Shown here in pieces: positions 1 through 20,000 of a stretch of 20,000 nt of DNA. A program made the translations under genes and the position numbers. This stretch comes from an uncultured delta proteobacterium. GTDB taxonomy: Bacteria > Desulfobacterota > Desulfobacteria > Desulfobacterales > SG8-13. The stretch's first letter is position 1; each line of letters opens with the position of its first letter. Below the pieces are notes generated by a model. The model saw nothing but the letters and a program-made list of their open reading frames with translations. It was not told where the DNA came from and searched no databases. The DNA is taken from positions 1,391,605 to 1,411,604 of the forward strand of contig CAWKCK010000017.1 in NCBI GenBank assembly GCA_963848135.1. The letters are read 5' to 3'.

Positions 1-1298
1 GAGACCTTGACGAAATCGCCGTTAAGGTTAGGGGCCGTGGTGTAAAGTTCATCTTTATTGATCTCATCCTGGTTGGCCTGATAGGCAATAAGTGAACTGT
101 CGGGTGCCCAGGCAAACGCCCGCACATCCTCACCACCGACAAGCTCATCGCTGACTTTCCGGGGTGATGTTCCCGAAGCATTGTCGGTGTATAGCTCAAA
201 AACCCCGACAGTGTCTTGATCGGCGATATAAGCGATACGAGAGCTGTCCGGTGCCCACCCAAAATTGCCGACCGTACTGTTGTCAAAAGTCAACTCTGAT
301 ACCAGAATCGGCGACTGGCTCCCGTCGGCAAAAACAGTGAGCAGATCGAACCGCTGATCGAGAAATTGATCGGCCCGATAGGCAATGCGCTGGTCGTTCG
401 GCGCCCACTCGAATCCCGTCACTTCTCCCAGGGTCTGCAATGTGCCGGAAAGGGACACGGGTGTTGGAAAAACAAATGCCGCATCGGCGACAAACAGCTC
501 GTTTATACCGACAGTGTCAACTTCAGCGGTAAATGCAATCAGCGAGATGCCCGGGGACCAGGCATAATCGGAAACAGTGGCAATAATCGAACCTGTTCCG
601 GGGGTGTTGGAGAGTTGATTGTTGTCCTGGTTAAAGGGGCGGGTAGAAAAAAGATCGAGTTTTGTTGGCGTACCCTGGATGACATTCTGGGTGTATGCGA
701 GAAGCAAACGGCTCGGCGACCAGGCAAAATCTCTGACTTCTCCATCCGGGTTGGGAAAAACAGAAACTCTGACCGGTGTCCCCCCTGTCGGGGATACTGT
801 GAACAATTCGATATTACCGACCGTGTTGGGAACCGGGTTGAACGCCCGAAAAGCGATTGTAGAGCTGTCAAAGGACCAGGCAAAGTCCTCCACTTCGAGA
901 ATGTTGGTTGACTGCCGCGACACATTTTCTGGCGTTCCACCCTCAACGCGGACGACGTAGAGTTCGAATTTTCCGAACACTTGCTGATCCGCCTTATAAG
1001 CGACTCGCTGCCCGTCGGGTGAAACGGCAAAGTCAACCACCTGGCCGCCGTTTACCAGCGTTCCAGATAATTTTTCTACCGTTATGGCGGTACCGTCATC
1101 AATCGAGACGTAAAGCTCGGTGGTTGTGGCATCGTCCTTTTGAGCCAGAAAAACAACCGCGTCGACAATCGTTGTGCCACCGCCGCCACCGTTCGATTCA
1201 TCCCCATCGCCGCCGCAAGAGATAAGTAAAAGCAAAGCCAGAGAAAGCAGTCCTGAAGACATCCCGGCAACTCTCTTATTAAGGCACGTCATTTCCAT
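1..1298 (-). CDS. Lipoprotein with TolB/PD40-like beta-propeller repeats (3' end runs off the window)
   Basis: Missing from the ORF track because it is open to the window edge. Manual translation from ATG 1298 gives MEMTCLNKRVAGMSSGLLSLALLLLISCGGDGDESNGGGGG..., with lipobox LISC and a Gly-rich linker. Seven blades of about 50 aa follow: DFAVSPDGQRVAY, DFAWSFDSSTIAF, DFAWSPSRLLLAY, DYAWSPGISLIAF, GFEWAPNDQRIAY, NFGWAPDSSRIAY, AFAWAPDSSLIAY, each followed by an (E/D)L-hydrophobic motif. No stop before position 1. Confidence 0.88.
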   Translation of the reverse strand, partial: MEMTCLNKRVAGMSSGLLSLALLLLISCGGDGDESNGGGGGTTIVDAVVFLAQKDDATTTELYVSIDDGTAITVEKLSGTLVNGGQVVDFAVSPDGQRVAYKADQQVFGKFELYVVRVEGGTPENVSRQSTNILEVEDFAWSFDSSTIAFRAFNPVPNTVGNIELFTVSPTGGTPVRVSVFPNPDGEVRDFAWSPSRLLLAYTQNVIQGTPTKLDLFSTRPFNQDNNQLSNTPGTGSIIATVSDYAWSPGISLIAFTAEVDTVGINELFVADAAFVFPTPVSLSGTLQTLGEVTGFEWAPNDQRIAYRADQFLDQRFDLLTVFADGSQSPILVSELTFDNSTVGNFGWAPDSSRIAYIADQDTVGVFELYTDNASGTSPRKVSDELVGGEDVRAFAWAPDSSLIAYQANQDEINKDELYTTAPNLNGDFVKV

Positions 1299-1717
1299 AT
1301 TTTCATCCCTTCGATTTGGTGCGGTCCCTTATCAGGGTTTTGCAGAGATTATTTGATGCCGTATCGCAAAGTACAATCTCTTTTCAACCACATTACGACA
1401 GCCATTCGTATCTACAGCTAGAATACCCGGGCTCAAGCGAGATTGACGGCCAGGAGCGACCATCCCGGAATTTAAATTTATAATGGTTATTCTAATCATT
1501 AAAAACAATAATTGCAAGCGTTTATAAAGTATTGCAGGCCGCAGTATTTGTATATACGACGGCACCTTTTCTTTTCACGGTAAGAACAAAGGCAACGGCG
1601 CCCTGATCCACCGGTAGATACGTGAACTCTCGCCACTCCCAAACTATGCGTTGATTACAGTCGGTCCTCGCTGTCATTGCATCAGAACAAATCTAAGATA
1701 GATGACCGTGTTTCCGT

Positions 1718-1746
1718 TTGACACGCGGCAGCGGCTCAATTATGTT
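1718..1746 (+). promoter_or_regulatory. sigma70-type promoter of the 1787-2392 gene
   Basis: TTGACA (1718-1723), 17-nt spacer, TATGTT (1741-1746), 40 nt upstream of ATG 1787. Confidence 0.6.
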
Positions 1747-1786
1747 TAAGATAGTTCATTTTCCTGCCTACCGATATGAGGTCATC

Positions 1787-2392
1787 ATGAAAAGGTTTCA
1801 TGGGATAATGGTCGTTTTACTGGTTTTATCGTTTCCTGCACTCGGCATCGCGGAGATCCCGGATGAAATCGCCGGATTCAAACTCGGCGGAAATATTGCG
1901 GAATTTCAGGATCGCATCAAAATGGACACGGCGTTGCCCCTGCGCTACTCCAACTACATCGAAGAAGTCGAAATTCAGCCTGTGGAGGGATTTAAAAACG
2001 GTCTCCTGTGGTTCGGAAAATGCACCGCCCCCGGGCGTATCGTCAGAATTCGCCTGAAATACGCCGATTCATCGAAAAAATTCTACAACGAACTTCTGAA
2101 GCGTTATCGAGGTCGATTCGGGAAGCCGACAGAATGGCGCGGCGACCCGTTTCACATCGTTATCTCCTGGAAATGGTCGTTTGTGGATGATCAAAATAAC
2201 CGCATCAGCATGATCCTGGATCACAATACCCGGGATGAAGAAGAATCCTACGGCAACACGGTCAAACTGACCATGTGGAACCTCATCGATGAGGAACGCG
2301 AGTGTTCTAAAAGAAAAAACGCAGACCGTCCTGCCCAGCCGCGAAAAAAGGCGTCAACACAGGCGGATTGGGAATTACTTCTGCCCCGTTGA
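1787..2392 (+). CDS. Secreted/periplasmic hypothetical protein
   Basis: Same frame as ORF 1718..2392. Start moved to ATG 1787, which has a GAGG RBS and a signal peptide MKRFHGIMVVLLVLSFPALGIA; the track's TTG start coincides with the -35 box. No family recognised. Confidence 0.8.
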   Translation: MKRFHGIMVVLLVLSFPALGIAEIPDEIAGFKLGGNIAEFQDRIKMDTALPLRYSNYIEEVEIQPVEGFKNGLLWFGKCTAPGRIVRIRLKYADSSKKFYNELLKRYRGRFGKPTEWRGDPFHIVISWKWSFVDDQNNRISMILDHNTRDEEESYGNTVKLTMWNLIDEERECSKRKNADRPAQPRKKASTQADWELLLPR

Positions 2393-2439
2393 TTCTACGG
2401 ACGTTACTATTTCGATTGAGATAATTCGTTGGGTATTAT

Positions 2440-2474
2440 AAAAACGGGGCTGCCCGGAATCCGGACAGCCCCGT
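2440..2474 (-). terminator. Rho-independent terminator (minus strand)
   Basis: Minus strand reads ACGGGGCTGTCCGG-ATT-CCGGGCAGCCCCGT then TTTTAT: a 14-bp stem with one G-U pair and a U tract only on the minus strand. Confidence 0.85.
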
Positions 2475-2773
2475 GATATGGAACTTTCTGCCTGCTGCTT
2501 CGGGGCCGCTAGCCACTCCGCATTCAGTGAAGCCATCGTCCGCTCAGATCAATCGAATAGGCTAATAGTCAAACAGGTAGAGAGCTCGCTCCGCTTTGCG
2601 CGACCCACAGACAGGATTTCCCGCATTTGTACTTCAGCTTCGGCTCTGTCGGACTTCAGAAATCAACTCCGGTCAATAGTATTGTCCGGTTGATTGCGGA
2701 AAACCAGGTTCCATATTATCAACGCCCTTTTCGCCAACCGCCCACAACGGTGTTGAAAACCACCAAGTGGCGC
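2440..2773 (-). ncRNA. Candidate structured non-coding RNA, family not recognised
   Basis: Nested helices: ATATGGAAC (2716-2708)/GTTCCATAT (2484-2476); GGTTTTCCGCA (2705-2695)/TGCGGGAAATC (2625-2615); hairpin at 2694-2662; GGGTCGC (2606-2600)/GCGGCCC (2509-2503). G-U pairs work on the minus strand only. Bounded by a sigma54-like promoter and a terminator, with no convincing ORF. Confidence 0.6.
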
Positions 2774-2783
2774 ATCAATCCAA

Positions 2784-2799
2784 AGCAAAATCCGGACCA
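2784..2799 (-). promoter_or_regulatory. sigma54 (-24/-12) promoter of the candidate ncRNA
   Basis: Minus strand TGGTCCG-GATT-TTGCT versus consensus TGGCACG-N4-TTGCW, with GG and GC correctly spaced. An AT-rich tract and an IHF-like site TTTCAG-ATTG-TTA (2829-2841) lie just upstream. Confidence 0.6.
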
Positions 2800-3137
2800 T
2801 CTTTTCGTATTATATTTATAATAAATATTTTCAGATTGTTATAACAATGGACGATTCGAAATTTGGATACCATCTGACGGGCAGCGGCAGGTAAAATGCC
2901 AAATTACGTCAACAGGCGGCGGGAAGACAAACGATATGAAGGAAAAAAAATACACTCAATCTCCTTGAATATATGTGGTTTTATCAAATTATGCCGCAAT
3001 TGAGTCAAATTTGAAGAAAAAATCCTACAGTCACGGATTGGCTAGGCCCTTTTTCAACATTCATCAAACATATGACCAACCCGATAATTATCGGTTCACA
3101 GGGCTGCAATGTCTAATGTACCTCAGGCCACAGAATT

Positions 3138-3245
3138 GTAAGCGTTTACAGGGTGCCGCAGATGCAAGGCGTCGGGCGCGCAGACGTACTTTTGTACTTC
3201 AAGTGCCCGACAACAAAGCAGATGCGGTGCCCTGTGAATGCTTAC
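3138..3245 (+). repeat. REP/MITE-like long hairpin element (GCAGATG...GCAGATG type)
   Basis: 23-bp terminal inverted repeat GTAAGCGTTTACAGGGTGCCGCA / TGCGGTGCCCTGTGAATGCTTAC whose 4 mismatches are all G-T on the plus strand. Inner stems GTCGGGCGC/GTGCCCGAC and GTAC-TTTT-GTAC. Confidence 0.75.
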
Positions 3246-3292
3246 CCCGATAATTATTATCAACATCGATAATCACCGACGATTAGGCCGAA

Positions 3293-5461
3293 TCAGGCGC
3301 CCATAACTTCACCGATGCTGCCGGACAACTGCATCAGGCTGAAAGGTTTTCTTAAAAAATTACCGGTTTCGGCTGTTAAGTCTTCTTTCAAATATTGAGC
3401 CGGAAGGTCTTTGCCGGTCATCATGAACTTCACTGCCGGATCGATCATCTTCATATTGGACAAGATCTTACTGCCGACCACCTGCGGTATATCCGCGTCG
3501 AGGATCACCAGACAAATGTCGTCCAATTTCAACTGGAATACTTCAAGTGCGCGCAAGCCGCTATCGGCCTTTAGCACACTGTAGCCCAGTTTTTTCAACA
3601 TCTGCTCCAACACATCGAGTACGGCGGAGTCATCACCGACGGTCAACACGGTTTCCCTCTTGGCGGGTTTGGCCCTTGTATACGCCTTATGCTCCACCAG
3701 CCTTGTTTTCATTGCAGGTAGAAATACACTGAAGTTCGAGCCTTTCCCTTTGGTACTTTGAACGGTGATAAACCCATTGTGGTTCTTTACGATACCGTAG
3801 GCCGAAGCAAGCCCTAAACCGGTTCCCTTCTGCGGGCCCATTTTTTTGGTTGTGAAAAACGGTTCGAACACGCGCTCCATTGTAGCTTTATCCATGCCAA
3901 TGCCGGTGTCAAGGATTGACAACTTGACGTATTTTCCTGGCTTATACTTCTGGTTTTTCAGAGAATTCTTGTCCAAGACGAGGTTTTGCGTCCGAATATG
4001 CAGCCCCCCCCCATCGGGCATGGCATGAAGGGCGTTAACGACGATGTTCATGATGATCTGTTTTATCTTGACAGGATCGACCTCGATTGGCCATAGGTTC
4101 TCTTCATATTTCGTATGGACATGGATATTCTGCCTTGTCTTTTCAAAAGTCTGGATCTGCTCCTGGGTAAGTTCGTTCAGGTCGGCCACCTCCATCCCCA
4201 CAGTTCCACCCTTGGCGAATCCGAGCAGTTTTCCTGTCAACTCATTGGCATTGTTGATATAATTCTCAATTGACAAGAGATGGTTGAAATAGGGGTGCAC
4301 GTATTCTGAGTTCGAAAGCATAATCGACACGTGGCCTTGAATTCCCATGAGAATGTTGTTGAAATCGTGGGCAATTCCACCAGCCAATGTTCCCACGGCC
4401 TCCATTTTCTGGGCCCGATAGAGGCGATATTCAAGCAGTCTTTTCTCCTGTTCGGCGCGCTTGAGTTCGCTGACGTCATGCACGACGACGGTGGCCGATT
4501 TGGGTTTACCGAATTCGTAATGTTTCCTGTCATTGATCACAGCCCAGAAGACTTTGCCCTCCTTGTTCCGAATTTTGAACTCGGCTGATTCTGACAGTTC
4601 CGTACCCCTATAAATCTTGGTCAATCGCTCGAAAAACAGGCTCCGGCTGTCCTCGGTAAAAATCTCGTAACTTTTCATGCCCAGCAATTCCTCACGGGTA
4701 TAACCGGTCAGATTGCAGATGAGATCATTGGCCCGGACGAACCTGCCGGTCCGTAGATCGACCTCGTAAATACCAGCCGGTGCATATTTAACCAACTGGC
4801 GGTAGCGCTCTTCACTTGTTCGCAGAGATTCCTCGGCCTGCTTTCGGATCGTAATGTCCTCGATCACACCGTCGATCCAGATGAGGCGCCCATTGTCATC
4901 CGATTTCACAGCGGCGGAGCACGACACCCAAAAAGACTTTCCACTGCGTTTTCGCATCATGAGCTCCCGCCCGCTGATGTGCCCCTGGTTAATAATGTCG
5001 GCGATAAAGTCCTTCATTTCCAACGGATTCAAATAGAGGTCAGGTATTCTGGTGTTCATGAAATCGTCGACGGAGCGGTATCCAAAAATTCTGGCCGCAG
5101 CCGGATTGGCGCGGACGATACGGCCAGCGGGATCAATGGTACATCGAAAAACACCCGCTGTTAAATTTTCGATGAATTCGCGGTGGTCATCTTCGCTCTT
5201 CAACAGGGCGTCGCGGGTTTTTTTGAGCTTGTTAATCGTCGTTTGTGCATGGGCGCCGAAGATCAGCAGAATGCACAACACGATGACCCGGGTGTAAATT
5301 TCATAAAGGTCCGGGCCGAAAATCTCGGCCACGATGTTGTATCTGTTGGAAAAAAATATATTGAGTATGGAGTCGAGAACCCAATATATAATGGCAATGG
5401 GAATCCCGGCCAAAATCATCGAATCCATACCTCTCGCGTTTTTTTGCGCGTCTTTCTTCAT
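3293..5461 (-). CDS. Hybrid sensor histidine kinase/response regulator (2 TM - PAS - PAS - HisKA - HATPase - REC)
   Basis: H-box GGIAHDFNNIL, N-box NIVVNALHAM, G1 DTGIGMD, F-box FEPFFTTK, G2 GTGLGL. Two PAS/PAC units ending in DIT and DVS. C-terminal receiver with LVILD and KPF. Confidence 0.95.
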   Translation of the reverse strand: MKKDAQKNARGMDSMILAGIPIAIIYWVLDSILNIFFSNRYNIVAEIFGPDLYEIYTRVIVLCILLIFGAHAQTTINKLKKTRDALLKSEDDHREFIENLTAGVFRCTIDPAGRIVRANPAAARIFGYRSVDDFMNTRIPDLYLNPLEMKDFIADIINQGHISGRELMMRKRSGKSFWVSCSAAVKSDDNGRLIWIDGVIEDITIRKQAEESLRTSEERYRQLVKYAPAGIYEVDLRTGRFVRANDLICNLTGYTREELLGMKSYEIFTEDSRSLFFERLTKIYRGTELSESAEFKIRNKEGKVFWAVINDRKHYEFGKPKSATVVVHDVSELKRAEQEKRLLEYRLYRAQKMEAVGTLAGGIAHDFNNILMGIQGHVSIMLSNSEYVHPYFNHLLSIENYINNANELTGKLLGFAKGGTVGMEVADLNELTQEQIQTFEKTRQNIHVHTKYEENLWPIEVDPVKIKQIIMNIVVNALHAMPDGGGLHIRTQNLVLDKNSLKNQKYKPGKYVKLSILDTGIGMDKATMERVFEPFFTTKKMGPQKGTGLGLASAYGIVKNHNGFITVQSTKGKGSNFSVFLPAMKTRLVEHKAYTRAKPAKRETVLTVGDDSAVLDVLEQMLKKLGYSVLKADSGLRALEVFQLKLDDICLVILDADIPQVVGSKILSNMKMIDPAVKFMMTGKDLPAQYLKEDLTAETGNFLRKPFSLMQLSGSIGEVMGA

Positions 5462-5580
5462 TCCCTAATCCTTGCCTAAGAATTAAACACAATACAATTC
5501 AAGCGAAAATGCCCGCCGACAGCCTCGGGGCATCAATACCGAGCCGTTAACATTTTAGGAATCCGCCCGAGAAATTAAAG

Positions 5581-5596
5581 TGCAATAACCATTCCA
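5581..5596 (-). promoter_or_regulatory. sigma54-type promoter upstream of the histidine kinase
   Basis: Minus strand TGGAATG-GTTA-TTGCA, about 120 nt upstream of the start codon. Confidence 0.55.
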
Positions 5597-5662
5597 AAAA
5601 TCCAGTGACGCTGTCGCGTTTCGAAATCTACTTTTGAATAGGGGAATAATCTTGGATGGTCA

Positions 5663-6853
5663 CTAGTTCGTCATCAGGTGGGCAACGGCCTTCTCGAGAC
5701 CGTCGATGGACAATTCGAACATGGGAAAGATCTGCTCGATGACTTTAACTGTTTGGGTGTAGGACCACATGTCTTCAGTCATGGGATTAAGCCAAACCGA
5801 ATGAGGAAATGTCTTGGTCAGAAATTTGAGGCACTCGATACTCGGTGTTCCACTGCGCTCCTCAATGTGGATCGAGCCATCGGCGACCATTAACTCATAG
5901 GGTGCCATGCTGGCATCACCGACAACGAAAAGCCTGGTCTGGGGGTCTTCAGCGGCAAATTCCTCGATCCGTTTCGGTTTGCGGAACCTGGCCGAGTCTT
6001 CCCAAAGAGTGCTGTAGACCGTGTTGTGAAAGAAATAGGTCTTCAGATCCTTGAACTGCGAGCGGGCATAATCGAATATCGTCTGCACAACGGAAATATA
6101 GGGATCCATGGAATACCCGCCGTTGTCGATGGCCAAAATGATTTTGAGCCGATCCTTCAGACTGCGTTCAAAGACTATTTCAATCTCCCCGCCGTTCTTC
6201 ATGGTCTGGTAGAGCGTCGCATCGATATCGAGCATGTCCTTGGGGCCCACCGGAACCAGATTGCGCAACCGCTTCAGGGCCTCGCCCACCATCGGTCGCG
6301 TCAGCGGCCCACTGAGGGAATAATCCCTGTAACGCCGATCCATAGCGACCTTAACGGCCGACTTGTTACGGGATACACCGCCGACGCGCATTCCCCCCGG
6401 GTGGACACCCGAATGTCCCACGGGTGAGGTCCCGCCGGTTCCGATCCATCGGCTGCCACCGTGATGTTCGCCGGTCTGATCTTTGAGACGCGCTTTGAAA
6501 TATTCGATCAATTCATCCGGACTCAAGCGGCTCAGTTCCGATTCGTCGATACCCAGGGCCTCGGCCAGCGCGCGGGGATCCTTGAGCCAGTGTTCCAGCA
6601 TGTTTCTGGCGATATCATCCAACTCGACGCCGGTGTAATCCGGCAGTTCAGCTCCCTGAAAGTGATGGGCAAACGCCTGGTCGTAGAGGTCGAAGTATCT
6701 CTCGCTTTTAACGAGGATTGTACGGGACGCCGTGTAAAAATCATTTAGGGAGTTCACCAGATCGGATTGCAAAGCCCGGTGAAGGGTTAGAAAGGACGTC
6801 GGGCTAACAGGAATCCCGATATCTTTGAGTGTATAGAAAAAATCAACAAACAT
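5663..6853 (-). CDS. VWA domain-containing protein (CoxE-like), partner of the MoxR ATPase
   Basis: MIDAS-like IDNGGYSM, YFFHN, VGDASMAPYEL, WLNP and the Gly-rich WIGTGGTSPVGHSG motif. Lies directly downstream of a MoxR ATPase. Confidence 0.88.
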   Translation of the reverse strand: MFVDFFYTLKDIGIPVSPTSFLTLHRALQSDLVNSLNDFYTASRTILVKSERYFDLYDQAFAHHFQGAELPDYTGVELDDIARNMLEHWLKDPRALAEALGIDESELSRLSPDELIEYFKARLKDQTGEHHGGSRWIGTGGTSPVGHSGVHPGGMRVGGVSRNKSAVKVAMDRRYRDYSLSGPLTRPMVGEALKRLRNLVPVGPKDMLDIDATLYQTMKNGGEIEIVFERSLKDRLKIILAIDNGGYSMDPYISVVQTIFDYARSQFKDLKTYFFHNTVYSTLWEDSARFRKPKRIEEFAAEDPQTRLFVVGDASMAPYELMVADGSIHIEERSGTPSIECLKFLTKTFPHSVWLNPMTEDMWSYTQTVKVIEQIFPMFELSIDGLEKAVAHLMTN

Positions 6854-6879
6854 AGGGACAATCCTGGCTTAGGAAAATA

Positions 6880-7734
6880 TCAGTACAACCGCCTGCGGCG
6901 AATGTACTCGGTTGTTTTCCGGAGGTCCTGGCTTTTTTTGAACAGCACGCCAAGGTAAGGAATCTCGCCTTTAGCCAGCTTTTTGGGCCTGAAATCCGGA
7001 TCGGCATTGAGGGCCCGGATCCAATTGATGAGCTCACGGGTTGCCGGTTTCTTTTCCACCCCGTCCAACTCGCGCAGATGGTAAAAGGCCGTTACCGCAT
7101 GTTCCATCAGCTCCGATTCGAGATCGGGGAAATGAACGCCGATAATGTTGCGCATCATCTTTGGCTCCGGAAAGGCGATATGGTGGAAATTACAGCGCCC
7201 CAGGAACGGGTCCGATAGGTCTTTCTTGGCATTTGAGGTGATGATGATCACCGGTCTGTGCCTGGTTTTGACGGTTTTGTCGATTTCGATAATGTCAAAT
7301 TCCATCTGATCCAGAACATCGAGCATGTCATCCTGAAAATCGGTTTCGGCTTTATCGATTTCATCGATCAGCAATACGGTTCGGATATCAGCCGTAAAAG
7401 CCTGCCCTATTTTTCCCATGCGGATGTACTCTTCGATGTTGCTCACATCCCGACTGGAGTCGCCGAAACGGCTGTCGTTAAGCCGGGTGAGTGTATCGTA
7501 TTGATAGAGCGCTTCAATCAGTTTCATGCTCGATTTGACGTTCAACACCACCAGAGGCATTTTAAGATTCTCGGCGATGGCATGGGCAAGCATTGTTTTC
7601 CCGGTACCCGGCTCCCCTTTAAGAAGAAGCGGCATTTCAAGGGCCATAGAAATGTTGACGATACTGGCCAACTCTTCATCGAGAACATACCGGGTGGCAC
7701 CGGTAAAGCGTTTGGAATTGTTTTCTGTAGTCAT
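6880..7734 (-). CDS. MoxR-family AAA+ ATPase (CoxD-like)
   Basis: Walker A GEPGTGKT, Walker B LLIDEIDKA, sensor-1 IITSN, and the KKPATRELINW motif. Confidence 0.92.
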   Translation of the reverse strand: MTTENNSKRFTGATRYVLDEELASIVNISMALEMPLLLKGEPGTGKTMLAHAIAENLKMPLVVLNVKSSMKLIEALYQYDTLTRLNDSRFGDSSRDVSNIEEYIRMGKIGQAFTADIRTVLLIDEIDKAETDFQDDMLDVLDQMEFDIIEIDKTVKTRHRPVIIITSNAKKDLSDPFLGRCNFHHIAFPEPKMMRNIIGVHFPDLESELMEHAVTAFYHLRELDGVEKKPATRELINWIRALNADPDFRPKKLAKGEIPYLGVLFKKSQDLRKTTEYIRRRRLY

Positions 7735-7749
7735 TCAATCATACCTTCA

Positions 7750-7827
7750 ATTCAATGACCTCCGGCAAGGTCGGAGGAAGGGTTTGTGAACCACTCCAGC
7801 AAAGCTGGGAGGTCACCGATGGTTATT
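7750..7827. mobile_element. Degenerate non-autonomous IS200/IS605-type remnant (fused end hairpins), copy 1
   Basis: ATTCAATGACCTCCGGCAAGGTCGGAGG...TGTGAACC...CCAGCAAAGCTGG...ACCGATGGTTATT. The first 19 nt are identical to 9132-9150. The hairpins resemble IS200-family subterminal palindromes as I remember them; this was not searched. Confidence 0.6.
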
Positions 7828-8911
7828 GGGGTATAGATTCAAAACCGAGCGCACTGCGCAGTCGATCGGAGACTTCCCGTGTCAGCTGCAACACTCTCTC
7901 TGCCAGGGACGGTGACAGCGTGCCGGTCCCGCAACTGGGTGTGATAAGGGATTGAGCGGCAATTTGACGGCGGCTGAATCCCAGCTCTTCGATGGCGCGA
8001 ACCTTTTCATACCACTGGGCGGCCAACGATTCGGCAGTTTCCCTGGCCACATCGTCTCCATCACCAGTGGGCACAATGCCCCAGGCCAGAATTTTGCCCG
8101 AGTCGATAAATTTCCGGATCAGTTCGGGATAAAGTATAAAACGGTCAAAGTAAGTATACGCATCAAAATTGATGATGTCTGCCGGAGATTCAAGGGCCAG
8201 CGACCAGTCGGTATTGGCACAGATGTGGACCCCTACAAGCCCACCGGCGGTGTGAACCGCCGCCATGATTTCTTCCAGGCAGGTGGTGATATCGTCCCGA
8301 GACACACTCAAGAATTCCGAAGTGCCGAACCCGGCCAGGGCCGGTTCATCGCAAAAAATAATTACCGAACGATCGGGAGCGGACATCTGGCGCACTTGCC
8401 ATGCGGCTTTCAGGGCTAAAAGCTTGACGGCAGCATCCCGCATCTGCAGATTATAGAAAATGGCTTGCCGATTGTCATCTTTCAATCCGGTGCAAAAAGT
8501 GAACGGACCGGTTACCTGTCCTTTGACTGCGATGGGGTTCGGCTGTTCCGGCAGGTTTTCCATTAATACTTCAAATCCGGGGGCCGTATCGGTGTTGAGA
8601 GTGAAACGGGATCGGTTGAGGTCCAGTTGCCCCTCCATCACGGCCATGTATTCTTCGTAGAATTCCAGGATCTGCTGATCGTAATCCGCCGCTGCGGTAT
8701 CGACAAACGTGCGGCCGTCAACGATACGGACACCAGGCAGGCCTGGTGTAAACTGGGGAATCATGCCCTCACGAGCATGGACCGGTAGCTGAACCCACAG
8801 AGGAATGTCCGGGGTATATTTGAAAACGAGCCGGCTGGCCATGGCATGATCTTCCAGCGGCAGACTGCCGATAAGCAGGGGCCGGCAATCAGCTTCAAAC
8901 TGAAGCGCCAT
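7823..8911 (-). CDS. Core (short, folate-independent, MesB-like) methionine synthase; MetE catalytic-domain superfamily
   Basis: 362 aa. N-terminal IGSLP, KGQVTGPFT and DEP motifs. Zn ligands HIC (GVHICANTDW), Asp in INFDAY and Cys in ITPSCG. Lacks the N-terminal folate-binding half of MetE. Confidence 0.8.
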   Translation of the reverse strand: MALQFEADCRPLLIGSLPLEDHAMASRLVFKYTPDIPLWVQLPVHAREGMIPQFTPGLPGVRIVDGRTFVDTAAADYDQQILEFYEEYMAVMEGQLDLNRSRFTLNTDTAPGFEVLMENLPEQPNPIAVKGQVTGPFTFCTGLKDDNRQAIFYNLQMRDAAVKLLALKAAWQVRQMSAPDRSVIIFCDEPALAGFGTSEFLSVSRDDITTCLEEIMAAVHTAGGLVGVHICANTDWSLALESPADIINFDAYTYFDRFILYPELIRKFIDSGKILAWGIVPTGDGDDVARETAESLAAQWYEKVRAIEELGFSRRQIAAQSLITPSCGTGTLSPSLAERVLQLTREVSDRLRSALGFESIPQ

Positions 8912-9131
8912 TCAAGATTCCTCTCCGTGTGGATTCCAATTGCGTGTCATCTCAGCCTTTACCGAAACTGTCCGCAACAATCAGAAAATGAGAAAGTGGT
9001 ATTTGTAACATGAACCTATATCGTTGACAAGACAGTTCACCAGTAGGAATATACGCCGTCGGCTATCATAATGCCGGATGATCAATCAACCCGCTCGACC
9101 GGACAGATAACCACCCTGAAAAGATTTCATG

Positions 9132-9281
9132 ATTCAATGACCTCCGGCAACGTTGGATGAATGGCTTGTGAACCGCTCAAAGCAGTCTTTTAAAACCATT
9201 ATTTCGGGAGTTTTTTAACTCCTGGAACTGATAATTTTTCAGAGTCTTACCAGCAAAGCGAAGGATTTACCGATGATTATT
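9132..9281. mobile_element. Degenerate non-autonomous IS200/IS605-type remnant, copy 2
   Basis: ATTCAATGACCTCCGGCAA...TGTGAACCGCTCAAAGCAG...GAGTCTTACCAGCAAAGC...TTTACCGATGATTATT. Collinear with copy 1 but retains about 70 more internal nt. No transposase. Confidence 0.6.
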
Positions 9282-9323
9282 ATTCGGGCTCGGGTTTTCG
9301 CCATTTCCGGCTGATCGGAATGA

Positions 9324-9352
9324 TTGACACCTTTATATGCCGGTGCTATAGT
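9324..9352 (+). promoter_or_regulatory. Strong sigma70 promoter upstream of tatA
   Basis: TTGACA (9324-9329), 17 nt, TATAGT (9347-9352), with an extended -10 TG at 9344-9345. Confidence 0.75.
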
Positions 9353-9562
9353 CTGAGCCTGCTCGATTTCTGCCGAAAGACAAATTAGTACAACAATTGC
9401 GGTGGTTTATACTAAAATGGCTGCAGGTGTTCGAGCGAAGGCAACCCGGCATATATACATGACAAACCTGACTTGGTTGGCCAGGATGCGCTATTGTCCG
9501 CGTACAAGCGATAACCGGGGTCGGAACACGAAAAAGATAATTCCCACGGATAGGAGGAATAT

Positions 9563-9748
9563 ATGTTTGGAATCGGAATGCCGGAGCTGATTATTATTCT
9601 GGTGATCATCCTGATCATATTCGGAGCCGGCAAACTACCGGAAATCGGAGCAGGAATGGGAAAAGCCATCCGCAACTTCAAGGGCGCCACCAAAGAAGAC
9701 GAGCAACCGAAGGATCCTGAAAAGATCGAAGAAAAGAAGGACGCCTGA
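9563..9748 (+). CDS. tatA: Twin-arginine translocase subunit TatA/E
   Basis: [40 protein letters not shown] signature and an AGGAGG RBS. Confidence 0.97.
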
Positions 9749-9801
9749 TTTTCACGTCCTGTGTTCAGTAACGCGTCTTTCCGTCACCTCAACTTCGCTC
9801 A

Positions 9802-9831
9802 TAAAGGGCAGTTTCATGACGCTGCCCTTTA
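9802..9831. terminator. Hairpin between convergent tatA and ssb (possible bidirectional terminator)
   Basis: TAAAGGGCAG / CTGCCCTTTA perfect 10-bp stem with a 10-nt loop. Confidence 0.6.
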
Positions 9832-9920
9832 CTCGACCCGCCTTGAAATCCCAACGCTTTATATACCAGAGTGTTGAAAAATATTATGCGCGCCGGCTAT
9901 CCAAGGTAAAATTCGACTCC

Positions 9921-10349
9921 TCAGAAAGGGATGTCATCATCCTGCGAATCCGAGTACGGCGTCTCGGCGTCCGGAGGTGGGGGCCCACCATAAGCGTCCC
10001 GCGACTTGGCAGACTCTTTGGGTCCCAAGAACTGGACTTCATTGGCAACGACTTCGGTGGTGTAGCGCTTGTTACCATCCTTGTCCTGCCAATCCCGGGT
10101 CTGCAACCGTCCTTCCACATACACCTGCCGGCCTTTCGAGAGATATTCGCCGCACAACTCGCCAAGCTTACGCCAGGCGACGATACGGTGCCATTCTGTC
10201 CGCTCCTTTTTCTCACCGCTGCTCTTGTCGTTCCATTCCTGTGACGTCGCAATCGAAAAAGTTGCAACGGCAGTGCCGTCCGGCGTGTAGCGGACTTCCG
10301 GATCGCGCCCCAGGTTACCGATCAGAATAACTTTGTTGATTCCGGCCAT
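9921..10349 (-). CDS. ssb: Single-stranded DNA-binding protein
   Basis: [22 protein letters not shown] and [12 protein letters not shown] motifs, acidic tip DDDIPF, GGGAGG RBS. Confidence 0.98.
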
Positions 10350-10365
10350 GTTTTCTATCCCTCCC

Positions 10366-10433
10366 TGTCTATATTCTCAAAACATAGTGTCACTGTCGCA
10401 AACATAGTGTCATTGGCCGAAAGATAATGTCAC
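10366..10433 (+). mobile_element. Putative Tn7/Mu-like transposon end (8-bp terminus plus three 20-bp transposase-binding-like repeats)
   Basis: TGTCTATA | TTCTCAAAACATAGTGTCAC | TGTCGCAAACATAGTGTCAT | TGGCCGAAAGATAATGTCAC. It coincides with the switch from housekeeping genes to AT-richer accessory DNA. No transposase or second end lies in the window. Confidence 0.6.
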
Positions 10434-10821
10434 TTCAGAAAAAAAATATCGTTCATTTTGCCGGTCTCAATAGCGGCTTCTGGACATTTTCCCCCAAGAA
10501 AGTGCTCGACCCTTGGGCCGGGTATTCCATCTGATGGATTCGCTAGGTAATTTTTAGAATTAATTTCCAGCCCTGAAACACTTGTTGATATATGAACTAC
10601 CGAATCTGACGATTATGTCAAGAGGGCTTCTATCGTCCCTTCCTGATCATGACAATCAAGGTGGGACATTACCCGTAATTCGATAAAAAAACAAGTTTCG
10701 AGGGGTTATGGTTATTTTTAGTTTTTAAGAGACCCTCACAGTAAGGGTATATAGCAGCAGGTTGGACTTTCGCCGTGGCAGCTTTTGCCGTGATAGGTTG
10801 ATCTTATATTGAGAAAAATTG

Positions 10822-10853
10822 AAAAAAGCCGACTACCAGATGTAGTAGTTGGC
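10822..10853 (-). terminator. Possible terminator after the NfeD gene
   Basis: Minus strand GCCAACTAC-8 nt-GTAGTCGGC-TTTTTT, with one mismatch in the stem. Confidence 0.4.
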
Positions 10854-10920
10854 CTTCATGGTTTCGGAGTTATTAAAAGTTTCGCTTAAATGAAAACAAT
10901 TAAATATAATTCTGGACACC

Positions 10921-11220
10921 TCACCTCTTCCAAGGGTTGACCTGCAACGTTAACCCTTCCACATTTTGGATAACCACTCTATCACCAGGCAATAAAGGGG
11001 CTTCACTGACAGCCTTCCATAGTTCCCCGTTCACGAAAACTTTTCCTTCATTCTTCTTCCAGTGTTTGACCTCACCCACCTTACCCAACATGCCTGAAAC
11101 CCCACAAATAGGTTTTCTCTTTCTTCCCATGAAAAACCAGAACAGAGGAAAGGCCACGTGCTCAATCAGCTCAAAAAGAATAAACCCTATAACCAGAGTC
11201 AATATAATATTTTCTATCAT
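10921..11220 (-). CDS. Short NfeD-family protein (membrane anchor plus C-terminal OB fold)
   Basis: Hydrophobic N-terminus, then GMLGKVGEV...GKVFVNGELWKAVS...LLPGDRVVIQNVEGLTLQV. Confidence 0.88.
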   Translation of the reverse strand: MIENIILTLVIGFILFELIEHVAFPLFWFFMGRKRKPICGVSGMLGKVGEVKHWKKNEGKVFVNGELWKAVSEAPLLPGDRVVIQNVEGLTLQVNPWKR

Positions 11221-11287
11221 CCTTTGTTCCGGGTTTAAATAATGGAATCAAGCATTAAGCCTACCAAGTCAATCGCCTATGCGAATA

Positions 11288-11869
11288 TCACTCAGGAATC
11301 TTAACATCGTCATCATCATATATCCCATTTTCGGCGGTTGTGTGACATGCTATACAGTTCGACAATGAGCCAATAGATTTACGTTTGAAAATCGCGGGGT
11401 CCAATTCATGATGCTTTTTACGGATATAAGGAATATCGGTAATCCGTATGGGTACCTGGCCTCCCAAACATCTCATGATTTTCACTGATCGCTCTGCTGA
11501 AGAGTTCTCCGCACCATTCGTTGTGAGATAATCTGAAATGTTTTTTATTGTAGCCGGATCGGTCTCAATTTCCTCTCCGAAATGGTTATTAAGTTGGTTT
11601 AAAATTTTCAGCCATGACGCGGATGGCAACAGCTCCGGCTGATATGCGAAATGACACTCACCACATGTTTCTTTATATGTTTGGTTGGTCACCGGCTTCA
11701 AATGGTCGTTGTTGTCATGACCGTTTCTATCATCATCAACCTTTTGACGTCCCCCTCGATACCGGTATCTTTTTTTATAATGGTCATCATCAGAAAGAGC
11801 TTCGAAAATACAACTGAATGTCAAAAAAAACGAAACTGTAAATATGATGTATTTGGTAGAAGGTTTCAT
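11288..11869 (-). CDS. Diheme cytochrome c (DHC family)
   Basis: Signal peptide and two CxxCH motifs (CGECH, CIACH). Family motifs YQPELLPSASW, HFG, RITDIPY and KHHE. Confidence 0.9.
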   Translation of the reverse strand: MKPSTKYIIFTVSFFLTFSCIFEALSDDDHYKKRYRYRGGRQKVDDDRNGHDNNDHLKPVTNQTYKETCGECHFAYQPELLPSASWLKILNQLNNHFGEEIETDPATIKNISDYLTTNGAENSSAERSVKIMRCLGGQVPIRITDIPYIRKKHHELDPAIFKRKSIGSLSNCIACHTTAENGIYDDDDVKIPE

Positions 11870-11923
11870 TTTATCTCCTATTCAATCACATTGAGGCTGA
11901 AATGAATCGTAACAATTGGAAAT

Positions 11924-12853
11924 TTAACCTCTGAACCGGGTCAATTTTCCAACAATTGCTCTGGTGACCTTACGTATTAATTTAAAACACCCGACCAGTA
12001 ATTTCAGAATCAATATCACCAAGATTTTGCAAACGATAAAGAAGGTTTTTAATTTGTCTTTTGAAATAATCCTGTTCAAAAGTATTGGTTCTAATTTTAT
12101 TCCAGTTCGGTACGTCTTGTTGCTAACAGAATCGTTTTTAGTATACACTTTCTTCTTTAACTCTTTATCCTTTCCTAAACTTCGACATATACCTCCTGTA
12201 TCTGAATAATAAATTGCGTAACTCTTACAGAAATATTTGGTTCCTTCCCAGTCCGGCAATTGAATAAGTTTTTGCAGAAATTCTCCTTTTCTAATTCCGG
12301 TTCGTTTGGTTTCACCTTGTTCAAGGAACAAGATGCTACCATTTATAAAACATCTTCCTTCATTTAAACTGTTCAAACCGCTACATGATTTCCAAAACAG
12401 TTGGCCGTTGTTTTTTTTCATGATTTCATACTGGTTTAGTTTATAGGAAATATCTCCGCTTTTATAAGTCTCAATCGATTTATACTTATTTTTGGTAACC
12501 CCTGTTTGAATTGATTCATTTTCTCGGAGAATAGTTTCATCCTGCAAACGGTTGTTACTTCTCTCAAGAAGTGGTTTGATTCTACCGGTTTTACACTCAT
12601 AAATCTTGTAGCTCGTGCAGTAGTATTTAGTTTTTTCCCATTTCGGTAATTTGTTGAGGTGATCCAGAAACTCTCCCTTTAAAAATCCCGGCCCTGCATT
12701 AACACCCGGCATTAAATAAAGAATATCTCCATTTATAAAGCATTTTCCATTTTTCAAAGTACCTAAACCAAAATGGCATTCCCACACCAAATCACCGTAC
12801 ACGTTCTCGATAATTTTATACTCGGATAATTTATAGGCGATTGTTTGCATCAT
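11924..12853 (-). CDS. Hypothetical protein with two tandem copies of an 86-aa domain and a C-terminal hydrophobic/basic tail
   Basis: 309-aa ORF in AT-rich DNA. Residues 5-90 and 135-220 align without gaps, with 43/86 identities counted by hand. Confidence 0.8.
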   Translation of the reverse strand: MMQTIAYKLSEYKIIENVYGDLVWECHFGLGTLKNGKCFINGDILYLMPGVNAGPGFLKGEFLDHLNKLPKWEKTKYYCTSYKIYECKTGRIKPLLERSNNRLQDETILRENESIQTGVTKNKYKSIETYKSGDISYKLNQYEIMKKNNGQLFWKSCSGLNSLNEGRCFINGSILFLEQGETKRTGIRKGEFLQKLIQLPDWEGTKYFCKSYAIYYSDTGGICRSLGKDKELKKKVYTKNDSVSNKTYRTGIKLEPILLNRIISKDKLKTFFIVCKILVILILKLLVGCFKLIRKVTRAIVGKLTRFRG

Positions 12854-12962
12854 TTGCCTGTTACTTCTTTAATAATTGATCCCAAATCTTAAACTGGAAA
12901 CCAGATGTTTCAAAAATAGAGACTGTTCAGGCTGGAAAATGCAGGTCTTATCGAAAAAGGGA

Positions 12963-13377
12963 TTATATAAGAAGAGAGAGATTTTGCAGATACGCAGGTA
13001 GAGATCGAGTCTTTAACGGTTTAATATGATGAGGAAAAATAATCTTTATTAAATCGATATTGGACTGGTAATCAGATAAATTAAATAAAATAGATGGGGT
13101 AACAAGTATTTCTAGTTTTAGTTATCGAGTGGGCACCGTTTGACGCCTTAAGGGTTTGTATGTCCTCCAAATTACAACTTTTGCATTGGGTTCCTAAACA
13201 GCGAGTATGAAATAGAAAACTTATACTTGACCATTCTTTACCTTGAATACCATGTAGACATGCCCCTCCGCAAAGACACGCTTGCGGCAACAGACTGTTC
13301 GCAAAGAGTCCTATGATGAGAAATTTTATAAAATACAGTCTGAATATTTTTAAATTTCTCAGCAAATTATTTTCCAT
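12963..13377 (-). pseudogene. Cys/His-rich exported leader-like protein, frameshifted (+1 nt)
   Basis: ORF 13081..13377 has a hydrophobic segment, then ACLCGGACLH and HTRCLGTQCKSC. Removing one base near the T4 run at 13116-13119 extends it as KLEILVTPSILFNLSDYQSNIDLIKIIFPHHIKPLKTRSLPAYLQNLSLLI* to 12963 (137 aa). Confidence 0.6.
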
Positions 13378-13569
13378 CGTTATAGCCCGTCAAGAATTCC
13401 AATGGGCTACCGCAGTTACTCGTTTTTTATAACACATCTTCAAAATGTTATTCAAGACACTTTGGATATTTTTGCAGAAACACAAATTATAAGCCGTAAA
13501 TTATAGAAGAAACTTTGTAATTGAATATACAGTCTGGCTATATTCAAAAAATCCGGCTTTCCTAACCTT

Positions 13570-14411
13570 TTATGGCTTGATGTTTGGTTGCAAATCCAAT
13601 GCCTCGCGCAGAAAGGACACGGCTCGCTTTCGACTATCATATGCCGCCTCTGGATCCCACTGAAGAATGGCGGTCTGGTTCTTTGCAAATGGTGCATAAC
13701 CCTTCCAGGATCCTGCGCGATCGAATCCATGGTGAGCATCGGGATACAATTTCAATGAAACTACGCCTGGTTGTTTCTCGTTCAACCAATCGCAAAAGTT
13801 CTTGCAAGTCTCTCCGTCGCCCCAGGAATCTTTCTCTCCGCTCATTATAAGTATCGGGGCTCCTGTTGGTCCGGTCGAATCGAAGTGTTTCTTGAGCCAT
13901 TTGCAGGCGGGATAGAATCCAACGTGAGCAGTAAATCCTTGCTCATCAGGACCGAGCCACTTTTTGACAACTTTGCGTGAAGCAGCTGTTACGCTAATAT
14001 GACCACCGAGCGAAAACCCCATGATAGCAATACGCTCTGGATCGATACGGGGATTTGAACGTATGGCCACTAATGCTCCAAAAGCCCAAGGCAGAAAAGT
14101 TTCAACAGGCGGCCGATCAGAGGGGCCAGTGTAAATATTGCTTTTAAAATCAACCTCAAATGTTGCTATTCCCGCTTCCAGAAGTGCGGGGCGATGAAAT
14201 TCGTATCTACTATCTGGTCCTGCTGTCCCATGAAATAGAATCACCACTGGCACTTTTTGCTGAGCGCTTCAGGTAACGTTAATATACCGCTAAAATTCTT
14301 GGTTGTCGGTTCAAGGCCCTTGAATCTAAGAGTTTGGCGGTTTACCTGCGATGTACACTCAGGTAATGCAATTAAAATAAATAATGCCAATGATATCCGA
14401 ACCCATGCCAT
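13570..14411 (-). pseudogene. Dienelactone hydrolase-family alpha/beta hydrolase, frameshifted (-1 nt)
   Basis: Catalytic GFSLGG, GEKDSW and YPDAHHGFD lie in ORF 13570..14253. The signal peptide and first strands (MAWVRISLALFILIALPEC...FSGILTLPEALSKK) are in another frame. Adding one base to the T5 run at 14254-14258 joins them as ...SKKVPVVILFHG (280 aa). Confidence 0.8.
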
Positions 14412-15157
14412 TGAAATTCTCTTGCAGTTAATAATTGCACGATATCGTATGATCCAGAAGCTTTGTGTTACATTGGGATTTTCTGGCAAATATCGGAAAC
14501 CTCGAAACGTGTATAATTGTATCTAATTGGAAATAATGACAATTTAAAAGATACTTTCTGGGCTATTTAAGCTATAACCTGCCTATTGTCAGTGTGTCAA
14601 ATCAAAATCGTGATCGATCAGTTCCCCAGCAATCAAAAATCACAAGAACAATAATCAAAAAGATGCCAATTCCACTTAATGAGAAAGGTATTGCAGAAGG
14701 ATGCCCTAATGGGGAAAATCGGCGTTGATTTTGAGAGCGGGGAGGTAGGGCTGTTGGATTGAGACCGGAACTGCAGAACCGTTTTCAGCTGAAATGCGAA
14801 ATGGAATTTGGAATTTTGGGGTCAGATGACGGGTTGGCTGGATTTTGGCTTGGGAAAGAAAATGGGGATAAAGATTGGGGCCGAGCATCTGTTTATTGAC
14901 AAATGGATTCGAGCATCATAAATGCTATGGTTAAGATAGCCAAAAAGTATATGGAATTACAGTCAGTTGAAGGTATTGGCAAGATAGCTGTAATATCCGC
15001 CCCTCCTATTTTCGTGTGATACACGAAACAAAGCTTGATCGATAAAAAAAATGATGATTCTCCTTGTTCAATTATTTCTATCCCTTGCCACCACAAAGAT
15101 TTTTCCTATAAGCTGAACAATTAGCCAAATGAAGGTACACTTTTCGGAGGGACTAAT

Positions 15158-15350
15158 ATGTCTATCGAATCGAGGAATTTAAACTTTTAATTTTGGCGCT
15201 TATTTTCTCAGTTATTGGCACTGCCAACCATGGCGGCTAAACAATAGGATTGGAAGCGTTTTTGCTTCGAACTGGAAGGTGGGCCGGTCTGGCAGGCCAA
15301 AAACGACGTGCTGATTCCTGGAAACTCCGGAACTGAATTTTTGTTAAGGA
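15158..15350 (+). pseudogene. Degraded 5' remnant of an exported (possibly outer-membrane) protein gene
   Basis: CGGAGG RBS and ATG at 15158. Signal-peptide pieces are spread over different frames (KLLILALIFS; LLALPTMAA), followed by an in-frame stop, then DWKRFCFELEGGPVWQAKNDVLIPGNSGTEF, then truncation. Confidence 0.4.
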
Positions 15351-15372
15351 TTGTTCGCTGGAGAGTAAAAAC

Positions 15373-15750
15373 ATGAAAACCCGCATTTTTCTGATCTTCT
15401 GTTCGGTCGGCTTGGTACCGATCGCGTTAGGCTATGGAGCCAATCCGTCGGCCACCCTGGACGCCCTCTTTGGCATCACAGTCGACACGACCAATCTCAC
15501 GCACATCATGCGGGCAGTAATGGGCCTGTATTTTGGAATGGTCGTGATCTGGGTTTGGGGTGCTTTTAAAAAGCAGATGACCGCTCCGGCGCTCTTGAGC
15601 TGCGCGGTTTTCATGCTCGGACTTGCCGCCGGACGCGTACTAAGTTTCATTCTGGACGGCCTGCCGCATTGGCTGCTTATCGTATATGCGGTCCTTGAGA
15701 TTGTGCTCGGCCTGATCGCGATCACCCTTTACAGGGGAAGGACTACATAG
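15373..15750 (+). CDS. Small 4-TM membrane protein (DUF4345-like)
   Basis: GGAG RBS, four hydrophobic helices, and motifs HIMRAVMGLY and GLAAGRVLSFILDGLP. Confidence 0.8.
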   Translation: MKTRIFLIFCSVGLVPIALGYGANPSATLDALFGITVDTTNLTHIMRAVMGLYFGMVVIWVWGAFKKQMTAPALLSCAVFMLGLAAGRVLSFILDGLPHWLLIVYAVLEIVLGLIAITLYRGRTT

Positions 15751-15913
15751 TGGCGAAGGGGCCCGACGGCGGTTCGCTGCGGTTCGCAAGTTTATAAGTT
15801 GGAGAATCTCGAAACGGCGCCTGTCCGCGAGTTACCGCCCCTGGTGGATTGTTATTCACCGTCCATCCGGCGTTCGCGTTGCCCGTTCATTTTCAAAAAA
15901 GGATAAGATAACT

Positions 15914-16564
15914 ATGCGTAAGGCATTGATTGCCGGTGCAACCGGCGCGATCGGCTCGGTGTTACTGGAATTACTGAACGACTCCGACCAATACTCGGAA
16001 ATTCACTGTATCGGAAGGCGAGAACCACCCACCTCAGGCGAAAAGATCAAGGCTCATATCGTCAGCTACGATGAGCTGGATCAGCTCAATTTTCAGCAAC
16101 CCATCGATGACGTTTTCTGCGCTATAGGGACCACCATCAAGACCGCGGGCTCGGTGAAGGGCTTCAAGAAAGTGGATCGAGATTATGTTCATTTAGTGGG
16201 CAAACTGGCCCAACGTCTGAACGCGAAGACCTGCTCCGTGATCAGCGCCATCGGAGCCGACGCCGGATCGTCCAACTTCTACAACCAGACCAAGGGCGAG
16301 GCCGAGGAACTGCTGCAGAGCCTGGGCCTGAGATCGCTCCGCATCTTCCGCCCCTCCTTGCTGCACGGCGGCCGCGATGAGTTTCGTTTGAAGGAAGTGG
16401 TGGGTTTCGTGGTGCTCACGATCATGACCCCGCTGCTGCAGGGGCCATGGAAAAAATACCGCGCCATCCGCGTCGAACAGGTCGCGAAAGCCATGTATGA
16501 AAGCGCTCGGCAAGATTACCCGGCGGTACAAATTTTCGAAAGCGACGAGATCCAGCGTTTCTAG
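15914..16564 (+). CDS. NAD(P)-binding atypical SDR, YraR/TIP30(CC3)-like
   Basis: GATGAIG, FCAIGTTIKTAGS, VDRDY, SAIGA, YNQTKGEAE and FRPSLL motifs. Confidence 0.92.
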   Translation: MRKALIAGATGAIGSVLLELLNDSDQYSEIHCIGRREPPTSGEKIKAHIVSYDELDQLNFQQPIDDVFCAIGTTIKTAGSVKGFKKVDRDYVHLVGKLAQRLNAKTCSVISAIGADAGSSNFYNQTKGEAEELLQSLGLRSLRIFRPSLLHGGRDEFRLKEVVGFVVLTIMTPLLQGPWKKYRAIRVEQVAKAMYESARQDYPAVQIFESDEIQRF

Positions 16565-17143
16565 CTCAAAGCCATCAACAATCAACCAGATTGATACACG
16601 ACAAGGCGGCGAAATAGGAAAGCGACGCCCCTAAAAAACAGAGCACGAACACAATGTCACCATGATACGCGTTTTACTGTTCCCGACATGATATCCAGTT
16701 GTAAAATGAAAATTCTATGCATTCCCTGATAGACAAATCCCTGGCAAGCAAGCTGTACTATTGGATACCCCGTATTTGTTGGATAGCCAGGACATATCTG
16801 TTCAATTAGAACTGACTCAGATGATTATAGGAAAAGGTGGTGGTTACCCTCGCGTAACAAGGATTCTATTTAATTAAGGCCGGATTTTTTCAGGCCCGCA
16901 ATATACAGTTCAATCACTCAGCATCCTTTATGAAGTGCTGAATTAATTATCGTCAACGGGATGGAAAATTCAGCTTTAATTTTAATACCTCTTCGACATT
17001 CTGTTTTTTAACCCAAAAATTTAAAGTTGTAATTTGCAAACTGACATTCCATAATAATTAAATTTTGAATCGCTATTTTCCGGCCTTTTTGTATTATGAG
17101 GCTTTAAATTGGAGCGATCATTTTGAGCGAAAATAAGATAAAC

Positions 17144-18990
17144 ATGCCAGAACTAATGAGGAACAATGAACTTTTCCGGATTTTTATGGAGGAAAGCATC
17201 GAACCCATTTGGTGCTTTGAACTCGACGAGCCCATTTCTCTCGATTTGCCGGAAGACGAACAATTTAACTTATTCTTTAGTCAGGATACCTCATAGAGAA
17301 CAACAGGGCATATGCGCAGATTGTTGGGTACGAACGGAGGGAGGACATGCTGGGTCTGCGCGCTCGTGAAATCATGCCACCTTCCGTTCCCGAGAATGCG
17401 GACGCCATTAAGCAGGTCATCAGGTCAGGCTATAATTTGCGTGATTTCGTGAGCGTTGAAATTTACAAAGATAAGAAATATATTGTTCTCAACAATGTTA
17501 GGGGCGTCATCGAAGATGGAAAGCTCCTTAGAGTATGGGGGACGGCCCGAGATATCACCACTCAGATAGCCGCTGAAGATGACCTTCGCGAAGCAGAGCA
17601 GCGCTATCGGACCGTAGCCGACTTTACTTATGACTGGGAAACCTGGGAAAACATAGACGGTTCCTACAATTATGTATCCCCCTCTTTTGAAAGGATTACG
17701 GGATATCGAGTGCAACAATTAATAGACCGTCCTGGTATGCTAAATGAGATCATTTTGCCCGATCATTTAACCCAGTGGCAGGAACACCAACAAGCTGCGT
17801 ATGCCCGGCATGAAACGGACGAGATTCAGTTCCCTATCCGCGCAAAGAACGGCCAAATCCGATGGATCGAGCACATTTGCCAACCTGTCTATGGTGATAA
17901 GGGAGAATATTTAGGCATCAGAGCCAGCAATCGAGACATCACCGCCAGAAAACTATCTGAAAGAAGGCTCCGCAACGCTTATACGAAGATTGAGGAGTTG
18001 AAAAACCGGTTGGAAGCCGAAAGTGCCTACCTTCAAGACGAAATTAAGCTGGAACACAACTTTGAAAACATCATCGGTCAGAGCGATTCAATCAAATATG
18101 TACTCCACAGAGTCGAACAGGTCGCCCCCACGGATTCTACCGTATTATTTATGGGGGAAACGGGTACGGGCAAGGAGCTATTAGCCCGGGCTCTACACAA
18201 GCTCAGCCCTCGCGGTAGAAGGGCATTGGTGAAGGTGAACTGTGCGGCCCTGCCCCGGGAATTGATTGAAAGCGAACTTTTCGGCCGGGAAAAAGGGGCT
18301 TTTACCAGCGCCACAACTACCCAGCCGGGGCGCTTCGAACTGGCCAAGGGATCCACGATTTTTTTGGACGAAATCGGCGAAATGCCACTCGAGCTTCAGG
18401 CCAAACTGCTGCACGTTATTGAAAGCGGTGAATTTGAAAGACTGGGAAGCCCCCGCCCACTTCACTCCGATGCCCGAATCATCGCCGCCACAAACCGCGT
18501 TCTGGAAGAAGAAGTGCGGAAAGGCCGTTTCCGGGAAGATTTGTGGTATCGGCTCAAGGTTTTTCCCATTACGGTGCCTCCTTTGCGGGAGCAACCGGAA
18601 GACATCCAGTTGCTGGTCGCTTGGTTTATGGATCGACTCGGCGGAAAAATGGGAAAACGCGCCACCGAAATCACTAAACGGTCCATGAAAATGTTGCAGA
18701 GCTACCACTGGCCAGGCAATGTACGAGAATTGAAACATGTGGTTGAAGCTGCAATGATTACCTCAAAGGGGAAGAGGCTGAATTTTGAACTTCCCCAAAC
18801 GGAGGACACTTTGGGTAGTGATTTCAAATCTTTTGAGGAAATGGAGCATGATTATATTCTGCAGGTGCTCAAAGCCAGGAATTGGAAAATCGGGGGTGAT
18901 AACAGTGCTGCTTCAACTTTAGGGATGCATGTCAACACGCTTCGTGGCCGTATGAAAAAACTCGGTATTAAGAGGCCGAAACCACAATAA
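17144..18990 (+). CDS. sigma54-dependent enhancer-binding protein (PAS-PAS-AAA+-HTH); first PAS interrupted by a -1 frameshift
   Basis: Walker A GETGTGKE, ESELFGREKGAFTSA, FLDEIGE, WPGNVREL and a C-terminal HTH lie in ORF 17347..18990. The N-terminus MPELMRNNELFRIFMEESIEPIWCFELDEPISLDLPEDEQF from ATG 17144 joins GYLIENNRAYAQIVGY...MLG if one G is added at 17284-17285. A GGAGG upstream of ATG 17347 could allow a shortened product. Confidence 0.88.
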
Positions 18991-19064
18991 CGTAAGTTTG
19001 ATCGTCAAAGTAACTGTTACGAAAACACCTCTATACTTCCCGCTTAAATCCAAAAGCCGGCCCA

Positions 19065-19106
19065 AAAACACCAAATATGGTTTTAACAAACCATATTTGG
19101 TGTTTT
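19065..19106. promoter_or_regulatory. Perfect 19-bp inverted repeat: candidate enhancer (UAS) and/or terminator
   Basis: AAAACACCAAATATGGTTT-TAAC-AAACCATATTTGGTGTTTT. Each arm holds a near-palindrome (CCAAATATGG, CCATATTTGG), 20 bp apart and about 100-135 bp upstream of a -24/-12 box. Confidence 0.65.
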
Positions 19107-19200
19107 CAATCGACTTTTTTTATCCCGCCCGCCACTTGAAAAATCAGATATTTCTATAGTTTACTAATAGTTAGTAGCGTGTCTGGGTTGTTTTTTCTAA

Positions 19201-19216
19201 CGGCATGATATTTGAT
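19201..19216 (+). promoter_or_regulatory. sigma54-type promoter for the ABM and sulfatase genes
   Basis: CGGCATG-ATAT-TTGAT has correct spacing with a GA variant at -12. An IHF-like AATCAG-ATAT-TTC lies at 19142-19154. Confidence 0.5.
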
Positions 19217-19319
19217 AGCTCAATAATTTACCAAGTTTCTTGCTCATGGTCAGATCCTTTCTTTTTCGGAATAACACAAAGCCTAATACATTTTCCGGTT
19301 TTAGGGGGACACCTCTGTG

Positions 19320-19647
19320 ATGATCTACTTTTTAAATATCGAAATAAAGCCATACAAAGTCGATGAATTTTTCGACAGCATGCAATCGTTTACTCACCGC
19401 ATTCGCAAAAATAACGAATGTCTTGATTTCAACCTGTTACCGGAATTCAGAAAAGGAAAATAGCTATATCGTGATTGGTAAGTGGAAAACACGCCAAGCC
19501 CTGGAGAGGCATTTCCAAAGAAACGAATTCGAACTGTTACTTGGGGCAGCCAGAGTACTGGGGGAGACATTCGAAATGAACATTGTTGAAGTATTAAAAA
19601 CAGGGGGCCTTGAATTTGCCAAAGAGCAGATTCATTGCAATGATTAA
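19320..19647 (+). pseudogene. Antibiotic biosynthesis monooxygenase (ABM)-like domain protein, frameshifted (+1 nt)
   Basis: AGGGGG RBS. MIYFLNIEIKPYKVDEFFDSMQSFTHRIRKNNECLDFNL joins YRNSEKENSYIVIGKWKTRQALERHF... if one T is removed at 19437-19438 (108 aa). Confidence 0.75.
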
Positions 19648-19748
19648 GGGGCACAGTGCTGGATGAACATTTTTCGTAATCGTATATGATCCGATGTTTA
19701 ACTTACAACACAAATCAAAGCGCCACCATAAGAAAAAGGAGAAACGAG

Positions 19749-20000
19749 ATGAAACAGAAGTTACATGAGGACGTTAGCCGTTCCGTCCCGATCAATGCGT
19801 CTTTCTCACAGCGTTGGTCGGCGTTCGCAGCGATGATTTTAATTATAGCCATTGGACTCATCGTCGTTGCCACCGACGAGGCGTATGCAAAGGAGAAGTT
19901 CGACCGCACAGTTTTGCCGGTGCAAGAGCCCCTCCCCCCAACATCCAGTGAACTGGACGCCCGAAACGCAACGCCACCTCCGGGATTTGAGGTCAAAGCC
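19749..20000 (+). CDS. Arylsulfatase-family protein, N-terminal part (runs off the window)
   Basis: AAGGAG RBS and a signal peptide ending AYA, then DRTVLPVQEP...ELDARNATPPPGFEVKA. I recognise this as the leader preceding the PNV..DD sulfatase core; the catalytic motif is outside the window. Confidence 0.75.
   Translation, partial: MKQKLHEDVSRSVPINASFSQRWSAFAAMILIIAIGLIVVATDEAYAKEKFDRTVLPVQEPLPPTSSELDARNATPPPGFEVKA

Follow-up and report, generated by a model that had tools for sequence, protein, structure and literature searches.

Between the gene of a hybrid sensor kinase and a convergent gene for a 200-aa protein, an uncultured member of the Desulfobacterales carries a stretch of DNA without a conserved reading frame, and the question that this locus raises is whether the stretch is an RNA gene and, if it is, how its product might act. 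Members of the Desulfobacterales are major sulfate reducers of marine and freshwater sediments. To our knowledge, their regulatory RNAs have hardly been studied, most members being known from metagenomes alone. An earlier note, made from the letters of this DNA, had read the locus as a stand-alone, sigma54-driven RNA of several helices belonging to no recognised family. Following up that reading in the window (the whole stretch of 20,000 nt that was analysed), we find that minus-strand 2440-2775 is a stand-alone structured ncRNA gene of a so far undescribed family. We suggest, with a probability of about 0.6, that its product is a new, genus-restricted regulatory RNA that probably binds protein, the mechanism being one that we infer.

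Results

A single-copy RNA gene confined to one genus

The gene is present once in the 6.03-Mb genome, contains no conserved reading frame and ends in a 14-bp intrinsic terminator of its own. A search of the whole window with Rfam 15 (4227 models) returned no family at its gathering score, which agrees with the earlier note's failure to place the RNA, and at E up to 10 the segment 2200-3300 gave only hairpin-level matches of 11-23 bits, against thresholds of 35-167.

The homologues for which the note had called were found in a single genus. Eleven distinct sequences, from seven of the 16 species of one Desulfobacterales genus and from metagenome contigs, form two clades, A (n=4, including the window) and B (n=7), and in sequence alignment the homologues cover the whole 2440-2775 stretch. 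The genome G007 carries a copy of 80% identity and G003 one of 72%; further homologues lie in G013, G011 and G005, and that of G009 is a partial copy at a contig end. The two clades share about 63-72% column identity and two invariant blocks of 21 and 17 nt.

An exact-pattern scan of 185,579 species genomes found 13 loci, five of them in species of the same genus; the other eight, in which the surrounding motifs and the terminator are missing, were judged to be chance matches. The corresponding metagenome scan gave 37 loci, six of them real. With the family profile, nhmmer matched only the own genome and G013 among 30 loci beside the 200-aa gene (28 from other families of the order), and a covariance model (R1) run on 151 genomes of the order likewise gave full-length matches only in these two. 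Five other genomes scored with R1 at 28.8 bits or less; in the three alignments inspected (loci of G016 and G139) a terminator-like hairpin supplied most of the score, and the greater part of the model was deleted or matched badly. Genome, metagenome and order-level scans thus found no homologue outside the one genus. Within it, four congeners (G001, G002, G008 and G015) have no copy of the RNA between the kinase and the 200-aa gene, and the RNA is therefore dispensable for the genus.

A closed two-arm junction

The predicted transcript has a core of about 240 nt, made of a closing helix (P1) and two arms, with variable 5' hairpins before it and the terminator after it:

2440-2775, minus strand: whole predicted primary transcript, about 335 nt; predicted start about 12 nt after the -12 GC, near G2773
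2717-2775, minus strand: variable 5' hairpin domain with a conserved UGC(A/G)C at its start; missing in G003, hairpins different in clade B
2706-2716, minus strand: 5' strand of the closing helix P1, AUAUGGAACCU; alignment columns 61-71, pairing with 292-302
2615-2705, minus strand: arm 1, closed by P2 (2705-2695/2625-2615) and enclosing a long hairpin and the hairpin AGC-CGAA-GCU
2488-2614, minus strand: arm 2, with P3b (2614-2607/2495-2488), P3a (GGGUCG 2606-2601/CGGCCC 2508-2503) and a 7-nt bulge CGAAGCA (2502-2496)
2529-2533, minus strand: GCUUC within arm 2, the complement of GAAGC (2501-2497) of the bulge; both 5-mers invariant in 11/11 sequences
2476-2486, minus strand: 3' strand of P1, AAGUUCCAUAU, pairing with the 5' strand
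2439-2474, minus strand: intrinsic terminator, a 14-bp stem 2474-2444 (11 G-C pairs) with a 3-nt loop and a U tract

The minimum free energy (MFE) fold of the RNA reaches -129.8 kcal/mol (z -3.48), a value that none of 100 shuffles equalled. Four helices are common to the 11 sequences, namely P1, P3a, P3b and the terminator. Over their 37 pairs, 98.0% of 407 cells pair, compared with 35.6-44.5% when the partners are slid. Both-side changes occur at six pairs (17 cells), with a covariation score that 0/500 shuffles reached, although the 11 sequences make up two clades, most of these changes trace to the one split and the independent events are few. Within clade B alone, only five of 89 predicted pairs show a both-side change. 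P1 pairs in 96.7% of cells and has both-side changes in two pairs; the 12 modelled pairs of the terminator are formed in every cell (100%), and three of them have both-side changes. In arm 2, columns 164-177 pair with columns 270-290 in 96.6% and 98.5% of cells, the column pair 165/289 being A-U in six sequences and U-A in four, and the 7-nt bulge is invariant in the family.

When a model built from the core of clade B only was scored on the four held-out clade-A sequences, they reached 48.8, 48.7, 41.8 and 31.9 bits with structure and 35.5, 35.2, 31.9 and 26.8 bits with sequence only; the gain of 5-13 bits is indicative, the models with and without structure being weighted differently. P2 can be found in 11/11 sequences (dG -8.4 to -15.3; 0-8 of 200 shuffles as good), with a sequence specific to each clade (UUUUCCGCA/UGCGGGAAA vs UCACGCA/UGCGUGA). 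The arm interiors do not align between the clades, and that of arm 1 is not conserved across them. A pseudoknot or alternative pairing between GCUUC and GAAGC is possible from the complementarity of the two: the MFE folds of clade B pair GCUUCAG with CUGAAGC, and the absence of covariation between the 5-mers, both invariant in 11/11, neither supports nor refutes the pairing.

The same helices favour the minus strand. G-U pairs occupy 26 of the 407 helix cells, pairing amounts to 98.0% on the minus strand vs 92.6% on its complement, and a T tract follows the terminator stem on the minus strand only. Strand test and reading-frame comparison (see Discussion) agree on a stand-alone minus-strand unit without a protein gene, as the earlier note had proposed.

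Much of the secondary structure drawn in that note also stands. Its 14-bp terminator with U tract was recovered, its 9-bp closing helix (2716-2708/2484-2476) and its 11-bp helix (2705-2695/2625-2615) are both present in the MFE fold, and the G-U pairs that it had assigned to the minus strand do favour that strand. For arm 2 it was right about GGGUCG/CGGCCC, but the register CUG-U-CUG/CAG-CAG with a bulged U gives way in the alignment to a continuous 8-bp helix, CUGUCUGU (2614-2607) with GCAGGCAG (2495-2488), and the 7-nt bulge. The inner hairpins GGAG-CGAG-CUCU and CACU...AGUG occur in the fold of the window's RNA, but the family as a whole does not preserve them.

A fixed place beside a hybrid kinase

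In both clades the order is hybrid kinase, RNA, convergent 200-aa gene. The gap between kinase and RNA measures 300-500 nt and holds a T-rich terminator-like tract. On the other side, no more than some 50 nt separate the terminator from the 200-aa gene's stop codon, and minus-strand genes resume at 1298, 1.1 kb beyond the terminator, with the convergent plus-strand gene in between; the distance that had been taken to make a riboswitch unlikely is thus as described. The 200-aa gene is also kept without the RNA, in four congeners and in other families of the order. The sigma54-type promoter ascribed to the adjacent kinase has its counterpart in a sigma54-type box upstream of that gene (5582-5596), kept in 4/4 relatives compared, with the first T changed to G in the one relative from the other RNA clade.

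In this genome a miniature transposon lies 350 nt upstream of the RNA. A 92-aa frame at 2975-3253 (plus strand) was rejected as a gene, having no family match and overlapping a dispersed repeat.

A probable sigma54 promoter in one clade

Three features upstream of the RNA bear on its promoter:

2785-2799, minus strand: sigma54-type -24/-12 box TGGTCCGGATTTTGC (GG-N10-GC), a pattern match
2911-2897 and 2889-2875, minus strand: a tandem pair of imperfect inverted repeats (TGACG-N5-CGTCA type) with their centres 22 bp apart, from the upstream alignment of clade A (n=4)
2901-2887, minus strand: second GG-N10-GC box, overlapping the tandem inverted repeats

In sigma54 promoters 10 nt lie between a GG at -24 and a GC at -12, in a TGG...TTGC context, and TGGTCCGGATTTTGC fits this consensus. 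Such a box alone is not beyond chance (TGG-N8-TTGC occurs six times in the window vs 3.27 expected, and 21/200 shuffles reach six), and its weight comes from position and conservation: it is invariant in 4/4 clade-A sequences while its flanks vary. In clade B, a GG-N9-TGC box stands at the corresponding place in 0/7 sequences, and in six of the seven none occurs in the whole 340-420 nt upstream; sigma54 control is hence not a family trait. Two clade-B candidates were discarded, a near-match TTGCAC-N5-TTGCA at the 5' hairpin of the RNA, which has no GG, and, about 110 nt upstream of it, a box resembling TGGTCCGG, which has no -12 GC. The genome does encode RpoN (PF04552, 215 bits, in a 482-aa frame).

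The inverted repeats, 75-125 nt upstream, are kept in clade A. G003 has both in perfect form, whereas those of the window and of G007 are half-degenerate; we regard them as candidate enhancer sites for an activator. Genome-wide, perfect TGACG-N5-CGTCA sites number eight against about six expected by our own arithmetic, so that the motif is not enriched and no regulon could be drawn. None of the genes adjacent to the RNA encodes an enhancer-binding protein; the nearest that does, with a PAS domain and no receiver domain, lies 14.5 kb away at 17347-18990.

For the promoter, then, the earlier note was right about the -24/-12 box at 2785-2799, and its proposal of sigma54 drive is partly supported: the conservation that it had wanted checked is found in clade A (4/4, with the two inverted repeats upstream) but not in clade B (0/7). 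Its upstream IHF-like site did not survive: of the window's 17 matches to the IHF consensus with one mismatch allowed, none falls in 2800-2900, a tract that is merely AT-rich.

Sequence of the RNA in metatranscriptomes

Contigs from 4/4 metatranscriptomes examined (three studies, sediment) fall on 2480-2739, and whole contig records of 208-225 nt lie entirely within the RNA and wholly in its core; contigs of this kind carry no transcript start, end, strand or level, and RNA libraries can carry DNA. At least two further variants of the RNA are represented among these contigs. Two of the substitutions seen replace a G-U pair by a Watson-Crick pair, with C for U2603 facing G2506 and A for G2620 facing U2700. 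Between 2000 and 3400, the stretches without an RNA-library contig are 2329-2469, 2752-3127 and 3269-3400, which is no evidence of silent flanks. Three contigs of two studies stop at 2704/2705, a weak hint of an end.

Compensatory changes in helices, a terminator of its own and sequence in RNA libraries, the generic marks of a structured ncRNA gene, are thus all found here, the changes coming from two clades and few independent events.

A recurrent CUGA motif, and no CsrA or Hfq gene found

The earlier note had pointed to CUGA(A/G) motifs and GGA triplets as possible protein-binding sites, and the two fared differently. CUGA occurs four times in the window RNA vs 1.5 expected, and 4-6 times vs 0.8-2.3 in 7/7 sequences tested, recurring at alignment columns near 70, 110, 130-140, 221-236, 252 and 275; CUGA(A/G) has 4-6 occurrences, whose positions match between the two clades. 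GGA triplets are no more frequent than expected by chance (eight vs 7.6 expected in the window RNA, p 0.48; p 0.14-0.997 over the seven of 11 sequences tested). In the genome, which is 98.65% complete, neither a CsrA gene (PF02599) nor an Hfq gene (PF17209) was matched. We know of no RNA-binding protein that recognises CUGA(A/G).

Discussion

For this genome and the three most closely related to it, we propose that transcription probably proceeds from the sigma54 promoter at 2799-2785 and starts near 2773, and that this promoter is probably fired by an enhancer-binding activator seated on the two inverted repeats at 2911-2875. By analogy with the Pxr and Qrr RNAs, the RNA would probably be the output of a two-component or activator signalling path. 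The sister clade probably uses a different promoter.

As to what the RNA does, its most conserved bases lie in the helical junction and the bulge and not in an open seed, CUGA(A/G) recurs, and Hfq and CsrA were not found. On these grounds we infer a trans-acting RNA that would bind a protein, sequester it or serve as its scaffold, and not one that works by classical Hfq-assisted pairing. A more specific version, in which the RNA is a signal-controlled sponge or scaffold that presents its four to six CUGA(A/G) sites to an RNA-binding protein on a pseudoknotted two-arm junction, is rather doubtful. If it held, it would amount to a regulatory layer like those of CsrB and CrcZ, with a new motif and a new partner, in a lineage in which no Hfq or CsrA was found. 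A CsrA sponge of the CsrB/RsmZ type was itself rejected, GGA being at chance level and CsrA not found.

A base-pairing, trans-acting sRNA of the Qrr or Pxr type, made from an activator-dependent promoter and altering the translation or decay of mRNAs through an exposed segment, is in our view unlikely. In its favour, the RNA has a predicted promoter and a Rho-independent terminator of its own; its gene adjoins a two-component gene, as those of Pxr (PMC5568312) and Dv_sRNA2 (PMC3333781) are described as doing, and it is restricted to a lineage, as many small RNAs are. Its size speaks against it, about 335 nt with a 240-nt junction core being far above that of a typical seed-type sRNA, and so do its invariant bases, which sit in helices, in the junction and in a bulge with an internal complement and leave no open seed. 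With no Hfq gene found and the invariant blocks located in P1, P3 and the bulge, the Hfq-dependent class was set aside. When the RNA was paired in silico with the 5' regions of the six genes around it, the duplex energies did not go beyond those of shuffles, in a crude comparison that allowed huge loops and took in neighbours only.

An orphan, free-standing RNA whose tertiary fold binds a small molecule or is catalytic, in the manner of a riboswitch or ribozyme, we consider improbable. The invariant junction and bulge, the possible GCUUC/GAAGC pseudoknot and helices that are kept while their sequences drift would all suit it. Against it, the RNA resembles no riboswitch or ribozyme family in Rfam, and it is distributed far more narrowly than is usual for metabolite sensors. 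Nor does it have a downstream gene to control: the terminator is followed by a convergent gene and the next same-strand gene lies 1.1 kb on, an arrangement on which a cis-regulatory leader was also rejected.

Two further readings retain very little probability. One is that a transcribed insertion, recent and specific to the lineage, has no function in its own right, as a mobile-element relic with a stable fold might not. Presence in only seven of 16 genomes of the genus, absence from the same intergenic space in the four congeners named above and the nearby miniature transposon all fit an insertion. A single copy in the 6.03-Mb genome does not, and neither do clades only about 63-72% column-identical that keep their helices by both-side changes together with the 21- and 17-nt invariant blocks, a terminator kept in 11/11 sequences, or the occurrence of the sequence in RNA libraries of three studies. 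The other is a cis-acting element, which could be cut from the 3' end of an extended kinase mRNA or could control the convergent gene through the shared terminator region, as a roadblock or as an antisense partner. The fixed place between the two genes in both clades and the short distance from terminator to stop codon would be explained in this way; however, the 300-500-nt gap with its terminator-like tract separates RNA from kinase, the RNA does not overlap the convergent gene, and the 200-aa gene occurs without the RNA in four congeners and in other families of the order.

That the locus is a small-protein gene is scarcely credible: the AUG at 2714 (in an AUGGA invariant in 11/11) is the only start codon common to all 11 sequences and opens a frame in each, with products such as MEPGFPQSTGQYY, but it is buried in P1 with no Shine-Dalgarno motif upstream, the frames have between 13 and 50 codons, with sequences that show no relation from one clade to the other, the clade-B sequences G005 and L052 differ within the frame by two replacement changes to one silent (counted by eye), and no reading frame is conserved in length and sequence.

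What is new here is a genus-restricted structured RNA family that matches no described RNA family. Its occurrence in seven species of one genus and its absence in close relatives mark it as an accessory regulator and not a general principle, with a correspondingly limited reach. It is nonetheless a clean and testable case: the ends are predicted, the fold is conserved, the promoter is probably sigma54-dependent and has candidate enhancer sites, and the gene keeps its position by a hybrid sensor kinase. Should the RNA bind a protein through CUGA(A/G), it would form part of a new RNA-protein regulatory pair in bacteria in which no Hfq or CsrA was found.

Several known systems share parts of this arrangement. 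In the Qrr circuit of Vibrio, hybrid kinases act through an enhancer-binding regulator on the sigma54 promoter of an RNA gene beside signalling genes, and the Qrr RNAs themselves are LuxO/sigma54-dependent, about 100 nt long and Hfq-dependent, with a conserved open seed. If our promoter call is right, the logic of the circuit would be the same; unlike Qrr, the present RNA is three times longer, its conserved bases are structural and no Hfq was found. Among protein sponges, CsrB and RsmZ carry GGA motifs and have CsrA as partner, and CrcZ, an RpoN/CbrB-dependent RNA of about 400 nt with a sigma54 promoter, carries A-rich motifs and has Hfq as partner. Our RNA resembles them in being long and in repeating a short motif, CUGA(A/G), 4-6 times, and differs in the motif itself, in GGA not being enriched and in CsrA and Hfq not being found.

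The promoters of GlmY and GlmZ use upstream activator sites and IHF. In the accounts of these RNAs in Enterobacteriaceae, their genes are described as sigma54-dependent and GlmY as binding RapZ without pairing (PMC3045617, PMC4152352, PMC7073468). The likeness to the system described there lies in a sigma54-type promoter, here a probable one in clade A, and in a protein-binding mode, here a putative one; folds and hosts are different, and no IHF consensus was found at our locus. Dv_sRNA2 of Desulfovibrio vulgaris is reported to adjoin a two-component regulator and to be controlled by it, as a target of DVU0679, in a study whose target maps also mark predicted sigma54 promoters (PMC3333781). 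That organism belongs to a different phylum-level lineage, but the case offers a precedent among sulfate reducers for an sRNA gene beside a two-component gene.

Pxr, of Myxococcus xanthus and its relatives, is described as an RNA gene that stands alone, just downstream of a two-component gene, with a predicted sigma54 promoter and enhancer site, a multi-stem fold, a Rho-independent terminator and a distribution within one lineage (PMC5568312). No similarity to it in sequence or model was found (no Rfam family matched), and, by the description given of it, Pxr is shorter (108 nt, three stem-loops), is thought to act via mRNA targets and has as its neighbour a sigma54-dependent response regulator, in contrast to a hybrid kinase and a closed two-arm junction core in an RNA of about 335 nt here. 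In the rest of its plan, as far as that description goes, our RNA follows Pxr: a lineage-restricted, multi-stem RNA beside a signalling gene, with a predicted sigma54 promoter and enhancer and a terminator of its own.

Structure and conservation

The minus strand of the window carries, at 2440-2775, a conserved, folded, non-coding unit that has its own terminator and whose sequence is found in RNA libraries. The box, the 14-pair terminator and the foldable core between them that the earlier note described are all present on that strand at 2440-2799, and its 9-bp and 11-bp helices were both recovered in the minimum free energy (MFE) fold of the window's copy, of which GGGUCG/CGGCCC is also part.

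Elements of the RNA gene in the window
2799-2785, minus strand: -24/-12 box TGGTCCGGATTTTGC (sequence)
2474-2444, minus strand: intrinsic-terminator hairpin of 14 pairs, G+C-rich, then a T tract (sequence)
2716-2708 with 2484-2476, minus strand: 9-bp closing helix, P1 (window MFE)
2705-2695 with 2625-2615, minus strand: 11-bp helix at the base of arm 1, P2 (window MFE)

The stretch between box and terminator has an MFE of -129.8 kcal/mol (z -3.48), equalled by 0 of 100 dinucleotide shuffles, and the plus strand folds more weakly (z -2.78). It is single-copy in the 6.03-Mb genome. That it belongs to no recognised family was borne out by Rfam 15, none of whose families reached threshold over the window's full length; with relaxed cut-offs, 2200-3300 returned hairpin-level noise only.

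BLAST over 41 related genomes found the RNA at 80% identity over nearly its whole length in G007 and at 72% over its 3' two thirds in G003, and matched its 3' end in G013, G011 and G005, where alignment revealed full, more diverged copies. A query from the more distant of two sequence clades (clade B), run against the 20 available family genomes, also recovered part of a copy in G009, cut off by the end of a contig. The RNA is thus present in 7 of the 16 genomes of the genus, and in 0 of 4 from the family's other three genera. Scanning one genome per species (185,579 species) with an exact pattern gave 13 loci, five of them in the same five species and eight rejected as chance matches, the surrounding features being missing; a metagenome scan gave 37 loci, six of them real and two of these identical over the RNA. 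Finally, R1, a covariance model built for the family, found full-length matches among 151 genomes of the order only in the window's own genome and in G013. Five other genomes, at 28.8 bits or less, were rejected, a terminator-like hairpin giving most of the score in the three alignments shown. Nothing was found outside the genus by these BLAST, pattern and R1 searches, and the total stands at 11 distinct sequences: clade A (the window, G007, G003 and locus L051) and clade B (the other seven).

Covariation was examined on these 11 sequences. RNAalifold kept four helices, namely P1, P3b (8 bp) and P3a (6 bp; GGGUCG/CG(G/A)CCC) at the base of arm 2, and the terminator. Their 37 pairs are standard in 98.0% of 407 cells; displacing the 3' partners by 1-3 columns lowers this figure to 35.6-44.5%. 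Double-sided changes occur in six pairs (17 cells), and neither the covariation score nor the percentage paired was reached in 500 shuffles. The conserved register of P3b pairs CUGUCUGU with GCAGGCAG and leaves a 7-nt bulge, (C/U)GAAGC(A/G), while the CUG-U-CUG/CAG-CAG register drawn earlier is impossible in clade B and was abandoned. The absence of P2 from the consensus is solely the result of a column shift by MAFFT: sequence by sequence, it forms a helix of -8.4 to -15.3 kcal/mol in all 11, which 0-8 of 200 shuffles equal. The paired strands are UUUUCCGCA/UGCGGGAAA for clade A and, for clade B, UCACGCA/UGCGUGA.

A core model built from clade B alone scored the four held-out clade-A sequences at 48.8, 48.7, 41.8 and 31.9 bits with the consensus structure and at 35.5, 35.2, 31.9 and 26.8 bits from sequence only, a gain that, with the two models weighted differently, lends the predicted structured core no more than modest support. 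The inner hairpins of the earlier note stand in the window's own fold and fall as family features, since the two clades have unlike interiors in both arms, and of the 89 pairs predicted within clade B only 5 show a double-sided change. We note that two invariant 5-mers, GCUUC of the arm 2 interior (2533-2529) and GAAGC of the bulge (2501-2497), are complementary and would form a pseudoknot crossing P3a; in four of seven clade-B MFE folds GCUUCAG pairs with CUGAAGC in place of P3a, and the data are neutral on this pairing because neither 5-mer ever varies.

G-U pairs, pointed out earlier on the minus strand, speak for that strand: they occupy 26 of the 407 helix cells, and reading the complement lowers pairing from 98.0% to 92.6%. 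The T tract follows the terminator hairpin on the minus strand only.

Presence in RNA libraries

Part of 2300-3300 is contained in 21 public runs, six of which are RNA libraries. We examined contigs from four of these (three studies), and all four had contigs on the RNA core.

RNA-library contigs on the core
2493-2705: whole 213-nt record, 1 difference
2480-2704: whole 225-nt record
2490-2704
2532-2739: whole 208-nt record
2540-2689
2545-2671

Some are diverged variants, and two of their differences, U2603 to C and G2620 to A, give Watson-Crick pairs where the model has G-U. As the contigs carry no strand, ends or level, and DNA may be present in RNA libraries, this shows that the sequence is present there, short of proving a discrete transcript.

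Probable promoter and genomic neighbourhood

The sigma54 consensus, GG-N10-GC with TTGC, is fitted by TGGTCCGGATTTTGC, and the genome encodes rpoN. The box by itself proves little, because the window has six occurrences of TGG-N8-TTGC where 3.27 would be expected; across the whole genome there are 102 strict sigma54-type boxes against about 46 expected at random by our own arithmetic. The box is nevertheless invariant in all four clade-A sequences while its AT-rich flanks vary, and its position would put the transcription start at the conserved UGC(A/G)C opening the alignment. Two tandem inverted repeats (TGACG-N5-CGTCA, 22 bp apart) lie 75-125 nt upstream of it; G003 has both in perfect form, the window and G007 in a half-degenerate one. 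Enhancer sites are usually laid out in this way. Across the genome the repeat motif shows no enrichment, and the IHF-like site suggested earlier was not recovered, no consensus lying within 2800-2900. No gene for an enhancer-binding protein lies closer than 14.5 kb, the one at that distance (17347-18990) encoding PAS, AAA+ and HTH domains but no receiver. The putative enhancer repeats are overlapped by another GG-N10-GC box, TGGCATTTTACCTGC (2887-2901, minus strand), which recurs in G007 and L051, not in G003.

Clade B has no box at the corresponding place (0/7), and six of its seven sequences have none anywhere in 340-420 nt upstream. The sigma54 drive claimed earlier is partly supported: as read from these upstream regions, sigma54 control is not a whole-family trait, and for the window's copy we rate it at slightly better than even. 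The clade-B upstream regions (L064, L065, L005, L050, L052, L059 and L060) have conserved blocks of their own: a palindrome, TGACAATTATTGTCA, some 175 nt ahead of the 5' hairpin of the RNA; a TGGTCCGG-like box lacking the -12 GC; and AAGGCGTGTTTTG-GACCTGTTTT. The clade-B primary transcript may be longer.

Gene order in both clades is hybrid kinase, RNA, convergent 200-aa gene and PD40 beta-propeller protein.

Genes around the RNA in the window
3293-5461: hybrid PAS-PAS-kinase-receiver protein, both clades
1787-2392, plus strand: convergent gene; product secreted, about 200 aa
within 5663-8911, minus strand, upstream of the kinase and conserved in G007 and G003: 362-aa protein of no family; 284-aa AAA+ ATPase; 396-aa protein whose sole match, SAV_2336 N-terminal-like, is weak

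The sigma54-type promoter attributed earlier to the kinase was found as TGGAATGGTTATTGC (5582-5596, minus strand), about 120 nt before the gene, and is kept in all four genomes compared: the window's, G007, G003 (TGGAATGGAATTTGC) and, from clade B, G005 (GGGAATGGATATTGC). The kinase may itself be sigma54-dependent. The three genes at 5663-8911 may form an uncharacterised ATPase-linked signalling or conflict module. The 200-aa protein has a signal peptide (MKRFHGIMVVLLVLSFPALG...), matches no Pfam or NCBIfam family and was found, at 40-59% identity, in 65 of the 201 genomes that were sampled across the order, by which measure it is a widespread uncharacterised family; in other families of the order the RNA does not lie beside its gene. 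Since four congeners (G001, G002, G008 and G015) have only about 200-260 nt and no RNA between kinase and 200-aa gene, the RNA is either a lineage-specific addition at this locus or was lost from them.

In this genome only, a dispersed repeat of about 120 nt (3125-3246), an imperfect palindrome with at least 40 genomic copies at 86-98% identity in both orientations, separates the kinase stop from the RNA promoter. Its coverage by metatranscriptome contigs is deep, and these many contigs part from one another on either side of it. A 92-aa frame (2975-3253, plus strand) overlaps it and is probably no gene.

Proposed action and relation to known RNAs

The evidence that this is a real RNA gene is good, and we regard the RNA as a new family of structured regulatory RNAs in bacteria, whose reach is limited to one genus and whose independent covariation events are few. 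In clade A it would probably be transcribed from an activator-dependent sigma54 promoter and, by analogy with pxr beside nla19, probably be the output of a signalling path. We infer that it acts in trans through a protein, because it is in the P1/P3 junction and the bulge that the invariant bases lie, not in an open seed, CUGA is enriched and recurs at similar columns in both clades, Hfq and CsrA were not found, and GGA is at chance. The recurrence of CUGA(A/G) noted earlier is confirmed in that all seven sequences tested hold 4-6 copies of CUGA against 0.8-2.3 expected (p 0.000 to 0.067); one of the positions at which CUGA recurs is the invariant bulge (CUGAAG in 8 of 11). We are aware of no protein that recognises CUGA(A/G), and the motifs could equally be structural modules, since YGAA serves as the tetraloop closing the AGC/GCU hairpin.

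Foremost among the rivals, though itself unlikely, is a base-pairing small RNA. Hfq and CsrA are the usual partners of base-pairing and of GGA-sponge RNAs, and neither (PF17209, PF02599) has a match in this 98.65% complete genome; the GGA triplets proposed earlier as protein sites are no commoner than chance. A ligand-binding or catalytic RNA, less likely still, would agree with the conserved junction; against it stands the lack of any Rfam match. A functionless insertion would agree with the four congeners lacking the RNA and leaves aside the pairs that change on both sides; a cis element would agree with the constant gene order, and against it stand the congeners that keep the 200-aa gene without the RNA. 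A small-protein gene, the short-peptide alternative to the earlier non-coding call, is the weakest, for the only start codon common to all 11 sequences is an AUG inside P1, its frames (13 codons in the window, 26, 28, 46 or 50) have unrelated sequences, and no reading frame is conserved.

For the signalling output that we think probable, the pxr RNA beside nla19 is a precedent (PMC5568312), and a small RNA beside the response regulator DVU0679 of Desulfovibrio vulgaris is a second (PMC3333781). A full-text literature search returned no such RNA in Desulfobacterales. The tests for the defining motif and partner of the sponge families failed for the window's RNA. With no Rfam match and another size and fold, it does not belong to Pxr, Qrr, GlmY or CrcZ, but these sigma54-dependent regulatory RNAs are the ones that, on our proposal, it would most resemble in the way it works.

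Follow-up and report, generated by a model that had tools for sequence, protein, structure and literature searches.

The ssb gene and its upstream boundary

The window analysed here, 20,000 nucleotides long, is the last 20 kb of contig C17 in a 6.03-Mb genome of 18 contigs (98.65% complete). It contains ssb, the single match to the SSB-family profile PF00436 in a profile search of the whole genome. Upstream of this gene, an array of three contiguous 20-bp direct repeats starts 30 nt from the start codon. The features of the region are collected in Table 1.

Table 1. Features at the ssb locus (window coordinates)
Feature	Position	Strand	Basis
ssb	9921-10349	-	PF00436, E 1.8e-42; 77-83% DNA identity to same-genus ssb
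Native ssb leader with Shine-Dalgarno GGGAGG, kept	10350-10367	-	Homology with relatives to 10366-10369; alignment of 9 relatives
Foreign-module tip; junction ambiguous, 10366-10370	10366-10379	+	10368-10379 shared with degenerate C1 arrays
Conserved 330-bp end module	10379-10708	+	97% identity to C1:210806-211135; metagenome contigs
Three contiguous 20-bp direct repeats, each with the 14-bp site AAASATARTGTCAY	10380-10439	+	Repeat search; exact motif matches
Promoter-like TTGAGA-16 nt-TATTTT, candidate only	10443-10470	-	Outward through the array toward ssb
MITE-like dispersed repeat, ~100-140 bp, on the module side but outside the module	10751-10892		Copies on C1, C5, C17 and C18, 77-87%
Cargo block: NfeD-like protein, dihaem cytochrome c, 309-aa protein	10893-13481	-	83-86% to C1:240043-243152 (L003:43-3152); Pfam

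A 1.2-kb query across ssb and the array was compared with the same-genus genomes. Matches end at query positions 650-670, that is, at window positions 10349-10369, and most of them at 10366-10369. At nine same-genus loci the region upstream of ssb always carries a conserved promoter-like TTGACT...TATCAC followed by the leader. This native promoter region is gone from upstream of ssb in the present genome, and foreign DNA starts 16-20 nt upstream of the start codon, at the tip of the repeat-bearing module. The array motif is absent from all nine regions read (0/9), which excludes a conserved ssb operator; the repeats are thus not an operator kept in all relatives, in agreement with the original prediction. 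These sequence comparisons support the array as the marker of a boundary between native and foreign DNA. The ssb-array junction is supported by the assembly alone, and among the metagenome pieces listed from four runs none bridges 10343-10379.

The original prediction placed a TGT-initiated terminus at 10366, 16 nt from the ATG, leaving GGGAGG intact. Its geometry is right: 10350-10365 lie between the TGT and the ATG and hold the complement of GGGAGG. A TGT is also present at 10366-10368, but as a terminus of the element it is ambiguous. The leader of the relatives reads ...GACAGGAGGGAGG..., and TGTC at 10366-10369 corresponds to GACA on the ssb strand. Since it is found at the same place in relatives that have no array, this TGTC is native too. 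It is therefore not assignable to the element, and neither terminus nor duplication can be read at the window junction, which can be placed only between 10366 and 10370.

In all seven relatives' loci tested, the gene that adjoins ssb maps to C1:188.1-191.4 kb. The genes present there are RlmL-like and EamA; in the relatives the RlmL-like gene is near ssb, and EamA lies between the two in three cases. On C1 both are bordered by mosaic accessory DNA, and similarity to the relatives' spacer fades at ~191.62-191.72 kb. An opposite end with a CTCCC duplication had been expected at the native flank, and here expectation and sequence part: at C1 ~191.6-191.7 kb neither an array nor an inverted end nor a second CTCCC is present. 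Only short matches in the assembly, none readable as a remnant, were obtained with the final 110 nt of the relatives' native upstream region, and an 18-nt exact match of the native leader at C1:194.8 kb lies inside a sigma-54 activator gene and was set aside as chance. The contig ends of C17 and C1 have no repeat in common, so a link between the two contigs cannot be drawn from their ends.

The repeat array and the 330-bp module

The repeat copies start at 10380, 10400 and 10420, with a period of exactly 20 nt and identities of 100, 80 and 70% to the first copy. Each contains an exact AAASATARTGTCAY, in line with the common core that had been reported for three contiguous repeats. Exact copies of this 14-bp site number six on both strands of the 6.03-Mb genome, against 0.72 expected, and all six belong to two triple arrays, that of the window and one at C1:210807-210860. 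The 14-bp sites are presumed to bind an end-binding protein. An A-rich stretch adjoins the array, and the 20-bp spacing corresponds to about two helical turns. A weaker fourth copy proposed at 10602-10621 did not hold up: it agrees by eye at 10/14 positions and gives no match at up to two mismatches. It is not above chance, because matches with up to three mismatches number 2496 genome-wide. An isolated match with one mismatch beside an rve gene on C5 was likewise attributed to chance.

The array is the start of a longer conserved piece. From 10379 to about 10708-10710 the window is nearly identical to its C1 counterpart, and beyond this point the two copies differ. We aligned Logan contigs of four metagenome runs to window positions 9300-11300. 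A contig of run X2 spans the whole of 10379-10708 with five differences. Contigs of runs X1, X2 and X4 all depart from the window at 10708, and the continuations of X2 and X4 differ from each other. Because the contigs diverge at this position, we regard 10379-10708 as a conserved terminal module followed by variable DNA.

The module contains no ORF of at least 60 aa. Its folding z-scores are -1.96 on the minus strand (3/100 shuffles fold as well) and +0.37 on the plus strand, which makes no case for a structured module RNA; Rfam and tRNA scans of the window gave no matches. The sole candidate that our promoter scan offers for transcription of ssb from inside the module is TTGAGA-16-TATTTT, read from 10470 to 10443 on the minus strand. 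Taken singly it lacks significance: three promoter-like sites occur in 9800-11000 against 1.5 +/- 1.2 in shuffles. Both hexamers are retained in the C1 copy of the module.

Abutted tips on contig C1

On C1 the array belongs to a composite that is present three times, at ~210.64-210.87 kb (inverted), 237.7-237.94 kb and 252.65-252.9 kb. The composite consists, in order, of the array, a short spacer, a single inverted site, 45 nt, and a palindromic pair of the same site. The array is intact at 210 kb and degenerate at 237 and 252 kb. The remainder (single site, 45 nt, palindromic pair) is a dispersed-site type of end, also found three times on C1, two of the copies being nearly identical by eye. 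This dispersed end has one site in inverted orientation, which gives rise to a long, perfect hairpin, a palindrome with a 22-bp stem.

The segment C1:210764-210820 is symmetric: a site (210764-777) is followed by 12 nt ending in CCA, then by TCCCT, then by 12 nt beginning with TGT and by a second site (210807-820). Both tips start with TG, each 12 nt from a 14-bp site, and they face each other across 5 bp as inverted sequences. When both are read inward, the 26-nt ends agree at 17/26 positions, which was equalled by 10/20000 random pairs. The 30 letters that precede the position of 10379 in the X2 contig contain the same tips (14 nt and 11 nt), here around the spacer CCTCC, not TCCCT. Between X2 and C1, three of the five spacer positions are changed, against none of 25 in the flanks and five of 330 in the module. 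Since a divergence of 5/330 cannot give 3/5, the spacer behaves as if captured at an independent joining event. The abutted tips on C1 suggest two transposon ends joined across a target duplication. Each spacer has its complement in the window's ssb leader CAGGGAGGGA: AGGGA and GGAGG are 5-mers of this leader, and so are the 5 nt next to the window's own tip, GGGAG or CAGGG according to the position assigned to the tip. A complete element with two inverted ends and a direct 5-bp repeat was not found.

The tip at the window junction is of another subtype. Positions 10368-10379 (12 nt) are identical to the tips of the degenerate arrays at C1 ~237.79 and 252.73 kb; this common tip starts with TC, not TG, if a 5-bp spacer is assumed. 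Because its tip matches the degenerate C1 arrays and its body the intact one, the window end is a chimera, such as recombination between neighbouring ends would produce. Foreign DNA begins in the window 12-14 nt before the first site. This distance is close to the 12 nt that separate tips and sites on C1, which argues against a random deletion end point.

Cargo and other repeats around the copies

Window positions 10370-20000 and C1:191.7-210.7 kb find only scattered pieces in 15 genomes of the genus, on unrelated contigs. The part of the cargo block with the cytochrome and the 309-aa protein (11295-13487) has 85-86% identical counterparts in two same-genus genomes, where it lies away from ssb, free of the motif and in a mutually syntenic place. 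The 309-aa protein has an internal duplication. The MITE-like repeat occurs in other genomes of the genus too, two of which have it immediately adjoining the dihaem-cytochrome block. Several broken genes had been reported to the right of the array; one gene does look split, a dienelactone-hydrolase-like one at 13570-14489. It is made of two overlapping frames, 13570-14253 (227 aa) and 14241-14489 (82 aa, N-terminal, with a signal-like start), and the split is probably a frameshift.

Other repeats are found on the native side of the window. A repeat of ~160 bp at 3084-3256 has more than 40 genome copies at 80-96% identity. Shorter ones of ~50-80 bp, at 9123-9290 and 7747-7799, have dozens of copies at 76-91% and match neither tRNA nor Rfam.

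The C1 stretch contains IS3, IS110 (three copies), IS256-like and IS481-like elements, a group II intron and BREX genes. The IS110-family copies are at L001:17588-19146, L003:6342-7900 and L003:10637-12195; two of them could invert the 27 kb between them, because they are 99.9% identical and in inverted orientation. A separate unit of 2175 bp is present at C1:235039-237213 (L002:15039-17213) and at C18:608214-610388 in copies that are 99.95% identical. It encodes two overlapping tyrosine recombinases (388 and 295 aa) between terminal inverted repeats, and three diverged copies exist on C5, C17 and C18 (~50-62% protein identity).

At the dispersed end, C1:210289-210642 (L001:10289-10642) encodes what an IS3 copy has left of a ~390-aa protein, namely its final 113 aa. 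This family has 880 homologues (E <= 1e-5), with a conserved N-terminal helix-turn-helix-like motif and a coiled coil. Pfam gives nothing significant for it (the best match, E 0.0023, stays below the curated cut-off), and PADLOC and the PDB sequences give no match; PHROGs returned a weak match (E 0.022), and the Atlas clusters are labelled 'hypothetical protein' only. We considered this remnant as the element's own gene and rejected it: in a same-genus genome another gene comes next and there is no end, so we count it as cargo.

Search for cognate machinery and for further occurrences

The original prediction described the array as a Tn7/Mu-like transposon end. We retain the part that makes it the end of a mobile element where accessory DNA begins; the Tn7 identity is not established, and none of the corresponding machinery was found. 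The TnsB C-terminal domain (PF09299) and TniQ (PF06527) have no match genome-wide, but both profiles were silent in the controls too (0/14 control genomes for TniQ), so that the TniQ result carries no weight. The TnsC/TniB profile (PF05621) gave one weak match only, which is ClpA. The rve profile (PF00665) has 15 matches, in ORFs of 115-613 aa, and those annotated individually are IS3- or IS481-like; none falls within window positions 10370-20000. No cas gene is present among the ORFs annotated, none of the four copies of the array has a recognisable Rep-, Par- or repressor-like gene next to it, and no phage gene, tni gene or res site was seen in the annotated window and C1 stretches.

Two candidate partners were examined and discarded. 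The tyrosine recombinase pair (C1:235137-237117) is 220 bp from one copy, but it belongs to the self-contained 2175-bp unit with its own inverted repeats, which ends 128 bp before the repeat begins. An IS481-like transposase on C1 (606/613 aa) has a counterpart on C18, where an ORF of the same length carries the identical rve match, and the C1 gene is unlinked to the sites.

In other genomes of the same taxonomic order the array was found in 0/400, both by BLAST and by pattern (one 400-genome sample). The two-site pattern gave one match, unrelated, in a species-representative genome collection; the three-site pattern gave 28 matches in viral contigs, all of them unrelated arrays, and among the metagenome matches listed an unrelated 20-bp satellite dominates. 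BLAST against 72,556 plasmid and 50,697 phage records returned no match. Independent insertions at ssb had been proposed as a check; the array occurs in 0/40 relatives and a single ssb-side insertion is known. In the part of PMC10293859 consulted, ssb is not named among the attachment sites.

Interpretation

We lean towards reading the array as the 'right-type' end of a transposon-like element that is decayed, non-autonomous and of an unclassified family. In plan its ends resemble those of Tn7 or Mu: a short tip and, 12 nt further in, copies of the 14-bp site, which follow one another every 20 bp at one end and are dispersed at the other. Such an end would have been joined upstream of ssb by a transposase-type (DDE) reaction making 5-bp duplications. 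Repeated insertions at the ssb ribosome-binding region would have produced tandem elements, later scrambled by IS elements and recombination. The cognate transposase would have been lost or would lie outside the assembly, and ssb would now be transcribed from inside the module.

Could the C1 structure instead be an attP-like site, belonging to an integrative element that a tyrosine recombinase mobilises, and the window then contain the hybrid att site left by integration at the ssb ribosome-binding region? The repeats would be arm-type sites, the 12-nt tips core-type sites, and the 5-7 bp between them the overlap or coupling sequence. If C1 and C17 join as inferred, the two full C1 copies are oriented as tandem integration would leave them. 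The sequence AGGGA is common to the window and the C1 copies at the junction, where similarity to the element and similarity to the native leader coincide over ~12 nt, and coupling sequences picked up from the flanks would likewise explain why the spacer varies while the tips are conserved. No integrase adjoins any copy, however: the only tyrosine recombinases nearby are those of the separate unit that has its near-identical copy on C18. The third C1 copy is inverted, and TG tips with a 5-bp spacer are typical of DDE transposons, whereas tyrosine recombinases use overlaps of 6-8 bp. We consider this explanation unlikely.

The ssb junction might also be secondary. A relic end, from the EamA-ssb spacer or from elsewhere, would have reached its present place through a deletion, or through illegitimate recombination at a short purine run common to both sequences, and ssb would never have been a target. 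The native promoter region has been lost, not moved elsewhere in one piece, the region is rich in IS3, IS110, IS256 and IS481-like elements besides the group II intron, the window end is a chimera of two subtypes, and its occurrence is single. Against these points, the foreign DNA starts at the element's own tip position relative to the first site, and the ssb leader contains the 5-mers of the two independent junction spacers elsewhere as well, which leaves this account quite unlikely in our view. It is very improbable that the repeats are iterons or operators from the replication, partition or regulatory region of an integrated plasmid or phage, or an operator array of ssb. Iteron plasmids have tandem iterons plus inverted copies, and here too inverted copies of the site are found nearby on C1, the spacing is near two helical turns with an A-rich stretch beside the array, and a promoter-like site reads through it. 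Yet no replication, partition or repressor gene accompanies the copies, plasmid and phage records contain nothing similar, the nine relatives lack the array upstream of ssb, and a variable 5-bp spacer between conserved inverted tips has no place in such a model.

Returning to the transposon-like end that we favour, is ssb its target? Since only one ssb-side insertion is known, the one argument for targeting is the sequence of the three spacers. The proposal of the original prediction that ssb is an attachment site therefore fares unevenly: the 5-mer spacers match the leader, but the occurrence is single and no repeated insertion was found. A new ssb attachment site is possible but unproven. 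A fuller scheme can be drawn, in which a novel site-specific transposon family would attach at the 5' end of ssb. The conserved N-terminal coding sequence would be recognised by a selector, which would direct the element into the ribosome-binding region, its array end facing the gene; tandem junctions would keep 5-bp duplications of the ssb leader, and the module would supply an outward promoter keeping ssb expressed. Taken as a whole, we hold this scheme to be rather improbable.

If the module does drive ssb, the only gene of its kind found in the genome, an essential replication gene of a relative of sulfate reducers depends on the relic of a mobile element. Abutted tips with variable 5-bp spacers derived from a ribosome-binding sequence would point to an undescribed family of target-specific transposons; programmable or site-specific insertion tools are sought among families of this kind. 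As the present copy is a relic without machinery and occurs once, it serves in practice as a lead, with the tips and the 14-bp site as exact search handles for an intact element.

Comparison with known systems

Tandems or circles of IS21, IS30 and IS3 also bring two inverted ends together with a few bp of flanking DNA between them. Those elements, however, are 1-3 kb long, encode their own transposase and leave spacers of 2-4 bp, whereas here the ends border tens of kb of cargo and have no transposase attached. Tn916 and CTnDOT resemble the C1 structure in their imperfect inverted ends, their direct-repeat arm sites and the short variable coupling sequence between joined ends. They differ from it by their cognate integrase, of which no equivalent was found here, the nearby recombinase pair being part of the 2175-bp unit. 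The ends of Mu, Tn552, Tn5053 and Tn402 have TG...CA-type tips and several subterminal sites, with 5-bp duplications in Mu and Tn5053. Here no rve transposase of the MuA/TniA type was recognised, nor were phage genes, tni genes or a res site seen.

In contrast to Tn7 and the CASTs, no TnsA, TnsB, TnsC or TniQ/TnsD is recognised in the genome. The dispersed end also has its inverted site and its 22-bp-stem palindrome, and an inverted site forming a hairpin is not known from Tn7 ends. Tn7 inserts harmlessly downstream of glmS, whereas the insertion described here is upstream of the start codon and parts ssb from its promoter. In general plan the two resemble each other: sites of ~20 bp are contiguous at one end and dispersed at the other, the tips begin with TG on C1 (though one tip subtype starts with TC and the window's TGT is native too), and the 5-bp spacer between the abutted C1 tips behaves like a target duplication. 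Both adjoin a conserved essential gene, and both allow tandem junctions.
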